Shown here piece after piece: positions 1-64,000 of a DNA stretch of 64,000 nucleotides. The position numbers and the translations under genes were made by a program. Numbering within the stretch: the stretch's first letter is position 1; every line of letters begins with the position of its first letter. The notes below the pieces were generated by a model, which did no database searches, was not told the DNA's origin, and saw only the letters and a list, made by a program, of their open reading frames with translations. Source of the stretch: Dehalococcoidia bacterium. GTDB taxonomy: Bacteria > Chloroflexota > Dehalococcoidia > Plut-88900. The stretch covers positions 2,176,001 through 2,240,000 of the forward strand of contig OZ240215.1 in the NCBI GenBank assembly GCA_965197585.1, in the 5' to 3' direction.

Positions 1-478
1 CGTATCGCACCTCCACCGGCAGCGGTATCCCGAACCTGCGCCGTATCTGATCATTGAACCGGATCCGACCCCGCACTGTCTGCAACGCCTCTTCCTTCAC
101 CAAGTACCCATGCAGCAACCCCCTACCGAACGCCCGCCTTGCTGTCACTGATAACGCGAGAGCCAACGCATCCGGCAATGCCTTTTCTTCCCTTAGGTCT
201 ACATCCGTATCCTGAAACTTAACCTTGCCTATGGCATAGCACGCCAAAGATATCAACTGGGCTATCCCAATCTTCGGCTCTATTACCACAGATAGATCGC
301 CCACCTTCACCGCCCCAACCGTCGATCCGGGAGTCAAGTCGTAACTGCCTTCTTCTGTTGGATTCGGGCTGAGGGCAAGGTTAAGTCTATTGCTCTCACC
401 CATTAGCGTCTTCAACTCAGAAGGTGAGAGTAGGACGTCTTCAGTCCTTTGGTGTTCTTTAAGATTCAGGTTGCGCAT
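1..478 (-). CDS. mcrC: McrC-family restriction subunit (5' part, runs off the window)
   Basis: Manual translation from ATG 478, overlapping the mcrB stop: MRNLNLKEHQ...GSTVGAVKVGDLSVVIEPKIG...GLLHGY...TVRGRIRFNDQIRRR, a typical McrC N-terminal region. Confidence 0.85.
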   Translation of the reverse strand, partial: MRNLNLKEHQRTEDVLLSPSELKTLMGESNRLNLALSPNPTEEGSYDLTPGSTVGAVKVGDLSVVIEPKIGIAQLISLACYAIGKVKFQDTDVDLREEKALPDALALALSVTARRAFGRGLLHGYLVKEEALQTVRGRIRFNDQIRRRFGIPLPVEVRY

Positions 479-2840
479 TGCCGTTCACGTTGTCTTGTCC
501 TCCACCGTTCTCCTGGGAATCAGTCGCGGGTTCCTTCTTCAGCAACGTATTTAGGTCGAATTCCTGGCTTCCTTCTTCCCCACCAAATCTGCGCTCTTCG
601 ATATACGGCAGCACGCTATGTTTCCAAATACGTTCGACTGCAACCGTATCTAGCCCTTCTTTCATAAAGTAGCTCGGCCCTATGGCTGCGTGTCGGTCAT
701 CCTTCAGCTTTTCGTTTACTTTCTCAACCGCGTCCGCGACCCACTCCATCCCCTCAGCGTTTTCTTGCAGCCACTTGCGCAGCACACTTCTTACAGGTTT
801 ATGGTCTGGATGAAATTCCACAAAATAAAACCGTCGCCGCAGTGCCATGTCCACCAAAGCAATGGATCGGTCAGCAGTGTTCATAGTCCCGATGATGTAC
901 AGATTCTTGGGAAGCCTGAACTCTCCGTCACTGTATTGGAGCGTTGCGGGCGCATCTCTGTATTCAAGGAGGAAATACAACTCTCCTAGCACCTTTGCTA
1001 AGTTTCCCCTATTGATTTCGTCAATGATTAGATAGTGTTTCTCATCCGAAACCCTCGCCTTCTCTGCAATTTCCAGCAATGGCCCATTCCTCAGTTTGTA
1101 TACGAGATTCCCATTCTCTATGCTCGGACGAAAACCCTGCACAAAGTCCTCGTAGGCATAGGAGGGATGAAACTGGACCAATGTGACCCGATCTCCCGAC
1201 CCGGCTAGGCACCCCGCTATCTTCTGTGCAATAAACGTCTTCCCCGTCCCCGGCGGCCCTTGGAAGATGACCTGCTTTTTCTCCTCAAGCAGCGTTTGGA
1301 TTTCCTCTAGGAAAGAGACGGGCAGGAAGGTCTGCTCAGCAAGGTCATCTAGAGTTGTAGAGCTTATGGGAGGCTGTGTGTCACTCTCATCTTCCGGCCG
1401 CTCAACTCGGCCTGTCACTATTGCCCAAGCCACAGATTGCGCGTCAAGCCGATGGCGTAAGTTAACCTTCCGTTTATTTCCTTCTTCAATAAACTGGTCC
1501 AGGAATCCAAGGGCATGTTCGTACAGCACCTCCTCACTGGCGTCCTTGTCTGGTTTGTCATACCCGACTTGCTCATAGGTTCTATTAAATATGTTGACTC
1601 TAAAGGGTGGATAGTGTTCTGCATTAAGCCCCATCAATAACACGGATACAACATTAATGCGCGTTCCAGTTCCACCTATTACTTCAGTTGGGAACCGTTG
1701 GCAAAAAGCGTGTATGCGATCTGAGACCGAAGTCTCCTCTTGTGCCCAAAGTGCCTCTAGAGCTTCTTGCACCGTAACAGGAGACTCATTAATCCAATCC
1801 TGTAACTTTGACAAAGTTACATAGTGTATTAGGTTATTGTCGCTGTTTGTGAGTGCTTGCTTCAACAATAGTGGCCAATCATCCGCTCCCCTAGACATAG
1901 CATCCCGCGCTACAGCTAATTTTCCGCCTATTGCAAGCTTATAATCTATCTCTTCCTCTTCCAATGTCCCTGCATCTATATACTCCTTGGCCAGTGTTAC
2001 AAACTTATCCCAAGTGTTGGCACTCACCTTCTTGCTGTCCCTCCACTTGTAGCTAATAGCGTCCTCGTAGAAGTGGAAATCCCTTCCTAATTTCTTCTCC
2101 AGACCTGCGCGAATTTGCTGCAATTTGCGATCTACATCATCTGTCGGTTGAGTGACTAGCGTACTAAAGGCGTCGGCAACTGCACTCTTGTGGTCTTCAC
2201 TGACAATGCCTTCAAACGTGTCAGGGTGGACTAGGTGAAGTAATGCTTGTCGTTGAATGCGTGACGCATTCTGATATTTGCTAACTAGCAGGCTGCGAGG
2301 TCTAAAATCCATCAGAAATCGTTTGAATTCCCACGGAGCATCTATTATGCGTACGAGTTCACTGGGATCCTCTTGTTTCAGGCGCTCCACAAACTCGATT
2401 AGGAGACCGACTTGAAATGGACGGAATGTGTGATACGCCGTTCCAGGAGTCGCTATTCCCGGAGTTAGAGCAGCAATAAGTTCCGTTGGGATCTCTACGG
2501 GTGATGTTGACCATCCGAGAACCGTTTCAATTACGTTTCTCTCATCCGTCACACTCTTGGTGTGCACTATTAGGAAGTAGAAGTAAAGGGCCTCTCCCAT
2601 GAGTTGGTATACCTCTGGTGGGCTGTTCTCTAACTGTTTTCCCAACTTGTCCAGAAAGCTCCCATCCGTTTCGTCCGGGCTGTTCAGGAACTTCTCGTGC
2701 AAGACACCCAAATTCCTTATCGTCCAAATTGCTTTTCCCGGCGTGAACAACGACCCCTCCGACCTCAGCGCGCAATCAACCCATTCCTGAGCCGCATCGT
2801 AGACCTTCTCTACACCGTTTCCAGCCCTCCTACTTCCCAT
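459..2840 (-). CDS. mcrB: McrB-family AAA+ GTPase with extended N-terminal domains
   Basis: Walker A GPPGTGKT, QFHPSYAYEDF, Walker B IIDEINR, McrB signature MNTADRS, ALRRRF. Directly upstream of mcrC. Confidence 0.92.
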   Translation of the reverse strand: MGSRRAGNGVEKVYDAAQEWVDCALRSEGSLFTPGKAIWTIRNLGVLHEKFLNSPDETDGSFLDKLGKQLENSPPEVYQLMGEALYFYFLIVHTKSVTDERNVIETVLGWSTSPVEIPTELIAALTPGIATPGTAYHTFRPFQVGLLIEFVERLKQEDPSELVRIIDAPWEFKRFLMDFRPRSLLVSKYQNASRIQRQALLHLVHPDTFEGIVSEDHKSAVADAFSTLVTQPTDDVDRKLQQIRAGLEKKLGRDFHFYEDAISYKWRDSKKVSANTWDKFVTLAKEYIDAGTLEEEEIDYKLAIGGKLAVARDAMSRGADDWPLLLKQALTNSDNNLIHYVTLSKLQDWINESPVTVQEALEALWAQEETSVSDRIHAFCQRFPTEVIGGTGTRINVVSVLLMGLNAEHYPPFRVNIFNRTYEQVGYDKPDKDASEEVLYEHALGFLDQFIEEGNKRKVNLRHRLDAQSVAWAIVTGRVERPEDESDTQPPISSTTLDDLAEQTFLPVSFLEEIQTLLEEKKQVIFQGPPGTGKTFIAQKIAGCLAGSGDRVTLVQFHPSYAYEDFVQGFRPSIENGNLVYKLRNGPLLEIAEKARVSDEKHYLIIDEINRGNLAKVLGELYFLLEYRDAPATLQYSDGEFRLPKNLYIIGTMNTADRSIALVDMALRRRFYFVEFHPDHKPVRSVLRKWLQENAEGMEWVADAVEKVNEKLKDDRHAAIGPSYFMKEGLDTVAVERIWKHSVLPYIEERRFGGEEGSQEFDLNTLLKKEPATDSQENGGGQDNVNGNAQPES

Positions 2841-2916
2841 CGAGCCCCTCCTAGTCGATATGTTTCGGCCCCAATCTTACACCCTTTACACTCCTCCCCC
2901 ATCCACCCCCACCCCC

Positions 2917-2945
2917 TTGACCCATACAAACATATGTGCTATATT
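2917..2945 (+). promoter_or_regulatory. sigma70 promoter with overlapping LexA-like box (element copy 1)
   Basis: TTGACC-17 nt-TATATT with TGn extension. AAAC-ATAT-GTGC (2928-2939) resembles GAAC-N4-GTTC. The same layout occurs in the other two copies. Confidence 0.65.
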
Positions 2946-2949
2946 CGCC

Positions 2950-3771
2950 ACAGTCTAGACCCGACACCCACCTTAAGGAGGAACCAAAACACCAGGGAAG
3001 CCCCCGAGACCCACCCGAGGACTCAACGCCCTAGCCCATCCCAACGGCCCTCGCGCAGGCCCGAGGCTCAAGCAACAGACGCCATCTCCTCTCACCAGGG
3101 TCCCGGCTATCCCTTCCAGCATCAGGCGATGGGAGGTTCCCGGCATCCATCCGGCTAGCCAGCTCCCTATCAGCGCCCCCGTCGGGGGGCAAACCTACAT
3201 AACCGGCATAGACCTTGCCGGCCAGTCCGAACAGTCGGAATAGCGCCGACTCAAAACCAACGCACCCTTTAGGGATTCCACCGTCGTCACCGCCGGCAAG
3301 CTCCGGTCTACAAACGGCGGTCTCGGGTCCCCGCTCCCATCCCTTGGGATGGTCGAGCACTTCTGGTGGACGGGACTGCCCCACACCGAGAATATCTCGG
3401 GTCCCGCCACATCCTCTCAGAAGTCAGTGGCAAGGATTCCACCGTCGTCACCATCGGCAAGCTCCGGTCTACGAACGGCGGTCTCGGGTCCCCGCTCCCA
3501 TCCCTTGGGATGGTCGAGCACTTCTGGTGTACGGGACTGCCCCACACCGAGAAATCCTCGGGTCTCGTCCACATCCTCTCAGAAGTCAGGGGCTGTCGCA
3601 GAGAAATAGTCGACCCAACGGGTATCGACACAGGCGTCCCCGCCATCCTGCGCAAACGTCCGGGAACCTCCATCGCCGACCCTCCAAAACAAACAAAACA
3701 AACCGAAACCCCACAAGTGAACACCATCCCCCATGTATAATCCCCAAGGTCGAAGATCCGCCTAGGGCGGA
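2950..3771 (+). ncRNA. Putative large structured ncRNA, copy 1 of a dispersed family
   Basis: 5' ~190 nt homologous to 8614-8812 (minus) and 63870-64000. Long-range helix 3125-3143/3660-3677. A/C-rich tail 3678-3717. No reading frame is conserved between copies. Confidence 0.55.
3273..3589 (+). repeat. Tandem duplication, two ~155-bp units (period 161)
   Basis: GGATTCCACCGTCGTCACC...CTCTCAGAAGTCAG at 3273-3427 and 3434-3589, near identical. Confidence 0.95.
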
Positions 3772-3785
3772 AGGAGCACCCGACC

Positions 3786-4895
3786 ATGCGAGAACATCCA
3801 CTAGTCGACGTCGACAGCCACGTCCTTGAACCCATGTCCGTCTGGCAGGACTACCTCGAACCCGACCTCAGGCCCCGCGCCATACGATGGTCCACCGACG
3901 ACAACGGCCGAGAGCTCATGCTCATCGATGGCAAGCCCGCACGCCAGTTCATGCTCCGCAACGGCTGGATGGGCAACCCCGAGGTCCCCGGCGGTCGTGC
4001 CTTCGAAGACCGCGTCACCACCTCCCTAGGCGCGGCCAACGGCCCCGACCGCGTCCAGCTCCTAGACAACGAGGGCATCGACATCACCCTCCTCTACCCC
4101 ACCCTCGGCATCCAGTGGGAGCCCGAGTTCGAGGACTACAAGCTCGCCGCCGCTCACGCCCGCGCCTACAACTCCTGGATCACCGACCTCTGCAAACCCC
4201 ACTCAGACCGTCTCATTCCCGTCGCCCACGTCGTCGCTTCCGACGTCGATGAAGGAGCGGCGGAGCTGGAGCGGGCCGCGGGGCTTGGCGCACGGGGCGG
4301 CATGGTCAGCGGCAGGCCCATCAACGGCATCCCCTACGGAGACCCCTACTATGACCCCCTCTGGGGGCAGGCATCGGAATCCCGCATCCCTCTCGCCCTT
4401 CACGTCATGGGCTACCCCAGACACCTCGGCTATGACATGTACCCGGACACCAGCCCCAAAATCGCCTGGTGGGGCTTCGTCACCCTCGGCCTGGAGGTCA
4501 TCATCGGCCTCACGACACTGTTCCAGGGAGCTGTCTTCGAAAGATTCCCGGACCTGCGCCTCGTCGTGCTGGAAGCCGGGTCGGGCTGGCTGCCCTACTG
4601 GCTCGACAGGATGGACGAATACACCGAGCTCTTCACCTACGCTACATCGCTATCGATGAAGCCGACCGAGTATTTCAAACGACAGTGCTGGATATCCTTC
4701 GAACCCAGCGAAGAAATGATGCCCGAGACCATGGACTTCATCGGCGTCGACAAATTCATGTGGGCCGCCGACTACCCCCACACCGACTCCGTCGCCGAAC
4801 CCGTACGCCTCCTCACCAAGATGCTCGCTCCCCTATCCCAGGAAGACCGATGGAAAGTCCTCGGCGACACCGCCGTCAAGCTCTACGGCCTCTAG
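3786..4895 (+). CDS. Amidohydrolase_2 family metal-dependent hydrolase/decarboxylase
   Basis: N-terminal DxDSH, LYPT, ALHV, LEAGSGW, WAADYPH. RBS AAGGAG. Confidence 0.88.
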   Translation: MREHPLVDVDSHVLEPMSVWQDYLEPDLRPRAIRWSTDDNGRELMLIDGKPARQFMLRNGWMGNPEVPGGRAFEDRVTTSLGAANGPDRVQLLDNEGIDITLLYPTLGIQWEPEFEDYKLAAAHARAYNSWITDLCKPHSDRLIPVAHVVASDVDEGAAELERAAGLGARGGMVSGRPINGIPYGDPYYDPLWGQASESRIPLALHVMGYPRHLGYDMYPDTSPKIAWWGFVTLGLEVIIGLTTLFQGAVFERFPDLRLVVLEAGSGWLPYWLDRMDEYTELFTYATSLSMKPTEYFKRQCWISFEPSEEMMPETMDFIGVDKFMWAADYPHTDSVAEPVRLLTKMLAPLSQEDRWKVLGDTAVKLYGL

Positions 4896-4954
4896 CCAAC
4901 CCTCCATGGGACCCCTTGCCCATTCCTTCTTCTGGCCCGCGGGGGTGGTCTTAT

Positions 4955-4999
4955 CCCCTCTCCCTCGATGGGAGAGGGCTAGGGTGAGGGTGAGGGTGA
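4955..4999. repeat. REP-like palindrome (CCCCTCTCCC-n-GGGAGAGGG-CTAGGGTGAGGG family)
   Basis: Hairpin CCCTCTCCC-TCGAT-GGGAGAGGG. Relatives near 8912, 51435, 53714 and 63745. Confidence 0.7.
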
Positions 5000-5106
5000 T
5001 CCTAGTCCTCTTATTGCGAGCTATTGCAACAGCAACATGTCGCATGTATAATTCCCCCAAGGCTTAAACGCCACCATAGAAATCGGCGCAGAGAAAGGAA
5101 AACCCA

Positions 5107-5517
5107 ATGGTAAAGATCTACAACGTCCACAAAGCTATTGAAAACCTGACCCCCATAGTCAACCGAGGCGAGAATACCCCCGAAGAAGTAGTAGTCGCAG
5201 GCTTCGAGATTCTCGGCAGAGGTGACTTCCACGACGCGGCCATCAACCTCGGCACCTTCAACGGCGACGCCGGTTGGGAGAGGCATTCCCAGGGTGACGA
5301 GATCGTACACATCGTGGCCGGCGAGACCGCAATCCAGATGCTCGTGGACGGGGAACGGCAGACCATCCAAGTAAGCGCGGGCGACCTGCTGGTCGTGCCA
5401 CAGGGCACTTGGCATCGACTGCAGTCCGAAAAGGGAGTGACCGTCCTCACCGCAACCCCCGAGGGCCACGAAGACCACGCCTTCGTAGATGACCCAAGGA
5501 CCCTCTACCCCTGCTAA
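5107..5517 (+). CDS. Cupin domain protein
   Basis: WERHSQGDE and AGDLLVVPQGTWH cupin motifs. Confidence 0.85.
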   Translation: MVKIYNVHKAIENLTPIVNRGENTPEEVVVAGFEILGRGDFHDAAINLGTFNGDAGWERHSQGDEIVHIVAGETAIQMLVDGERQTIQVSAGDLLVVPQGTWHRLQSEKGVTVLTATPEGHEDHAFVDDPRTLYPC

Positions 5518-5604
5518 CGACGGTTGAGGATAGCAAATCTGATCGAGGGGCTGGCGCTTTTGCCAGCCCCTCTTCACTCACCCCCGTGCTACACTCCACT
5601 CCAC

Positions 5605-6348
5605 ATGTCCATCATCTTCCTCGCATGTATACTTGCGCTTATGACAGTTCTTTCAGCGTGCGGGGGTGAAGCCCCCGTCGAATGGGGCTACACCGGCCCC
5701 GGCGCCCCCGAGAACTGGGCCTCCCTCTCCCCCGACTTCGCAGCCTGCGCCAACGGCAAACAACAGTCCCCCATCGACATCACCGGCTACCAGGCAGGCG
5801 GCCCCGGCCCGATATCCTTCTCTTACACCACCGCCGAGACAACCCTCCGCAACGATGGCAGACAGGTCCACGTGGACTACGCCCCTGGCAACACTGCCAT
5901 GCTTGGGGGTCGTGCCTTTGAACTGAAGTCGGCGCACTTTCATTCGCCCTCGGAGCACTTGGTGGACGGCGAGAGCTTTGCCGCCGAGCTTCACATGGTC
6001 CACGCCGACTCCAACGGCCGCCTGGCAGTGGTCGGACTCCTGTTCACGCTTGGTGAGCCCAGCCCCGTGGCACAGTCGATTCTCGACGCCGCCCCACCCC
6101 CCGACGGAACCGCCAACGCCTTTATCCCGCTCGCCGACTCCCTCCCCACCGATTTCTCCTACTACCGCTACGACGGCTCCAAGACCACTCCCCCCTGCGA
6201 TGAGCCCGTCGACTGGCACGTCCTTCGCCAACACGTGATCATATCCCAAGAACAGGTGGAAGGTTTGCTTTCGCTTAGTGGCGGCCCCAATAACCGGCCC
6301 GTCCAGCCAGTCGGCGACCGCGTCATTACAATCGGCGGCGCGCCTTAG
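5605..6348 (+). CDS. cah: Alpha-class carbonic anhydrase, lipoprotein
   Basis: Lipobox LSAC, WGY..PENW, QSPIDI, Zn ligands HFH..SEH and ELHMVH, YDGSKTTPPC, NNRPVQP. Confidence 0.9.
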   Translation: MSIIFLACILALMTVLSACGGEAPVEWGYTGPGAPENWASLSPDFAACANGKQQSPIDITGYQAGGPGPISFSYTTAETTLRNDGRQVHVDYAPGNTAMLGGRAFELKSAHFHSPSEHLVDGESFAAELHMVHADSNGRLAVVGLLFTLGEPSPVAQSILDAAPPPDGTANAFIPLADSLPTDFSYYRYDGSKTTPPCDEPVDWHVLRQHVIISQEQVEGLLSLSGGPNNRPVQPVGDRVITIGGAP

Positions 6349-6382
6349 TAAGGGGCTAAGAGAGTGGGGGTTGTACGACCCC

Positions 6383-7552
6383 CTACGGAATCACGTTGCC
6401 GGCAATAAGAGTGCTGGCTGCGGCAAACATGCCACCCGGCCCGTGAGCGATCCCGACCTTGGCGTCCTTCACCTGCCGCTCACCGCATTCTCCTCTAAGC
6501 TGACGCGTCAGCTCGATCAGCGTGAATATCCCGTACATCCCGGAGTGGGTGTAGGACAGGCCGCCGCCGTTGGTGTTCATCGGGAACTCGCCGCCCGGGG
6601 CAGTCCTCTGCCCCTCGACGAAAGGCCCGCTCTCCCCAGGCCCGACAAAGCCCAGGTCCTCCAGCGCCAGCATCGGGGTGAAGGAGAACGCGTCGTACAG
6701 CTCTGCAACATCAATGTCCGAGTGCTTCACCCCGGCCATCTCAAACGCCGCCTTCCCTGACTTCCGTGCGCAGTCCGAGGTCGTCATGTCCCTCATCATG
6801 CTCACCCGCTCGTGGGATACCGCCTCACCCGTCCCGAGAACGTAGACCGGCTTGTGCTTCAGGTCCTTGGCCCGGTCCGCGGTGGTGAGCACTATCGCTC
6901 CTCCTGCATCGGTGACAAGGCAGCACATTAGCAGCGTGAAGGGCCAGCAGATCATGCGGGCATCCATCACGTCCTGGATGGTGATTGGGTCCTTCATCCG
7001 GGCCTTGGGATGCATCATTGCCCACTTCCGTGTCGCCACCGACACCTCCGCCAGCTGCTCCCGCGTCGTGCCGTACTTGTGCATGTGCCGGGTCACGGGT
7101 ATCGAGAAGGTGGTCGTCGGCCCAAACGTCCCGAACGGGTCTTCGAACTGGCCGTTGTGAGTCGCGCTTTCATCTGCGAAACCGGGCAGGCCCATGCGGG
7201 AGCGGCCGCTTTCGCCGTGACTGATGACAGCCGTGTTGATCAGGCCCGCGCTCAGGGCCAGCATCGCGTGCTCCACGTGCATGATGAAGGAGCACCCCCC
7301 GACAATCGTGCTGTCCGCGTACCGGGGCACGACACCTAGGTACTCGCACAGGTCGTTCACCGTCGTCTCCGGCGAGCCCCCGGCCATGAACAGCCCATCC
7401 ACGTCGCCCAGGCCCAGGCCCGCGTCATCGAGGGCGTTTCGTATCGACTCGGCATGCAGCGTGAGCACCGACTTATCGGGCAGTTTGCCCATCTCGTCAG
7501 ACTCGGACGCTCCGACTATGGCGACCTTACCGCGCAAATCTTTCGGGGCCAT
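6383..7552 (-). CDS. Thiolase-superfamily (SCP-x/Ltp2-like) protein
   Basis: ELYDAFS, NTNGGGLS, CCLVTDAGGA. Paired with a DUF35 gene. Confidence 0.88.
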   Translation of the reverse strand: MAPKDLRGKVAIVGASESDEMGKLPDKSVLTLHAESIRNALDDAGLGLGDVDGLFMAGGSPETTVNDLCEYLGVVPRYADSTIVGGCSFIMHVEHAMLALSAGLINTAVISHGESGRSRMGLPGFADESATHNGQFEDPFGTFGPTTTFSIPVTRHMHKYGTTREQLAEVSVATRKWAMMHPKARMKDPITIQDVMDARMICWPFTLLMCCLVTDAGGAIVLTTADRAKDLKHKPVYVLGTGEAVSHERVSMMRDMTTSDCARKSGKAAFEMAGVKHSDIDVAELYDAFSFTPMLALEDLGFVGPGESGPFVEGQRTAPGGEFPMNTNGGGLSYTHSGMYGIFTLIELTRQLRGECGERQVKDAKVGIAHGPGGMFAAASTLIAGNVIP

Positions 7553-7579
7553 TTCAGTCTCCTTATAGCGTCAAAAGGC

Positions 7580-8008
7580 TCATGCGGGCCGGAACTGCGG
7601 CAGCGTCACTTCGCCGGTCACGTCCAGGTAGGCGATCTCGACGGCCATGTCGCAGTGCACCTTATCAGGGTCGGCATCGATGTCGATGAGATTGCTCATC
7701 ATCCGCGGCCCCTCTTCCAACTCAACTACCGCTATGACGTAGGGGTCGGGCCCGAACCCCGGGGCCGGCCTGTGGTTTATCACAAACGAGTAGAGGGTTC
7801 CCTTTCCGCTCGCCTCGAACCACTCCACGTTCTTCGAAAAGCAGAGGGGGCAGAAGGGCCGGGGATAGAAATACGCCTTATCGCAGTCAGTGCAGCGCTG
7901 GATGAGGAGCTTGTGCTCCCTTAGCGCGTCCCAATAGGGCTGGGTCTCGGGGGTTGGTGAGGGCAGGGGACGATTAGTATCCGCCAATGGGGCCACCTCC
8001 CTGGGCAT
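7580..8008 (-). CDS. DUF35 Zn-ribbon/OB-fold acyl-CoA-binding partner
   Basis: CTDC..YPRPFCPLC, GTLYSF, ELEEGPRMMSN. Adjacent to the thiolase. Confidence 0.9.
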   Translation of the reverse strand: MPREVAPLADTNRPLPSPTPETQPYWDALREHKLLIQRCTDCDKAYFYPRPFCPLCFSKNVEWFEASGKGTLYSFVINHRPAPGFGPDPYVIAVVELEEGPRMMSNLIDIDADPDKVHCDMAVEIAYLDVTGEVTLPQFRPA

Positions 8009-8107
8009 CCGTTGGGAATTCCGACGCCGCCTATCCTATCGCCCACCCGTTCCCGGTGTCAATCTGATGTACTCGTCCGGTAGGTCAGTGACACACTGGA
8101 GTTTTCT

Positions 8108-8812
8108 TCAGTCCTCCTGAGGCGGATCCTCCAGAGGCGGATGTTCCCCGCCTACGACGGACTTGCAGCATCTTCGATTGTGGGGTTTGGGTTTCCGTTC
8201 TGTCTGTTGGGTTTTGGGTTGACGATGGAAGACGCTTGCCGGATTCGGCTCCCTATTTTTAGATAATGCGAGCTTGGAGGCGTCCCGGGAACGTGGGGAC
8301 GGGGCTCCGCCGCCGCCTAGACCTGGAAGTATGATAGGACATACGGGTCCGTCATCCGTCATAGGCTCCAATAAGGGTTGGCTGCGCTGTCCGCCGGAGG
8401 CGGATGCAGGAAGGGGAAAGTCCAGGGTCAGTTCCCCTCGCAGGAGTACGGGGTATCCGGTTCGCCGCCTGTATCCAGGAACCCGGAGTGGCGGGCGGCC
8501 CAGTTTCATTTGATGAAGCGGACGGAGAGCCGAGCGGTCCTCGGCTACGGGCTGCCCCGTTCCGCTCCATAGGTCGGGTTGCTCCGTGAGGAGACTTTTA
8601 TGTACGGTCCAGGGCGTCTTCCATCGCCTGATGGTCAGGGTAAGGGATAGCCGGGGGCCCTTGGCAGAGGAGATGGCGGCGTTCGCTTGTGCCGTGGGGC
8701 GGCGTGTAGGCCGCCCTTTGGGATGGGCTTGGACGTTGAGTCCTCGGGGGCCGGGTGGGCTTCCCTGGGTTGTGGTTACCTCCTTAAGGTGGGTGTCGGG
8801 TCTAGACTGGCC
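8108..8812 (-). ncRNA. Putative large structured ncRNA, copy 2
   Basis: Reverse strand shares CAGTCTAGACCCGACACCCACCTTAAGGAGG and downstream blocks with copy 1. Helix 8614-8628/8221-8235. A/C-rich tail 8178-8220. The interior is unrelated to copy 1. Confidence 0.55.
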
Positions 8813-8814
8813 CA

Positions 8815-8843
8815 ATAATAGAACATGTGTCTTATGAAGTCAA
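8815..8843 (-). promoter_or_regulatory. sigma70 promoter with LexA-like box (copy 2)
   Basis: TTGACT-17 nt-TATTAT on the minus strand. GAAC-ATGT-GTCT at 8821-8832. Confidence 0.65.
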
Positions 8844-8887
8844 GGGGTGGATGTCACACTTTTGGGGGGGGCACCGCCCCGGCCCTT

Positions 8888-9048
8888 CCGGGGAACCCTC
8901 ACCCCCTTGGTCCCCCTCTCCCTTAGGGCCTTCAAGGGAGAGGGGGAGATAAGAATAGAGGCCCATGTGCGTGCAGAGCACGCACATGGGCCTCTAATTC
9001 AGTACTGGGGAGAGGGGAGGGATGGATTCCGGCTCGGGGTGGGAATGA
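8888..9048 (-). repeat. Composite double-hairpin REP/MITE-like element, copy A
   Basis: Homologous to 51294-51493 and 63640-63802. Perfect 19-bp hairpin 8956-8996 plus a CCCCTCTCCCTT...AAGGGAGAGGGG hairpin. Confidence 0.85.
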
Positions 9049-9126
9049 GGGTAGGGTGAGGAGATCACCCAGCCGGTTGTCGGGGAATACCTAAACGCTG
9101 CCCTGGTTGCCGATGACCCGACCGGC

Positions 9127-10602
9127 ATGACGTGGCAGTGGGCCCGCTCCCAAGATGGAGAGAGCGGCTGGGAGGACATCGAGGCTGCAACCTCTACGAA
9201 GTACATCCCCACCAGTGATGACGCAGGACACTACCTCCGGGCAACCGTCTCCTATACCGATGGGGACGGCAACACCCAGAGTGCGGATGCAATCACCACC
9301 GATCAGGTGGCGCTAGTGAGGAGTGGTGTCCGCTGCCCACACTGCGAGCCTGAGCCGATATGGACGCCGACCCCGGACCCTGCTGTAACACCTACCGCTA
9401 CGACTATGCCAACCGCTACCTCTGAACCCTGCGACGGCCGGCGACATGCCCACGATTGTCACCCGGACTACGAGACTCCAACCCCCGTTCCCACCAACAC
9501 GCCCGTGCCTCCATCCCCGACGCCCGTGCCTCCATCCCCGACGCCCGTGACGCCATCCCCGACGCCCGTGACGCCATCGCCAACGCCCGTGCCTCCTACA
9601 CCCACGGCCACACCCCTACCGCATTCGGACTGCGACGCATTGTGTCGAGACCCATCGGCGTGTTGCCCCACCCCAGTTCCCATGCCAACATCCACCCCCA
9701 CCCCCACGCCAACTCCGACGCCTACCCCCACGCCAACTCCGACGCCCACCCCCACACCCGACCTGGGCGGGCCCACCCCCACCCCCACACCGACGCCCAC
9801 GGCGCACCCAAAACCTACTCCGTTAGCAGAGGGGGTGGAGAACATAGGCCGGCAACGAGACAGACTTGCGCAATTCGTCTTTGACATGGAAGGGTGCTTG
9901 GCAAGCTACACGAAGAGCGAGTGCGATACAGTCCGTCAGGGCATCATCAGTGGGGCTGCTGCACTAAACCTAGCGATGAAGCAGGAGTTTGATGAGCCGG
10001 GCAAGCTCGGCGCATTGGTGTGCGAAAAGACCACCGACCCGAATGTGGGACACGACCATGTGTGTCCAACGGGCAACGAGCATGACCCGAACCTGGATGA
10101 CGGCTATGTTGTCACCATCAAGGTAGCGGCCCCAAATGACGGGGAGTTTGTCGATAATTGTAAACCCAATTCCCTTGCTTGCGTATTCCCAACTAATGAG
10201 TATGAAGGAGAGCCGGGAGACGAATTCATAGGCGACCGCACAATACTCTTCACGATGGGACAAGGGTTTCAATTTGATGGAAAACCCGGACTATCGCCCG
10301 TCGAATGGACAAACGACCCTCACCTTCATGGCGAGCCAACGGAAGATGTAGAAGGTAATCCCCAAGGTTTATTTTACATTGACAAGACCGCAATGCACGA
10401 ATTCTTGCACGTGCTGGGGGGTCCTGACGGGGATGACACGAGCAACCCCGAGCAATTCGACGATACCCTGTTGGGATGGGATAAGGATGTATGGAACGAA
10501 AAACTCCAGCAGTGCAGAATCGAAGAGACCGTTGCGCTGGTGTATTGCCTACAAGAAGAGTTTAGGACGGGGGACTCCCAGACTTTCGGGGGCATATACT
10601 AG
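9127..10602 (+). CDS. Pro/Thr-rich surface protein with Ig-like fragment and C-terminal HEXXH zincin-like domain (probably 5'-truncated)
   Basis: TWQW..S...W..I......[17 protein letters not shown] Ig-like motif, PTP repeats, [10 protein letters not shown]. No signal peptide. The frame is open upstream only to TAG 9052-9054. Confidence 0.6.
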
Positions 10603-10649
10603 AGAGAGGGTGTATCCAGCCGGGCGTGCAACTGGCAACAAGGTGAATC

Positions 10650-12641
10650 ATGCGAACGTTGTATAGAAGTCGATTGCGGGTGTTGCAGGTCATGGGTATG
10701 GCCCTACTGGTTCTTGTGCTCCTTGCGATGGGCTGTGGTGATGCCGACAACGGGGTGGAGACCACACAGGGCAATGGCAATAGTTCGGCATCGGGTGGGA
10801 TGTCCAGCGGCGTTGCCTACACAGGCGAGACCTCGATGGAGGAGGCGTTGGCATACGCAGATGCGGTGGCCCGAGTTAGGTACAGGTCCGCCAGGCAGAC
10901 CATCGAGGAAATCAGGCTGCAAATCCGCAATGCCGACTGGCATCACACTTTTTATGCCAACTCCATCGAGATTACCTTCGAGGTCCTCGAATATCTCAGG
11001 GGAAGCGGAGGCGATGAAATCAAAGCGGTGTTGTACGACCAGGACGGATGGCAGGAGACCCGTGCGGAGGTGGAAGCCCTCAATGAGAACCTGTTGCCCT
11101 TGCGCAACACCCAATGGGACGAGAGGGAAGCCATCGTGTTTCTACGTTCGAGTGACCATGTGGTCAGCACGTACAACGACCCCGACCGCTATTGGTTGAC
11201 CTCCTTCCGCAACAACGGAGAGGACGGCTACACGGTCGGCAGCAGATGGGTAAAGGCGTGGCTCCCCGATGCCGCCGCACCGGGGGCTAGGGGCAGGGCA
11301 TCGGGCGGAGATCAGCGGTTCTTGATAAATCTGCCGGGTGGATCCCAAGGCGCGAGCGGACAGAGGAGCACCCAAGGTGAGTCGATGACAATCAGTGATT
11401 TGAAGGCCCTGGTCACCAGGATAGGGGATGAGCTTGCCGCCGGCGGTACGGAAGCCTACGCAGAGTGTGTGAAAGACAAATACAGCTCGGCAGGATATGA
11501 CCAATATCTCAAGAACCATCGTGAGACCGTATGGGGCGTAGAGTACAACGAACAGCACGTGAAAGTAATAACATCGGGTGCACCAGCCGGAACCGAAGTG
11601 TACGTCGATAGAGCGTCTGCACATAAAAATGTGGACGAAATACCCGATTCGCTCGATATTGATGATGTGATATTGCACACCGGTCAGGATGCGGACTTGT
11701 TTGACAAGGCATGGCCAGGCAACGCCGTTACGGCCCGACCACTCCCTCAAGGCACGTACCGGTTCTATTGGGCCTCCCAGCCCAAAAATTTCGCCTTGTG
11801 TGATGCTATATCGGAACTCCGCAAGAACAGGCACGAGGTAATCGTTACGGTGACGCCTCCCGAGAACACCCTTCACGAAGCCTTCTTTGATCCTGTTACC
11901 ATCGGCACTGGGGTGGGAGCGGACTCTTCAAACGGTGTGCTCAAGCCGGCTGGGTTCACGGTGGATGGGACCTCAACCTCTATCACAAGTCTGAAGTATG
12001 ACAACAGCAAAGTCGTGTTGACCCTGTCTACCCATGTATCCCTCACAGGGCAAAAGGTGGAGTTTATAGAGCTGGACGGGTCGGTGGGGTTGGCGCTGGA
12101 GGTCTCATCTGCCACGGAGGACAGCACGGCGGGGACCCTTACGTGGTCGGTATCAGAGGAGCCGTGGGAGGACGGGGATGAGCTGATGGTGCAGATAGCC
12201 GCATCCACAGCCGGCCCTACCGCCACTGCCACCCCAGAACCTACGGCCACACCTGCTCCTACTCCTACCCCAGAACCTACGGCCACACCTGCTCTTACTC
12301 CTACCCCAGAACCCGCATCCGCTGTCACCGTCACCCTCAACCCTCGCGTAACCACCTACGTTACCCACACCGACATCACAGTCGACTGGACCGACTCCCT
12401 CTCCTGCCAGGGCAGCTACTTTGTAGCCGTGTTTGACAGCTCTGCCAGCGCAGTCAGAATTCTCGGCTTCCCCTCCGCCCCAGCCACCACCACCCTCACC
12501 GCCGACCTCGGCCTTCACTGGGATACCGTCCCCAACTTTGACTGGACCGTTGGCGTCAGGTGCGATCCTTCAGATTACTCTATCAATTCGTGGATGGTAG
12601 GTGAGGTGGCCCTTCAGTCGGGCTTGCCGACTACCCCGTAG
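10650..12641 (+). CDS. Lipoprotein of unknown function with PTPEP linker
   Basis: Hydrophobic signal with LAMGC lipobox, 663-aa ORF, PT repeats. Confidence 0.7.
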   Translation: MRTLYRSRLRVLQVMGMALLVLVLLAMGCGDADNGVETTQGNGNSSASGGMSSGVAYTGETSMEEALAYADAVARVRYRSARQTIEEIRLQIRNADWHHTFYANSIEITFEVLEYLRGSGGDEIKAVLYDQDGWQETRAEVEALNENLLPLRNTQWDEREAIVFLRSSDHVVSTYNDPDRYWLTSFRNNGEDGYTVGSRWVKAWLPDAAAPGARGRASGGDQRFLINLPGGSQGASGQRSTQGESMTISDLKALVTRIGDELAAGGTEAYAECVKDKYSSAGYDQYLKNHRETVWGVEYNEQHVKVITSGAPAGTEVYVDRASAHKNVDEIPDSLDIDDVILHTGQDADLFDKAWPGNAVTARPLPQGTYRFYWASQPKNFALCDAISELRKNRHEVIVTVTPPENTLHEAFFDPVTIGTGVGADSSNGVLKPAGFTVDGTSTSITSLKYDNSKVVLTLSTHVSLTGQKVEFIELDGSVGLALEVSSATEDSTAGTLTWSVSEEPWEDGDELMVQIAASTAGPTATATPEPTATPAPTPTPEPTATPALTPTPEPASAVTVTLNPRVTTYVTHTDITVDWTDSLSCQGSYFVAVFDSSASAVRILGFPSAPATTTLTADLGLHWDTVPNFDWTVGVRCDPSDYSINSWMVGEVALQSGLPTTP

Positions 12642-12816
12642 CCTACCCCTCACCTCCAACAACTCCGTATTTTCCATTCATCTTTCCCGTACTCCTACAC
12701 GGGTAACCCCGCCCCCCCACCTAACTTTCCACCCTCTCGTGCGTTTACTCACATGAACGCACCAATCTTGCTACCTCACCCTCTTATGGCTAACATAGCG
12801 CTCGAACGGAGACTCT

Positions 12817-14619
12817 ATGCCCATGCGCAATGCTATGAACAAAAAGACTGGCCGATTGACCCTTCTCACAGTCCTCGCACTTGCCCTCATCGCGCTCCTG
12901 GTCGCCGCCGCCTGCGGCTCGAGCAGCGAGGACGGCCCCACCCTCCAGCCCACCTCCACCCCCGTCCCCACCGCCCCGGCCACGCTTGCCACCGCCACCC
13001 CTGTCCCGGACTCGCCGGTAGGTACGGGTGGTGAGTTTACACGACTCTTCTCCGATCCCCCCACCCTGGACCCCGCCCTAACCTCTGACACCAGCTCTGC
13101 ATTTGTTGTCATTGAGGTCTTCAGCGGCCTCGTCACCATTGATGCCGACCTCAACATCGTCCCCGACATCGCCACCAGGTGGGACCTCAGCAACGACGAG
13201 CGGACCTTCACCTTCTACATCAGAAACGACGTCAAGTTCCACGACGGCAAGCCCGTAACCGCCCACGACTTCAAATTCTCGATGGAGCGGGCCCTGGACC
13301 CCCGTACCGAATCCACCGTCGCCGATTTATACCTGAACGACATCGTAGGCGCTTCCGCCAAGCTCAAAGGCACGGCCAACAGCGTCAGCGGAATACGCGT
13401 CCTTGACGACTATACCCTCGAAATAACCATCGACGCCCCGAAGCCCTATTTCCTCGCCAAGCTGACCTACTCCACAGCCTTCGTCGTAGACCAAGAGAAC
13501 GTCGAGTCGGGCCCCGACTGGACTTCCCGGCCCAACGGCACCGGCGCCTTCCGCCTCGCCGAGTGGGAAATCGGCGAGCGCATCCGGCTCGAAAGGAACG
13601 ACCTTTACTATAAAGAGCCCGCCCACCTGGACGCCGTAAACCTCCTCCTGAGCGGCGGCGTCGGCATGACCATGTACGAGAACAACGAGATCGACTTCAC
13701 GGGCGTCGGCCTCGCCGACATAGACCGGGTCCTCGACCCCACGGAGGAGATCAACCGGGACCTTCAAATCACTCCCCCCGACTACAGCGTCAGCTACTTC
13801 GGTCTCAATACCCAGATGGCCCCCTTCGACGACATCAAAGTACGTAAGGCCCTGGCCCTCGCCATTAACAAAGAGCTTATCGCCGAGGCCGTACTGTCGA
13901 ACCTGGTAGTACCCGCCTATGGCATCCTGCCCCCGGGCTTCCCGGGCCACAACCAGAACCTGCAGGGCATCCGCTTCGACATCGAAGAAGCCATGAGGTC
14001 CCTGGCCGAGTCTAGCTACGGCCGCGGAGACACCGCAATCGCCGAGCTCCTCATGCATGCCGACACCGCCCTCGACGACGAGTCCCGCATCACCGCCCTC
14101 AGCGAGGCTTCCAGGATGGCCGCCGCAAAGTTGCCGACCATAATCCTGTCCGTCCCCGGCGGCGGTGGGGCCGTGGGTCTCGATACCGAGGTTGTCCTGG
14201 CCATCTGGCAGGAGCTCCTCGGGGTCAACGTCGAGGTCCAGCAGTCCGAGTTCGCCACTTTCCTTAACGACGTGGACCGTCGCCGTTACCAGATGTTCAC
14301 CCTTGGCTGGGTCGCCGACTACCCCGACCCCCAGAACTTCCTGGACATCCTCTTCCACTCCGAAAGCGCCAACAACCACACCGGCTTCACAAACCCGGAG
14401 GTCGACAGGCTGCTGGAACAGGCCCGAACCGAGAAGGACGTCGAGACTCGCATCTCTCTCTACCAGCAGGCCGAGCAGCTCATAGTCAACGACGTGCCCT
14501 GGATCCCACGCTGGTACGAAGGCGACCGCTACATCCTCATCAAGCCCCACGTCAAGGGCTACGTCCTCTCCCCCCTCCCCATCCCCAAGCTCAGGTTCAT
14601 CTACATAGAGCCTGAATAG
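12817..14619 (+). CDS. oppA: Oligopeptide ABC transporter substrate-binding lipoprotein
   Basis: Lipobox AAAC, TLDP, FHDGKPVTAHDF, NGTGAF, GWVADYPDP (SBP family 5). Confidence 0.92.
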   Translation: MPMRNAMNKKTGRLTLLTVLALALIALLVAAACGSSSEDGPTLQPTSTPVPTAPATLATATPVPDSPVGTGGEFTRLFSDPPTLDPALTSDTSSAFVVIEVFSGLVTIDADLNIVPDIATRWDLSNDERTFTFYIRNDVKFHDGKPVTAHDFKFSMERALDPRTESTVADLYLNDIVGASAKLKGTANSVSGIRVLDDYTLEITIDAPKPYFLAKLTYSTAFVVDQENVESGPDWTSRPNGTGAFRLAEWEIGERIRLERNDLYYKEPAHLDAVNLLLSGGVGMTMYENNEIDFTGVGLADIDRVLDPTEEINRDLQITPPDYSVSYFGLNTQMAPFDDIKVRKALALAINKELIAEAVLSNLVVPAYGILPPGFPGHNQNLQGIRFDIEEAMRSLAESSYGRGDTAIAELLMHADTALDDESRITALSEASRMAAAKLPTIILSVPGGGGAVGLDTEVVLAIWQELLGVNVEVQQSEFATFLNDVDRRRYQMFTLGWVADYPDPQNFLDILFHSESANNHTGFTNPEVDRLLEQARTEKDVETRISLYQQAEQLIVNDVPWIPRWYEGDRYILIKPHVKGYVLSPLPIPKLRFIYIEPE

Positions 14620-14699
14620 GCAAGAGCAATTGGACCCCTACCGTGTGGTATCCTTTCCACACGGTAGGGTGTTGGTCGGGAGAGCCAAAGAGGACTGCT

Positions 14700-15107
14700 T
14701 TGCGTTCACGCACAGCTAAGAACTTGGATGAAGGGTCAGGGGAACTCCCGCGAGACCTCGCAGACGCCCTCGCTGACCTTGCAGACGCAAGCGAAGAGGC
14801 CCGGGAGGACGGACTCCCCATCCCAGACCAGCAATTACTTGATGCCTCTGAGCAAATCCTGAGAAAGCTCTACGATATATGGCCCCACCGCTTCGAAGTC
14901 TACCCCGACCAGGATGGAGCGATTGCTATCGATGCACGTAATGACCGTGGGTCTGCGGTCTTGGTCTTGTGCGAACCCGGAGGGGAGGTGCTTTGCTTGG
15001 TGCACACTCACGGCGAGCAGCAGAGCAACAGGTACCCCTCGACTGAAGACCTTCCGGATGATTTTCTGTCTGGAGCCTTTTCCTCTCTGGAGTTAGCGTC
15101 CGGCTAG
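14700..15107 (+). CDS. Hypothetical acidic protein, putative antitoxin of the downstream gene
   Basis: GAGG RBS followed by TTG at 14700. FEVYPDQDGAIAID motif. Ends 5 nt before the next ORF. Codon usage differs from the opp genes. Confidence 0.55.
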   Translation: MRSRTAKNLDEGSGELPRDLADALADLADASEEAREDGLPIPDQQLLDASEQILRKLYDIWPHRFEVYPDQDGAIAIDARNDRGSAVLVLCEPGGEVLCLVHTHGEQQSNRYPSTEDLPDDFLSGAFSSLELASG

Positions 15108-15112
15108 CTCCT

Positions 15113-15532
15113 ATGCCAGACCCCGAAACCATCGCCGAATGGGAAAATCTAGGTCGGGGAATCTATTCGAGAAGCACCGCCAAACGTGCCAGCAGAAACC
15201 GCACACCATACAACGTGTTTCTGCCCCCGTCAGGGGGAATGAGCATTTCGGTCGACAGATTAAGTGTTGCTCCGCTTGAAGAAGCTATTACGATAGCCAA
15301 GCAACGGGCTGCAAACCGAGAAGGCGAGTTTCGGGGATGGGCGACTGTTACGGCTGATGCGGCCTGTAAAGAGGGTCGCACGGTAATTGCCTCTCCTATA
15401 GAAGGCGAAAATCCCTATCACTCGGACATTGTTTTGCCTGCCGCTGTTGCCAATGACCGCAAAATGCAGAAGCACCACGCTCTAGCACTCGCAAGGCGCT
15501 CCAGTTGGCGCGAAGGCCCGAATCCCGTCTAA
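15113..15532 (+). CDS. Hypothetical protein, possible ADP-ribosyltransferase-fold toxin
   Basis: LGRGI...VFLP...SISVDRL...NPYHSDI pattern resembles small ART-like toxins (inference). Confidence 0.5.
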   Translation: MPDPETIAEWENLGRGIYSRSTAKRASRNRTPYNVFLPPSGGMSISVDRLSVAPLEEAITIAKQRAANREGEFRGWATVTADAACKEGRTVIASPIEGENPYHSDIVLPAAVANDRKMQKHHALALARRSSWREGPNPV

Positions 15533-15593
15533 GATAGATGCTAAGTTCTTCGCACTATGAAAAGACCACACTAGCCAACCCCCGGAGGCGTAG

Positions 15594-16523
15594 ATGAAGG
15601 CCTACATCCTTCGCAGGATGCTCTGGGTCCCAGTAGTCCTTCTCGTCGTGTCCTTCGTCACCTTTGCCCTCGGCAACTATGGCCCGGGCGACCCCGTTTC
15701 CGTTCTCGCCGGGCAGCACCGAGACCCCGATGTCATCGCCCGCATCAAGGAACAGCGCGGTCTGGATGACCCATTCTTCGTACAGTATGGCCGTTACGTA
15801 TGGAACGCCGTGCAGGGAGACCTCGGAGAGAGCTTCACATTCCGCGGCGAACCCGTCTCCAGTCTTATCACCGGCAAGATATGGGTGTCAGCCCAGCTGG
15901 GCATCGCAGCGACGATAATTTCTGTGTTTGGAGGTGTGCCCCTGGGCTTGACCGCCGCCCTGAACCAGGGCCGCTGGACGGACCCGGTCATCGTCGCCAC
16001 CACACTCCTCTTTATCTCGGTCCCCGTCCTGGTAACCGCGCCCCTGCTCGCCCTCATATTTGTCGTATGGCTGGACATATTGCCCAGCGGCGGATGGGGC
16101 GGCTTCTTCGACATACGCATACTCATGCCCGCCTTCGTCATGGGAGTACCGGGCATCGCCATAATGACCCGGCTGATGAGGGCCAGCACCCTGGATGTCC
16201 TGGGCCAGGACTACATACGCACCGCCCGAGCCAAGGGCCTGCGCGAATGGACCGTCCGCCGCCGACACATCGCCCGAAACTCCATCATCCCCATCGTCAC
16301 CGTCATTGGCCTCTCTCTGGGCGACCTTGTGACCGGCGCATTCATTACCGAGCAACTGTACGGCATCCCGGGTATCGGCAAGCTGGCCATCGACTCCATA
16401 TTCAACCGGGACTTTCCGGTCATCATGGCCCTCGTGCTGATCATTGCCGTGTCCTTTGTCCTTGCCAACCTGCTGGTCGACGTTCTCTATGCCTTCCTCG
16501 ACCCCCGGATCAAGTATGACTAA
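15594..16523 (+). CDS. oppB: Oligopeptide ABC permease
   Basis: PGDP, GLDDP..VQY, GDLGES, EAA-like DYIRTARAKGL, LDPRI. Confidence 0.93.
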   Translation: MKAYILRRMLWVPVVLLVVSFVTFALGNYGPGDPVSVLAGQHRDPDVIARIKEQRGLDDPFFVQYGRYVWNAVQGDLGESFTFRGEPVSSLITGKIWVSAQLGIAATIISVFGGVPLGLTAALNQGRWTDPVIVATTLLFISVPVLVTAPLLALIFVVWLDILPSGGWGGFFDIRILMPAFVMGVPGIAIMTRLMRASTLDVLGQDYIRTARAKGLREWTVRRRHIARNSIIPIVTVIGLSLGDLVTGAFITEQLYGIPGIGKLAIDSIFNRDFPVIMALVLIIAVSFVLANLLVDVLYAFLDPRIKYD

Positions 16524-18567
16524 CCCGCTGCAGCTCCTGAGCGGACTGGGTCGCCGACTCCTCAAAAGGGACTCCATCAACGCAAGGCCGGAAGCCCCTG
16601 CCTCCACCACCGAGGGGCGCGGCGGTCCCTGGGCACAGGCATGGACCCGGCTGCGCCACAAGAAGGTCGCACTGGGGGCGCTCATCATTGTCGTCATTCT
16701 CTATGGGGTGGGCGCCTTAGCCCCTCTAACCGCCCCCCGAGACTACCGGGAGACTCCGTCAACTAACCTGGAAGAACTGCCTGGCTTCCAGGGCCTCGTC
16801 ATGTCTCCTAACTGGTCAGATGACTCGACTTTGTACAACTACACCCCCGTGGGCGTTTTTCGCTCCGAAAACGCAGGAGGCAGCTGGACTCAGGTAGTTT
16901 CAGGACTGGGCGCCGTCAACGTGGACGTGCTGGTGCCGGTCCCGTCCGAAGGGCCTGAAGAGGTGGTCTACGCCGGTACGCCTCAGGGAGTTTTTGTCTC
17001 CCGGGACGGCGCCTCTTCCTGGGCCCCTGCGAACGTCGGCCTCCCGGACAATCTCGGCATCAATCACATCGCCGTCTCACCCGTCTTCCACGCGGACGGG
17101 ACCCTGATTGCCGCCTTGTCCGGCGGCCTGTTCAGGAGCGCAGACCGGGGCACGACCTGGACAAACGTCAGCAATGGCTTCCAAGGCGACTCCCCTGCCG
17201 CATCCCACGTCGTCTTCTCCCCCGCCTTCGCCATTGACGCCACGGTCTTCGCCACCGTTACCGAGCGCAAGACAGGCTCCTTCCGCTCCGTCGAGGAGAT
17301 CTACCGCTCGACAGACGGCGGGGTGACCTGGACCCAGGCCTACGAGGGCAGAGCGGGCACGTCCCGGGAAACCAGGATGGCCATATCGCCGGCCTTCGCC
17401 CGAGACGGCACCCTGTACGTGTCCACCTCCCAGGGTTTGCTCCGCTCTCGGGACAGGGGGCAAACATGGGATGTGATTGACGAAAGTTTGGGCAGCCACC
17501 AGGTAATCTCCCTCCTTATCTCCCCCGATTTCGGGTCCGACAACACCATATTTGCCAACACCAGCAGCCTCGGTATCTATCGCTCCGTCGATGGAGGTGA
17601 GTCCTGGGACATAGTAACCACAGGCCTGAGCATCACCAAGGCCGAAGGCCTCGCCGTCTCACCCGACTTCGGAAACGACGCCACACTCTTTGCCGGCACC
17701 GTGGACGGCGGCCTATTCATCTCCACAAACGGAGGCGACCTCTGGACCGAGCTCGCCTCCACGGACCTTATCGAGGGGCCGTCCATTTTTAATTGGCCCC
17801 CGAGCTTCGAGCATCCCCTTGGCACCGACAGGATTGGCCGCGACATGCTGAGCCGGGTAATCTACGGCATCCGCACCACGGTGATCATCACCTTGGCCTC
17901 GGTGCTTACGGGATCGCTGCTAATTGGTGTGTTCATGGGCGCCGCCGCGGGTTATTTCGGCCGCCGCGTCGATACCATAATCATGCGCACCGGCGATATA
18001 TTTCTCGCATTCCCCGGCATCCTGCTGATCATACTTATTGCGGCCACGGTCAAGCCGAGGGTCGTGGAATGGACGAGGGGATTTGAAGACTGGTCCGGCA
18101 TCGACGGGATAGTAAGGTCGGGGGCCGTGGACTACTTTGTAGTGTTCGCGTCGCTGACCCTGTTCAGCTGGGTCGGCATGGCCCGGCTGGTCAGAGGCCA
18201 GGTGCTGTCGCTGAAGGAGAGCCAGTACGTGGAGGCGGCTAGGGCCATGGGCGCCTCGAACCTGCGCATCGTCTTCCGGCACCTGCTCCCGAACGCTATC
18301 AGCCCGGTAATCGTATCGGTTTCGATGGGCATGGGCGCCGTGGCGGGATCGGAAGTGGTACTGAGTTGGCTCGGGATCGGTATCCAGCCCCCGAACCCTA
18401 GCCTCGGGCGCATGATCCTCGAAAACTTCGGAATATCCAACCTCTCCATCCTCCGCGACGACCCCCACCTCCTCCTCGTCCCTGCCGTCACCATCGCCAT
18501 CCTCATCTACGCCTGGAACCTCCTCGGAGATGGCCTCAACGACGTTCTGAACCCGAGGACACGGTAG
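16516..18567 (+). CDS. oppC: Oligopeptide ABC permease OppC with inserted BNR/Asp-box beta-propeller
   Basis: ATG overlaps the oppB end. TM1, then 7 Asp-box repeats, then HPLGTDRIGRD, YVEAARAMGA, NLLGDGL. Confidence 0.85.
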   Translation: MTNPLQLLSGLGRRLLKRDSINARPEAPASTTEGRGGPWAQAWTRLRHKKVALGALIIVVILYGVGALAPLTAPRDYRETPSTNLEELPGFQGLVMSPNWSDDSTLYNYTPVGVFRSENAGGSWTQVVSGLGAVNVDVLVPVPSEGPEEVVYAGTPQGVFVSRDGASSWAPANVGLPDNLGINHIAVSPVFHADGTLIAALSGGLFRSADRGTTWTNVSNGFQGDSPAASHVVFSPAFAIDATVFATVTERKTGSFRSVEEIYRSTDGGVTWTQAYEGRAGTSRETRMAISPAFARDGTLYVSTSQGLLRSRDRGQTWDVIDESLGSHQVISLLISPDFGSDNTIFANTSSLGIYRSVDGGESWDIVTTGLSITKAEGLAVSPDFGNDATLFAGTVDGGLFISTNGGDLWTELASTDLIEGPSIFNWPPSFEHPLGTDRIGRDMLSRVIYGIRTTVIITLASVLTGSLLIGVFMGAAAGYFGRRVDTIIMRTGDIFLAFPGILLIILIAATVKPRVVEWTRGFEDWSGIDGIVRSGAVDYFVVFASLTLFSWVGMARLVRGQVLSLKESQYVEAARAMGASNLRIVFRHLLPNAISPVIVSVSMGMGAVAGSEVVLSWLGIGIQPPNPSLGRMILENFGISNLSILRDDPHLLLVPAVTIAILIYAWNLLGDGLNDVLNPRTR

Positions 18568-18648
18568 TGGAAATTTGCAGGCCCACACGATTCTCAGTAT
18601 AATGTAGCCACTTCAGTAGATGTAATATGACTACGTTGGAGACATTTG

Positions 18649-18930
18649 GTGACCACTTATAGCGTACGCGAGTTCAAAGCCAAAGTAAGCGAGATACTTC
18701 GCGACCTGAAAGAAGGTGAGGAAGTAATAATCACACGGCGTGGTCAGCCATGCGGCAGACTAACACCCGTACCTCCCTCGGACAGCGAAAAGCCTTCACT
18801 GGCCACTCTTCGCGGCGCCTTTTCTTCAGCCCTCCCGGATGCAACCTATCAGGACTTCCTAGACATCAAGGCAATATGGAATCCCCGCAGCCAACTAGTA
18901 GACGAGGCCGAAGCCCGTCGTGCTCGATAG
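18649..18930 (+). CDS. Phd/YefM antitoxin
   Basis: YSVREFKAKVSEIL...EEVIITRRGQP. Overlaps the PIN gene. Confidence 0.88.
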   Translation: MTTYSVREFKAKVSEILRDLKEGEEVIITRRGQPCGRLTPVPPSDSEKPSLATLRGAFSSALPDATYQDFLDIKAIWNPRSQLVDEAEARRAR

Positions 18931-19324
18931 CAATACCCGGTTCTTGGTCGACACCCACGCTCTCTGGTGGTACCTCCACTCCCCTGACCACCTCTCCCCG
19001 GCGGCTTCCGCAATCTTCCGATTGGCTGAGACCGGCAATGCCGACATCGTAGTTCCAGCCATTGTAGTCGCCGAATTCCACTTTCTTTCTGTAAAGTTTG
19101 GCCGAGCCCTAGCTCCCACTGTCCTTCTTGATACTTTCGAAAGTGTGGCTGGCATTCGGATGTCGGAGCTGGGAAGAGCGCAAATTGAGCGGGTCGCTGA
19201 CTTTCCAGAGATTCCCGATATCCACGACCGCCTAATCGCCGCAGAATCAGCTGCGTTTGACATACCCCTCGTAACAAAGGACGTCATCTTATCGGGTACA
19301 GCTCAGATTGAGACCATCTGGTAG
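18920..19324 (+). CDS. vapC: VapC/PIN toxin
   Basis: LVDTHALWW, AEF, DIHDRLIAA, LVTKD. Confidence 0.88.
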   Translation: MLDSNTRFLVDTHALWWYLHSPDHLSPAASAIFRLAETGNADIVVPAIVVAEFHFLSVKFGRALAPTVLLDTFESVAGIRMSELGRAQIERVADFPEIPDIHDRLIAAESAAFDIPLVTKDVILSGTAQIETIW

Positions 19325-19353
19325 CCGAGACGCCCTGGCCGAGCAGGTTGCCC

Positions 19354-19869
19354 CTACAAATTCACAAACGCCGGACTGGACGCAATCAACGGCACATCTT
19401 GCTGGGACTCGTCCGCAAGCCCGACCCGGTACACCGTTAGCCCGTGCTCTCCGGCTGGAGCGTCGTCCAAAACCCTGAATGTCAGCGTTGCGAGAGTCCC
19501 GGCATCTGTCGGGGCTGAGGTTTCTCCCCTCCGAGCCAGGGCGAAAATTAGCTGTCCAATCTCTTGGTCCGCCGACTCCACTCCCACCAGCGGCGAAGCC
19601 CCGAGCAGTTCACCTGCCGACATCCCCTCGTAAGCGAACACCCGGGTGTCGAAGTTTATGATCACTTCAGCCGCGCTAATTCCCTGACCCTTGGGATCCA
19701 CTCCCACGTCAACCGTGAAGCTCTTTCCCGACTCGGCGTCTATGCTGGACGGCGTAAGGGTGACGATTACCGCGCCGTCATCTCCGCCCCCGCACCCAGA
19801 GACCACGATCAGGACAACCAGCGCTCCGAGTATTGCTGCCGTCAACGATATTTTGGCTATTCTCTTCAT
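19354..19869 (-). CDS. Single-cohesin-domain lipoprotein
   Basis: Lipobox VSGC. GKSFTVDV...ISAAEVIINFD...GTLATLTFRV cohesin pattern. Confidence 0.75.
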   Translation of the reverse strand: MKRIAKISLTAAILGALVVLIVVSGCGGGDDGAVIVTLTPSSIDAESGKSFTVDVGVDPKGQGISAAEVIINFDTRVFAYEGMSAGELLGASPLVGVESADQEIGQLIFALARRGETSAPTDAGTLATLTFRVLDDAPAGEHGLTVYRVGLADESQQDVPLIASSPAFVNL

Positions 19870-19879
19870 ATCGTGTTGC

Positions 19880-21280
19880 TCACGGTGAGGGTAGCTGTGC
19901 ACCGAGGATCGCCAGGTCCAGGTAGTTGACTACGTTGTCATTGTTCAGGTCCGCCGTTGCATCGAAACCCGCCTCTCCGGAAATTGTCCCGTAGGCTTGG
20001 CGCAACTGCACTAAGGCCAGTTCCCCATTTTCAATCTCGATCTCGCCGGTCGAGTCTGGAGAAGGCGTCGCCGTTGGAGCGCCCAGAGGGGCCCGGGTGG
20101 GGATGGGAGTGGGCGTCGTCGAATCGGGGCGGTTGCCTATTCTCTCCATCGACACCGGAGGCACACCTATGCTCTCTCTCCACATGTTGTCGAGAGTAAT
20201 CAGGTCAATTCCATATACCTTCTCCAGCGTGTCCTCGAAATTGAGCTGGCCATCCCGAAACTCCCTGAGTAGTTCGCTCATCTTTGCCGTCCCGAAGGTC
20301 CTTACCATGAAGTCCACAACCTGACGGGAGTGGCCGTAAAATACGATAACGGCATCCGGCTCTCCGGGCCGGTTGGCAAGCTGGACCAAGGGGTAGAGGG
20401 TGTCCGTCCTGACGGCTCTGAGCACCGCCAGATCGTATGAGAAGCCCGGCTCGATGTTGCCGTACTCGGCGAGCCCCTCGTTCAGCCAGTCCGGGACCCG
20501 TTTCCCCGGCCCCTCCGCCGCTTGTGCAATGAGAAGGTGCGTCACTTCATGGGATACGATTCCCTTGATCTGGCTGTCGAACCCGTTTATCAGAAGGACT
20601 CCCTCTTTTCCGTGGGCCTGCCCCTGGGTCACCAGGCCACTGGAGCTGGTCCGGCTGATAAATGGCAGGGCATCCTTCATCTGCACCGGGTTGCTGTACA
20701 TCACTATGTTGACGTTTCGAGTCAGTGGAGTCTCCAGCAGCCGACCCACGTTGCTCAAGGTCTCCACTGAAGTGTCCAGCACCGTTTCGGCCCGCGTCTT
20801 CACGGGCCCGTTGTAGTAGACGGTCACGTTCTCCCGGGACACGGTGTTCCACTCGAAACGGGTGTCGGTGTACACAAATTCGGTAGCGTCCATCTCCGCA
20901 GAGTTGCCGTCCTCGTCCTCCAGAATCCACTTGTATGAGATGACGGCGCCGGGAGGTATATAGGTGCTGCTCCCGCCCCGAGTCCTGAGCGTGAACTCTG
21001 CAGTCGAAGGATTGCCGTCCTCGAACTCTACGGGTTCTACCCTCCTCGAGTCCTGTCCCACTATCAGGAATGTCAGGTTGACGCGGGCCACGGGCCTATC
21101 TGTGGAGAACTCCAGGGAAAAGGTCATGTCATCCGGGAAGTTCGTCTCGACCGACTGCTCCCCGAACTCAACCCAGTGGTTGTCGGCCGAAGCTCCTGCG
21201 CTTAGTCCGGCCCACAACACTCCCGCAGCTATGGTAACCGCCACTGCTATCCAAATATGGCTGTATCTTAGTTGTGCCAT
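19880..21280 (-). CDS. Peptidase MA-like (gluzincin) secreted protein with C-terminal dockerin-like motif
   Basis: Signal peptide, HEVTH...WLNEGLAEY, PT linker, RQAYGT...ADLNNDNVVNYLDLAIL. Confidence 0.8.
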   Translation of the reverse strand: MAQLRYSHIWIAVAVTIAAGVLWAGLSAGASADNHWVEFGEQSVETNFPDDMTFSLEFSTDRPVARVNLTFLIVGQDSRRVEPVEFEDGNPSTAEFTLRTRGGSSTYIPPGAVISYKWILEDEDGNSAEMDATEFVYTDTRFEWNTVSRENVTVYYNGPVKTRAETVLDTSVETLSNVGRLLETPLTRNVNIVMYSNPVQMKDALPFISRTSSSGLVTQGQAHGKEGVLLINGFDSQIKGIVSHEVTHLLIAQAAEGPGKRVPDWLNEGLAEYGNIEPGFSYDLAVLRAVRTDTLYPLVQLANRPGEPDAVIVFYGHSRQVVDFMVRTFGTAKMSELLREFRDGQLNFEDTLEKVYGIDLITLDNMWRESIGVPPVSMERIGNRPDSTTPTPIPTRAPLGAPTATPSPDSTGEIEIENGELALVQLRQAYGTISGEAGFDATADLNNDNVVNYLDLAILGAQLPSP

Positions 21281-21301
21281 CGGTCCGTTAACGTCCCGCC
21301 A

Positions 21302-22666
21302 TTAGGGGCTTGCCATGCTTCGTATCAGGGCTATGGCAAGGTTTACGACATCACCCAACAGGCCCGAGTCAACGAATTCCAGGGTGTCCTCGGCGGTGTT
21401 GACCCGGGAAAGGTCGTCTGCGAAGAATAACACCACGGGTATCTCCACCGACTGGAAGACAACGTGGTCACTGATCAGTCCCTCGGGCTCTCGGCCCGGG
21501 GTGATCGTGACTCCAAGATCCGTACCCAGCCGCAAGGCCTCCAGCTGAAGCGCCGGCTCTCCGGCGATGATGGCCCTTTCACCGCTCCCCACATCATCCA
21601 GGTTGATCATCGCAAGCACGCTGCCCGTGTTATCACCTATGACGTTCGAAACGTATCGCTGGCTGCCTATAAGGCCGACCTCCTCCCCGCCGAAGGCCAC
21701 GAATGTCACGTCCACGGCAAGGTCGTCGTCCTTTAGGGCTCGGGCGATGGTGAGCAAGGCTGCCGTCCCCGACGCATTGTCGTTCGCCCCGACCGACTCA
21801 GTGTCAGTATCGTAGTGGGCCCCGATAATGATGGTCGGCGCCCCGGTTATGGAGCCCTTCTTGGTCGCCACTACGTTGCGGCTCTCCCTGTCGTCCGTCT
21901 CCACTTTCACCCGCACCGTCACCTCACCCGACTCCATCATAGCCAAAAGGGCTTGACCGTCTTCCTGGCTTATTGAAAGCGCCGGTATCTGGCCGGCAGT
22001 TTGAAGGGTGCCTGCGAAGTTCTCCGGCTCGCTGTTGTAGATTATGACCGCCGAAGCGCCTGCTTCCCGAGCGTTACTGGCTTTGATTTCAAAGTCGATC
22101 TCTCCCCGCCCGATCAACGCCACGGCCCCGTCCAACCCATCCTCGGGGAAATCTACCGCCCTGCCTAGACCTGCGTGTACCAGTCTCCCTTCCACGTCCC
22201 CGAAACCCGTCCGGTACATAAACAGCGATTCAATAACTTGCTCTTCCTCGCCCGTGACCCTCAGCCAGGGTTCATCATCGCTTATTAGTCTCAGGTCGAA
22301 GCCATTAACTTCTGCCTCGTATCCAAAACTGCTAAGCTCGGCGGCAATGAATTCCGCGGCCGCAAGCTCTCCGTCCGTCGTAGCATTTCGTTCCGGGTAA
22401 TCAGAGACGATGGTTTCCACGTATCCATAGGCGATATCAGCCAACTCAGGCGCGAAGGAAACGGCAGTGGGCACGTTAACGCCCGGGGCGGAGATGGGGG
22501 TGGAGGTAGGAATCGCGATGGTGGGGGTCGGCGTGCCTGTTGTATCAATTGCCTGGGGGGTGAGTGCCTGCGCCTCAGTAGTTGCAGTGGCATCCCCGCC
22601 GCCACCACATGCGGCCGCAACCAGTACTGCCAGGATTGTAGCGGCCAAGAGTTTCAATTTGATCAT
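21302..22666 (-). CDS. M28 aminopeptidase with PA domain, lipoprotein
   Basis: Lipobox AAAC, GAHYD, GANDNASG, GEE.GL.GS, INLD, SDH. PA insert. Confidence 0.9.
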   Translation of the reverse strand: MIKLKLLAATILAVLVAAACGGGGDATATTEAQALTPQAIDTTGTPTPTIAIPTSTPISAPGVNVPTAVSFAPELADIAYGYVETIVSDYPERNATTDGELAAAEFIAAELSSFGYEAEVNGFDLRLISDDEPWLRVTGEEEQVIESLFMYRTGFGDVEGRLVHAGLGRAVDFPEDGLDGAVALIGRGEIDFEIKASNAREAGASAVIIYNSEPENFAGTLQTAGQIPALSISQEDGQALLAMMESGEVTVRVKVETDDRESRNVVATKKGSITGAPTIIIGAHYDTDTESVGANDNASGTAALLTIARALKDDDLAVDVTFVAFGGEEVGLIGSQRYVSNVIGDNTGSVLAMINLDDVGSGERAIIAGEPALQLEALRLGTDLGVTITPGREPEGLISDHVVFQSVEIPVVLFFADDLSRVNTAEDTLEFVDSGLLGDVVNLAIALIRSMASP

Positions 22667-22830
22667 CTAAACCTACGTCCTGTGTTCTCGGTAGACACAG
22701 TGGAGTTTGGGACTAGAGGGGCTCATCAAACAATAACGCACGTAGAGTCATTTAGTTGCGCCCCCTCAGCGTACAACAATGGGAAACTGCGCTGCAGTTT
22801 CCCATTATTTACCTTGCATAAGTTAGGGAA

Positions 22831-23262
22831 CTATTCCCTCCGAGTTGCCGGCCCCCGAGCCGACTTCTTAGGCGCTCCGGTGTATTTTTCATCCGGGAAC
22901 AGATCCTCACCGGGAGCCCCGCCCTCGCCGGCCACCGTGCTCATCGGCTCCTCGCCCGCTTCCATCTTGCGAAGAAACTCTTCGCTCACGAAGAACATTC
23001 ATATACAGAACCCGTCTCGGGCTATGTCTTCGTGGTGCCTCTCGCAGGGGCAGATCTTCATGCGATCCAGATCCGGATCGCCATCTACGATCATTCAGGG
23101 ACAGTAGCGGTAGCCGAATTTCACCTCGTTCTTGGCCAGCCCCTTCTGCACTTCGTCGACGATCTCCGGGTCGGAGTAGAACTCGTAGGGTCCCTTCTCC
23201 ACGTACTTCTCGGACATCTTCACTGCGCCCTTCAGGGCCTGCTCGAAGGTCTTCTTCTTCAA
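22831..23262 (-). CDS. ftrC: Ferredoxin:thioredoxin reductase catalytic subunit, predicted double selenoprotein (143 aa; U56, U88)
   Basis: RBS AAAGGAGG plus TTG. GLAKN...GYRYC-P-TGA (23095-23097)...ICPCERH...DGFC-I-TGA (22999-23001)-MFFV, all in one frame to TAG 22831. Matches the FTR CPC/CPC/CxC pattern. Confidence 0.85.
22969..22985 (-). promoter_or_regulatory. Putative bacterial SECIS for U88
   Basis: GCGAAGA-GTT-TCTTCGC starts 13 nt after the TGA. The loop begins with G. Confidence 0.7.
23062..23081 (-). promoter_or_regulatory. Putative bacterial SECIS for U56
   Basis: GCGATCC-GGATCT-GGATCGC starts 13 nt after the TGA. The loop begins with G. Confidence 0.7.
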
Positions 23263-23353
23263 CCTCGTTCCTCCTTTGCGCTGGGGCCTATGGTTCAATT
23301 ATACCCCACCGCCCGGCCCATTCCTTCGCATTGTCTGTTAACGCTCATCCTAA

Positions 23354-25540
23354 TCAGGGTTCGCAGATAGACACTTCACTTCCGTCCCGACGCGTTATTT
23401 CATCCAAGGACTCGGGAATGCAGCCGTGTAGATTCGTGTAGCTAATGTCAAGCCTGGATAGCTGCTGCAGATTGCCTATTTGCGGCAAGATTGCCCCCTT
23501 AATACGAGTGTAGGCCAGATCTAGTTCGCGCAATTCCGTAAGGTCGTACAGCTCCGCAGGCAAGGAACCGCTGATACCGGTCCCCCTGAGATCTAGGATT
23601 CTCAACTGTTGTAGTGATCCCAATTCTGGAGGCAATGTTCCTGAGATAGTCGGAGACGACAGATCGAGTGTCTCTAACTGCTTCAGGTTGCCAAGCCCCG
23701 AAGGAATCGATCCACTAATTCGATTGCCGCCCAAACGTAATACTTTAAGGTTGGATAGCATGCCAAGTTCCTTTGGTATCGCCCCTAAAAGGCCATTCCT
23801 GTTTACGTTCAGCTCGACCAGCTCAGACAATTCACTAAGCTCTGTCGGAATATGTCCGTCAAGCTTGTTCGATGACAAGTCCAGATATTCCAGCGCGCTC
23901 AATTCCCCAATCTCCGCAGGGATTGTCCCGCTAAGATCGTGCTCAGGAAGGGACAGCCTGCGAACCCGGAGCGGTAACTTATCGTCTGGGGATTCAGCAT
24001 CCGATGTTTCTGCTGACAGAGGGTCAAGATGGACTCCCTCCCAATCAGATAGTGCCGTTTGCGCATCCCAATTCAACTCGCCGGCACCCGTCAGCTGGTC
24101 TCTGATCCGCAACAGCACCTCGCAATCCCGTACCAGACCAAAGTTGTTTTGTGGATCCTCCACTAGGCTTCCCAGCGAGCAGGAAACCGGACCGGATACA
24201 CCCTCTGCGATTGCGGCCTCTGCAGACAGCAATACCCCATTACGAGAAAGCGCGGTCAACGCACGCTTCCCGCCAGTCTCTATCGTTACCACGTGCAAGC
24301 CGCCCTCCATGCTGGCAAACATTGTCCCGTCAGGTGACCAAGCCCCACAGGAGCTTCCTTCAAATGAGCGCAAGTTAGACCCGTCCGCATTTACTATGAA
24401 TGTTGATCCCGGCAAACCATGTACGGAGAACATTATTTGAGATCCATCCGGTGACCAGCTTGGCCAGCAGAAAGTGTCATATTGCGGCACGTAGTCGAGT
24501 CGGACATTTACAATCTCACTAAATTGCCTCCCGTCCCTATCTACAGTGAACAGCTTAGTCCACCCTTTTTCATAGCTTAGAAAGGCTATGCTTTGTCCAT
24601 CTGGTGTCCATGCTGGTGGGCCTAGGATAGAACCGTAGGTGACTCCATCTGTTCTAGCTTCGAAACCTAATACTCTCTTAGAGGGGGCCCCGTCGGTATT
24701 CGATATGTAGATACCTGGTCGCAGTCTTCGCGTCTGGCTGTAGGTTGAGTCAAATTCTTCTTTGTAGTAATACACTGTTGCCAAATAAGCGATTTCACGA
24801 CTGTCGGGAGACCATGTGAAACCGCCGAAAGCGTATACATCCTCTTTTATGGAGTAGTTTGCTGGTACACCGGGAGCTCTTGTTTCTTCCAGGTCTTCAG
24901 GTGAAGGCGGTACTGCCAGCATCTGGATATCCTTGCCATCTGTACCCATTACGAATAGTCCTGAATCCGCCCCGCCATGTCCTTTGCAAAAGTCGGCGTC
25001 ACGCTTGAAGGCAATCAGTGAACCGTCAGGTGACCATGACGGAGAGGAATCCAAGGCCGTAGAGGGAGTGAGCCTTTTTCTGTCCGCACCATCAAGAGCG
25101 ACTGTTTCGATCTCGTGAAAGTACTTTCCTTCGCCTGCATCTCTGTATGCTACGTAGACGATACGATCTTGCTCCGGAGAGAAATCGAGGGAGCGGACAA
25201 CTAGCGATTTATCATCTAGCATTCGCCTTAGGGTAGTGCCGTCAGGCGAAATTGTGTAAATCTGCGAAACATAAGAATGTCCAGGCAAACGAGCGTTAAA
25301 CACTATCGAACTACCATCAGGTGTCCATTGTGGTGTTGTTTTTGGCCAGGAATAGTCTTTGTCCGTGGGTATCGGTATAGGTGTTGGAGTGGCAAACGCA
25401 CCAGAGGCAAAGGGCCTAAAGGAGCCACAACGGATGCTATTGTTGATGCTGTTTACGCAAAATCCTACTCCAGTGAGCAGGAGTCCCACCGTAGCAAACA
25501 GTACGACCCATTTCTTGTGCTTCAGAATGTATCCACCCAT
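23354..25540 (-). CDS. TolB-like (PD40) beta-propeller fused to plant-type leucine-rich repeats
   Basis: N-terminal TM, repeated WSPDG, then L.GxIPxELGxLxxLxxLxLxxN repeats. Confidence 0.85.
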   Translation of the reverse strand: MGGYILKHKKWVVLFATVGLLLTGVGFCVNSINNSIRCGSFRPFASGAFATPTPIPIPTDKDYSWPKTTPQWTPDGSSIVFNARLPGHSYVSQIYTISPDGTTLRRMLDDKSLVVRSLDFSPEQDRIVYVAYRDAGEGKYFHEIETVALDGADRKRLTPSTALDSSPSWSPDGSLIAFKRDADFCKGHGGADSGLFVMGTDGKDIQMLAVPPSPEDLEETRAPGVPANYSIKEDVYAFGGFTWSPDSREIAYLATVYYYKEEFDSTYSQTRRLRPGIYISNTDGAPSKRVLGFEARTDGVTYGSILGPPAWTPDGQSIAFLSYEKGWTKLFTVDRDGRQFSEIVNVRLDYVPQYDTFCWPSWSPDGSQIMFSVHGLPGSTFIVNADGSNLRSFEGSSCGAWSPDGTMFASMEGGLHVVTIETGGKRALTALSRNGVLLSAEAAIAEGVSGPVSCSLGSLVEDPQNNFGLVRDCEVLLRIRDQLTGAGELNWDAQTALSDWEGVHLDPLSAETSDAESPDDKLPLRVRRLSLPEHDLSGTIPAEIGELSALEYLDLSSNKLDGHIPTELSELSELVELNVNRNGLLGAIPKELGMLSNLKVLRLGGNRISGSIPSGLGNLKQLETLDLSSPTISGTLPPELGSLQQLRILDLRGTGISGSLPAELYDLTELRELDLAYTRIKGAILPQIGNLQQLSRLDISYTNLHGCIPESLDEITRRDGSEVSICEP

Positions 25541-25799
25541 ACCTAAGCCTCTCGTTCATCAATTATGGACTTGCGCGTACATAGAAAACGATCTTATTCA
25601 ATAACGATAGTACAGGGATTTTAGAGCACCGTGGAACGTTCGGTGCTTGTTCATTCTGTAGTTCTCATTGATTATAGAACGACCATCGGCGACAAAAAGT
25701 TCCACCTGCTCTTATCGAACGTACTTACCCACCCCCCTCCCCAAAACCCGTATAATCGGGGCACGTGCCACTCCATCCAATCAAAAACTGGAGGCATCC

Positions 25800-26675
25800 A
25801 TGGCAAAATCCAATCTCTCCAACTGGGGCCGCTGGGGCCCCGACGACCAGATCGGCGTCCTGAACCTTCTGCAGGGCCGAGACAATGTTCTGAAAGCCTT
25901 TAGCATGGTCAAGGAAGGGAAGATATACAGCCTGGCCGTGCCCCTTGAGAAGGACGGGCCCCAGATGCCCACCTTCCACAAGACCTGGCGCGTCTCCCAC
26001 GTCGCCGAGCGTAAGGACCCCGACCTATCCATCATCGACGACGTCATTGTCATGGAGACCCACTCCGGCACCCATATCGACGCCATAGGCCACGTCTGGG
26101 CCGACGGCCAGTTCTACAACGGCTTCTCCTCCGACGAGTTCGCCAGCAGCCGGGGCGTCGAGCGGACGGGCATTGAGAACGTGCGCCACATCATCGGGCG
26201 CGGCATCATGCTGGACGTGGCCGCCTACCGGGGAGTCGACCACCTCCAGGAGGCTGAGGCCATCACCCCGGAAGACCTGAACGGCGCAGCCAAGGCTCAG
26301 GGGATCACCCTGGAACCCGGAGACGTGGTCATGATCCGCACCGGCTGGTACACCCTCTTCGAAAAGGACCGTGCCCGATGGGGCACCTCCTTCCCCGGCC
26401 CCGACGCCTCCGTCCTACCCTGGCTCAAGGAGCACGACGTCTGCGCCATCGGCACCGATCATCCAACCTGCGAGCGTAGGATCAAGGTTGGCAGCCCCGA
26501 GGGTGGTCTTCCACTCCACCGTTACGCTCTCAGGGACCTTGGAGTCTACATACTCGAAAACCTGGACCTGGAGGCACTAGCCCGGGACAAAGTCTACGAG
26601 TTTCTGTTCATCGGCGCACCCCTTCGCCTGACCCACGCCACAGGCTCTCCCTGGAACCCGTTGGCCATCATCTAG
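25800..26675 (+). CDS. Cyclase/kynurenine formamidase-family protein
   Basis: [39 protein letters not shown]. Confidence 0.9.
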   Translation: MAKSNLSNWGRWGPDDQIGVLNLLQGRDNVLKAFSMVKEGKIYSLAVPLEKDGPQMPTFHKTWRVSHVAERKDPDLSIIDDVIVMETHSGTHIDAIGHVWADGQFYNGFSSDEFASSRGVERTGIENVRHIIGRGIMLDVAAYRGVDHLQEAEAITPEDLNGAAKAQGITLEPGDVVMIRTGWYTLFEKDRARWGTSFPGPDASVLPWLKEHDVCAIGTDHPTCERRIKVGSPEGGLPLHRYALRDLGVYILENLDLEALARDKVYEFLFIGAPLRLTHATGSPWNPLAII

Positions 26676-26686
26676 AGAGGACTGCT

Positions 26687-27559
26687 ATGACTACTGAAAA
26701 ACTTTCAAACTGGGGCCGCTGGGGCCCCGACGACCAAATTGGCGTCCTGAACCTGCTCCAGAACACTTCCTCCGTACTCGAAGCCATAAAGCTGGTTAAG
26801 AAGGGGGACGTTTACAGCCTCGCCGTGCCACTGGAGAAAGACGGGCCACAGTTTCCCCTCTTCCACAAGACTTGGCGCGTCTCCCACTGGCAGCATCTCT
26901 ACGACCCCGACCTCGACATCATCGACGACGTAATTGCGATGGAGACCCACTCCGGCTCTCACATCGACGGCCTTGGCCATTCCTGGCACGAGGGGCAGTT
27001 CTACAACGGCTTCTCTTCCGACAAATACGCCAGTAGTCGGGGCGTCGAGCGCCTTGGCATCGAGAACGTGAAACACATATTTGGCCGCGGCGTAATGCTC
27101 GACGTCGCAGCCTATAAGGGTGTCGACCACCTCGGCCCCTCCGAGCCCGTCACCGCCGACGACCTTGACCGGGTCGCCGACTCCCAGGGCGTCGACCTAA
27201 AGCCCGGCGACGTGGTATTGGTCCGCACAGGCTGGTACACCCTCTTCGGTAAGGACCGAGCCCGGTGGGCTACATCATTCCCAGGCCCCGACGCCTCCGT
27301 GCTTCCCTGGCTCAAAGAGCACGACGTGGTAGCCATAGGCACCGACCATCCCGCCTGTGAGCTTTTCGAAAACTTGGAAGACCCCGGAGATATGCCTCTC
27401 CACCGGCACGGCCTCCGAGACCTGGGTGTATACCTGCTCGAAAACATGGACCTGGAGGAACTGGCCCGGGACAAAGTCTACGAATTCCTCTTCGTCGGTA
27501 CTCCACTGCGAATCACCCATGGCACAGGCTCACCCTGGAACCCCTTGGCAATAGCATGA
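26687..27559 (+). CDS. Cyclase/kynurenine formamidase-family protein (tandem paralog)
   Basis: Same motifs (HSGSHIDG). Highly similar to the upstream gene. Confidence 0.9.
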
Positions 27560-28404
27560 GTGTCTCGTCCACAAAGCGGGTGCCCCGGGCCATGACCATA
27601 GCCGGCTCCGACTCCGGAGGCGGCGCTGGCATCCAGGCCGACCTCAAGACCTTCGCCGCGCTTGGCGTTTACGGCACATCTGTAATCACGGCGGTCACCG
27701 CACAGAACACCCTCGCCGTAAACGGCATCGCCGAAATTCCGGCGGATATGGTATCTGCCCAGATAGACACGGTAATGTCCGACATAGGTACCGACGCCGT
27801 GAAGACCGGCATGCTCGCCCACAGCGGGATCATCGACGCCGTCGCCGAGCGCATCCAGGCCCTCGACATGCCCAACGTAGTCGTAGACCCCGTGATGGTT
27901 GCCAAGAGCGGGGACCGGCTCCTCCGGGAAGAAGCGGTGGACGCCTACCGCACCCGGCTTATACCCAGGGCCATGGTCGTCACTCCCAACATTCCAGAGG
28001 CAGAGGCCCTGGTCGGCTTCACAATCGAGACCGATGACGACGTTCACCGTGCCGCCAGGACCATCGCGGATATGGGAGCCAGCAACATAGTCATCAAGGG
28101 CGGTCACCGGGAAGGTCCGGTCACGGACGTTCTTTACTCGGAGGGCCAGTTCCACGAATTCACATCGGTCAGGATAGAGTCGAAGAACACCCACGGCACG
28201 GGCTGCACTTTCGCCTCGGCTATCGCCGCTCACTTGGCCCGGGGCTGCACCGTCGAGGAGTCCGTGTTTCACGCAAAGGAATATGTCTCGGCCGCCATAG
28301 AATCCGCGTTTCCTATTGGCCAGGGACACGGACCCCTGAACCACTTCCACGCTCTGTGGGGCCCTTTGCAAAACGCTCGTCCCGTAGAGCGAAGTATGAG
28401 GTAG
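27556..28404 (+). CDS. thiD: Hydroxymethylpyrimidine/phosphomethylpyrimidine kinase
   Basis: [47 protein letters not shown]. Confidence 0.95.
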
Positions 28405-28512
28405 GTTTCCCTCTCTGCTGGGGATAGGGCTAGGGCCGTAGCCTCGCTGAGGAGAACGTGGGGGAAAGATATTCCTTCATTGTTTGACTAACCCGTATCG
28501 AGGTGGTGGAAG

Positions 28513-29583
28513 ATGATTATCGACAACCACATCCACATATTCCCAGATCAGGCCGGCCCGGACACGGGCCCCGACCCCACACGACACGTTGCCCAACTCC
28601 AAAAGAGCGTCGCCGATTTCTGGGGCAGGATGGTCTCAAGTCACACCGACCCCAAGTTCATTCCCGAGCCCGAGGAAGACGTCGGCTTCACAGTCGGAAA
28701 ACACGGTCGCTACTACTGGCGTAAACTCGGCGAGGGTTGCTGGCTCCAGCGAGGCCCCGCATTCATGGCCAGAATGGAGTCTACACCTGAGCAGATCATC
28801 GCCCACATGGACGCCGTCGGCGTGGACATGGCTGTTATACAGGCCGACTACGACTACGTAGACTTCGACACCGGACGCGAGGGCTATTTCCTAGACGCCG
28901 TGAGGTCACGCCCCGATCGCTTCTTTGCCACTGCCGCCGTCGACTACCGGCTCTCTCACTCCGACGACTTCCTCCAGGGTCAAATCGCCAACCTAACCCA
29001 CGCAGTGGAGGACTACAGGTTCCGAGCCCTGTTCCTCGGCGGAGAAGCCATCCCCGACCCTCTCGACGACCCTCGCTGCGACCCCTTATGGCAGGAAACG
29101 GTCCGCCTCGGAGTACCGGCCTACGTCAATACTGGCTTCTGTTCCAAGGCAAAATATCTGGAGCAGCTCAGGGGCCTCAAATCTGTCCTGGACCGCTTCC
29201 CTGACCTGAATGTCATCGACTCCCACGTCGGCGGCAACCTTCTCCACCCCTCCAGCCCCGAGTACGTGGAAACTCCCGCCGAGCTCTTCTCGCTACTGGA
29301 GACCGGTCAATTCTACCTGGAGGTCGGCTATGTCCTAGCCTATGAGGACTACCAAATCTGGGGCCCCGACTCCCTCTACCCCTACGCCCAACACTCTAAA
29401 ATCATCCAGAAAGTCTACAAGCGCTTCGGGCCCATGATGGTCTGGGGGTCGGACCTGCCGTGGTGCTACCGCACCTGCACCTACCAGCAGAACCTGGACC
29501 TCATCCGCCTCCACACCCCCTACATGACCGACAAAGACCGGGATCTTGTCCTCGGAGGCAACCTCTCCCGGCTGCTAGCCTGA
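28513..29583 (+). CDS. Amidohydrolase_2 family protein
   Basis: IIDNHIH, SHVG, WGSDLP. Confidence 0.8.
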   Translation: MIIDNHIHIFPDQAGPDTGPDPTRHVAQLQKSVADFWGRMVSSHTDPKFIPEPEEDVGFTVGKHGRYYWRKLGEGCWLQRGPAFMARMESTPEQIIAHMDAVGVDMAVIQADYDYVDFDTGREGYFLDAVRSRPDRFFATAAVDYRLSHSDDFLQGQIANLTHAVEDYRFRALFLGGEAIPDPLDDPRCDPLWQETVRLGVPAYVNTGFCSKAKYLEQLRGLKSVLDRFPDLNVIDSHVGGNLLHPSSPEYVETPAELFSLLETGQFYLEVGYVLAYEDYQIWGPDSLYPYAQHSKIIQKVYKRFGPMMVWGSDLPWCYRTCTYQQNLDLIRLHTPYMTDKDRDLVLGGNLSRLLA

Positions 29584-29638
29584 TCACCAATCCATCCTCC
29601 GTCTCCATCCTCCTTGATTCCCGGAGGGGCGGTTCGCG

Positions 29639-31314
29639 GAGTCTGTTTCAGATGTAGGTTGTGCTTGACGTGGGGAGTTGGCTTGGTCGGGCTGGCTGAT
29701 GGCGGAGCCGCATTAATCGAAGCAGGGGGCTGAGTGTGCCCACGATTGCCGTCTGAAGCGCCCGATAGGCCGAGTATGCGCCCTCGGCTACCCAATGCTT
29801 TGTCCAGGTAGCTGCGGCTCGCCGTATCCTCCACAGGGTGCGCAAGTTGAAGGCTGTGGCGAGCAGGCTCCATTCAGCCGAGACGTTGGTTAAGCCACGC
29901 AACAGGAACCTGTGGGCTTGCTGTTGCTCCTTGATGATGCCGAAGACCGGTTCTACCAGTTGCATTCTCTGTTTATACGCACCCTTGGCTTCTTCGGTGG
30001 ACATCCAGGCCCGGTGTCGACGCAACGCAGCGTCGTGGGAACCGATCTCCAGGGCACGCCCATGACGCTTGTCTTTCGTACAGACCCCGAAGGCCGGGCA
30101 GGCCCGGCACACGGCCCCTGATGCCCGGTAGAGCCGCATTGCTGTGTTGCGAGTGCGCTTGGTGCGAGTGAAGCGCAGCAACCGGCCCTCGGGGCAACGG
30201 TAGCTGTCGCTCGCCTCGTCGTAGGTGAAACGGTCTTTGTGATACGGGCTCTGCAGCGCCCGGTCCTGCGACTCAGGCATCACCACCCGTTGGCCTCTTA
30301 GGGCGCACTCCTGTAGATTGTTCCCGGAGTGATAGCCCGCATCCGCCAACGTCATCTCCGTCCTTTGTCCCAACGTCTCCTCAGCCTTCTCCATCATCGC
30401 ACCCAGTTGCCGTCTGTCGGATATGTCGTTCACCACATCAACTGCCGTGATCAGCATGCCGGGCGCTTTACCCTCAGCCGCTGCTACCGTAGAGACCATC
30501 GCCTGGGCGTTGTAGGCCACCGCATAACCCTGTCGCGTCTTCATCATCCGGGCGTCCTGATCGGTCAGGTTGATCTGCTTTTGCCCATCCCGATCGGCAA
30601 GTCTGTGCACCGTCTCACGCACCCGCTCACGCAATGTCTTGCGGTCTTGCAACCTCTCCGGCAGATGGCCGATAGCCGACTCCTCCCCAGCCTCGTTCTG
30701 CGCTTCCAACTCGTCTATCGCACCTTCCAAACGGCCCAACAGACGGCGCAACCCAGCGGCGTCGTAGGTCCGGTCCTTTGCCGCATTCGCTCTAATCTTC
30801 GTCCCGTCCACCGCCTGCACCGCCATCTCCACCAGGTCCATATTAACCGCCGTCTGCACCGTCCGCTTGAGCAGCTTCCTCATACCATCCCGATGCGAGC
30901 TGTAAAACCGCCACAACCTCACGTGGTCCGGGCGCTGGCAGCCCGTCAGCCAAAGGTACGGTATCTGGTCGCAGCAGGCCGCCTCCAGCTTGCGGCTCGA
31001 TCGCACACCGGTCATGAAGCCGTACAGCCACACACCCAACAGCGCACGGGGATGGTAGGCCGGCGCTCCCATCGCCTCCCCGTCTCTATCAATCCCAATC
31101 GCTGCCCAGCCCTCTCCATCCAAGGCATCGACGAACTCAGCAACAAATCGAGCAGAATGACCGGCCCCCAGCATCTCGTCGAGACTCGGCGGCAACATCC
31201 ATACCTGTTCCCGGTTCATCGGTCGATGTGGCATCCCCAGTCACCTCCTTATGACGCTGTCTACCTTGTCCACCATAGCCTACTCCATATGCCTATAACT
31301 TATGAAACAGACTC
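29639..31314 (-). mobile_element. IS1182-family insertion sequence
   Basis: Terminal IRs GAGTCTGTTTCA/TGAAACAGACTC. 4-bp target duplication CGCG at 29635-29638 and 31315-31318. Confidence 0.9.
29648..31234 (-). CDS. IS1182 transposase
   Basis: GAPAYHPR, GVRSSRKLE, VDGTKI.ANA, TDQDAR, LADAGY, VEPVFGIIK. Confidence 0.93.
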   Translation of the reverse strand: MPHRPMNREQVWMLPPSLDEMLGAGHSARFVAEFVDALDGEGWAAIGIDRDGEAMGAPAYHPRALLGVWLYGFMTGVRSSRKLEAACCDQIPYLWLTGCQRPDHVRLWRFYSSHRDGMRKLLKRTVQTAVNMDLVEMAVQAVDGTKIRANAAKDRTYDAAGLRRLLGRLEGAIDELEAQNEAGEESAIGHLPERLQDRKTLRERVRETVHRLADRDGQKQINLTDQDARMMKTRQGYAVAYNAQAMVSTVAAAEGKAPGMLITAVDVVNDISDRRQLGAMMEKAEETLGQRTEMTLADAGYHSGNNLQECALRGQRVVMPESQDRALQSPYHKDRFTYDEASDSYRCPEGRLLRFTRTKRTRNTAMRLYRASGAVCRACPAFGVCTKDKRHGRALEIGSHDAALRRHRAWMSTEEAKGAYKQRMQLVEPVFGIIKEQQQAHRFLLRGLTNVSAEWSLLATAFNLRTLWRIRRAAATWTKHWVAEGAYSAYRALQTAIVGTLSPLLRLMRLRHQPARPSQLPTSSTTYI

Positions 31315-31462
31315 CGCGAATCGCCCCGGCCACTCACCCCAATCCCCGCCAACCGACCATTTACCGTCATTCCGAGGCCCCACAAGGAATCTAGGGCTAG
31401 CCCCAGCACCTCTCCTTCCTGGTTCGTTAGGCCCTTCTTTATTGTGATAGCATGACGGTACT

Positions 31463-31846
31463 ATGACCACCACCGCCGACGTAACCCAAGTCTTTGCCGC
31501 CGCTCGAGCAATGTACTCCGCCGCCCTTGCCCGAATGGCCGAGGGTGACATCCGAGACGCATCTGAAAAGGCGTGGTGTGTCGTCAAACGGGCCACCGAC
31601 GCCTTGGTCCTTGCCCGCACTGGCGAATTGCCGGAACGTTCGACGGATACAGGTAGCAGTTTGCGAAGAATCGCGAAATCAGAACCAGCAGCGCGTTCCC
31701 TTAAAGCCCGCTACTACGAACGCCAGGGCACTTTGCACGGAGAATGCTTCTATATCGGCCTCTGTGAACCCACCGAAGATACCGAGCGGCTGATCCGCGA
31801 GACCATAGATTACATCCAGGACGCCGAAGCCCTGGCCCAGGTCTGA
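31463..31846 (+). CDS. PaREP1/HEPN-like protein
   Basis: GDIRDASEKAW and LHGECFY motifs, typical of PaREP1-type HEPN proteins. Confidence 0.7.
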   Translation: MTTTADVTQVFAAARAMYSAALARMAEGDIRDASEKAWCVVKRATDALVLARTGELPERSTDTGSSLRRIAKSEPAARSLKARYYERQGTLHGECFYIGLCEPTEDTERLIRETIDYIQDAEALAQV

Positions 31847-31856
31847 CATAACCGTC

Positions 31857-31956
31857 CTCCGTCTCCCTTCCCCTCGATACCCTTAGGGGCGGTTCGCGAA
31901 CCGTCCTTAGGCCACTCACTTCAATCCCTGCCAACCGACCATCTACTGTCATTCCA
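31857..31956 (+). repeat. ~100-bp repeat containing the GGGGCGGTTCGCGAACCGYCC palindrome
   Basis: Matches the copy reconstituted from 29597-29638 plus 31319-31373 after removing IS1182. Confidence 0.8.
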
Positions 31957-32081
31957 CCCCCACCCCGTCTCCCGAAATCCGGCCTATCCATCCCCTCCTC
32001 CCTCTATAAGGAAATAATGATGGCAGGTGGGGTCCCGATTTATTCTTGGGGTGGGGGGATGATAGTTTTTCACCCTCACGT

Positions 32082-32110
32082 TAGACACTCCCACACCCCT
32101 CGGCTATAAT
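32082..32110 (+). promoter_or_regulatory. sigma70 promoter of moaD-moaE-tRNA
   Basis: TAGACA-17 nt-TATAAT. Confidence 0.65.
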
Positions 32111-32147
32111 TGACCCTCAAGAAATCCTGTTATCCGGGGAGGCGGGC

Positions 32148-32399
32148 CTGAGAGTCAACACCCGATTCTTTGCCATTTACCGGGAACGGGCCGGGCTCAA
32201 GGAGGAGGACCTCCACCTCGATGAAGGCGCAACCTCCGCCCGACTCGTGGAGCGGCTCTCGGAGTTGCACCCGGGCCTGTTCGAAGGTGGGGGAAGGCTC
32301 GTGGTGGCCGTCAACGGGGAGTACGTCCCCATGGACCATGTCCTAGCCGACGGCGACGAGGTTGCCCTGATACCGCCCGTGAGCGGAGGCCGAAGTTGA
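32148..32399 (+). CDS. moaD: Molybdopterin synthase sulfur carrier (CTG start, C-terminus GG-RS)
   Basis: Manual translation LRVNTRFFAIYRERAG...VAVNGEY...DGDEVALIPPVSGGRS*. RBS GGGGAGG 5 nt upstream of the CTG. Absent from the ORF track. Confidence 0.85.
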   Translation: MRVNTRFFAIYRERAGLKEEDLHLDEGATSARLVERLSELHPGLFEGGGRLVVAVNGEYVPMDHVLADGDEVALIPPVSGGRS

Positions 32400-32836
32400 T
32401 CAAGATAACCGAACAACCCATCGATGCCGCCGAGTTCATCGCCGCAGTCAACCGGAAGGAGAACGGCGGCCTCGCCGTCTTCCTGGGCACGGTGCGCGAC
32501 TTCACTGGCCCGACCCGCCTCGCCTACATGGAATACGACGCCTACAAGGAAATGGCCGAGAAGAAGATGGCGCAGATCGTAGATGAGGCCCGGGCCCGCT
32601 GGAACACCCCGGACATCGCCGTCGCCCACCGATTCGGGCGGCTGGAGCTGACCGAGCCCAGCGTCATCATAGCCGTCGGCACACCCCACCGCTCCGAGGC
32701 CTTCGAGGCCTGCAGATACGTCATCGACCGCATAAAAGAAGAAGTCCCTATCTGGAAGAAAGAGGTGGACGAGCACGGGCAGGGTGAGTGGGTCGAGGGT
32801 TGTGTGCCGTCCGTCAGAGAGCCCGTTTCACATTAG
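32396..32836 (+). CDS. moaE: Molybdopterin synthase catalytic subunit
   Basis: GGLAVFLGTVR, YDAY..MA, HRFG.L, HRSEAFEAC, VPIWKKE. Confidence 0.95.
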   Translation: MIKITEQPIDAAEFIAAVNRKENGGLAVFLGTVRDFTGPTRLAYMEYDAYKEMAEKKMAQIVDEARARWNTPDIAVAHRFGRLELTEPSVIIAVGTPHRSEAFEACRYVIDRIKEEVPIWKKEVDEHGQGEWVEGCVPSVREPVSH

Positions 32837-32837
32837 C

Positions 32838-32929
32838 GGAGGGATCGCATAGTGGTCTAGTGCGGGCGCCTGCTAAGCGCTTATCTGGGGAAACCTGGAT
32901 CGTGGGTTCGAATCCCACTCCCTCCGCCA
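32838..32929 (+). tRNA. tRNA-Ser (GCT)
   Basis: Acceptor GGAGGGA/TCCCTCC-G-CCA, anticodon loop CTGCTAA, long variable arm, GGTTCGAATCC T-arm. Confidence 0.97.
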
Positions 32930-33075
32930 CTATCTTCTTTCAGTACATCTCCTATTGTCCCAAGTAGTTCCTGTTTTGTAGCTAATACGCCCTTATATCG
33001 CTCTCACTTTTGCCCCAGCCACCCCCCGATATCCCACATTAAGTGTGGGAATATTTTTTCTACAAGGGGGTACAG

Positions 33076-34224
33076 ATGCCTCTTTCAGCAACTCGGGTTA
33101 AGGCCCTCAAGGAACCGAGTCGCTACTCCGATGGTGGCGGTCTCCACCTGTTTATCAGTAAGGCCAAGCGAAAATCCTGGATTCTGCGCATTACTATCGA
33201 CGGTCGCCGAAGAGATATAGGTCTGGGGGGATACCCCTCCGTAACACTGGCCAATGCTCGGGGAAAGGCTTACTGACACCGAGCTGCAATTGCTGATGGT
33301 CGAGATCCCCTGGCTGAGAAGCGCGTACCTGTAATACCAACATTTAAGGAAGCAGCCTTTAGTTTCCATAGAGAACACAAACCCCAATGGAGTAACCCCA
33401 AGCACGCCGCCAACTGGATTCAGAGCCTTGAACGACACGCCTTTCCCAAGCTGGGCAACATCCCACTGGACCGTATAGACCGCAGCCATGTTGTCGGAGT
33501 CCTGAAACCCATATGGTCTGACATACCTGAGGCGGCCCGACGTGTGCGTCAACGGACGAGGAAAGTATTCGAATGGGCAATCTCAAGTGGACTCATGGAG
33601 GCCAACCCCGCGGGAGATGTCATCAACGCTGCGTTGCCTCGCATGCCAAAGGTGAAGAACCATTTCAGAGCGCTGGCCTATCAAGATGTCGGTTCTGCAC
33701 TTGACAAGGTTGAAGCATCCCAAGGCTCGCTAGCTGCAAAGCTATGCCTGCGGTTCCTGGTTCTCACAGCTGCCCGTTCCGGTGAAGCCAGGGGAGCCAC
33801 CTGGGACGAGATTGAACTCGAGGATCAGGTGTGGCGTATTCCATCCCAGCAGATGAAGGCGGATAAGGACCACCGTGTTCCCCTCTGCAGACAAGCACTC
33901 GAACTGCTTCAGGAAGTTCACAGCCTGCGCGATGAGTCAGGGTTGGTGTTCCCATCCCCTCAGAAGCGGAACGCTCAGCTTTCCGACATGACACTGTTGA
34001 AGCTTCTCCGTTCTATCGACGTAGGGAACCGCCCCACCGTCCACGGGTTTCGCAGTAGCTTCAAGGACTGGGCACTGGAGCAAACAAATTTGCCATGGGC
34101 TGTATCCGAGGCCGCACTTGCTCACACATTGGGCAACTCCACCGAACAGGCTTATGCCAGGTCCGACCTCTTTGAGCGTCGGCGTGTGTTGATGCAGTCC
34201 TGGGCAGACTACGTAATCGGATGA
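33076..34224 (+). pseudogene. P4-like tyrosine integrase interrupted by one in-frame TGA (33274-33276)
   Basis: Arm-binding domain (DGGGL.L, GLGGYP) continues in the same frame into the catalytic domain (ARSGEA, HGFRSSF, LAH, AY). Confidence 0.85.
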
Positions 34225-34300
34225 CTTCCAGGAGTTCGGGGCACAGTAGTAACGGAGCTAGCTCTCGTCCTTAAGGCACTATCCAGACCTCCTTGGGCGG

Positions 34301-34492
34301 TCAAGATTCTCCGCCTTTCGATAGCCGGGATTCCATCCAGTCGTCGATGTCGCTTTCCCTCCACCTCACGGCCTTGGAACTGACGTACACCCGCTCGGGG
34401 AATTCGCCCAGTGGCATAAGACGGTAGATGGACGAGTCGCTCAGTCCGGTGATCCTCTCAACTTCTCGACGTCTCAGAAGTCTGTCTCGCAT
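34301..34492 (-). CDS. AlpA-family excisionase/regulator
   Basis: MRDRLLRRREVERITGLSDSSIYRLM..GEFP....VRWRESDI. RBS GAGGAGG. Confidence 0.88.
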   Translation of the reverse strand: MRDRLLRRREVERITGLSDSSIYRLMPLGEFPERVYVSSKAVRWRESDIDDWMESRLSKGGES

Positions 34493-35244
34493 TGTTATCG
34501 CCTCCTCATCTCTTCCAACTGGTGGCAGAGTTTGATTGCCCGTATCTTGGAGTCCCGCCTCTGGAAGAGAGTTTTGGGCGAGGTGTCGCCTTTGACCTTC
34601 ACCCCTTTCCCCTTCTCTTTCGGTATGTTTCGACTCCTGTCCTTCGATTGCCGCATGAGGTAATGCTGGCGGTTTCCTCCACTTCAAGCGCAGAACCTTG
34701 GACACACACCTTCTGACGGTTGCAGCCTTACGTTTGGATGTGGCCTTATCCATGCTGTCTCCGGTTCTGCAGTCCAACATTGCTTTGGCCGCTCTTTTCT
34801 TTTCACTCATGGTTCACTCCGTTCTCTTTGGTGGCTCTCGGTCAAGTTGATGAGCGCCAATGCCATTGTGTCCTTGGTGCAATTGATGATTACAACCCTA
34901 AGATAAGCCCTTAGCAGCACTTTGGACCCACTCAAAAGGATCGAAACCCCCTTTAGCGTTACATCAGGGGGTCAAAAGAGTGGGAATTGAGGTTGAGATG
35001 CCGGTATAGGAACCCGTGTTCCCTTGAATGAGGGTGAGCCATTGAGGCTGCAGAGAATTGTGGAAACGTACTTGATGCACCGAAGTGCTACCTGTCCTAG
35101 GGCTGGCCGGGTCGTGGGGAGAGGTTCAGTACTGGCCACACCTACGGCCTGCGTCTGCCCGACTCTCAGGTCGGTGGGCACTACACGATACTCCTAGCCA
35201 TTGGGACGAACCATCAAGGTCCGGTCGATGGAGTCCACGCAGTA

Positions 35245-35535
35245 GGTCTTTCTGCCATTTCATTCTGGGAGATGGCCATGCTACGGTACAAGGGCCGCAT
35301 GAGGCACCCCGACGATGTCGCCAAGTGGCGGCAGGAACAGCTCCATCAGGGCTTGATCGAAATTCCAGTGGACGGAGAAATAGGAATCCGCGCCTACAAC
35401 CTGGCAGATTTTCACCCTGACCCCGCCGACCGCATCATCGTGGCGACGGCCCTGGAGGGCCACCAGCTCATCACCGCCGACGACCGCATCCTCCGTTGGC
35501 CGGGAGACCTGAGCAGGCTGGACGCCAGGAGATGA
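35245..35535 (+). pseudogene. 5'-truncated PIN/VapC toxin
   Basis: SAISFWEMAML...FHPDPADRIIVATA...LITAD. The N-terminal DT motif and an antitoxin are missing. Confidence 0.7.
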
Positions 35536-35813
35536 CGAGGACATCGCCAAACATGCTTACTTGTCGAAAGACATTCCTAAAGTTATCTTCCGTGACCGTA
35601 CCAACAATCTGGTGACGGTTACAGAACCGCATCCGATGCAACCGTCCGGACTCCAGGTCAACCGCCTGGGAATACCACAGGCTCCTGCATAATCATCTAT
35701 TGCCAAACTTGCTGGCCAGCTTCCTAGGCAAGTCAACTAAGAGCCCATGCCTTTCGGATTAGGCAATTCGTATGAGGTGCCCAAGCCAGATGTTGAGCAC
35801 GCTGAAATAGGAA

Positions 35814-36738
35814 TCAGAGCGCCGCAGCCACCTCGAGAAATCGCTCATATCTCTCTGATAGGAAAACGGTAGACGGCTGTTCCGCCAGTCTTGACGGCAA
35901 TACGATGGATTGCCCGTGAAGTCCCTGGATGGCGTGCCGCAGGGTTGGCCCATCGATCTCTTCAAGCACATCCCGGCGGACTTCGAGGATGCGGTCCGGC
36001 CTGACTCCCAGAAAGAACTTGTCGAAGGCCGCATTGTGCAGCCGGCACAGCGATATGCCGTTACTGACGACGGGTTCACCCTTATGGTCCGAATCAGGAA
36101 TTATGTGGGCGGCATCGAGCAGTTCGCTGTGGCGCAGGCGGCAGAAAGCACACTGGTGTCGGTAAACACTAAGCACACGCTCACGGAATGGGCTCTGATG
36201 AAGGCGGCGACGGATCAGCGACGTCACGTATTGGCGGCGCGCCTCTGCAGCTACTTTCACGCCGCTCCCATGGCGGGGAAAGATATCGGCCTGGGTGACG
36301 TCGTCTACCGTCACCGAGAAGGAGAGGTCATCGGGGGAGTCACGGACTAGGTAGACGGGCCACAAGACTACATATCTGCCAGGCACGACGCCGTGGCAAT
36401 ACACCGGTGGAAGCTCATGGTGCATTGCGAAGCGTAGACCAACGTTATCAGGGTGCTGGGGGTTCACTCCCCTATAGCGGTAGCGGAGCAGGTTATCGGG
36501 GCCTATCCCATCGTCGTAGGGTCCCTTGGGCGATGTGGTTATGGACAGCGGCACCTGCATCAGGGCTGGTTTTGAAGATTCCCTGTGGTCCCAGCAGCAG
36601 CACGCGTCGCCCGTCAATATTGAATCCCCGGGCAAGAACTTCCCGAGGCACGACCTCGCCATGGTGTTCGACTTGTACAGCCAACCACTCAAATGCTGCC
36701 GCCCTCACTCTTGCATCGTGGTCTTGGTCGAAGTCCAT
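35814..36738 (-). pseudogene. HNH restriction endonuclease (SRA-like N-terminus plus HNH), frameshifted near 36570
   Basis: N-terminus ...VRAAAFEWL...GPQGIFK is in one frame; LSITT..GPYDD...CAFC..LDAAHI...NGISLC.LHNAAFD is in another. Confidence 0.75.
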
Positions 36739-37039
36739 GCTCCTGTCTCTGTGAGCAGTCCCGTTCGGTCATCGGAGTATACGCTTAATTCAGGAGAGGA
36801 AGATTTCTTAGAAGTCTGATCGAGGGAAAGGCTTCACCGTGGGAGTGAACAATTTGTCACCGCTCGCGTTAACAAGGACAGCTGAGAGGCAATCGCAAGT
36901 CTTTGTTGCCAGGGAGCCGTGGGACCATCGTCTTAATTTCACCTATATTCAGCCCAACTGATGGAGGCAGGCCACTTCGACCAAATGAATAGTGAGCCTT
37001 TTGAACCTACCTCGGCCGGACGTGAACGAACCGCCGTGT

Positions 37040-37307
37040 GAGATAGTTTCAGACTCGGAAGCGTCCACTGTGGCCTTCGTCAGCTATTACAACTACCGGC
37101 GCTATTACAATACCCTGGGCAACGTGACGCCCTCCGAAGTCTTCAGGGGAAGACGGCAGGATATCCTGCGACACAGCAAGCAGGTGCAGGGCCAAACAAT
37201 CCAACGGCGAAGACACCACAATAGGGCCTTCATGGAGCTCACAAGACCTTTATCCACTGCCTGATCCCTCGGGTCCCAAGGTGTCCCACTTTCACTGATT
37301 GCCGACA
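37040..37307 (+). pseudogene. IS3/IS481-type transposase C-terminal remnant with terminal repeat
   Basis: FVSYYNYRRYYNTLGNVTP followed by ...TGTCCCACTTTCACTGATTGCCGACA. Confidence 0.6.
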
Positions 37308-37427
37308 CCCATGGCCAGCCTCTACCTTAACGGCAGGGATCTTCTCGGCTTCCACATCCGTCCTTATACGAAGAGGAAGCTTCCTGGCCGACGCGTGGGC
37401 CCAAATCACCAGTCCCGAGAGGAGAAT

Positions 37428-37889
37428 ATGCGAATCTTCAGAACCGGCCTAGTCCTACTAATCGGCATCGCCCTCGTCGCTGTGGCCGCGTGCCAGCCGG
37501 ACGGACATATTGACACCTTAGGTCAACGCATGGACTCCCTGGACCAAAGGCTGATGGCCATTGAGGCCGGTATGGCGGCTCTGCGCAGCGGCGAAACCGG
37601 GGAGTTGACCACCGACAACGATTTGACGGGCTGGGAAGCAGTGCATGTGATGGAAGTCACGGTCGGACCAAAGCTGTTGGACTGTGTAGGTGTGGGCCCG
37701 CGGAAGTGCCTGGAGGTGAATGGCCAACTCTTCTACGAGGGCATCGATGGATTCAAGCATGAGGAGGGTTACACCTACCGGCTGAAGATCGAGCGGTACG
37801 ACGCTTTCCCGGACGAGGAGGAGCCCCCTCAGGACGCCTCTAGGTACGGCTATCGCCTAATCGAAGTCATAAGCAAGACTGGTAGTTAG
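37428..37889 (+). CDS. DUF4377-domain lipoprotein
   Basis: Lipobox VAAC. CVGVGPRKCL...IDGF.HEEGY.Y.L...PQDAS..Y.L. Confidence 0.8.
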   Translation: MRIFRTGLVLLIGIALVAVAACQPDGHIDTLGQRMDSLDQRLMAIEAGMAALRSGETGELTTDNDLTGWEAVHVMEVTVGPKLLDCVGVGPRKCLEVNGQLFYEGIDGFKHEEGYTYRLKIERYDAFPDEEEPPQDASRYGYRLIEVISKTGS

Positions 37890-38441
37890 ACTCTGAAGAC
37901 GCCACTTGAGTTCGGCATCTAGCACGAGTTCGGTAATGTAGCTTGCGATCCGGGCAGTCGACAGCAGTCAGTCCATGGCGAAGGCCTACCGATTCCTCAA
38001 ACTGGGATTTCCCTCCGAAAAGTTCGCAATTTAGTCTGCTTAGGCCCACCAAACGAGGTACGCTCTCTCCTTGCTTGAGGAGACAAAAGGCCACCACCAG
38101 CTCAAACACGGTATTGCCTACCGTCAACCCCGCCGCCCGGGCTCCTGCCGCCGGAACCTCCCCGTGATGCACCAGTGTACCTGATCAATGCCACCGGCCC
38201 ACTTCCGCCACTTCATCCCCATGACCTGCCACAGCCTCACCTCATCAACACTCAACTGCCCTGATTCTACCCGCTCTTAAACTACGGCTGTAGCACTAGT
38301 GATGCAACCAACTAACACCGAATTGGCTCATTCGGTCTCAAATTCGGCATGGTTTCGTTAGTATTTGAGACGTTGTTCTTAGCCGGACGTTGCGATTTCA
38401 GGACCATCCGACGCTCCAAGTGACCACCTGGGGCTCTAGTG

Positions 38442-39356
38442 CTACGCTGAGAGCGCTGCGGAGACGCCCTCTATTTTCCCCGGCCCCGATGTAGTGAGCT
38501 CACCGACCGCTTTGACGATGTTCGGGTGCTGCAATCCAGACACGAGGAAGGTCCACCGGCACGCCCGCTGCGTATTCGTCGTGATCTCCTCTTTCTCGGC
38601 AGCCGTGAACGTCCGTCCTGTCACCCTCTCAAGAGCTTCTATGTTCAGCCCAATCTGCTGTGCCAGCAGCCCGTCGATCGCCCCACCAAGCTCCAGAACC
38701 TCATCGATCGCACTCTCCCGCTCTTCAAGGGTCAAGTTCTCGGCTACTTCGCCGATTACCAACGTGTCCAGCTTGGCGTGCTGCGCCTCTTCAATCCAAT
38801 GAAACCTCAAGAGGTCCCGGACCAGCCCATCAAGGTCCGAGTCGTCGCGCACATGCTCTATGTAGTGGAGCTGGGTGAACCATTCGATAATCGCGGTCAA
38901 TAGCATGACGGCCAGCTTCGACTTGCTCCGAACTACTTTCGCCACCTCTTCCCGACCAGGGATTAAGTCGCACTCACTGCCGAAACCCCGGCCGAAGAGT
39001 TCAACCGATTTCCGAAACAGCTCCTGATGCTTGAGTTCTTCCTCAGCGAACCGCAACAACGAGCGGGCTTTGACTTCATCCCCATAGATATCCTTCATGG
39101 CCTCTTCCGTGACGGTGGGGATGATAAACTCCTCCACGAACGCGAAGATGTGGCAGTAGCCGTTACCCATAATCTGATTCAGCTGACGCCTCTCGTTGTC
39201 GTTTAAACATCCGATCTCGTCCACACCGGTCAGCTTGTTGGGGAGGAAGCGTTTCGAGAAGTCGAAATTCTTGTCGGCCAAAACATCGTCTTCCAACCAG
39301 GAGACCCTCTTCGAAATGTCCAGACATCCTTGGTACGTGTAGTTGTGGGAAAGCAT
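38442..39356 (-). CDS. Ferritin-like diiron protein (AurF-like)
   Basis: FVEE, EELKH, IEW, EEAQH spacing. RBS AAGGAGG. Confidence 0.7.
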   Translation of the reverse strand: MLSHNYTYQGCLDISKRVSWLEDDVLADKNFDFSKRFLPNKLTGVDEIGCLNDNERRQLNQIMGNGYCHIFAFVEEFIIPTVTEEAMKDIYGDEVKARSLLRFAEEELKHQELFRKSVELFGRGFGSECDLIPGREEVAKVVRSKSKLAVMLLTAIIEWFTQLHYIEHVRDDSDLDGLVRDLLRFHWIEEAQHAKLDTLVIGEVAENLTLEERESAIDEVLELGGAIDGLLAQQIGLNIEALERVTGRTFTAAEKEEITTNTQRACRWTFLVSGLQHPNIVKAVGELTTSGPGKIEGVSAALSA

Positions 39357-39643
39357 GGGTTCCTCCTTGTATCGGGCCTTTCGCTGGGATCCTCCATACT
39401 CGGCTGACCGGATCCAACACTTACCCATTATATAGGTGACGGCCATAGGACTTTCACTCACGAATGCGGGCAAACTCTCTATCAAGCTCGCAGATCCATC
39501 CGGGGAGCGGTCTAAACTGGGTGATCGATGGGCACATCCCGTCGCCCGAGGTCACAAAATTACCGAAGTAGCTTCCACTCCAGAGGGCAGCTTGCGCCAC
39601 CAACTGGTACTCGAACTCACGAATGACTAATAGGCATGGTTCG

Positions 39644-40075
39644 CTAGAGTGATAGACTGAACCTCACCGCAAAGGTTCTGCCTTTCTTACGGTCGGGGTC
39701 CGTAGCTTGGTGCAGCTCAAGTTTGCGCGCTGGCCTAGATCGGGTAATGGAATGCTGCCGTTCCTCTTCAGCTTGCCGCTGGACCGCCTGCGTATTTGCC
39801 TGCTGAAGTCCTTGTGCCCCTATCGAGGCTGGCTCTAAGCTCTCTAGTAGTCTTGTTAACAGATTATGAGTTGTCGGTCGTGCTTGCGGGCCCCTTGTAA
39901 AGGCACTGGCCAACCAAGGATTGCAGTTTGACGGGAATCCCTGGGATTGACTCGGGCTTGTCCTCCATGTGTTGCCGTCTGTAGTCAGGGCCTAGCAACG
40001 GTGGGTGTCCGACAAGCAACTCATAGGCCACCACGCCTGTGGCGCATACATCCGTCGCACTGATGGCTCGCTCTT
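39644..40075 (-). pseudogene. Ser/Thr kinase C-lobe remnant
   Basis: TDVCATGVVAYELLVGHPP...CLYK/P.ARPT across a frameshift. The N-lobe is absent. Confidence 0.6.
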
Positions 40076-40130
40076 CACGCCCACCGCTCGACGGCCTGGG
40101 CGCCGACAGCAACACCTGGATGGTCAGCCA

Positions 40131-40979
40131 TTACTCTTCGACTGCGATAAACCTGCAAGGCGATGCGCCACCTTGCTTGATCAGCAAGGGCAGCATGATC
40201 ATCTTAACCCTTCCTGATGTGATCTGATACGCATTAACGAGGCACTTGCAAATAGCGATAGTTTTCACCATCAGCTCCGCATAGCCGCCGCGACCTATCG
40301 AAGGGGGCATATCAGGATACACTGCCTTGGGGATTTCGATTTCCATCAGCCGTTCTCTCGCCTCCGCCGATGGCCACGGCTTGGGGCGAGGGATTATACG
40401 CTCCTCTCCAACCGACCACCTGTATCCCTGATAGGCCGCGGTCATGATCAACGAGGCATCAGTCATGATGACGCCGCTCTTCTTGGCTTCCATTATCTCG
40501 GCCACCCGGACGCAGGCTTCGTAACTCCAGGAGGGAGATACAACGCAATAATCGTTTCCGAGCTCATACGCTTTTTCAGTGGTCGCCCATCCCGTCCGGA
40601 CCAGTACATCGTCGCCTTCCCGGTAGTCCGCCCTGCTTACCGCCTCGTCGATCTCTTCAGCGGTAATGACATGGTAGTCCTCGCCGGGGACGTCCAAGAC
40701 CACCGTATCCCGAAGGATCAGCCTTTCCAAGGGGATTTCATCCAGTCTCCACGGGTATATTGACTCAGCACTTTCAGGAGCCAGTTCATGTGGAGCGCCC
40801 TGGTACGGAGTCATGAACGGACTGGCCGTTTCGTCATCAACCTTGATGTGCGTCATTCGGATGCCGTTCTGGTCGTAAAACATGTATTCAAAGAATTGGA
40901 CGGGGGTGTTCTCGATGGGCAGGATCTCTCCGTAGCCCGCACCCTCCCAAATCGGCATAGATAGGTCTATGAGACGCAT
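40131..40979 (-). CDS. Divergent cyclase-family protein (no HxGTHxD)
   Basis: LIDLSMP, GDDVLVRTGW, CLVN, LPL...GASPCRFIA. Confidence 0.7.
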   Translation of the reverse strand: MRLIDLSMPIWEGAGYGEILPIENTPVQFFEYMFYDQNGIRMTHIKVDDETASPFMTPYQGAPHELAPESAESIYPWRLDEIPLERLILRDTVVLDVPGEDYHVITAEEIDEAVSRADYREGDDVLVRTGWATTEKAYELGNDYCVVSPSWSYEACVRVAEIMEAKKSGVIMTDASLIMTAAYQGYRWSVGEERIIPRPKPWPSAEARERLMEIEIPKAVYPDMPPSIGRGGYAELMVKTIAICKCLVNAYQITSGRVKMIMLPLLIKQGGASPCRFIAVEE

Positions 40980-40992
40980 AGGTTCACCACAT

Positions 40993-41778
40993 TCAATCCT
41001 CAGTAGCTACGACCCGACACGTGGACCCAATGCCCCGTACGAGCTTAAGAGGGCCCACTATGATACGAATGCGAGAGCTTTGAATAGCCCCACAATTAAC
41101 GAGGCGTTTCGCCGTCATGATTCCAGCCCCGGCCAAGGCAAGCGCCGCAGCGTAGTCATTCGCCATTTTTTCCGAGGTGTACGTGCGCAAATACCCTTCT
41201 GCCCTTGGGGAAGGCCAAGGCTCCGGTTGCCTTGTCATCGGAAGCCATTCAGGGATGAGGTGTTTCTCCGGCAAGGCAATGAGCGCCATATCGGTTAGCA
41301 GCAAGTCGCTCCCCCGGTCCTGCATTTTCCGCGCCAGGTGCGTCGCACCTTCAATAGAAAGATGCGGCGTGCCCACCATATATCGGGTGCCAGCGCGTTG
41401 GTACCAGTCCTTGTCACCCCACCCTGTCCTCAAGAGGATCGCATCGCCGGGACGGAATTCCGCTCCGGTAAATGCTGCATCGATATCATCAGGGGAGATA
41501 TCGTCGCCTTCTTCTTTCGGGAGATTCACGACCACTGTCTCTCGAAGAACCAGTTTTTCTATGGCCACCTCATGAAGCCGAGCGGTCTTGCGGTATTCGG
41601 TAAACTGAGACGGCATGGTTAGACATGTGCCGGTCTCAGTCCCAAGAGAGATGCCTTTGTCCGGACGCCTATTCGGGCCGAGAATCGTGGAGGAAAGGAC
41701 AAAGGGGGTCGCAGTGGGAAAGATCTCGTCCGGCATGTGCTCGTAGTCCAAGGGCATGGAGAGTTCCAGAAATCGCAT
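40993..41778 (-). CDS. Divergent cyclase-family protein (no HxGTHxD)
   Basis: LELSMPL, TETGTCL, GDAILLRTGW, RLVN, GSTCRVVA. Confidence 0.7.
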   Translation of the reverse strand: MRFLELSMPLDYEHMPDEIFPTATPFVLSSTILGPNRRPDKGISLGTETGTCLTMPSQFTEYRKTARLHEVAIEKLVLRETVVVNLPKEEGDDISPDDIDAAFTGAEFRPGDAILLRTGWGDKDWYQRAGTRYMVGTPHLSIEGATHLARKMQDRGSDLLLTDMALIALPEKHLIPEWLPMTRQPEPWPSPRAEGYLRTYTSEKMANDYAAALALAGAGIMTAKRLVNCGAIQSSRIRIIVGPLKLVRGIGSTCRVVATED

Positions 41779-41863
41779 AGCTCTCCCTCCTTCTCAACTT
41801 ACAAAACAAATGCTCAGGGGCAGAGAAGCCGCAACGCGCCTTAGAGTAGACAAGCTGGGGGTG

Positions 41864-43213
41864 TTACTCGACCTCTAAGGCAGAGGCACGGTACTCCTGA
41901 CCGGTGAGACTCTCTGGGGAAAGCTCATCGGGATGTCCCCACTCCGATTGGATAGCCGCCTTGATACGTTTCACGGGGTAGCCGCTATCCGCCGCAAAGT
42001 CTCGCGCTTCCCACATGATCTGGTCCACGTCTCCCGCCATCTTGTATTTCTTGTAACGGTTTTCGTATTCCAGCCCCATGGATTCGGCCAAGAGAATGAT
42101 GAACGCCTTGGATTCGAAAGGATAATACTTCTCCGCTATGCAAAACTCCCGTTCGCAGGACTGGTGGATGGTGACCAGCATATCCACTTTCGCCTCAGTT
42201 GCCGCCTCACACACCTTTCGCTGTGCGGCACGTTTGGCCGCCGGGTTCGCACCCAGAACCGGCCCACACTGGTACCCGTAGGGGAATTGCTCTATTTCCA
42301 CCAGCTCCAGGCCGGGAATTACTCCGAGCACTTTCTTCACATCCGGTACTATGGGAGCTTTCGAACCCAAGGCCCCGTGCTCATGGACCGCTACCCGCTT
42401 CCTGACTGGCTTCACAATGGCTGCCTGCACTCGCTCCACATTATCGGCCAAAAAGTGGGTGGTGTGGCCCATTTCATAGTCGTAGTCGATGATGTCGTTG
42501 GTAAAGTCGTTAAAATGGTGGAAGCAAGAGGGACACCACGTGAGCACCTGGTCTGGCGAAAACATGTCGAAGGCGCGGAAGGTCCCCAGGGTAGTCTTTT
42601 CGGACATCCGATTGTTAGTACCGAAGCCAGGCTCGCCGCAGCAGTAGGCCCGGCCTCCGATCGCCTGGACATTGAAGCCAGTCCGACGTATCACCTCCAA
42701 CCCCGCATGGGCCAGATGGGGCGTACGCATGATATTGCACCCCAGCATCAGCACGAGGTCCGCCTTCGCTCCATCTGGGAGCCTTCCTTGATACCAGTTG
42801 ATCTCCGAGTCTCGCATCTGGAGACTCCGCACGACGTCCATAATAGAGTAGGCCTTCATGAATTCAGCCACCCCCTCAGGGCGAGCGCCTCCTGCCTCCC
42901 ATTCCAGTCTCTCGGCCTTCGTCTGTACCAGGCGCAGCATCCGCATAGGGTTAATCCCCTCCGGACATACATCCAGGCAATCGGCGCTTCCGGTACAAGC
43001 CCCCGCCACCACCTTGGCCTCTTCGGAGTAGGTTCCCTCTTTGAGCACCCCGCGGGCCAGTGTCATCAGAAAACTGCGGTCTTGGTCTTTATAAGGGGTG
43101 TAGTCTACCATTGGACACACCTCAAGGCACTTCCCGCACGCTGTGCAGAGCTCGGCCATTTCTTGGGCTTCCTTGGCCAGATAACTCTCCAGGGAAATTC
43201 GTTGCGTGACCAT
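41864..43213 (-). CDS. HdrD/GlpC-like Fe-S protein (ferredoxin plus CCG domains)
   Basis: CTACGKCLEVCP, CTGSADCLDVCP, GC, CCG, CPSC. Confidence 0.85.
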   Translation of the reverse strand: MVTQRISLESYLAKEAQEMAELCTACGKCLEVCPMVDYTPYKDQDRSFLMTLARGVLKEGTYSEEAKVVAGACTGSADCLDVCPEGINPMRMLRLVQTKAERLEWEAGGARPEGVAEFMKAYSIMDVVRSLQMRDSEINWYQGRLPDGAKADLVLMLGCNIMRTPHLAHAGLEVIRRTGFNVQAIGGRAYCCGEPGFGTNNRMSEKTTLGTFRAFDMFSPDQVLTWCPSCFHHFNDFTNDIIDYDYEMGHTTHFLADNVERVQAAIVKPVRKRVAVHEHGALGSKAPIVPDVKKVLGVIPGLELVEIEQFPYGYQCGPVLGANPAAKRAAQRKVCEAATEAKVDMLVTIHQSCEREFCIAEKYYPFESKAFIILLAESMGLEYENRYKKYKMAGDVDQIMWEARDFAADSGYPVKRIKAAIQSEWGHPDELSPESLTGQEYRASALEVE

Positions 43214-43499
43214 TATTTGCTCTCCAGAGTCAACTAGATTTCCTCTCCTCGTAGTTCATCCGGTTTTCGAAGCTTGCTATGTAAGATAGCACATCCTCGA
43301 CCGGACGGTTCACTACGAAACTGCTGCTCAGTTTTGGCATCTCGACCTTGTATTGGCTGAGTGTAATGGGGAGCTTACTCCATTACTACCACATGGGCAA
43401 GTCCATCCAGTTGGCATTGAAAGTCAAATCCGCGATCTTCGGGTAGCGAGGCAGCAGGACAGTTCGTGTCCCCGGCCGGGCTTCACCGCCCCCAAATGA

Positions 43500-44463
43500 C
43501 CCCAGCCGCTCAACTGCGCATTATGGGCAGAGCCTGTCTCGTCACTTTAGTCGTGGCGGTTCTCGGTGGGATCTTCTTAGCGACGTGCGCTCCCCTGTCG
43601 ATAAGATTACCAGCTTTGCATGTCACATATCTTCGGAGCATCTGGGTCGACGTCTGAACCTACGACTACCCGACGATGAAGTAGGACGGTTGGCCCGCAC
43701 GTTCCACGAAATGATTGAGCGGCTGGACAGCGCGTTTCGACCCCCGCTCCAGTTCACATCTGATGCATCACACGAGCCTAGACCCCCTGACCATCATGAA
43801 AGGCCAGATTGATGTCGCACTTCAAAAAAAGCGAGAGCCGGAGGATTATCTGCAGGTGCTTGAAGCGGTCAACGGGGAGGTAGACCGCCTGATTCGTCTG
43901 GCTGGAAGCCTTCTCACCTTAACTCGCCCCGATGCCGGCAACATCCCTTTGACTGTTGAGCGCTTAGCCGTTGCCGACGTGGTCGCCGGGGCCGTGGAGC
44001 ATTCGCATTCGACGGCTCTTCAGAAGGACGTAGAACTCCAAGTTATATCTGGCAGTAGCATCACCATGCGCGCAGACGAAGATCTCATATTACAGTTCTT
44101 GTTCAATTTCTCGACAACGCGATCAAATATACGCCGGCTGGCAGTAACGTGATTGTTGGTTGCAACGCGATGAGCGATCAGGCTGAGTTGTGGGTCAAGG
44201 ACACGGGAATTAGTATACTTGAAGATCCCATCCCGTTTATCTTCGACTACTTCTATCAGATTGACAAGGCGCGTAGCCGCTCCGAAGGGGGAGTAGGGCT
44301 TGGGTTGGCAATCGGCCGCTGGATTGCAGAGGCTCACGGCAGCTCTATACGTGTTGATCTCTCAAGATGGCGGCTAGACTTTCACGGTCCTAGTATCGAT
44401 TATCCGCCAAGTTTAAGCAAATCTTATTACTGTTTTCATCGGAGCTTCATGTCTGAGTGCTAG
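43500..44463 (+). pseudogene. Sensor histidine kinase, multiply frameshifted
   Basis: HAMP DEVGRLARTF, DASHE/PLTIMKG, DNAIKY and GLGLAI are spread over three frames. Confidence 0.8.
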
Positions 44464-45803
44464 ACTGAAGCCGAAGAGCATACAGGCTTAGGAAAGGAGC
44501 GATATCTGTGACATCGGGAAAACGGATGTTTTGGATTTGGGGGTTGGTAGCGCTTATTACGATGGCGGGTGTTGGCGTGACGGCGGCGTGTGAAACCGTG
44601 GAATCGGGAGGCCCTACGGGGTAGATAGACGACGGCGCTGAACTTCTCGATCAGGCGTCCATCAGCCTCGAGGAAGCCATAACCTCGGCACAGGCGGCTC
44701 CGGCGCGCCGACGGTGACGAGTGCGGATCCAGCCTCGGCCACCAGCATGAAAGTGAATTGGAGCGAGCCGGCAAATACCGACCCACCCATAACCCGCTAT
44801 CTGTTGAACATCACGGGGCCGGCAACCAATAGAGAACTCTACATTCCAGATACCTCGTATGCTTCAACCATTTGACGCTCGTGATCACCAACCTTGCGCT
44901 AGATGCGGACTACTATGTGTGTGTACGTGCAGAGAACTGCTTAGGATGAGGACAGTACTCCCAATGGTTTGATGTAGACACACGCGTCGCCGGATGCTCC
45001 TGACGCTCCGATGGTCACCGCCCACGCCAGCGAGACAGAGCTTTCGGTGAGTTGGACCGTGCCGTCGACGACTCTGCCGATCAGCGGCTACGACGTACGA
45101 TACCGGCCCCAATCCGAGAACGCGGACGACCCGTGGGACGAACTGGCCCATGAAGGCACGGCCCTCTCCGCGACGATCAGCGGATTGGCGTACGGCGTTC
45201 CATATGAAGTCCAGCTGCGGGCCTCCAACCCCGAAGGCCCGGGCAATTGGTCGGCTTCTGGTACCGCTACCACACCACTCAACTTTCCCCCGGAGTTCGA
45301 CGAGGGAGCCGCGACCACCCGGAACCTTGTCGAGAACAGCGGCTCCGGCGTCGCTATCGGCGATCCGGTGAGTACAAGCGACCGTGACGACGACACTTTG
45401 ACTTACTTGCTTAGCGGCGCCGATGCGGCGAGCTTCGTCCTCGACGGTACGACCAGCCAGCTCCGGACCAAAGACGGCGTAAGTTACGACTATGAGGCGA
45501 AGTCGGAGTACGAAGTGACGGTGGCGGTCTTGGACGGCAAGGGTGGCGGCGACAGCATCGTAGTGACCATCGAGATCGACAACGTCGTCGAGCGTCCGAC
45601 AGCGCCACCCGCGCCGACGCTGACCGCTAAATCCCCGGTCAGCGTGGAACTTACGTGGGAGGTGCCCGAGTACTCCGGGCCGCCCATCACAGTGTATTGC
45701 GTGCAGCTCCTCCAGGGAGACGCACCCGCGACCTTTGATTGGTGCAAGCTGTTTCCCTCTAGGTCGGCGACCTTCGATGATCTGGAATCGGAGACCGAAT
45801 ACA

Positions 45804-46920
<1,117 letters not shown>

Positions 46921-48865
46921 AGTGACGGAGGTCGGGACGGCGAGCAAGGGTACTGCCGAGGTGGACACCACCGACGATCAGAACGTGATTTACACCCCCA
47001 ACGCCAATGCCAACGGGCAGGACTCCTTCACCTACACCGTCTCCGACGGGAACGGTGGTACCGCTACAGGCACCGTTAACGTCACCATCACCCCGGTCAG
47101 CGATCCACCGGAAACGACGGGCACGATTCCCCAACGGTGAACGTTGACGGCAGGTGACGATCCCTGGAGGCTGGATGTATCAGGCAACTTCGTAGACGCA
47201 GACGGCGACACCCCGACGTACTCGGTCACATCGAGTCGGAGCGATGTGGCAACGGCCAGCGTATCCAGCAATGGATTAGTGGTCATCAGACCGATATCTG
47301 CTAGCTCGACGAACATCGAGGTTACCGCCTCGGCCGACGATGGCGTCGCGACCTGGACCATAAGTGTCACAGTTGATCCGGCGCCTGCCCGTCGGCCATA
47401 GCCCCAACCAACTCCCACTCCCGTACCTACGGTCATCGTACCTCCTAGCAAGATAGTGCCGGTGCAAATAGAAGAAGACATTGAAGACACCCAGATGGTT
47501 GAGGTGGTCAACCCAGACCGACTGACGGTGATCAAAGCGGCTGAGCAATACGTAACGGTTCAGTTTCCGGCCACTTCACGGGCACGCACGTTTCAGGCCA
47601 GAGTCACTACCTATTCGGACGACCGCATGCCCGAGGATCCGCCTGCCTGTATCCCTCTGGCGTTGGTGAAGGTGGACCAATTCGACACTGAAGGGGTTCA
47701 GGAGGAGAATGCACGGCTCATATCCCCTGCAACCCTGCGCATCGCGCTTACTCGAGAACAGGCGGAGGAACTTGGCGGACTGTCTGCAGTGTTCCAGGCG
47801 CATATGAATGACAGGCTGAAGCTTCTGCGGCGTGACGGCCCAGGCGATCCGTGGAGGAAGATATGGTACATGTTCAACTTTGACACGACCCCGGGGCAGG
47901 TCATCATCACCACTCGGATATGCCGCTTTAGCGACTTTGCTCTGGTGAAGGACGACGGGATGTCTGCTCAGGAGAGAGCGCAGGCCGACTCTACAGTTAC
48001 TCCAGAGCCAACTGCAACACCGGAGCCGGTGTTGCCCAAGACACGTGGTGTCTCCATCCCAGGGAGGATGCTGCTTGCTTTGACCCTAGCGGGAGTAGCG
48101 CTGCTCGTCCTTGGGAGCTGGACGACGCTGATTTCGCGCCGAAGGTCTGATCACTCTGGATGATAGGGCCTCTGGTGCTAGGCTGAGCAAGAGTACCTGA
48201 GTCCCGCGACCTTTCCTAGCCGGGCAAGCTAGCGCCCGCAAGTTACTTCGCCTCTCGGACTAACATCTCTATCAGCATGGGGCACGATGGCCTAGACTCT
48301 TAGTCCAAAAGGGCATTGGTCCTTATTCGGGAGATTGAGAGGTAGGAAGACATCCTGGAAGACTTAGCCGAGGTAGTCCGGGCCCATGGAACCTTTGGAT
48401 ACACGTGCAGGTAGTTCTGCATTGGTTGCCTACTCATGGGTGGCATGCAGAACAGGCCCAGGTCATCACCGATGCAACCTCGTGCTAGAATGAGAGCACC
48501 AACTCGAAAATCGTACTGTGTACCGTCAAGTCAGGCCCACCTGCGTTGAATCGAACCCTGCGCAGCTTCTCTGAATAAGTTAGTATTACCAGCGACCATG
48601 TAAAGGGAGTTATCCCAAAGGCTTCATTTTTTCTATATCTGGTGTTCCACTACTGCAAACTCACAGCTCTACAACGAGTTCAAAAGTTCTGGTACAGTCT
48701 CCTTTGTCATCAACGTGGACTCGAATGGCTCTTTTGCGCTGCCTAGGTGGGAACAAATGTGGGAACGGATAGTCAGGTCCCGTTATTGCGTAGCTAACTA
48801 CGAATCCCACTCCTCCGCCACTATTTCAATCACTGAATCGAGGAACCCAACTTCACCACCAATCC

Positions 48866-49465
48866 ATGCTTGAAACATCACAAATAAGCGGCCTCATGGA
48901 CAGGTCGGCGCTCATTGTCATCGACATGCAGCACGACTTCCTGGACCCCGACGCTCCCTACTCCTGCTCCGACGCCCACCCACTCATCGAAAACACCCGG
49001 CGCCTCTGCGACGCCATGCGCTCCCGTGGCGCCCCCATCATCTACACCCGTGAAGTTCACCGCGCCGACGGAGTGGACCGCGGCCGTGAGGGCGACTCCG
49101 AACCCATCCACTGCGTCGAGGGCACCCAGGGCGTCGAGATCGTGCCCCAACTCACACCCCTCAACGGCGACTATATAGTCGACAAACGCAGATTCAGCTC
49201 CTTCTTTCAGACCGAGCTCGCGGGTCTACTCAACGGCCTCCGCACCGAGCTTATCGTCGTCTCGGGAGTCACCGCCAATGCCTGCGTCCTCACTACCGTG
49301 ATAGACGCCTTTCAATATGACTTCCATACCGTTACTATTCAAGACTGCGTTTCCAGCAAGGTAGGCCTGCTCCTGGATGAGAACTACAACGACATGATGC
49401 GGCTCTACAAATTCTATTCAAATCCCCTTCGCCTCGATACTTTCCTGGCCCTTCTGGAGGACTGA
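48866..49465 (+). CDS. Isochorismatase-like cysteine hydrolase
   Basis: ALIVIDMQ.DF, DKRRFSSF, GVTANACV. Confidence 0.9.
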   Translation: MLETSQISGLMDRSALIVIDMQHDFLDPDAPYSCSDAHPLIENTRRLCDAMRSRGAPIIYTREVHRADGVDRGREGDSEPIHCVEGTQGVEIVPQLTPLNGDYIVDKRRFSSFFQTELAGLLNGLRTELIVVSGVTANACVLTTVIDAFQYDFHTVTIQDCVSSKVGLLLDENYNDMMRLYKFYSNPLRLDTFLALLED

Positions 49466-49468
49466 CTA

Positions 49469-50773
49469 GTGCCCGGATACCACATTTGGACCGTCGGTTG
49501 CCAGATGAACGAGGCCGACTCCGAGCGCCTCGCCAGCGCGCTCGAAAAGATCGGCTGCGACCACTCTCCACGTATTGAGGACGCCGATATCATCGTCCTG
49601 AACAGCTGCGTCGTCAGGCAGGGCGTCGAGGACAAGGTCGCCGGTCGCCTCAATTCCCTGAAACCTCTCAAGCGGGAAGACCCCAACCGGACCATCGCCC
49701 TCATGGGCTGCATGGTCGGGCCCCGGGACGAGTCTCTGAAGAAGCGCTTCCCCCACGTCGACCTCTTCCTCAGGCCCCAGGGATACGACCCACTTATCCG
49801 GCGCCTGTCCAATGACGATGGCACGTGTCTCGATAACCTCGGACCCCTCATCCCCACCCAGCCCAACATCAGCGTCAACGTGCCCATAATCCACGGCTGC
49901 GATAAATTCTGCACCTTCTGCATCATCCCCTACCGCCGAGGCCGCGAGCGTAGCCGTCCCATTCCCGAACTCGTCGAAGAAGTGTCGGCCCTTGGACAGC
50001 GTGGCGTTAAAGAGGTGACCCTCCTCGGCCAGAACGTAGATTCCTACGGCCAGGACCTCGCCGATGACTCGGACCTCGCCGAACTCCTGGCAGCACTTGA
50101 CCCCATCGACGGTATTGAGCGCATCCGTTTCCTCACATCTCACCCCAACGACATGAGCCAGAAGCTCATAGACGCTGTTGCTTCCCTTCCCAAGGTATGC
50201 GAACACATCAACCTGCCCATCCAGGCCGGTGACGACGAAGTTCTGGCGACCATGCACCGTGGCTACACCTCCGCCGACTACCTGGAGTTGACCGGGCGCA
50301 TCCGAGACACCATCCCCGGCGTCTCCATGAGTACCGACATAATCGTCGGTTTTGCCAACGAGACCGAGGCCCAGTTCCAGCATACCGTCGACATCCTGGA
50401 AGAAGTCCGATTCGACAAGGTACACGTCGCCCCCTACTCCGTTCGGCCCGGCACCATCGCCTTCCGCAAGATCGATGACTCCCTCGAACAGGACGAGAAG
50501 ATGCGTCGTCTCCACGTAATCGAGGAGGTGCAGAAACGCATCGCCGGGGAGCTAAACGAGCCGTTGCTTGGGACCGAGCAGGAAGTCCTGGTGGAAAGGC
50601 GGCACAAGGGCAAGTGGCAGGGCCGCACCCGCACCAACAAGCTGGTCTTCCTCCCCGTCGAGGACGATGACCTCGTCGGCAAGATGGTCAACGTGAGAAT
50701 CGACAAGACCGGCCCCTGGTCCCTGCAGGGCACCCCTGTATCTGCCTTCGTGCCTACTATGCAGTCGACCTAG
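49469..50773 (+). CDS. miaB: tRNA-2-methylthio-N6-dimethylallyladenosine synthase
   Basis: TVGCQMNEADS, NSCVVR, GCDKFCTFCIIPY.RG, TRAM domain. Confidence 0.95.
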   Translation: MPGYHIWTVGCQMNEADSERLASALEKIGCDHSPRIEDADIIVLNSCVVRQGVEDKVAGRLNSLKPLKREDPNRTIALMGCMVGPRDESLKKRFPHVDLFLRPQGYDPLIRRLSNDDGTCLDNLGPLIPTQPNISVNVPIIHGCDKFCTFCIIPYRRGRERSRPIPELVEEVSALGQRGVKEVTLLGQNVDSYGQDLADDSDLAELLAALDPIDGIERIRFLTSHPNDMSQKLIDAVASLPKVCEHINLPIQAGDDEVLATMHRGYTSADYLELTGRIRDTIPGVSMSTDIIVGFANETEAQFQHTVDILEEVRFDKVHVAPYSVRPGTIAFRKIDDSLEQDEKMRRLHVIEEVQKRIAGELNEPLLGTEQEVLVERRHKGKWQGRTRTNKLVFLPVEDDDLVGKMVNVRIDKTGPWSLQGTPVSAFVPTMQST

Positions 50774-50844
50774 AGTCCCCCTTATAAGCCCTCTATGTCC
50801 TGGTGGTGTGACAGAGGGGACACCCCCTCCCCGGAGCACAAGAT

Positions 50845-51276
50845 TTGACCAAGGCAGACGACCTTCTCAATTCCCTCAGAAGCGCCGGATACAGGCTCAC
50901 GCCCCAGCGGGTGATGATCCTCTCCGCCATCGCTTCCGGCTCGGGGCACATGACTGCTGAGGATATCCACGAAAAGGTCAAGAAGACATACCCGTTCATA
51001 GACATCGCTACCGTCTACCGCACCATCCAGCTGCTGAAGAAGCAACGTCTGCTCGTCGAGATAGACCTCGGGAGTGGGGCCTACCAGTACGAGATGACCC
51101 ACGACCAGCGCCACCACCACATCGTCTGCCGGGACTGTGGCTCGACTCTGGACATAGACCATCATCGCTTCTTGGAGCCCGTCCGGGTCGCCCTCCAACA
51201 GGAGTATGAGTTCGAAGCAGACCTGGACCACTTCGCCATATTCGGCATCTGCCGCCAGTGCCGCTCCAACAATTGA
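50845..51276 (+). CDS. Fur-family transcriptional regulator
   Basis: RLTPQR, ATVYRT, HHHIVC..CG, C..C. Confidence 0.92.
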   Translation: MTKADDLLNSLRSAGYRLTPQRVMILSAIASGSGHMTAEDIHEKVKKTYPFIDIATVYRTIQLLKKQRLLVEIDLGSGAYQYEMTHDQRHHHIVCRDCGSTLDIDHHRFLEPVRVALQQEYEFEADLDHFAIFGICRQCRSNN

Positions 51277-51293
51277 TCCCTCGCACCTTGCCC

Positions 51294-51493
51294 GTCATTC
51301 CGGCCCCAAGCCGGCTGTAAGTGCGCCTATGGTGTGAATCCCTCCCTCGGGGTGTGGATGCTCCCTCCTCCCCCAGTACTGAATTAGAGGCAGGGATATG
51401 TGCAAAGCACATGTGCCTGCCTCTATTCTTATCTCCCCCTCTCCCTTGAAGGCCCTAAGGGAGAGGGGGATAAAGGGAGTGAGGGTTCCCCGG
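51294..51493 (+). repeat. Composite double-hairpin REP/MITE-like element, copy B
   Basis: Homologous to 8888-9048 (reverse) and 63640-63802. Confidence 0.85.
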
Positions 51494-51617
51494 AAGGGTT
51501 GGGGGGCCATCCCCCGTAAGGGCGACCGGCCGATCGCCCTCCCCGGTAGCGGTGCACCCGGGACCCGACCCAATCCGGGGGGGCCATGTGGGCCACCCCA
51601 CCTATGCCACCACCCAC

Positions 51618-52559
51618 TGCGCAAAGTTTCCGTAGAAATCCGACAGTCCATGTAAGCTCATGGACATGTCAAATCTCACACTGATAACGTTGGCCTGGGA
51701 GTTGTACGAGCAAGGGATGACAAAAGCGCAGATAGCGCGGCAGTTGGGTAAACACCGGGAGACGATCCATCTGTGGGTTCGGGGCATCCAAGAACAGGGG
51801 CTGCTGCCCTTCCTTGGGCGATACGAGCAAGCCAAGAAGGGGCCCAGGTTAGGGAGGCGGGTCGACCCGATGGTGAAGCGATGGATTTGGGCCATTAGGG
51901 AGCGGGAGGCGGGGTGCTGTGGACAGAAGATCGCCTACTTCCTGGAGCGGGAACACGGGGTACGCCTGTCAGTGCCTAAGATATATGAGATCCTGAAGGA
52001 GAAGTACATCATCCGTTCCAAGTGGAAGAAGAATCGGCGTAGAGGGCCGGTGCCCACGGCCAGCAGCCCTCGCCAGGTGGTACAGATGGACACGGTGATG
52101 TTTGGAGGCCTGTTTGCCTTCACCGGCATCGACATATACACCAGGGAGGCAGACATCCTGTTAGCCCCCTCCCTGACCGCCGCTTACGGCTGTGCCTTCC
52201 TGGAACAAGCGATGACACGGCGCTTCGATAGCAGGGTGGAGTTGATCCAAACGGACGGGGGCAGTGAGTTCAAAGAGGCCTTTGCAGAGCGGGTGTTGGC
52301 CTACTGCCAACGACACCGGGTGGCTCGGCCCTACAAGAAGAACGAGCAGGCCTACATCGAGAGCTTCAACCGGACAGTGCGGAAAGAATGTCTGGGCTGG
52401 ACCCGCTACAGCGCCCAGGACCTTCCCCAGTGCCGGAGATTAGTAGAGCAGTTCCTGGATCGGTATCACTACCACCGCCCACACCTCGCCCTCGGACTAA
52501 AACCCCCTCTCAAGAAAGGAGTCTTCCACCTGTCGGATATTTACGCATAATATTGCGCA
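51618..52559 (+). mobile_element. IS481-like insertion sequence (transposase 51660-52550)
   Basis: Imperfect ~30-bp IRs TGCGCAA..CGTA..ATCCGACAG. HTH plus DDE (QMDT, TDGGSEF, IESFNR). No target duplication seen. Confidence 0.85.
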
Positions 52560-52562
52560 CTG

Positions 52563-52627
52563 TTGACACTGGTCAGCGGCAGGACTAAAATTCGCTCGCT
52601 TTAGCACTCGGCTTATTGGAGTGCCAG
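52563..52627 (+). promoter_or_regulatory. sigma70 promoter plus CIRCE (HrcA operator)
   Basis: TTGACA-17-TAAAAT. TTAGCACTC-N9-GAGTGCCAG at 52601-52627. Confidence 0.85.
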
Positions 52628-52646
52628 CCCCATCTCGGAGGAGCGA

Positions 52647-52982
52647 ATGCCTTTATACGACTACGAATGTTTGGCTAACGGCCACGTGTTCGAGGTGCGT
52701 CAAAAGGTAATCGAAGTAGGCAACGCCCCTTGCCCCACCTGCTCCTCCGACTCCCGCAGGATATTTCACTCCGTACCCATCCTCTTCAAGGGCTCCGGGT
52801 TCTACTCCACCGACCACCGCAAAGGTCAGGCCAGCTCCTCCAACGGTAAGGAGGAGTCCTCATCCGACTCCGAATCCAAGTCCGAGTCTGATTCCTCTTC
52901 CAAGTCCAAGTCCGAGTCGTCCTCTTCCGATAAGTCCCCCGAGAAGAGCGCCGACAAGGTCGCCTCCAAGACCGACGGCTAG
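52647..52982 (+). CDS. FmdB-family zinc-ribbon protein with Ser-rich tail
   Basis: MPLYDYEC...CPTC...FKGSGFYSTD. Confidence 0.9.
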   Translation: MPLYDYECLANGHVFEVRQKVIEVGNAPCPTCSSDSRRIFHSVPILFKGSGFYSTDHRKGQASSSNGKEESSSDSESKSESDSSSKSKSESSSSDKSPEKSADKVASKTDG

Positions 52983-52988
52983 TCTTCT

Positions 52989-53456
52989 TTGAAGGCTCTC
53001 CTCCAAAGGGTCTCACGCGCCTCGGTAACTATCGACGGCGACACCGTAGGAAGCATCGCCACCGGGCTTACCCTCTTCCTCTGCGTCGAGCAGGATGATA
53101 CCGAGCAAGACGCCGACTACCTGAAGGAAAAGTGCCTCAACCTAAGAATCTTCCCTGACGAAGAGGGTCGGTTCGACAGGTCCGTGCTGGATGTGGGTGG
53201 GGGCCTCTTGATAATCAGCCAATTCACCTTGGCCGCCGACACCCGCAAGGGCCGCAGGCCCAGTTTCACCCATGCAGCTCCACCCGAACTCGCCGAGCCC
53301 ATGGTCGAATATTTCATAACCGAGTGCCGAGCCTGGGGTCTCAGAGTAGAGACCGGCAAATTCGGAGCCCACATGCAGGTAACCCTCTCCAACGACGGCC
53401 CCGTCACCATCTGGCTTGACAGCCGAGACAGACTAACCCCCCGGCGGAACTCCTAA
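52989..53456 (+). CDS. dtd: D-aminoacyl-tRNA deacylase
   Basis: ALLQRV, SQFTL, GRRPSF, NDGPVT. Confidence 0.95.
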   Translation: MKALLQRVSRASVTIDGDTVGSIATGLTLFLCVEQDDTEQDADYLKEKCLNLRIFPDEEGRFDRSVLDVGGGLLIISQFTLAADTRKGRRPSFTHAAPPELAEPMVEYFITECRAWGLRVETGKFGAHMQVTLSNDGPVTIWLDSRDRLTPRRNS

Positions 53457-53728
53457 CCCAACCCTCCCTGTAGCAATTGGGGAGTGCTCCTATCCATCTC
53501 CCCCAATGAGTCGCAGACTCTGCAAGTGCGCCTTGGGCGTGCACCGAGGCGCGTGACCTTTGCATAACCGTCATTCCCGCCTCTGAGCCAGCTCACGAAA
53601 TACGGCATTTCCATTCCTAGGGGGTGGGGCATTCCGCTCGCCCTGAGCCGAGTCGAGGCCTGTCCTGAGGCTCTCGAAGGGGGTCTCAAGAGCGGAATGG
53701 GGGTGGGTCATTTCCCCTCTCCCTTGAT

Positions 53729-53858
53729 GAGACCTTTGCATAACCTGTGTTGGGGGGCGTGGGGCCGCTCGTGCTGAGGCTCTCGAAGTATGAGCGGGGG
53801 GGATTACGGCATGAGGATGGAACAACAGAGATGCGATCTGCAGTTACACAAAGGTTTC
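53729..53858. mobile_element. 130-bp MITE inserted in a REP hairpin
   Basis: IRs GAGACCTTTGCATAAC/GTTACACAAAGGTTTC. TTGAT duplicated at 53724-53728 and 53859-53863. Confidence 0.75.
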
Positions 53859-53946
53859 TTGATTGGAAAAGGCTAGGGTCGTAGGCTCGCTGAGGAATGT
53901 CGAAGCCTCGTCGATGAGAGTGAGAGGTGTTCCAATCAGAAACCCC

Positions 53947-55254
53947 CTACCCCACAAAATTCCTCGGCGGACTGATCGGCACCCCCTCCGCAAAGCGGCT
54001 CGGCCGGAACGCATCTATATCTATCGACGTCCTCCCGTCCACTATCAGTTCCGATATCAACTTCCCGCTCATCGGCCCCATCGCAAACCCGTGCCCCGAG
54101 AACCCCGCAGCCACTATGTAACCCTTCGGCTTATCCACCGCCCCGAACACGGGCAGCATGTCCGGCGTCAGATCTATTAAGCCCGCCCACGCCCTCTCCT
54201 CCCGCACCCCTTTCAGCCAGGGCACAGTCTCCCCCAGTTGCCTCAGCCCCTCATCCACCGTTTCCCGGTTCACCCTTGGCTCGACATCCGACCTCAGGGG
54301 CCACGGACGTCCGACTCGAGAGATCAACGGAGTCCTGGCATGGAAACTCCTGAACAGTGCCTTGCCCGCGTGGAATTTGACCAGCTTACGATGTCGGATG
54401 ATATGGGGAAGCCACATCCGGATGTCGTCGAACGTGTCCCGGGTAACGTCATAGTCCCTCGGGTGGTTGTATCCTCGGGTAAAGAGGAATCCTCCGCCCG
54501 GCTCCTGCCTGAACCCCGAGTTCGGTCCACGCACGAAGGGCATAATCCTCCTGGAGACCGGCTCCGTTATCGCCTGCGTCTGCCGGATTATCCGCACCGG
54601 GAACCGATGGCCTACTTTCCTGCCCACGTGGTTCGCCCACACCCCAGCCGCATTCACAATATAGGGCGCGTCGATCCTGCCCATGTCCGTGCGTATCGAA
54701 GTGACCTGTCCATCACTGGTATCGATGTCCAGGGCCGCGCAGTTGGTCAGCACCTCCACCCCAAGCTCTCGTGCCGCCATCTCGAAGGCCTTGGTGCTTC
54801 TCGCCGGGTCTGCGTGCCCGTCGGTCGACGAATAGAGAGCCCCTAGCACCGGGGCATTGAGCCCGGGGACCAACTCCCGGCACTCCTCGGGGCTTATTGC
54901 GTAGGAATCGACCCTGTGCTCCTTGGCCAGCCGAGCCCCCCGCTCGATCTCCTTCATGTCCGCTTCGTTCTCAACGTAGAGCAGGTTGCCGCCGCTCACG
55001 TAACCCATGTCGGCCCCCAGCTCCTTTTCGAGCCCCTCCCACATCTTGATGCACTCCAGCATGAAGGGATATTCCACCGGGTTACGGCCCTGTACCCGCA
55101 CCCCTCCCGTGTTCCGCCCCGAGGCCTCCCCAGCAGTATCCCCTTTCTCCACCACCGTGACCCTCTTACCGCGCTTGGCCAGATGGTAGGCCGCTGCGCA
55201 GCCCGTGATTCCACCACCAATGATCACGACGTCAGCATCTCTACGCTTGCTCAT
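53947..55254 (-). CDS. FAD-dependent amine oxidoreductase (DAO/SoxB-like)
   Basis: IIGGGITG, ASGRNTG, WAG..D.TPD, GFSGHGF..GP. Confidence 0.9.
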   Translation of the reverse strand: MSKRRDADVVIIGGGITGCAAAYHLAKRGKRVTVVEKGDTAGEASGRNTGGVRVQGRNPVEYPFMLECIKMWEGLEKELGADMGYVSGGNLLYVENEADMKEIERGARLAKEHRVDSYAISPEECRELVPGLNAPVLGALYSSTDGHADPARSTKAFEMAARELGVEVLTNCAALDIDTSDGQVTSIRTDMGRIDAPYIVNAAGVWANHVGRKVGHRFPVRIIRQTQAITEPVSRRIMPFVRGPNSGFRQEPGGGFLFTRGYNHPRDYDVTRDTFDDIRMWLPHIIRHRKLVKFHAGKALFRSFHARTPLISRVGRPWPLRSDVEPRVNRETVDEGLRQLGETVPWLKGVREERAWAGLIDLTPDMLPVFGAVDKPKGYIVAAGFSGHGFAMGPMSGKLISELIVDGRTSIDIDAFRPSRFAEGVPISPPRNFVG

Positions 55255-55703
55255 GCCCCTGACTCCTCCAACCTACGCTCCAACTCCTCGACCCGCCGCT
55301 TCAACTCGCGCTCCCTCTGCCAACCCTCGGTTGCGTCCCTCATTATCGCCGCCACACCCTCGATCTCGCCGTCATCTCCCTTTATCAGGACCACGGTGAA
55401 CTCCAGTGATATCCGGCCGCCATCCCGCCGAATGCCTGGCACCGACAACAGCCTGTCTCCGTATTGGGTTTCTCCAGTCTCGACGACCCGATGGTAGCCT
55501 TCCCAGTGCCTCTCCCTGAACCGCTCCGGCACAATTAGATCGAGAGTAGACCCCAGCGCCTCCGCCTCCCCATACCCGAAAATCCGCTCCGCGCCCCCAT
55601 TCCACAGCCGGATCTTCCCTTCACTGTCAGCGAAGACAATCGCATCGCCCGAACCTGCGAAGATCTGCTTTAATATCCGGAGCTTGTCTGATTCCTCGTT
55701 CAA
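55251..55703 (-). CDS. Stand-alone PAS domain protein
   Basis: DAIVFAD.EG.I..WN.GAE.IFGY...EALG..LD.IVPE. Confidence 0.85.
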   Translation of the reverse strand: MNEESDKLRILKQIFAGSGDAIVFADSEGKIRLWNGGAERIFGYGEAEALGSTLDLIVPERFRERHWEGYHRVVETGETQYGDRLLSVPGIRRDGGRISLEFTVVLIKGDDGEIEGVAAIMRDATEGWQRERELKRRVEELERRLEESGA

Positions 55704-55819
55704 GTCTTACCCTTCGAAAATTATGGTAGTGTGAGCCGCCGAGCCCGATGTTCCCCCGATTCCCGACCATTGTCAAACCACCACCCATCCTTCTGATAAT
55801 CCCGCAAAGGAGCCCCGAC

Positions 55820-56338
55820 ATGCCCGGTGAATTCCTATTCTGCCCCATGTGCCGCACAGACCTGACGCCCAAGACTCGAGGCGGCAGACCCCGGCCTCAT
55901 TGCCGGGAATGTGGCTACGTCCAATACCGCAATCCCGTCGCGGGCGTTGCGGTGATATGCCGCAGGGGTCAGGGGATACTTATGGGGCGAAGGGCCGCTG
56001 GGCAAAGTCGGGGAGGCGAATGGTGCATCCCCTGTGGCTATGTCGAGTGGGGTGAGGATATTAGGGAGGCCGCCAAGCGGGAGATGCTTGAGGAGACCGG
56101 GTTAGTCATCGAGGTCGGGCCCGTCTACGACGTCCATTCCAACTTCCACGACCCCAGGTCCCTCACCGTAGGCGTCTGGTTCACCGGGACAATCGTCGGA
56201 GGCACGATGACCGCCTCCGACGATGTGGACATGGTCGACTTCTTCCCGCTGGACGAAATTCCCGAGCCTCTCGCCTTCCCCACCGACAACCTCGTCCTGG
56301 ACAGGCTACGCCGGGAAGGATTCCCCGACGGGATTTAG
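55820..56338 (+). CDS. NUDIX hydrolase with Zn ribbon
   Basis: FCPMC...CRECG..QYRNP, G.VE.GE....AKRE..EETG. Confidence 0.9.
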   Translation: MPGEFLFCPMCRTDLTPKTRGGRPRPHCRECGYVQYRNPVAGVAVICRRGQGILMGRRAAGQSRGGEWCIPCGYVEWGEDIREAAKREMLEETGLVIEVGPVYDVHSNFHDPRSLTVGVWFTGTIVGGTMTASDDVDMVDFFPLDEIPEPLAFPTDNLVLDRLRREGFPDGI

Positions 56339-56470
56339 AAATAGCCTGAATAAACTGTGCCCCAATCTGTTCGGCCTATTTACCCCCAATGGTAAACCGA
56401 GCAGATCGGGGCACAATACTCAAAGCTCTTTCCTTGTCTAGAAAGCTATAGCGTCGGCTGTGGAAATTAC

Positions 56471-57856
56471 CTACCCGCTCACCCCCAGCTCCGCCTCAAA
56501 CTCCGTCAGGGAGCGGTCCAGGGCCTCCAGAATCTCGTCCACCTGCTCCTTGGTTGCGATCATGGCAGGAGCGATGAACATGGGCAGTCCACGGTTAAGG
56601 TTTTGCGGCCGTCTCGGGCCCCAGAGACTGGAGTAGAGGGCTAGTCCGTTCTTGAGGGCTATCGACTGGAAACGCTCTTCGGCGTTTATCTCGGGTGAGA
56701 AGAACTCCAGGGTCTCCTTGTTGCTGACCAACTCGGGCACCATTAGCATTCCCTGGCCCCGGATGTCGGTTATGGTCGGATGGTCGAGCAAAGCCTTTCC
56801 CTGCTCATGCATGTATGCCCCGACCGCCGCCGAGTGCTCCACCAGCCCATCCTTCTCGATAATGTCTATCACTTCAATACCGACGGCGCAGGCTACCGCG
56901 TGCCCCGAGTACGTGTACCCGTGGGTGAAGTGCCCTCCGTCGGCGAAGGCGTCATTTACTTCGTCGGAGACAGTCACTGCAGCCAGTGGTGCGTAACAGC
57001 TCCCTATTCCCTTGGCCGTGACCATCACGTCCGCCTCTACGTCGTAGTGCTCCATCCCGAACCACTTACCAGTCCGGCCCCACCCCGTAATCACCTCATC
57101 GATAATCAGGAGCACGTCATACCGGTCGCAAATCTCGCGAATGGCCTGCCAGTAATCGGGAGGCGGTGCGAGCCCATAGTCCCGGCCTTGGGCCAGGGGC
57201 GTGGCTATGAACGCGGCCACATACTGCTCACCTGCGTAGTAAATCGCCTCTTCCAGCTCCTGGGCACACTGCACTGCATAGTCTTTTGGGTCCATCCGGG
57301 GCGGCGTTTCCCTCTCGCTGTGCTGCTTGATGTGGGGCCAGTCCGTCAGCATGGGAGTGTAGGCATTCCGGTTGCCGGCCACCCCCGCCACCGAGAGCGC
57401 TCCCAGGCTCATCCCGTGGTAGCTCTCATAGCGGGAAATAACGATGTACTTCTCCACATTCCCCTTATTCAAGTGATATTCGCGGGCCACCTTTATCGCC
57501 GTCTCCACCGCTTCCGACCCTCCGGAGGCCAGGAAGGTTGTGTTCAGGCTTCCGGGCGCTTTCTGGCTGATCCGCTCACACAACTCAGCCCGAGGCCGGT
57601 TGGACATGATCGGGTGACAATAAGCGAACTTTTCCGCCTGTTTTGTCATCGCCTCGACTATGCGCGGGTCCCCGTGCCCCAGGTTGACCGCCATCGGCCC
57701 CCCCGACGCATCGATGTACCGGTTACCGTCCTCGTCATACAGATAGATGCCCTCGGCCCTTTCCAGGACGGGGGAAAAGGGATGGTAGGCAAAGGCACGA
57801 TTCCAAATTCCTTCGGGCTCCCTGATAGTTGGTCTCGGGTTTTCCGTAAGCGTCAT
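56471..57856 (-). CDS. Class III PLP aminotransferase
   Basis: GGSEAVE, SYHG, DEVITGWGRTG, TAKG, HGYTY. Confidence 0.92.
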   Translation of the reverse strand: MTLTENPRPTIREPEGIWNRAFAYHPFSPVLERAEGIYLYDEDGNRYIDASGGPMAVNLGHGDPRIVEAMTKQAEKFAYCHPIMSNRPRAELCERISQKAPGSLNTTFLASGGSEAVETAIKVAREYHLNKGNVEKYIVISRYESYHGMSLGALSVAGVAGNRNAYTPMLTDWPHIKQHSERETPPRMDPKDYAVQCAQELEEAIYYAGEQYVAAFIATPLAQGRDYGLAPPPDYWQAIREICDRYDVLLIIDEVITGWGRTGKWFGMEHYDVEADVMVTAKGIGSCYAPLAAVTVSDEVNDAFADGGHFTHGYTYSGHAVACAVGIEVIDIIEKDGLVEHSAAVGAYMHEQGKALLDHPTITDIRGQGMLMVPELVSNKETLEFFSPEINAEERFQSIALKNGLALYSSLWGPRRPQNLNRGLPMFIAPAMIATKEQVDEILEALDRSLTEFEAELGVSG

Positions 57857-57923
57857 GTCCCCTGCCTCCTGCCCCGGGCTGGTGCCTCGGGTCTAAAATT
57901 CCACGATTCTACGTTGGCCATTG

Positions 57924-58124
57924 CTAAATTGACGGGGGTGGTTCATCAAATGGTTGGCCCAGTCTCTCAGCTTCGAGTCGCTGCTCGTTCCACGCTTGCC
58001 ACAGCGCCGTAACTTCCTCTCGTATCTTAGCTTCAGCTTCTTCCCTCGCCTCCGCAACCGCCTTGGCTATCTGCTTCTGCTTTCTATTCTCGAACCACTC
58101 GTCCAGTCTTTCAGCCAGTACCAT
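57924..58124 (-). CDS. Small helical protein, paralog of the C-terminal half of the upstream gene
   Basis: MVLAERLDEWF...WQAWNE.R.EAE..G.PFDEPPP. Has its own RBS GGGAG. Confidence 0.7.
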   Translation of the reverse strand: MVLAERLDEWFENRKQKQIAKAVAEAREEAEAKIREEVTALWQAWNEQRLEAERLGQPFDEPPPSI

Positions 58125-58153
58125 TTCGATAGTCTCCCGGCCAGGAACGTGGC

Positions 58154-58594
58154 CTATGGGGAAGGCGGCGGCTCATCAAAGGGTTCGCCCATCGTCTCTG
58201 CCTCTATTCTCCGCTCGTTCCAAGCCTGCCACAAAGACCCGATTTCAGCCCGCGTCTTCTCTTCCGCCTCAGCCACCGCCTTGGCTATCTGCTTCTCACG
58301 CCTCTTGGTAAACCACTCTTCCAGTCTCTCTGCCAGTACCAAACCGTTCCTCCATAACTCAGTGACGATTAGCGACCCCGCCACCGACGCTATAACCAGC
58401 CTCCCCACCCCTGCCCACGCCGCCAACGCCGTATCTACTATCCCATCGGCCTTGTTCACGTGGACTTCTGCATATGTTACCAGCCCACCGCCAATCAATG
58501 CCAGAGTTATGAACACGATGAAGTATAGACCCTTCGTCTCCCTGCTCACGCTCCATATCGAATCTCTACCCTTCTGTTCCTGCTTATCCAACAT
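58154..58594 (-). CDS. Two-TM membrane protein with helical C-terminus
   Basis: Two hydrophobic segments followed by the same C-terminal motif as 57924-58124. Confidence 0.7.
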   Translation of the reverse strand: MLDKQEQKGRDSIWSVSRETKGLYFIVFITLALIGGGLVTYAEVHVNKADGIVDTALAAWAGVGRLVIASVAGSLIVTELWRNGLVLAERLEEWFTKRREKQIAKAVAEAEEKTRAEIGSLWQAWNERRIEAETMGEPFDEPPPSP

Positions 58595-58791
58595 TTATCC
58601 ACTTAATCAGGCTTATTTTCAGTATATTTGTATGACACATTGTGACCGACCAACGTTCAAACTCTACAGGTCACTGTCAAGGGCATTCCGGTCCAGGACA
58701 TCCACAAATAACTGACAGCCGTGCCCTCTGACGGTATCATTCCCTCAACCGGGCCCCGGGGCCCGCATCCTCACCTGCCGGAGGCCGTCAC

Positions 58792-60003
58792 ATGGAAGCG
58801 CCCCTCAAAGGTATCCGAGTCCTCGAGGTCGCCAATTGGCTCGCCATCCCCTCCTGTGCAGCCATGATGGCCGACATGGGCGCCGATGTTATCAAAGTGG
58901 AAGCCTTACAGGGCGACACCTTCCGCACCGAGATCCGGGACGCCGATTTCGGCAAGGCTTTCCCCATCAGCTACGCCTTCGAGCTCGATAACCGTGGCAA
59001 ACGCTCCATAGCCCTCAATCTCGCCCGACCCAAGGCAGTTGAGGCTGTACACAAGCTCGCCTCCAAAGCCGATGTCTTCATGACCAACCTGATACCCCGC
59101 CGTCAGGAAGCCTTCAACCTCACCTACGAAGAGCTTTCAAAGGACCACCCCAGCCTGATCTATGTCTCCTTTAACGGCTACGGCACCGAAGGCCCCGACA
59201 AGGACCGCACCGGCTTCGACTACACGGCTTTCTGGACTCGGTCCGGCGCTATGTCCCTCTTCAGCCGGCCTGGCAAGGAGCCAGTCAACCTTCGCTCCGG
59301 CTTCGGGGATCACACCAGTTCTCCCATGCTCCTCGCCGGGGTAATGACCGCGCTGTGGGCCAGGGAGAAAACGGGACGGGGACAAAAGGTCGCCTGCTCC
59401 CTGCTTAACATGGGCCTATGGGTCATAGGCGGAGACCTTTCCCGCTCCCTCTACGCCCAGCAGCACCCGTTCCAGTGGACTCGGGAAGAGTCGCCTAACC
59501 CGCTCCAGAACACTTACCAAACGGGAGACGGGAAGTGGATAAACATGGTCTCGCCCAATACCAACGAGAAGTGGGCCAGGTTCTGCCGAGCCCTGCAGCG
59601 CGACGACCTCATAACCGATGAACGATACTCGGAGCCGCTCGCCCGGCGCGCCAACGGCCGCGAACTGATCCCCGAGCTTGACCGGGTCCTTGCAAGCAAC
59701 ACCCTCGAAGAACTCGCCCCCCGCCTCGACGCCCAGGGCGTCATCTGGGCCCCCATGCAGGACCTAATGGACGTTATGTCCGACCCTCAGGTCCGCGCCA
59801 ATGACTTCATCACCACCGTCGACCATCCCGCCCACGGCCCCTACGAGACCCTTGCCACGCCCCTTAAATTCAGCGAAAGCGAGATCAAGCCCCGTGGCGC
59901 AGCCCCCGAGATGGGCCAGCACACTGAACAGATCCTGGTCGACGAGCTCGGCTACTCCTGGGACGACGTGGAGACGCTCCGCGAAGACGGTGCTATAAAC
60001 TGA
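58792..60003 (+). CDS. CaiB/BaiF family III CoA-transferase
   Basis: PLKGIRVLE, GADVIKVE, NRGKRSI, GFD, GD, APEMGQHT. Confidence 0.93.
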   Translation: MEAPLKGIRVLEVANWLAIPSCAAMMADMGADVIKVEALQGDTFRTEIRDADFGKAFPISYAFELDNRGKRSIALNLARPKAVEAVHKLASKADVFMTNLIPRRQEAFNLTYEELSKDHPSLIYVSFNGYGTEGPDKDRTGFDYTAFWTRSGAMSLFSRPGKEPVNLRSGFGDHTSSPMLLAGVMTALWAREKTGRGQKVACSLLNMGLWVIGGDLSRSLYAQQHPFQWTREESPNPLQNTYQTGDGKWINMVSPNTNEKWARFCRALQRDDLITDERYSEPLARRANGRELIPELDRVLASNTLEELAPRLDAQGVIWAPMQDLMDVMSDPQVRANDFITTVDHPAHGPYETLATPLKFSESEIKPRGAAPEMGQHTEQILVDELGYSWDDVETLREDGAIN

Positions 60004-60113
60004 CGGGCATGGTAAATCCCATCCGACAGACGCCGAATTTGGAGTTGCATTTGACAAGTCGTGAATCTGAGCTAATATAGACGACGAATATATATAGCAC
60101 AGAGATATATACT

Positions 60114-61127
60114 TTGATGGATAGTAACGCTATGGCCATCTCCGCAGTCAGACCCTCTCGACTCCGACTCCGGCTCCGGCGCCCCAACGCCGAGGCGTTA
60201 ATCTGGCTGCTAACCGGCACCCTCCTTCTAATCGGCTCCCTCGTCCCTGATTCTAACGCCGATATGGTCAGAAATGTCGGTTGGGGTATTCTCAAGATCC
60301 TGCCGGTGCTTGCCATCGCCTCGCTGCTCGCCGGGGCGCTGACCTTGGGCAACTGGTCTGACCGCGCACTCTTTTGGCTAAAGGGCGGGACCCTGCGCTC
60401 GATACTGATCGCGAGCTTGATCGGAGCAGTGACGCCCGTATGTGGACTCGGCGTCCTGCCTCTAATAGCCTCCCTCCTCCGCCGAGGTGTTCCCCTCGCA
60501 CCCATCATGGCCTTCTGGGTCTCATCGCCGGTCACCGACCCCAGCATGATGTTAGTCACCGGCGGAATCATCGGCCCCGATTTCGCAATCGCCAAGACTG
60601 TTGCCGCATTCTCCATCGGCATGTTCGCCGGAGTGGTGACTGCAGGTCTGCCCGGCTTCCGGGGATCGGTCAATGAGCTGATGCGTACCGAGGCCCTGGA
60701 GCAATACGGCTCCTGCGAAGCCGACCGCTCTCGCTTCTGGCCCGAGGTCATCAGCAACTCCCGCCTCGCCCTCCGATGGCTTGCCCTGGCCCTCGTCCTG
60801 GAAGTCTTCCTCCAGCGCCTCGTCCCCGACGAGTGGATTATGTCCCTCTTCGGCGCCGAGGCCGGTGCTTCAGTACCCTTGGCGGTGATCGTCGGCGCTC
60901 CCATGTACCTGGACGGCTACGCTTCCCTGCCCCTCGTTCGGGGCCTGCTTGAAATGGGCATGAGCTTCGGAGCCGCCCTGGCCTTGATGGTATCCGGTGC
61001 GGCCATCAGCCTCTACGCCACCGTAGCAGTCGTCTCCGTAGTCCGCGCCCGGGTCTTTGCCCTCTACGTAATCCTCGCCCTCATCGGCGCAACCATGGTC
61101 GGCTACGCCGCCAACCTAGTCCTCTAA
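60114..61127 (+). CDS. DUF318/ArsP-family permease
   Basis: TPVCGLGVLP, MAFWVSSP, GAPMY..G...P. Multiple TMs. Start codon uncertain. Confidence 0.8.
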   Translation: MMDSNAMAISAVRPSRLRLRLRRPNAEALIWLLTGTLLLIGSLVPDSNADMVRNVGWGILKILPVLAIASLLAGALTLGNWSDRALFWLKGGTLRSILIASLIGAVTPVCGLGVLPLIASLLRRGVPLAPIMAFWVSSPVTDPSMMLVTGGIIGPDFAIAKTVAAFSIGMFAGVVTAGLPGFRGSVNELMRTEALEQYGSCEADRSRFWPEVISNSRLALRWLALALVLEVFLQRLVPDEWIMSLFGAEAGASVPLAVIVGAPMYLDGYASLPLVRGLLEMGMSFGAALALMVSGAAISLYATVAVVSVVRARVFALYVILALIGATMVGYAANLVL

Positions 61128-61222
61128 CCTTCTCCCCTCCCCCCGGTCATTCCTGCGGGGGCGGGGCGTCCAGCCCCCTCTCCCTCCGACCAGTGTACAG
61201 ACCGGGGACATAGGTTACACCA

Positions 61223-63529
61223 TTAGGAACACCACTCAATGCGAGGCAAGGCATCCGGGTGTTCCGGAAGCCGAACGACGATGTCTACGACACTTCCGTC
61301 GTCTACCTCAATGCGGGTTGCGTCTTTCGGTACGGTAGTGAATCCCCCCGGGCCGTACCACCCTACGAAGGCGCATCCCTCGCGGGCGGCGTAAATTTCC
61401 AGAATGAAGGAACTGCCGGGGGCAAGCATACCAAAGAAGCCATCCTCCCTGGTTCTGGCGAATACGGCCTTAAACTCCCTCCCGGAAACGACGGCGGACA
61501 GGCGTATTCCTTCCAACGGCTGGTTGTTCGGCCCGATCACCTTGCCCTGAATGGTGATGATTTCCTCTGAGGGATACTGGACCTCCGATGGTGTGTAGGG
61601 CGACATGTCGAATCCCTGCTCGTCAAAGTAGGCCAGGCGATTCGGTATTGTCCTCAGAATCACAACTCGTTGGAGGGCGGTCAGCCGCTCCGGTTGATAC
61701 CGCACGGCGAACCATGCCGTGAAGCTCTCCGCGACATCCTCCTGGTCTGGCAAGTCCCGGGCATACGTCGAGATGAACACGCCGTCGGCCGCCTGCGCCG
61801 CACGCCAACCGGGGGAGTCTTTGTGCGCGAGGTCCAGCGTGGTGTGTGTGGCTTCATGGACGAATGTTTCCTCGATGAAAGAGGCGCGGAGACGGTGGTC
61901 CACAATGCCCGTATGAATCAGGATCTTCCCTTGCCTTACAAGCGCTCCCCACAATTCATCGCCGGCGGCGATGTCGACGTACCTGATGCCGGGCAGCAGA
62001 ACCGCCGGCATCCGACCCAGGGCAGGGGCGTACTTCTCGACTTCCGCCTGTGCGGCCTCGATGCTGCCGAATTCGGGATTGACGCGGAATTCCACCACTT
62101 GTCCAGCGTATCGTACATCGAACAGATAGGCATTGACCGTAATCTGCCCGGCGACCCGTCGATCATTGATAAGGCGCTCGCCGCGGCCAGCGTACGTGAT
62201 GCTCTCGAGTCTCGTGGGATCGGAAGGCTCGATGACCCGCTCCGAAATATACACTGTTCCCGACCACGGAGGCACGCCCGTGTGTTCGAGATCGAAGTCC
62301 AGCGTGCGGTCTTCGTCCATGGCAATCTCGACGGTCTCCGTTCCATGGGTGGGCCAGGCGATGGCCCAAACCGTGACCGTCCCCCAGACGTTCGGGAAGC
62401 GGTAGCGCCCGTCGAGACCGATGACCATGGATTCCCGTCTGCCGTCTTCGTTCTGGAGCCGCACGACCGCGCCCGCTAGCACTGGCCCGTTTATCCGGCT
62501 GTCACGCACCGTCCCGGATAGACTGAACGTGGGTGGGACCGTTACTGTTGCGGACCCGGACGCAGCGCCCGCGCTCGCCGTGATCGTCGCCACCCCTCCC
62601 CCGATCCCGGACACCAGACCAAGAGCGTCCACCTCCGCCACCAGGACATCGGCGGACTCCCACGAGAATACGGCCCCCTCCACCGCATGCCCGTTCGCGT
62701 CGAGCGCCTCCGCCGTCAGCTGCACGGTCTCGCCCCACGCGGTCAGTTCGGTCATGGACGGCGACACCTCCACTGAGGCCACCGTCTGCCTCACCGTCAC
62801 CACCGCGGTCCCTGATGCCGACCCGGCCGCCGCCGTGATCGTCGCCGTCCCGTTGCCCGCCGCCGTCACGACACCTTCCGCATCCACCGTCGCCACCGGT
62901 ACGTCGGAGGACTCCCACGAGAATACGGCTCCCGCCACCTCATGCCCGTTCGCATCGCGCGCCTCCGCCGCCAGCTGAACGGTCTCGCCCCACGCGGTCA
63001 CCTCGTTCATGGCCAGCGATACCTCCACCGAGGCCACCGTCTGCCTCACCGTCACCACCACAGACCCTGATGCCGACCCGGCAGACGCCGTGATCGTCGC
63101 CGTCCCGTTGCCTGCCGCCGTCACGGTACCGGCCGCATCCACTGTCGCCACTGAGTTGGCGCTGGTCGTCCAGGTCACGGCTACCCCAGTCATTACGGTG
63201 GAGTCCTGGTCATGCACCTCCACCCTCAGTTGTGTTGTTGTGCCCAGTGCAGTCAACTCCACCGTAGCAAGACTGACCATGACCGCCGTGGGGCGGGCGG
63301 GCTCTGGCGTCGCCGTTGGAGCAGGAGCAGGAGTCGGCGTTGGCTGACGCGTTGGCATAGGCGCCGGGGTTGGCGTCGCTGGCACGGATGTCGGCGTTGG
63401 CAGTGGTATCGGCGTCGCAATAGCGTCGTCAATAGTCTCTACAGGCGTTTGGCCTTGACATGCGGCCATAAGCCCAAGTACCGCGGCAAGGATGGATAAA
63501 ATGATAAATGCACGCATTCCGTATCGCAC
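61223..63529 (-). CDS. Lipoprotein with three Big_2 Ig-like repeats and a HEXXH zincin-like domain
   Basis: Lipobox MAAC, repeated VATVD..G.VTA.GNGTATITA, VHEATH...ISTYA..EDVAES. Confidence 0.8.
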   Translation of the reverse strand: MRYGMRAFIILSILAAVLGLMAACQGQTPVETIDDAIATPIPLPTPTSVPATPTPAPMPTRQPTPTPAPAPTATPEPARPTAVMVSLATVELTALGTTTQLRVEVHDQDSTVMTGVAVTWTTSANSVATVDAAGTVTAAGNGTATITASAGSASGSVVVTVRQTVASVEVSLAMNEVTAWGETVQLAAEARDANGHEVAGAVFSWESSDVPVATVDAEGVVTAAGNGTATITAAAGSASGTAVVTVRQTVASVEVSPSMTELTAWGETVQLTAEALDANGHAVEGAVFSWESADVLVAEVDALGLVSGIGGGVATITASAGAASGSATVTVPPTFSLSGTVRDSRINGPVLAGAVVRLQNEDGRRESMVIGLDGRYRFPNVWGTVTVWAIAWPTHGTETVEIAMDEDRTLDFDLEHTGVPPWSGTVYISERVIEPSDPTRLESITYAGRGERLINDRRVAGQITVNAYLFDVRYAGQVVEFRVNPEFGSIEAAQAEVEKYAPALGRMPAVLLPGIRYVDIAAGDELWGALVRQGKILIHTGIVDHRLRASFIEETFVHEATHTTLDLAHKDSPGWRAAQAADGVFISTYARDLPDQEDVAESFTAWFAVRYQPERLTALQRVVILRTIPNRLAYFDEQGFDMSPYTPSEVQYPSEEIITIQGKVIGPNNQPLEGIRLSAVVSGREFKAVFARTREDGFFGMLAPGSSFILEIYAAREGCAFVGWYGPGGFTTVPKDATRIEVDDGSVVDIVVRLPEHPDALPRIEWCS

Positions 63530-63639
63530 AAATAGAAGGAACTCCTTTCGGGGTGGGGAGTGGCCCCTTATGCACCCATGTTACCATCCCCTCGCACTAT
63601 GCTAATAGGTAAACTCTCACAACCTCCCACCCCCCTCCA

Positions 63640-63802
63640 TCATTCCGCCCCCGAGCCGGAATCCATCCTTTCCCCGCTCCCCCAGTACCAAACAGAGGCA
63701 TGCACCTGCGCCAAGGCGCAGGTGCATGCCTCTGTTTTTCCCTCCCCCTCTCCCTTAATGGCCCTAAGGGAGAGGGGGACCAAGGGGGTGAGGGTTCCCC
63801 GG
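63640..63802 (+). repeat. Composite double-hairpin REP/MITE-like element, copy C
   Basis: Homologous to copies A and B. Hairpin AAACAGAGGCATGCACCTGCGC..GCGCAGGTGCATGCCTCTGTTT. Confidence 0.85.
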
Positions 63803-63835
63803 TGGGGTCCCTTCCCCAGGTGTGCAATCAACCCC

Positions 63836-63864
63836 TTGACCCATATGAACATAAGTGCTATTCT
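63836..63864 (+). promoter_or_regulatory. sigma70 promoter with LexA-like box (copy 3)
   Basis: TTGACC-17-TATTCT. GAAC-ATAA-GTGC at 63847-63858. Confidence 0.65.
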
Positions 63865-63869
63865 CTTCA

Positions 63870-64000
63870 CTGTTCGAACACCAACCCAACTATCTCAAGG
63901 AGGAACCAAAAACCCAGGGAAGCCCACTAGCCCCACCCGAGGACTCAACGCCCCAGCCCAGCCCAACGGCCCTCGCGCAGGCCTGCGGCTCAAGCAAACG
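63870..64000 (+). ncRNA. Putative structured ncRNA, copy 3 (5' part only)
   Basis: AAGGAGGAACCAAAA.CCAGGGAAGCCC...CCCGAGGACTCAACGCCC...CCCAACGGCCCTCGCGCAGGCC, nearly identical to copy 1. Confidence 0.55.

Follow-up and report, generated by a model that had tools for sequence, protein, structure and literature searches.

The three related elements found in the 64,000-nucleotide stretch analysed here (the window) belong, with a probability that we put at roughly 0.7, to a genus-restricted family of non-autonomous DDE transposons of the cut-and-paste type, which have no protein gene and carry as cargo a strong sigma-70 promoter and a predicted, ORF-free folded transcript. The element is 0.73–0.89 kb long and the predicted transcript about 0.65–0.75 kb.

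Distribution of the family

The blastn search with the 5′ scaffold (query 2912–3145) that a sequence-only reading of the window had proposed returned 57 copies in the 3.43-Mb genome under study (G000), 39 on the + strand and 18 on the − strand. The three copies noticed in that reading are present in the window with the blocks and the long-range helix ascribed to them, and the family is far above chance. Dozens of copies per genome were found in 8/8 congeners (G001, G002 and G005 are congeners referred to below) and no copy in any of 3 other genera of the same taxonomic family. A profile of the 5′ scaffold block (R1) matched in 5/5 sampled congeners and in G000, and in 0/145 other genomes of the class in the genome sample under Infernal's stricter filters. 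A lone blastn match in G020 was rejected as an outside relative, being a 35-nt chance match within coding-like sequence. As judged from these genomes, the family is restricted to one genus of sponge-associated bacteria.

The neighbours of the elements are ordinary metabolic genes, with no linked partner protein gene. By a crude count made without gene calls, the longest open frame within the next 1.2 kb runs in the direction of the element in 41/57 copies. Cumulative GC skew peaks near 1.06 Mb and is lowest near 2.65 Mb, C being in net excess, and the strands of the 57 copies followed neither replichore model cleanly.

Structure of the copies in the window

Copy 1 lies on the + strand. Its promoter (2917–2945) consists of a −35 TTGACC, a 17-nt spacer and a TG-extended −10 TATATT, and is the sole promoter-like site in 2700–3900 (10/12 matches, 0.3 expected); the promoter is kept in 57/57 copies. 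The 5′ leader (2953–2981) has the palindrome GTCTAGAC at the predicted start (2953–2960) and then a Shine–Dalgarno-like AAGGAGG (2975–2981), which is followed by no start codon. The sequence of the palindrome differs among copies with its palindromy kept (GTCTAGAC, GTTCGAAC, GACTAGCTAGTC and GATTGGCCAATC). The conserved, C-rich 5′ scaffold (2992–3124) contains CCAGGGAAGCCC from 2992, CCCGAGGACTCAACG at 3014–3028, a hairpin at 3045–3063 and CGCCATCTCCTCT at 3080–3092. The long-range helix that had been proposed to close the interior was confirmed in copy 1, where GGCGATGGGAGGTTCCCGG (3125–3143) pairs with CCGGGAACCTCCATCGCC (3660–3677) around a class 5 interior (3144–3659) holding a tandem pair of a unit of about 165 nt (3264–3431 and 3434–3593). 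An A/C-rich tail (3678–3716), terminating in AAACCCCACAA, reaches the element boundary, and both inverted ends are missing. The locus had been placed at 2912–3771, but the end at 3771 is too far downstream, as homology to the element-free sequence of G005 resumes at 3721. The hairpin at 3749–3770 is part of the leader of the downstream gene and lies outside the element.

Copy 2, on the − strand, has a promoter module (8815–8857) made of GTGACA (8852–8857), a −35 TTGACT (8838–8843) and a −10 TATTAT (8815–8820). The leader and 5′ scaffold follow (8629–8807), with GTCTAGAC at 8800–8807 and AAGGAGG at 8779–8785, and then the long-range helix (8221–8628), in which 8613–8628 pairs with 8221–8235 around a class 2 interior (8236–8612). 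Beyond the A/C-rich tail (8178–8220) are small hairpin modules with GGAGGA (8111–8177; TCGAAGAT...CCGCCTCTGGAGGA...), inserted optionally between CAA and CTGAA. The 3′ terminal module (8068–8110) consists of CTGAAGAAAA and the 3′ inverted end (8068–8099), which finishes ...GAGTACA. The element reaches as far as 8068, not 8108. Copies 1 and 2 fall into different interior classes, in agreement with the earlier description of a shared scaffold with unrelated interiors. Copy 3 (63836–64000, +) has its −35 at 63836–63841 and its −10 at 63859–63864, the palindrome GTTCGAAC at 63872–63879 and AAGGAGG at 63897–63903, and then the start of the scaffold. It extends about 620 nt past the window end, has a class 4 interior and keeps neither inverted end.

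Ends and target duplications of a DNA transposon

Intact copies have imperfect inverted ends of about 32 bp with TG...CA termini. The ends read TGATCCCGTTC...GTGACA at the 5′ side and ...GTGTCAC...GAACGAGTACA at the 3′ side (termini TGA.../...ACA), and aligning the 5′ end with the reverse-complemented 3′ end gave a gapped score with a shuffle p of 0.0025. Both ends are kept in 14/57 copies, between which the element measures 734–885 bp, and the 3′ end is kept in 25/57. Another 32/57 copies have lost both ends, yet retain promoter, scaffold and helix. Among the 14 copies with both ends, the 5-bp target duplication is perfect (5/5) in 7 and at least 4/5 in 11, compared with 1/532 perfect in shifted registers and 0/182 with partners taken from other copies. 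A filled site in G000 reads ...GTTAAA GCCTC, the element, and GCCTC ACCGCAG..., and the sister species G002 has a clean empty site (...GTTAAAGCCTCACCGCAG...) with a single GCCTC. This site is occupied in 1/9 genomes of the genus, and the copy neighbouring it is common to G000, G005 and G002 only.

That the family moves by DNA transposition is shown by the inverted ends, together with the 5-bp target duplications and the clean empty site. For copies 1 and 3, which are without ends, we infer transposition from membership of the family. The sequence-only reading had reported neither terminal inverted repeats nor target site duplications. The family has both, and within the window copy 2 keeps the 3′ inverted end and copy 1 has lost both ends. 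The element is a non-autonomous DDE transposon and not a mobile RNA.

Insertion upstream of −35 boxes

Exactly 5 bp separate the insertion point from a TTGAC −35 hexamer downstream of it, and the 3′ end always faces the resident promoter. The element's own predicted transcription is therefore directed towards the resident promoter. Positions +6 to +8 past the 3′ end are T, T and G in 22, 20 and 21 of 25 copies, respectively, and an exact TTG occurs at the +6 offset in 15/25 copies, compared with 2 or fewer at any of 39 other offsets. In copy 2, the target (8057–8067, −) consists of TCAGA (8063–8067) and then the resident −35 TTGACA (8057–8062), which belongs to ChsH2-like and thiolase-like genes. 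Both TCAGA and TTGACA are found in the element-free G001, so that TTGACA is native.

The −35 position could partly mirror the survival of harmless insertions. The spacing of exactly 5 bp favours choice of the target by the enzyme, and the feature recognised is perhaps either the TTGAC DNA itself or promoter-bound sigma factor or RNA polymerase. In full-text literature searches, no account came up of transposons that select, in a single orientation, the positions immediately upstream of a −35 box.

Candidate transposases

The genome has 29 rve matches. An IS481-like IS of 1056 bp is present in 19 copies with the 5-bp duplication ATTCC, and its left end is identical to the element's 3′ end at 20/32 positions, with 0/2000 shuffles reaching the score. 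A clear match to a known IS end was named in the sequence-only reading as a finding that would speak against a new RNA family, and this one is partial, concerning the 3′ end at 20/32. The 1056-bp IS targets a REP-like site between GTCATTCC and GAGG, not −35 boxes, and the end identity may be too low for cross-mobilisation. An autonomous, IS481-like IS with a 423-aa rve gene, which has 11 intact copies in G005, docks at −35 boxes: 10/12 intact copies in G000, G001 and G005 read GAAGTCATGCG-N5-TTGAC. Its ends are unrelated to those of the element. In one G000 copy this gene is situated between the element's 5′ end and −35, and it adjoins 9/12 scaffolds. We read it as an independent IS, and not as the element's own transposase, on three grounds: it has inverted ends of about 60 bp and a 5-bp duplication of its own, the adjoining scaffolds differ (91–147 bits) although its copies are identical, and it is also present at promoters of the sister family and elsewhere.

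A gene-bearing element with the same ends was not found in G000, where end-like motifs are confined to the elements, one copy interrupted by an IS, and a single solo end. We propose that an IS481-like rve transposase moves the element in trans. For this role the genus has two active candidates, one with a 20/32-identical end and 5-bp duplications and the other docking upstream of TTGAC. A non-autonomous mobile RNA, or a template for an enzyme encoded in trans, had been suggested earlier, together with a search for a co-occurring reverse transcriptase or nuclease. RVT_1 (PF00078) gave 0 matches and 0 candidates in the genome and Cas12f1-like_TNB (PF07282, the TnpB zinc-ribbon) gave 0 matches; retro-mobility and a TnpB guide RNA were rejected on these counts, and the suggestion gives way to DNA transposition.

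The predicted transcript and its possible role

All three frames are interrupted by stops in 43 of the 45 copies that could be scored, and the earlier statement that the copies have no common frame holds. The distance from AAGGAGG to GCGATGG ranges from 145 to 183 nt with all residues modulo 3 represented, only 2/45 copies keep the frame that ends at the conserved CTGAA TGA uninterrupted from AAGGAGG onwards, and the median open runs in the three frames are 50, 39 and 46 codons. The 235-aa ORF of copy 2 and the 204-aa ORF in the interior of copy 1 were rejected as coding genes and are chance open frames in T-poor sequence. By eye, the latter is out of register with the sister-family frame, which has a TAG in copy 1.

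At gathering thresholds, Rfam 15 gave only tRNA in the window, and SRP RNA outside the element at 20 loci; scans at E-values from ≤0.5 to 10 gave no match inside the elements. The view that the elements match no recognised RNA family therefore stands. Both helix strands were located in 56/57 copies, with a span of 282–527 nt. With its own partner the helix has 19.7 pairs (−33.6 kcal/mol), and with the partner from another class 17.6 pairs (−27.4 kcal/mol). The first 11 bp are invariant and the extension is compensated between interior classes. The class 2 fold has 122 predicted pairs (29 copies, 4 species), in which changes are mostly between G·C and G·U or between A·U and G·U with few broken cells, and only 1/122 shows a two-sided change. 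For copy 1 the fold scores z = −4.11 relative to 20 shuffled sequences, and the 5′ scaffold has almost no supported structure. Taken together, the data give moderate support for RNA folding of the elements, with thin covariation.

The transcript would start about 7 nt after the −10, with the hairpin and the Shine–Dalgarno-like AAGGAGG as 5′ stabilisers, and would then pass through the C-rich scaffold to a 17–20-bp helix that closes one interchangeable interior. It would end in the A/C-rich, G-poor tail, which we interpret as an entry site for Rho, a factor that the genome encodes. In three sponge metatranscriptome libraries, contigs lie over the copy 1 and copy 2 interiors but not over the flanks, with no strand or end information, and stretches without such contig cover permit no inference. 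A run of unrecorded kind covers the whole stretch and its flanks, with the elements 10–50 times deeper than the flanks, and was taken as DNA because the flanks are covered too. Since this DNA-type run is likewise deeper on the elements, DNA carry-over explains the pattern of the RNA libraries equally well.

Our best guess is that the RNA cargo has a cis role at the docked promoter, as a mobile promoter, leader or insulator module, and the main alternative is a trans-acting riboregulator. In its strong form, which we regard as possible but rather unlikely, this alternative takes the elements as free-standing genes for trans-acting structured RNAs (a sponge, decoy, protein scaffold or riboregulator), with the transposon ends a mere vehicle; scaffold and tail would bind a common partner and the interior would confer specificity. 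It could account for the invariant unpaired scaffold blocks in all copies and species, such as CCCGAGGACTCAACG, for the conserved A/C-rich tail, for the promoter close to consensus and for the retained units in copies that have lost both ends. The distinct interior classes are each more than 90% conserved across four species, and the copy 2 orthologue in G002 is better conserved (interior 94.7%, scaffold 95.7% identical) than the flanking genes (89–92%), although this high identity could come from recent spread or gene conversion and not from selection. However, the complements of five conserved unpaired motifs showed no recurrent site or enrichment outside the elements, no partner protein gene is linked to them, the scaffold is limited to one genus, and the RNA-library cover is the one that DNA carry-over explains as well. 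Fifty-seven near-redundant genes for a single trans function would also be unusual.

The ORF-bearing sister family

A sister family of 14 copies shares with these elements the promoter module, the 5′ hairpin and the ATGGAAGG.../...CCTTCCAT helix, and combines them with a Shine–Dalgarno sequence, an ATG and a long ORF. The ORF-free elements might then be a frame-broken offshoot of a translated gene family whose RNA structure is merely inherited, which we think improbable. In its favour, the sister-family frame from the ATG is open for 220–455 codons in 13/14 copies, 8/14 of the ORFs end at conserved motifs including CAACTGAAT, which is a 3′ motif of the ORF-free family as well, indel runs are 0 modulo 3 in 152/173 pairwise counts, and public data hold 459 called homologues. 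The sister family's 165-nt (55-codon) unit lies inside the copy 1 interior, and in copy 2 the stretch between AAGGAGG and the terminal TGA is by chance uninterrupted. However, in the ORF-free family AAGGAGG is followed by no start codon, none of the frames is preferentially open, and indels are not multiples of 3 while the scaffold is still strongly conserved. Sister-family substitutions are flat across codon positions (849, 821 and 887), its ORF has no Pfam match, and AlphaFold gave a mean pLDDT of 49.7 and a pTM of 0.12 with no secondary structure, all of which casts doubt on a functional, folded protein as ancestor. A puzzle in its own right, the sister family keeps a long frame open with no sign of a folded protein.

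Exchange of interiors

The interiors fall into at least 7 interchangeable classes. At the copy 2 site in G005, the interior has been replaced at the orthologous locus, and nested repeats within the interiors also occur in the sister family. Copies swap their interiors via recombination across the conserved flanks and through the nested small repeats. The earlier wording, a scaffold that displays variable modules, is apt as a description and goes no further than that, given interiors exchanged at orthologous loci and nested repeats.

Purely selfish DNA, with an incidental or element-serving promoter, an interior that is a dump of nested palindromic repeats, and a long-range "helix" formed by the inverted ends of a nested inner element, is a reading that we give little weight: REP-like hairpins and the 165-nt unit of the interiors occur elsewhere too (37 matches outside the elements for a class 1 segment; the unit at 20 places, some tandem), small hairpin modules are inserted at many places and the invariant helix core GGCGATGGAAG/CTTCCATCGCC resembles paired inverted ends, but 0/56 copies join scaffold directly to tail, whereas empty scaffolds would be expected from an inner mobile element, the helix extension shows compensation from class to class, G·U-type variation fits folding of a sense-strand RNA and not a DNA duplex, and copies without ends keep promoter, leader palindrome and scaffold.

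Discussion

Promoter-carrying bacterial MITEs, non-autonomous elements with terminal inverted repeats such as Correia (CREE) of Neisseria, are a known counterpart of the transposon family described here, and are usually under about 0.5 kb. Like MITEs, our element has no transposase gene, has terminal inverted repeats, short target duplications and many intergenic copies, and is expected to affect neighbouring genes; mobilisation in trans by a resident IS is presumed. Unlike MITEs, it is larger (734–885 bp), beyond miniature size, and about 90% of it is a promoter-driven, conserved folded unit (the predicted transcript) with exchangeable interiors. It also differs in inserting at a fixed distance and orientation from the −35 hexamer and in having as its closest end match to a resident IS the 20/32 with the IS481-like left end. 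MITE-type elements are the subject of a review and a survey (PMC10969869, PMC11602168).

With the TG...CA termini, the 5-bp duplication and the 3′ end identity to a resident IS, the element also resembles the IS481 family, in which an rve DDE transposase acts on TGT...ACA ends and makes short duplications, but it has no internal transposase gene. Of the two resident ISs compared, the 1056-bp IS481-like one differs in its REP-like target, and the 423-aa one shares the −35 docking and not the ends.

Structured RNAs borne by transposons are known from IS200/IS605 (omega-RNA, or HEARO, with IscB or TnpB, and the ORF-less PATE derivatives) and from IS110 (bridge RNA). In these systems, as in ours, a large structured non-coding RNA (a predicted one here) travels in a transposable element, with copies free of protein genes included. 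Unlike omega-RNA and HEARO, our element has no Rfam match and its genome no Cas12f1-like_TNB match; its DDE-type inverted ends and 5-bp duplications are lacking in both IS200/605 and IS110, and there is no sign that its RNA guides anything. OLE, GOLLD, ROOL and raiA are large "ornate" bacterial RNAs of unknown function. The predicted transcript is likewise several hundred nucleotides long, hairpin-dense and intergenic with its own promoter, but does not match their Rfam models, and 57 copies per genome, one genus, unrelated interiors in one family and transposon ends set it apart. The eukaryotic retrotransposons Ty3 and Ty1 integrate in a promoter-directed manner at Pol III genes. Here the analogy is limited to target choice, a fixed short distance upstream of the transcription start region with the coding sequence spared; our element is a case of DNA transposition in a bacterium.

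A broader and tentative reading, which we think doubtful as it stands, is a guild of DDE transposons with promoter-directed integration, formed by the autonomous IS and the RNA-bearing family, whose cargo is a functional modular RNA acting on docked promoters or in trans. If this were true, a constant scaffold with exchangeable folded domains would rewire or insulate docked promoters, or work in trans.

A gene-less transposon in which nearly the whole length is given over to a conserved, folded RNA, driven by a promoter and made of domains that can be exchanged, lies outside the usual picture of MITEs, and such a cargo raises the question of how the RNA benefits the element or the host. Should the RNA be untranscribed or functionless, what is left is a MITE-like element of uncultured sponge symbionts that is site-specific and unusually large. 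Annotation of the family is useful because gene callers make hundreds of hypothetical proteins from related copies. Selection of targets upstream of the −35 box in a single orientation would be a new kind in bacteria, and elements that dock in this way would suit promoter tagging as a natural tool. Such docking would show that mobile DNA can spread without breaking genes while controlling the regions upstream of promoters.

Element structure and copy number

All three copies that the sequence-only reading had marked in the window are present: copy 1 at 2912-3716 (+), copy 2 at 8068-8857 (-) and copy 3 from 63836 (+) past the window end. In copy 1, TTGACC-17-TATATT is the sole promoter-like site in 2700-3900 (10/12 matches, 0.3 expected). 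This promoter is followed by the palindrome GTCTAGAC, by an AAGGAGG that has no start codon after it and by conserved C-rich blocks. Positions 3125-3143 pair with 3660-3677 (+), and the A/C tail ends at 3716 (+). A blastn search with 2912-3145 as the query found 57 copies in the 3.43-Mb single-contig source genome (G000), 39 on the + strand and 18 on the - strand. All-against-all comparison of the copies revealed three zones, a 5' block common to all, an interior common to 1-15 others and a tail common to 10-46.

The interiors form seven classes of 6-12 copies, with three singletons and one unclassified copy, and repeats found elsewhere in the genome also occur inside them. At the copy 2 site, tail and scaffold in the congener G005 match those of G000 but enclose an interior with no similarity (475 nt, vs 373 nt in G000), and the interior in G002 is that of G000. 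Upstream of an amidohydrolase gene, G000 and G002 carry different element classes, and G005, G001 and G007 carry none.

Dozens of copies occur in each of the 8/8 other genomes of the genus, and the element was found in 0/3 other genera of the family. A scaffold sequence profile matched in 5/5 sampled congeners and G000, and in 0/145 other sampled genomes of the class under stricter filters. The single match outside the genus was a 35-nt chance match, not a relative. Runs containing element sequence include sponge metatranscriptomes.

Several small repeats were also observed. A REP-like palindrome at window 4953-4993, just past the amidohydrolase gene, reads CCCCTCTCCC...GGGAGAGGG, then CTAGGGTGAGGGTGA. 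In the sequencing runs it is covered hundreds of times more deeply than its flanks (10,507 vs ~30-130 in run X1), and loose ends occur on either side. This short and very abundant repeat also flanks other elements and ISs. A tiny hairpin module, (G)TCGAAGAT(GGAACAT)CCGCC-N3-GG(C/A)GG, lies at window 3749-3770, 8111-8177 and many other loci. It is inserted in 5' scaffolds, follows tails, is nested in other repeats and forms part of the amidohydrolase 5' leader, where it is conserved in the element-free G005. Arrays of an 11-12-nt unit containing CAATCAA (L043 ~1330-1430 in G005, L044 in G001, L047 in G007, L111 2940-3060 and L055) are found in relatives upstream of promoters or transcribed from them. 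One such site is the position of copy 1 in G000, and one array follows a promoter at which the second IS described below (423-aa protein) has docked. On the + strand of G000, C outnumbers G overall (1,056,597 vs 975,422), and the cumulative GC skew has a maximum at ~1.06 Mb and a minimum at ~2.65 Mb, with very unequal arm slopes.

Non-coding character and predicted RNA structure

The element is a conserved unit that is headed by a promoter, lacks an ORF and has a closing helix. All three frames hold stops in 43/45 scorable copies, with median open runs of 50, 39 and 46 codons. The spacing from AAGGAGG to GCGATGG is 145-183 nt with every residue mod 3 represented, and only 2/45 copies are free of stops between AAGGAGG and the conserved CTGAA TGA in the frame that this TGA closes. 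The element matches no Rfam family.

The closing helix, GGCGATGGAAG.../...CTTCCATCGCC, was found in nearly every copy. Its core is invariant and its extension is class-specific (ACGC:GCGT, GTCC:GGAC, GTTCCCGG:CCGGGAAC), with one double change within a class, GACACT:AGTGTC. The 5' strand forms 19.7 pairs with its own 3' strand (-33.6 kcal/mol), compared with 17.6 pairs (-27.4) with the 3' strand of another class. By eye, sense-strand G·U occurs in the core in ~10 copies and A·C in 2. The class 2 fold (29 copies, four species) has 122 predicted pairs. Most of the variation in them is of the type G·C<->G·U or A·U<->G·U; broken cells are few, and a single pair shows two-sided change. The copy 1 fold has z = -4.11 against 20 shuffles, and the 5' scaffold has little supported structure of its own. 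Between the copy 2 orthologues of G000 and G002, the interior is 94.7% and the scaffold 95.7% identical; the flanking genes are 89-92% identical.

Three RNA libraries yielded contigs that map to the interiors of both copy 1 (nearly identically) and copy 2 and leave the flanks uncovered. A run of unrecorded kind, taken as DNA, is likewise far deeper there, so that carried-over DNA would account for this coverage as well as transcription would.

Transposition and target choice

The element is a non-autonomous DDE-type DNA transposon that docks at -35 boxes. The sequence-only reading had reported neither terminal inverted repeats nor a target site duplication, and this has to be revised. One subfamily has a sharp 5' boundary at TGATCCCGTTCACATAGAGGGGTGACAT..., about half of the copies have the 3' terminus ...GTGTCACTAATCTACCGAACGAGTACA, and the two ends are imperfect inverted repeats (shuffle p = 0.0025). 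The 5 bp flanking the two ends are identical in 7 of the 14 copies that retain both ends and match at at least 4/5 positions in 11/14; shifted registers gave 1/532 perfect matches and partners from other copies 0/182. The site of the G000 copy at 3361685-3362430 is without the element in all 8 congeners. It reads ...GTTAAAGCCTCACCGCAG... when empty in G002 and ...GTTAAA GCCTC [element] GCCTC ACCGCAG... when filled in G000. A neighbouring copy is common to only G000, G005 and G002. In the genome, rve, a transposase domain, has 29 matches, and RVT_1 and Cas12f1-like_TNB have none.

Outside the 3' end, the 25 copies having that end show N5 and then TTGAC, with T22, T20 and G21 of 25 at +6 to +8. 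Exact TTG stands at the +6 offset in 15/25 and in at most 2 at any other of 40 offsets, and a -10-like hexamer often lies ~17 nt beyond TTGAC. The copy 2 site in G001, free of the element there, reads ...GGTGTCAATCTGA|ACGG.... This shows that TCAGA + TTGACA at copy 2 is native and that the element's last bases are ...GAGTACA, precisely up to window 8068. The TTGAC spacing and this native flank place the element 5 bp upstream of a resident -35 box, pointing toward the box. For two copies, near 1531400 and 2398900 in G000, the docked promoter is that of a tRNA gene. The genes neighbouring elements are ordinary, and no trans target was found. Full-text literature searches turned up no account of an element of this kind or of insertion directed to -35 boxes.

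Two further loci were observed. A bacterial large SRP RNA (187 bits; L021 1111-1377 (-), ~G000:C1:1427695-1427961) lies just upstream of one copy. A solo 37-nt element 5' end (TGATCCCGTTCACATAGAGGGGTGACATCACCCCCTTG) at G000:C1:3404961-3404997 adjoins the promoter of groES-groEL, and a CIRCE-like inverted repeat, TTAGCACTC-N9-GAGTGCTAA, lies downstream of this end.

Candidate enzymes and an ORF-bearing relative

No autonomous element sharing the ends of the present family was detected. A 1056-bp IS481-like IS with a 320-aa transposase has 19 near-identical copies in G000, one of them at C1:1248220-1249275; no copy was confirmed in the window. Its ends are TGTAAGTGTTAGG.../...CCTGACATCCACA, and it targets the REP-like GTCATTCC|GAGGCTCCGCGAGGAATC with a 5-bp ATTCC duplication. 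Its left end is identical to the element 3' end at 20/32 positions, a score reached by 0/2000 shuffles.

A second IS encodes a 423-aa, distantly IS481-like rve protein and has ~60-bp inverted ends containing repeated GGTTACC motifs. It has one copy in G000 (C1:659325-660647; L015/L101), one in G001 (L103) and 11 intact copies in G005 (loci L102, L104-L112). In 10/12 intact copies (L101-L112), N5 and then TTGAC lie directly beyond its right end; this count omits one further broken G005 copy. Nine of the 12 lie at a fixed distance from a present-family scaffold, two at promoters of an ORF-bearing sister family and one at another promoter. Most of the -35 boxes docked belong to promoters of the RNA elements themselves. 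The flanking 5-mers match at 5/5, 5/5, 4/5 and 3/5 positions in the four junction pairs read. Its ends are unrelated to those of the element, and we regard it as an independent IS that docks in the same manner rather than as a gene of the element. A different transposase type, with an rve match at window 52062-52337 (+) within a 304-codon open frame, also occurs at G000:492121.

The sister family has 14 copies, for example G000:C1 ~1445780-1446640 (L095 383-1246 +) and 13 further copies such as L096-L100, with none in the window. The ~165-nt tandem unit of copy 1 also occurs within it. Like the present family it has the promoter module, the 5' hairpin style and a helix, ATGGAAGG.../...CCTTCCAT, but it carries AAAGGAGTCCCATG (SD+ATG). 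From this ATG, 13/14 copies have an uninterrupted frame of 220-455 codons, and this frame is usually the longest of six; 8/14 ORFs end at conserved motifs. Indel runs are multiples of 3 in 152/173 pair counts, which are non-independent, and substitutions are spread evenly across the three codon positions (849, 821, 887). Neither the ORF nor the 459 homologues called in public data, none of them named, has a Pfam domain. AlphaFold with 38 sequences predicted no secondary structure, with a mean pLDDT of 49.7 and a pTM of 0.12. The open frame is maintained with no evident protein fold.

Proposed mechanism

An IS481-like enzyme may mobilise the element. The 5' hairpin and AAGGAGG could act as RNA stabilisers; the Bacillus STAB-SD offers a precedent. 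The A/C-rich tail may serve as an entry site for Rho, which is present in the genome. The element may also exert an effect in cis on the docked promoter.

Follow-up and report, generated by a model that had tools for sequence, protein, structure and literature searches.

What purpose does a strong Shine-Dalgarno (SD) sequence serve where no start codon follows it? The question is raised by a locus within a 64,000-nucleotide stretch of a Dehalococcoidia genome (the window, to whose first letter all simple positions refer). A sequence-only reading had set the limits of one copy of a repeated element, copy 2, at 8178..8812; the location was right but the extent too narrow, as the unit covers 8859-8068 on the minus strand (Table 1). 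The source genome holds 57 full copies, and 76 matches in all to a profile of the 5′ part. Each of the 57 combines a promoter of the form TTGAC-17-TA.. with the SD, a conserved 5′ domain, a tail rich in A and C, and a closing helix whose span ranges from 325 to 553 nt. The interiors enclosed by the helix sort into 14 classes, that of copy 2 (class 1) comprising 10 copies in the source genome. The element is present in 9/9 genomes of the genus, and outside the genus weak matches occur in 2/32 genomes. The reading favored here, with a probability of about 0.42, is that it is a non-coding RNA gene of ~600-750 nt, built from a domesticated packaging module, carried as cargo by promoter-homing IS481-like ends and acting as a stabilised, packaging-linked decoy.

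Table 1. Positions of copy 2, its parts and neighboring features in the window
Feature	Position	Strand	Remarks
REP-like hairpin repeat array, upstream of copy 2	8866..9061	not assigned	Lies between left inverted repeat and promoter in the G002 ortholog
GTGACA-containing conserved motif, upstream of -35	8852..8859	minus	Also precedes terminase and capsid operon promoters
Predicted sigma-70-type promoter, TTGACT-17-TATTAT	8815..8843	minus	Type seen in 57/57 copies
LexA-like box AGAC-N4-GTTC in promoter spacer	8820..8833	minus	2 mismatches to GAAC-N4-GTTC
Invariant SD, AAGGAGG(T), without start codon	8778..8785 (AAGGAGG 8785-8779)	minus	
Conserved 5′ domain	8629..8777	minus	Weak consensus fold
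Near-invariant 5′-domain motifs	GAGGACTC 8735-8747; GCCCATCCCA 8719-8728; GCCATCTCCTC 8667-8677	minus	
Closing helix, 5′ arm	8614..8628	minus	Corresponds to terminase codons for D-D-G-R
Structured, exchangeable interior	8236..8613	minus	Class 1 of 14
Closing helix, 3′ arm	8221..8235	minus	Corresponds to terminase codons for S-I-V
A/C-rich, G-poor tail	8178..8220	minus	Possible Rho loading site
Optional small hairpin modules and end motif CTGAAGAA	8104..8177	minus	Common to most copies
Right inverted repeat of IS481-like element	8068..8093	minus	
Probable 5-bp target duplication TCAGA	8063..8067	minus	G001 empty site TCAGA-TTGACA; G003 left copy TCGGA
Host promoter TTGACA-18-TAGGAT of ChsH2-like and thiolase-like genes	8033..8062	minus	Insertion target, outside element
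Copy 1	2917..3720	plus	Shares 5′ domain; interior clearly terminase-like (tblastn E 1e-27); 161-nt duplication
Copy 3	63836..64000	plus	Runs off window end

The element matched no Rfam covariance model at gathering score or at E up to 5, and no description of it was found in the literature (mostly open-access main texts). The sole Rfam match in the window is a tRNA gene at 32838-32926. A retron, DGR or group II intron was considered and rejected, as the reverse transcriptase model PF00078 has 0 matches in the genome and an Rfam intron match is absent.

The SD was followed through 95 copies from 9 genomes, namely the 57 and 38 non-identical copies from further loci, a set that is biased towards class 1 and excludes any copy in which a promoter or helix was not detected. 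AAGGAGG is exact in 95/95, and ATG, GTG or TTG follows 3-14 nt behind it in 0/95, the nearest such codon lying at least 40 nt away, whereas 327/686 of the other AAGGAGG sites in the genome have a canonical start at that distance downstream. The earlier claim of an SD in every copy, followed by A/C-rich sequence without a start codon, thus proved exact. The same is true of the claim that the A/C richness tracks the orientation of the element and not the chromosome strand: tail A+C is 0.84 in 39 plus-strand copies and 0.86 in 18 minus-strand copies. Along a phylogeny built from the 5′ domain, the seven SD columns show 0 changes, the preceding 12 columns 9-20 each and the following 12 columns 3-18. 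The motif lies 23-40 nt downstream of the predicted transcription start (~23 nt in copy 2) and is complementary to the 3′ end of the 16S of the source genome. It is 33-41% unpaired in single-sequence folds, and its pairing with a conserved CUCCUC was not favored in folds of the 5′ domain.

A ribosome bound to a strong SD that has no start codon can block RNase J1 and stabilise the downstream RNA, as published accounts describe (PMC4113751, PMC5737220). Genes for RNase J and Rho were found in the source genome, and csrA in 0/9 genus genomes (87-93% complete). An SD that is invariant and start-less, where csrA was not found and RNase J is present, fits best with a 30S-binding stabiliser of the 5′ end, similar to STAB-SD; the motif thus probably serves a predicted recruitment of 30S subunits that would protect the 5′ end of the RNA. 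Of the two uses offered by the sequence-only reading, 30S recruitment is accordingly supported as the likeliest predicted one, by the 16S complementarity, the seven unchanged columns and RNase J, and the CsrA-like partner for the GGA motifs is disfavored by the csrA count. That the RNA is a CsrB-like sponge for a CsrA/RsmA protein is scarcely credible for the same reason, despite an excess of ANGGA words (5.3 per copy against 2.3 in shuffles, the copies not being independent), and one conserved GGA word falls within the closing stem.

It is also very improbable that a protein or peptide is made from the element, be it from the 235-codon frame (8108-8815) or from an internal ORF. The TTG start of the long frame overlaps the -10 box, its translation is without a match in Pfam and PHROG, and the frame is not retained among 30 class-1 copies, the conservation check having come out in support of an absence of translation, as proposed earlier. 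As a protein, this frame appears largely refuted. In 30/30 class-1 copies an ATG frame within the element (MTDDG...) stays open behind a weak upstream GGAG, and a sister family of loci, considered below, retains ORFs in the terminase frame; both observations favor coding. Against it stand the missing start codon after the SD and the changes by codon position in two internal frames (17/35/39 and 50/42/69), which bear no clear coding signature, and the classes other than class 1 are without these frames.

The closing helix of copy 2 joins GGCGATGGAAGACGC (8628-8614) with GCGTCTTCCATCGTC (8235-8221) on the minus strand through 15 pairs, including one G-U, over a 408-nt span, and the minimum-free-energy fold of the copy contains it (whole-element z -2.55, 20 shuffles). 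The arms of copy 1 run from 3125 and to 3677, with the inner half GAGGTTCCCGG/CCGGGAACCTC; both the helix and its unlike inner half are therefore seen as first described. Exchanging arms between the two copies loses 6-14 kcal/mol. Among the 95 copies there are 66 distinct arm pairs, whose mean duplex energy of -32.0 is reached by 0/500 permutations; permuting arms within helix type only gives a mean of -31.1 +/- 0.17, and the observed value is still unreached. The covariation check on more copies, suggested with the original observation, thus finds the pairing of the 66 arm pairs better than in every permutation, also within type. The 57 copies divide into 35 of GACGC type and 22 of GGTCC type, and what separates copy 1 from copy 2 is mainly one block switch between two lineages, with few independent point compensations. 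Within class 1, changes per site amount to 0.29 at confidently paired sites against 1.42 at unpaired ones, yet only 3/104 consensus pairs carry a double change, so that the RNA structure is constrained with less classical covariation than had been implied. The case for selection on structure consequently holds as to constraint, in view of these rates and the permutations, and is weaker as to compensation at multiple sites. The class stems are also preserved between genomes.

The origin of the helix is suggested by two intact operons of the source genome in which an element-type promoter is joined to a large-terminase gene. The gene product was identified as terminase by fold and Pfam; a PDB sequence search with a single TerL gave nothing, and a profile E 0.11 at best. 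One of these operons has portal and capsid genes in its vicinity. The large-terminase gene occurs in 106/151 genomes of the class, mostly as a single copy, and in several copies in this genus, where the capsid gene stays single while the terminase gene has multiplied. Within the terminase coding sequence the helix arms bracket codons 198-333 and span 408 nt, equal to copy 2. The helix was found in 14/14 intact terminase genes of the genus (against synonymous shuffles, z averages -4.7 and is -1.9 in the weakest gene) and is absent in 24 outgroup terminase genes (mean z 0.2), in which the 5′ arm mostly encodes GGGG, not DDGR.

Terminase similarity is clear in 21/57 interiors, including copy 1, and 36/57 are without significant similarity. 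For the interior of copy 2, neither a profile nor a global alignment with terL was significant (global z -0.5), and the terL score of its first 60 nt was reached by 73/1000 shuffles. The corresponding 60-nt trace in class 1 reaches E 1.6e-4 in the strongest copy, against 0.15 for copy 2. A terminase origin of copy 2 would thus rest on the arms, the 408-nt span and family membership. A relation of the GACGC-type interiors to the portal gene or other loci, as given by tblastx, was rejected, the matches being off-frame and of low complexity. The leader of the capsid operon, TTAAGGAG-ACCAC-ATG, aligns with that of the element, TTAAGGAGGTAACCAC-AAC, in a match that is short and of low complexity, a hint that the element may carry a leader of capsid-operon type in which ATG became AAC.

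The sister family, with 12 loci in the source genome (G000:C1, for example 62860, 684518 and 3022084), has the element promoter and an SD plus ATG. Its product consists of an Arg-rich start of 27 residues joined in frame to a nuclease segment of the terminase that is both diverged and truncated, and the terminase frame remains open through the helix in 11/12 loci despite indels. A series from intact terminase genes over truncated open-frame copies to non-coding RNAs is visible in one genus, which would make it possible to trace how a large structured RNA emerged from an mRNA.

Elsewhere in the source genome (G000:C1:2860000-2876000, L022), genes for a terminase, a portal, a scaffold-like protein and a capsid, which are kept throughout the class, occur together with LexA-like boxes. 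By its gene content, this terminase, portal and capsid set looks like a gene-transfer-agent module. No description of a packaging module in Dehalococcoidia was found in the literature (mostly open-access main texts).

An origin in the terminase gene, together with the multiplied terminase and single capsid genes, would also suit a function at the level of DNA, in which the segment derived from the terminase would be recognised or used as a site for packaging, and capsids would preferentially take up the element and its neighbors. This is nonetheless quite improbable. In the common stem variants G-C has become G-U as read on the transcribed strand (although distinct variants of high-confidence pairs number only 5 G-U against 4 A-C), an unchanging SD whose distance from the start varies (23-40 nt) is a property of RNA, and no inverted interiors were found among the copies.

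The promoter type of the element is shared with the terminase and capsid operons, and a LexA-like box overlaps it. Dehalococcoides shares the LexA motif GAAC-N4-GTTC. The motif is given for Firmicutes and Actinobacteria in the text of one study (PMC3323433). A spacer site with at most 2 mismatches to it occurs in 56/57 copies against 28/307 other promoter-like sites; no copy has a perfect box, and the copies in three relatives (G004, G006 and G008) are mostly without a LexA-like box in the spacer. A lexA gene is present in the source genome, where lexA and recA carry similar boxes with 1-2 mismatches, and several outgroup terminase promoters carry such boxes as well. The box, the invariant SD and the copy number could together support a ribosome sponge, in which DNA damage frees ~57 promoters and the RNAs sequester 30S subunits, slowing translation in dormancy or defence. 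This appears decidedly unlikely, as it leaves the conserved 5′ domain, the helix and the interiors unexplained and the predicted accessibility of the SD is modest.

In 4 RNA studies there are contigs that match 8226-8755 with 85% likeness; as they pool many copies and cannot show strand, ends or level, they indicate presence only. Cover is near zero in the promoter bin and extends over the 5′ domain, though missing contig cover proves nothing. The RNA runs with element pieces include sponge metagenomes. An intrinsic terminator was not found in the tail of copy 2 (8178..8220).

The outer ends of the element point to a mobile carrier. A right inverted repeat of 26 bp is found in 27/57 copies and both ends in 13, of which 6 have an exact 5-bp target duplication and 3 more match at 4 of 5; 30/57 have no recognisable right repeat, and these may have lost their ends by decay or have spread by conversion via flanking hairpin repeats. 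Copy 2 has the right repeat only, its orthologous site in G003 having a full left one. The right repeat is identical to that of transposase-bearing IS481-like elements, and the left is similar. Five nucleotides past the right end lies a -35-like hexamer (at least 4/6 matches in 18/27 copies), with a correctly spaced -10-like TAnnnT in 24/27 copies and 20/23 IS flanks, against 2.9% at random. The sequences themselves thus show IS ends and a targeting of host promoters, the copies being inserted 5 nt ahead of the -35 box.

A scan with the right repeat yielded 23 metagenome loci and 2 other genomes, and 12/25 of these loci hold a complete ~1.06-kb element with a transposase of ~335 aa. The best model for this cognate transposase is NF033577 (IS481; E 1e-53), at 182.7 bits against an NCBIfam cut-off of 224. 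Homologues occur in 5/25 relatives, being broken in G005 and present in G007, G010 and G011; the enzyme was not found in the source genome. In the sediment IS copies (L264-L286), the transposase gene ends in AAGGAGGT directly before the right repeat, with the stop codon within the repeat. IS481-like homing to -35 boxes was not found in the literature (mostly open-access main texts); a promoter-homing transposase of this type with matched ends constitutes an assayable system.

Two other carriers were rejected: a 402-aa transposase within one copy has its own, different ends, and further integrase-core families of the genus differ in ends and targets. The IS of the 402-aa integrase-core transposase (G000:C1:659304-660640, L082; copies in G005 and G001, L181-L196 and L182) lies exactly 5 nt upstream of TTGAC in 11/12 insertions shown, nearly all in promoters of the RNA element family. 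At G000:C1:3404961 (L083, L233; also L206, L230), a solitary left IS end stands directly upstream of the -35 of a groES-like gene with a CIRCE-like inverted repeat, an arrangement common to three genomes.

At the site orthologous to that of copy 2, G002 and G003 have a copy of the same class and G005 a different interior between the same flanks. G001 and G007 have no copy there, G004 has another element, and G006 and G008 carry other classes further upstream, so that a family copy lies upstream at this locus in 6/9 genomes. The element in G004 is related to a locus (G000:C1:1341685, minus, and L061) where an element-type promoter stands before an ORF of 437 aa that contains tandem repeats and a stretch that resembles a small ORF of the terminase operon. 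Between copy 2 and an ABC binding-protein gene sit two large ORFs with Pro/Thr tandem repeats (9127-10602 and 10650-12641), missing there in G001 and G007. REP-like hairpin repeats, present at 8866-9061, 51403-51515 and 63627-63808 and in >100 instances per genome, are targets of other IS families and frequently lie upstream of the RNA element.

Presence and absence at this site, the IS-derived ends, the promoter-adjacent insertion, the 14 very different interiors and the restriction to one genus (9/9, weak matches in 2/32 others) would all be expected of selfish or tolerated cargo, in which the SD, helix and tail are kept only because insertions stay harmless or copies spread by conversion, and no target in trans exists. 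This alternative is unlikely on the whole. The inverted repeats erode while the RNA motifs remain invariant: older copies in G004, G006, G007 and G008 have eroded right ends before the -35 boxes, with SD and helix intact. Stems within a class are preserved across genomes, and a folded RNA of 600 nt exceeds the need for insulation.

The preferred reading, a packaging-linked decoy RNA, combines these features. Constraint on the SD, motifs and stems, the IS ends, the targeting and the exchange of the interior at one orthologous site are shown by comparison of the sequences. LexA would repress the element promoter, and DNA damage would induce the RNA along with the packaging genes. A 30S subunit would dock on the start-less SD and shield the 5′ end from RNase J, the closing helix would enclose a swappable domain, and Rho may stop the transcript on the C-rich tail ahead of the host promoter. 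Most speculatively, the stabilised RNAs might act in trans as decoys or regulators of a binder of the helix domain in the terminase mRNA, tuning packaging. Such control of the packaging module is a best guess as to the final function of the RNA, and the lack of significant terminase similarity in copy 2 and in 36/57 interiors sits poorly with the idea that terminase mRNA is what they mimic. A fuller account, of a new RNA class in which the helix evolved in the terminase gene of this genus, was freed as a damage-inducible, 30S-holding RNA, diversified through exchange of interiors, was spread to dozens of host promoters by the IS and now regulates gene-transfer-agent packaging or throttles translation, must be regarded as doubtful. 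With the SD unchanged in 95 untranslated copies, the family lends itself, as a natural test, to asking whether holding a ribosome can be a function of its own.

Gene-transfer-agent-like packaging modules are an established concept, and the terminase, portal and capsid genes described here resemble them in being class-wide and mostly single-copy. A difference is that the terminase gene of the genus has multiplied and given truncated and non-coding offspring. The STAB-SD of Bacillus thuringiensis cry3A and of no-AUG hbs constructs in B. subtilis is likewise a strong, start-less SD close to the 5′ end, in hosts that possess RNase J, yet in these accounts it protects an mRNA (PMC4113751, PMC5737220), while here nothing downstream is translated. 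Unlike STAB-SD, the SD of the element seems to be a former operon ribosome-binding site minus its ATG.

The IS481 family is characterised by TG...CA ends, a 5-bp duplication and an RNase H-fold transposase. The element resembles its non-autonomous derivatives of the MITE or cassette type in its ~26-bp TG...CA ends, 5-bp duplication and a transposase located elsewhere, and differs from known ones in its cargo, a promoter-driven structured RNA, and in its insertion fixed 5 nt upstream of the -35. Promoter targeting is known for TnGBS, ISLre2 and ISKra4 elements (PMC3942029), yet the TnGBS type is Mutator-like and, in that account, lands 15-17 bp upstream. The ISAba32 group has a 5-bp offset and targets xrs (Xer sites) (bioRxiv 2022.12.17.520857). 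Neither group is said in these accounts to carry an RNA of this kind (PMC3942029; bioRxiv 2022.12.17.520857). The kind of carrier, a non-autonomous IS with cargo, is thus already known. Among large non-coding RNAs, OLE, GOLLD, ROOL, HEARO and CsrB are structured, several hundred nucleotides long and transcribed from their own promoter, and some are multi-copy or mobile. The element resembles them in its structure, its length of several hundred nucleotides and its own predicted promoter; unlike them, it is traceable to a protein-coding gene, and its interior is exchangeable.

Follow-up and report, generated by a model that had tools for sequence, protein, structure and literature searches.

Does a reductase gene that carries two in-frame TGA codons, each at the place of a redox-active cysteine, encode a protein with two selenocysteines (Sec), and what kind of enzyme would this protein be? 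The question is raised by a locus in the 64,000-nucleotide stretch of Dehalococcoidia DNA analysed here (the window), for which a model working from the letters alone (the sequence-only reading) had proposed a ferredoxin:thioredoxin reductase (FTR) with a 143-residue read-through product carrying the motifs C54-P-U56, C71-P-C73 and C86-I-U88. Translation with TGA read as U reproduced this product and assigned it to the minus strand, the strand having been left unstated in the sequence-only reading (Table 1). The TTG start is used by close relatives of the gene as well. No second FeThRed_B match exists in the whole genome, and the gene, termed ftrB in the following, is thus present as a single copy.

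When the profile of the family is aligned to the catalytic FTR chain of Synechocystis, 1dj7_A (residue numbers counted from the printed alignment), C54/U56 fall on the C-P-C motif (chain residues 55/57), C71/C73 on residues 74/76 and C86/U88 on the C-H-C motif (85/87). Four of these FTR cysteines (55, 74, 76 and 85) ligate the cluster. It follows from the alignment that the cluster-ligand positions are Cys and that exactly both disulfide positions are TGA, which bears out the assignment made by the sequence-only reading. Furthermore, Ile87 of the C-I-U motif is nearly invariant across the double-Sec family (alignment A3). Just past the stop codon a terminator-like palindrome is found; the corresponding search returned 1 site against 0.9 in shuffled sequences, which alone is weak evidence.

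Table 1. Positions of the ftrB gene, its predicted functional codons and the adjacent signals, in window coordinates.
Feature	Position	Strand	Remarks
ftrB-family double-selenoprotein gene	22831..23262	minus	143 codons plus TAG stop (22831-22833), TTG start (23260-23262), both read from the sequence; translation with TGA=U
GGAGG, Shine-Dalgarno-like	23270..23274	minus	7 nt upstream of the TTG start; read from the sequence
Cys54 codon, predicted [4Fe-4S] ligand (FTR Cys55)	23101..23103	minus	invariant in alignment A3 (34/34 aligned sequences)
TGA1, codon 56 (predicted Sec), aligned to FTR Cys57	23095..23097	minus	TGA in 80/80 relatives
SECIS-like hairpin 1	23062..23081	minus	fold: 7-bp stem from 13 nt after TGA1, G-first apical loop
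C71-P-C73, predicted [4Fe-4S] ligands (FTR Cys74/Cys76)	23044..23052	minus	both Cys invariant in A3 (34/34)
Cys86 codon, predicted [4Fe-4S] ligand (FTR Cys85)	23005..23007	minus	invariant in A3 (34/34)
TGA2, codon 88 (predicted Sec), aligned to FTR Cys87	22999..23001	minus	TGA in 80/80 relatives
SECIS-like hairpin 2	22969..22985	minus	fold: 7-bp stem from 13 nt after TGA2, loop GUU
Terminator-like palindromic hairpin	22778..22806		just past the ftrB stop codon

The protein matches the NCBIfam equivalog model NF041072 (FtrB_double_U, 'FtrB family double-selenoprotein') with 212.3 bits (cut-off 160) across all 121 profile positions, and with 202 bits in a six-frame search of the genome, as well as Pfam PF02943 (FeThRed_B) with 74.4 bits (cut-off 22). 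Whether double-Sec FTRs had been described before was a question which the sequence-only reading had to leave to others, and the answer is yes. In their passages on FTR, Zhang and Gladyshev (2008, PLoS Genet, PMC2398784) state that two Cys of the enzyme form a redox-active disulfide bridge and report, from a marine metagenome read, a homologue of FTR in which Sec stands in for both redox-active Cys. A table row of a 2026 AEM review (PMC13188914) reads 'Ferredoxin-thioredoxin reductase, CxU, 2 Sec', and a table of a 2022 review (PMC9312934) places the family under COG4802 (FtrB). Our literature searches, with supplements and figures outside their scope, returned no biochemical study of a double-Sec FTR or FtrB. 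The window gene is therefore an ordinary member of a family whose prediction dates from 2008 and for which a curated model exists, and no new kind of system: it shares with NF041072 the full-length match, the two predicted Sec at the redox-active Cys, a CxU motif at each site and SECIS-like hairpins of the bacterial type, and differs from it in nothing of substance. With the FTR selenoprotein of 2008, to which NF041072 corresponds, it shares the double-Sec reading; to judge from the passage describing that read, its belonging to the same Dehalococcoidia subfamily is not assured.

The conservation of the two TGA codons was analysed in three sets of genomes. Scanning species-representative genomes yielded 111 relatives, 80 of which were kept, nearly all of them labelled as Dehalococcoidia or Chloroflexota MAGs. 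Both sites are TGA in 80/80 of these fetched relatives, and the spacing between the two codons is always 32 codons (81/81 including the window). Among the 401 genomes of the class sample, a denominator that includes one genome flagged as unpublished (G601, outside the matches), 34 exceeded the NF041072 cut-off and all 34 matches hold two TGA; apart from the window's own genome, its family is represented in this sample by 11 genomes, and these carry the two-TGA gene without exception. In the phylum sample, likewise of 401 genomes, the window's own genome alone exceeded the cut-off, a scarcity which is a sampling effect and is corrected by the class sample. The double-Sec family thus occurs commonly in uncultured Dehalococcoidia, where its conservation is strict, and the view of the sequence-only reading that random decay would not produce such a TGA pattern agrees with these counts.

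The selection on the gene and the letters at both sites, which had been proposed as checks together with the homologues, point in the same direction. Pooled pN/pS was 0.284 for the 40 codons leading up to U1, 0.125 for the interval from U1 to U2 and 0.183 for the 13 codons that follow U2, and the two latter values indicate that coding constraint continues beyond both TGAs in the form of purifying selection. In the contigs of four public runs, which stem from three studies, no letter departs from TGA at either site where it is covered, so that neither TGC nor TGT occurs; a variant at 23005 in these contigs is a synonymous TGT/TGC change in the Cys86 codon. One contig of 232 nt from a library recorded as RNA (X15 record 15, 22984-23215) spans both TGAs unchanged. 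The cover in the RNA-library runs is confined to 22964-23275 of the window, and because such libraries can contain DNA, these contigs are no proof of transcription. The view that decay has turned the locus into a pseudogene, or that the assembly is wrong and TGC/TGT were miscalled as TGA, has nothing in its favour beyond the two in-frame stops themselves and is refuted, with practically no probability left to it, by the presence of both TGAs in 80/80 independent assemblies, the pN/pS values past the TGAs and the absence of an alternative letter in the public runs.

In two of the metagenome runs the summed contig depth rises about 20- to 50-fold over 22964-23011 of the window, where many diverged contigs end. 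This segment encodes C-I-U-MFFVSEEFLRK together with hairpin 2, and the rise suggests a nearly invariant segment common to many related organisms in the samples.

The genome of the window consists of one contig of 3.43 Mb with 59% G+C and is 92% complete by marker genes. The Sec machinery, which the sequence-only reading had proposed to look for, is present: selA (543 bits), selB (370 bits), selD (385 bits) and a tRNA-Sec with the anticodon TCA were found, all four over their cut-offs. A reading of the TGAs as Trp, Gly or Cys by means of a variant code or a suppressor tRNA, instead of Sec, is exceedingly improbable in view of this complete pathway. What could be quoted for such a reading is the W printed at both sites in some database gene calls (P0003-P0011), which shows only that the caller applied a TGA=W code; other database relatives are cut at 'CP' (P0015, P0016, P0019), so that the mis-handling by gene callers, anticipated as a truncation at the first TGA, occurs in both forms, and gene callers still truncate or mistranslate double-Sec ftrB. 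Against a variant code, TGA ends 615 of the 2096 stop-to-stop frames of at least 300 codons and is consequently an ordinary stop in this genome, selA, selB and a TrxB-like gene are free of internal stops, and in 9 of the 81 family genes TGA is the first stop codon after U2. Furthermore, the TGAs occur only on the redox-active Cys positions, and a conserved hairpin follows each of them. As far as sequence can show, both UGAs are decoded as Sec.

Three observations on the Sec genes and their models are added here. The selD gene (contig C1 of the window genome G000, C1:3357253-3358176, locus L014) itself holds one in-frame TGA, and its product is probably a Sec-containing selenophosphate synthetase. 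The tRNA-Sec model gave a second match in the genome at G000 C1:263532-263619 (L003), with 49.3 bits against a gathering score of 47; this match may represent a tRNA with a long arm (Ser or Leu) and not a second tRNA-Sec. In the window, the tRNA-Ser(GCT) at 32838-32929 reached 44.6 bits with the tRNA-Sec model.

The hairpins after the two TGA codons are conserved beyond what the protein sequence demands. The stem of hairpin 1 keeps 6.48 of its 7 pairs in 62 distinct relatives, compared to 4.67 after synonymous recoding, and that of hairpin 2 keeps 6.43 of 7 in 65 distinct relatives, compared to 4.59; the loop of the latter is GTT in 56/65 and GTA in 9/65. The mean MFE z-score of the hairpins against recoded sequences is modest (-1.18). 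Two-sided compensatory changes were found in neither stem among the relatives, so that the support for the hairpins consists in pairing conserved at wobble positions and not in covariation. An Rfam scan of 22500-23600 returned no match to a SECIS family and two matches at chance level only. A different hairpin after TGA2, proposed by RNAalifold (UUCUUC/GAAGAG), was rejected in favour of the stem at 13 nt: with 5.91 of its 6 pairs kept in the relatives and 5.90 in the recoded sequences, it is fully explained by the protein sequence.

With respect to the type of enzyme, the best matches among solved structures were the ferredoxin:disulfide reductase (FDR) of Methanosarcina acetivorans (4tpu) and the glutaredoxin-FDR fusion of Desulfotalea psychrophila (7pwe), with phmmer E-values of 2e-12 and 3e-12, profile E-values of 9e-15 and 4e-13 and Foldseek ranks 1-3. 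Among the Foldseek matches listed, ranks 1-11 and 13 are all FDR or FTR chains. The underlying structure model was used for the fold search only, as its mean pLDDT is 60, with about 50-57 in the cluster-binding region (blocks from residue 61) and less than 50 for residues 70-74 and 107-143. The window protein and the two FDRs have the CPC...CPC...CxC spacing and the absence of a variable subunit in common, whereas the FDRs possess Cys at both active sites and Tyr in C-x-C, where the window protein has predicted Sec and Ile. Instead of the fused rubredoxin or glutaredoxin of the FDRs, the window protein ends in a tail of about 40 residues modelled with low confidence that contains an invariant G...LF. 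This tail (residues 105-143, 22834-22950 of the window) is variable, yet G118, L121 and F122 are invariant in it and may constitute a short docking motif.

For comparison, FtrC, the catalytic subunit of classical FTR (Synechocystis 1dj7, plant 7bzk), shares with the window protein PF02943 and, column for column, the six-Cys pattern, but its similarity is much weaker (E 3e-4 with the single sequence, 2e-8 with the profile), its C-H-C His is replaced by Ile in the window protein, and in the latter four residues (H76-D79) are inserted after the second CPC, ahead of the last motif. His86 of C-H-C is catalytic in classical FTR. A search of the window genome for the variable subunit of FTR (PF02941, FeThRed_A) gave nothing at E<=0.01, whereas a control genome of Synechococcus was matched. 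We thus assign the window protein to the double-Sec FtrB family and regard it as FDR-like in architecture and closer to FDR than to the plant and cyanobacterial FTR, because 4tpu and 7pwe match best, a variable subunit is absent and Ile stands for His. Of the name ferredoxin:thioredoxin reductase, as given by the sequence-only reading, the affiliation to the FTR catalytic-subunit family (PF02943) was retained; the specific type was not, since the protein is nearer to the FDR type. A pair of redox Cys replaced by two Sec, which form a diselenide, is also reported for the eukaryotic selenoprotein SelL. SelL differs from the window protein in its thioredoxin fold, its UxxU motif, the lack of an Fe-S cluster and its eukaryotic SECIS, and is unrelated in sequence.

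Homologues with Cys at one or both sites exist besides the double-TGA genes, and their relation was analysed with a quick tree with SH-aLRT supports, on which all statements about branches are based. Therein, 72 distinct double-Sec rows form one branch (support 98) together with two metagenomic proteins whose site 1 is Cys and whose sequence is truncated at site 2. A separate FDR-like Cys/Cys branch (support 99) and a separate C-H-C FTR-like branch (support 96) each contain one C/U member. Among the 29 phylum loci examined, 24 are C/C, 2 are C/U, 1 is U/C (L016) and 2 are without the motif, and the class sample holds many further one-TGA matches. The C/U and U/C forms thus indicate that several branches of the superfamily have acquired Sec at one site or the other, and that this happened separately in the neighbouring FDR-like and FTR-like branches. 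The single-Sec relatives in Chloroflexota (L016, L039, L042 and others) carry the TGA either at site 1 only, as CPU...CRC, or at site 2 only, the latter as C-Y-U in the FDR-like form and as C-H-U in the FTR-like form.

It is very probable that the product of ftrB is a cytoplasmic [4Fe-4S] protein from the FTR catalytic-subunit/FDR superfamily in which both UGAs are translated as Sec and which performs an FTR/FDR-like reduction via Sec56-Sec88. SelB and tRNA-Sec would recode both in-frame UGAs, each with its own hairpin 13 nt after the codon, C54, C71, C73 and C86 would hold the [4Fe-4S] cluster, and Sec56 and Sec88 would replace the residues which form the cluster-adjacent redox disulfide in FTR. 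A low-potential donor, probably ferredoxin, would deliver two single electrons through the cluster, and these would open the selenenyl-selenide bond between Sec56 and Sec88. The exposed Sec56 could then attack the disulfide of a thioredoxin-like or another thiol protein, with Sec88 interacting with the cluster. By analogy with FTR, the most likely course is that a Sec56-Sec88 bond is reduced in two steps through the cluster. The potential of a diselenide is much lower than that of a disulfide, so that its reduction by ferredoxin is plausible but not assured. If this mechanism is true, the [4Fe-4S]-coupled Sec-Sec centre would be chemically unusual, and one would expect it to reduce more strongly and faster than the Cys-Cys pair of FTR and FDR.

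An alternative concerns the partner and the substrate. FtrB could be a genuine double-Sec protein and still not a thioredoxin reductase, acting instead with a dedicated partner or on a dedicated substrate, e.g. a co-occurring small protein, or on some other non-thioredoxin target, and possibly drawing on a donor other than ferredoxin. We take this alternative seriously without favouring it. The nearest solved relatives, 7pwe and 4tpu, are FDRs, whose substrates are, by the titles of the entries, not thioredoxin-specific, and the genome contains a TrxB-like reductase (288 bits, below the cut-off of 343), so that the reduction of thioredoxin need not depend on the double-Sec FtrB. Furthermore, a small ORF lies directly upstream of ftrB on the same strand in 45/81 loci. 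It encodes a protein of about 100-135 residues with an invariant CxC...CxxH pattern (for example L073:3518-3901; it is found upstream in L057-L123), and this small protein had no match in Pfam and none above noise in NCBIfam. A profile of this protein matches 18 of the 401 class-sample genomes, and all of these are among the double-Sec carriers (18/34, compared to 0/367 of the other genomes).

This co-occurrence is weakened as an argument by the fact that the 18 genomes fall in only five families and are related rather than independent, and by the 16 of the 34 double-Sec genomes in which the small-protein profile has no match. In the window's family, moreover, the small protein is not linked to ftrB: the copy of the window genome (G000 C1:1747795-1748088, L129:3795-4088, plus strand) is situated elsewhere on the contig, 25 nt upstream of a gene for a DAO-type FAD oxidoreductase, and such a gene follows it in all 10 of the related loci fetched. 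The small CxC...CxxH family is newly noticed here, and its distribution suggests a lead toward a partner of FtrB. That the small protein is a metal-binding or redox protein which serves FtrB as electron donor, as substrate or as an analogue of the FTR variable subunit, forming with it a Se-dependent reductase module of very low potential peculiar to certain Dehalococcoidia, with a possible link to the DAO flavoenzyme in the window lineage, is a tentative proposal that we hold to be rather unlikely as it stands. The co-occurrence nevertheless offers a concrete start for the biochemistry of double-Sec FtrB.

Concerning the neighbourhood in the window itself, ftrB lies between a gene for an LRR/PD40 protein upstream and genes for M28 and MA peptidases downstream. 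No functional link to ftrB and no hint at its substrate emerged from these neighbours or from a cohesin-domain protein and cyclases nearby. A cluster of ORFs spanning 51 loci was discarded, as it consists mostly of antisense shadow ORFs over ftrB and the small gene upstream of it. Elsewhere in the window, at 16444-18567 on the plus strand, a 707-aa ORF fuses a membrane domain of the oligopeptide-permease type (BPD_transp_1, OppC_N) to BNR/Sortilin-type repeats, which is an unusual architecture.
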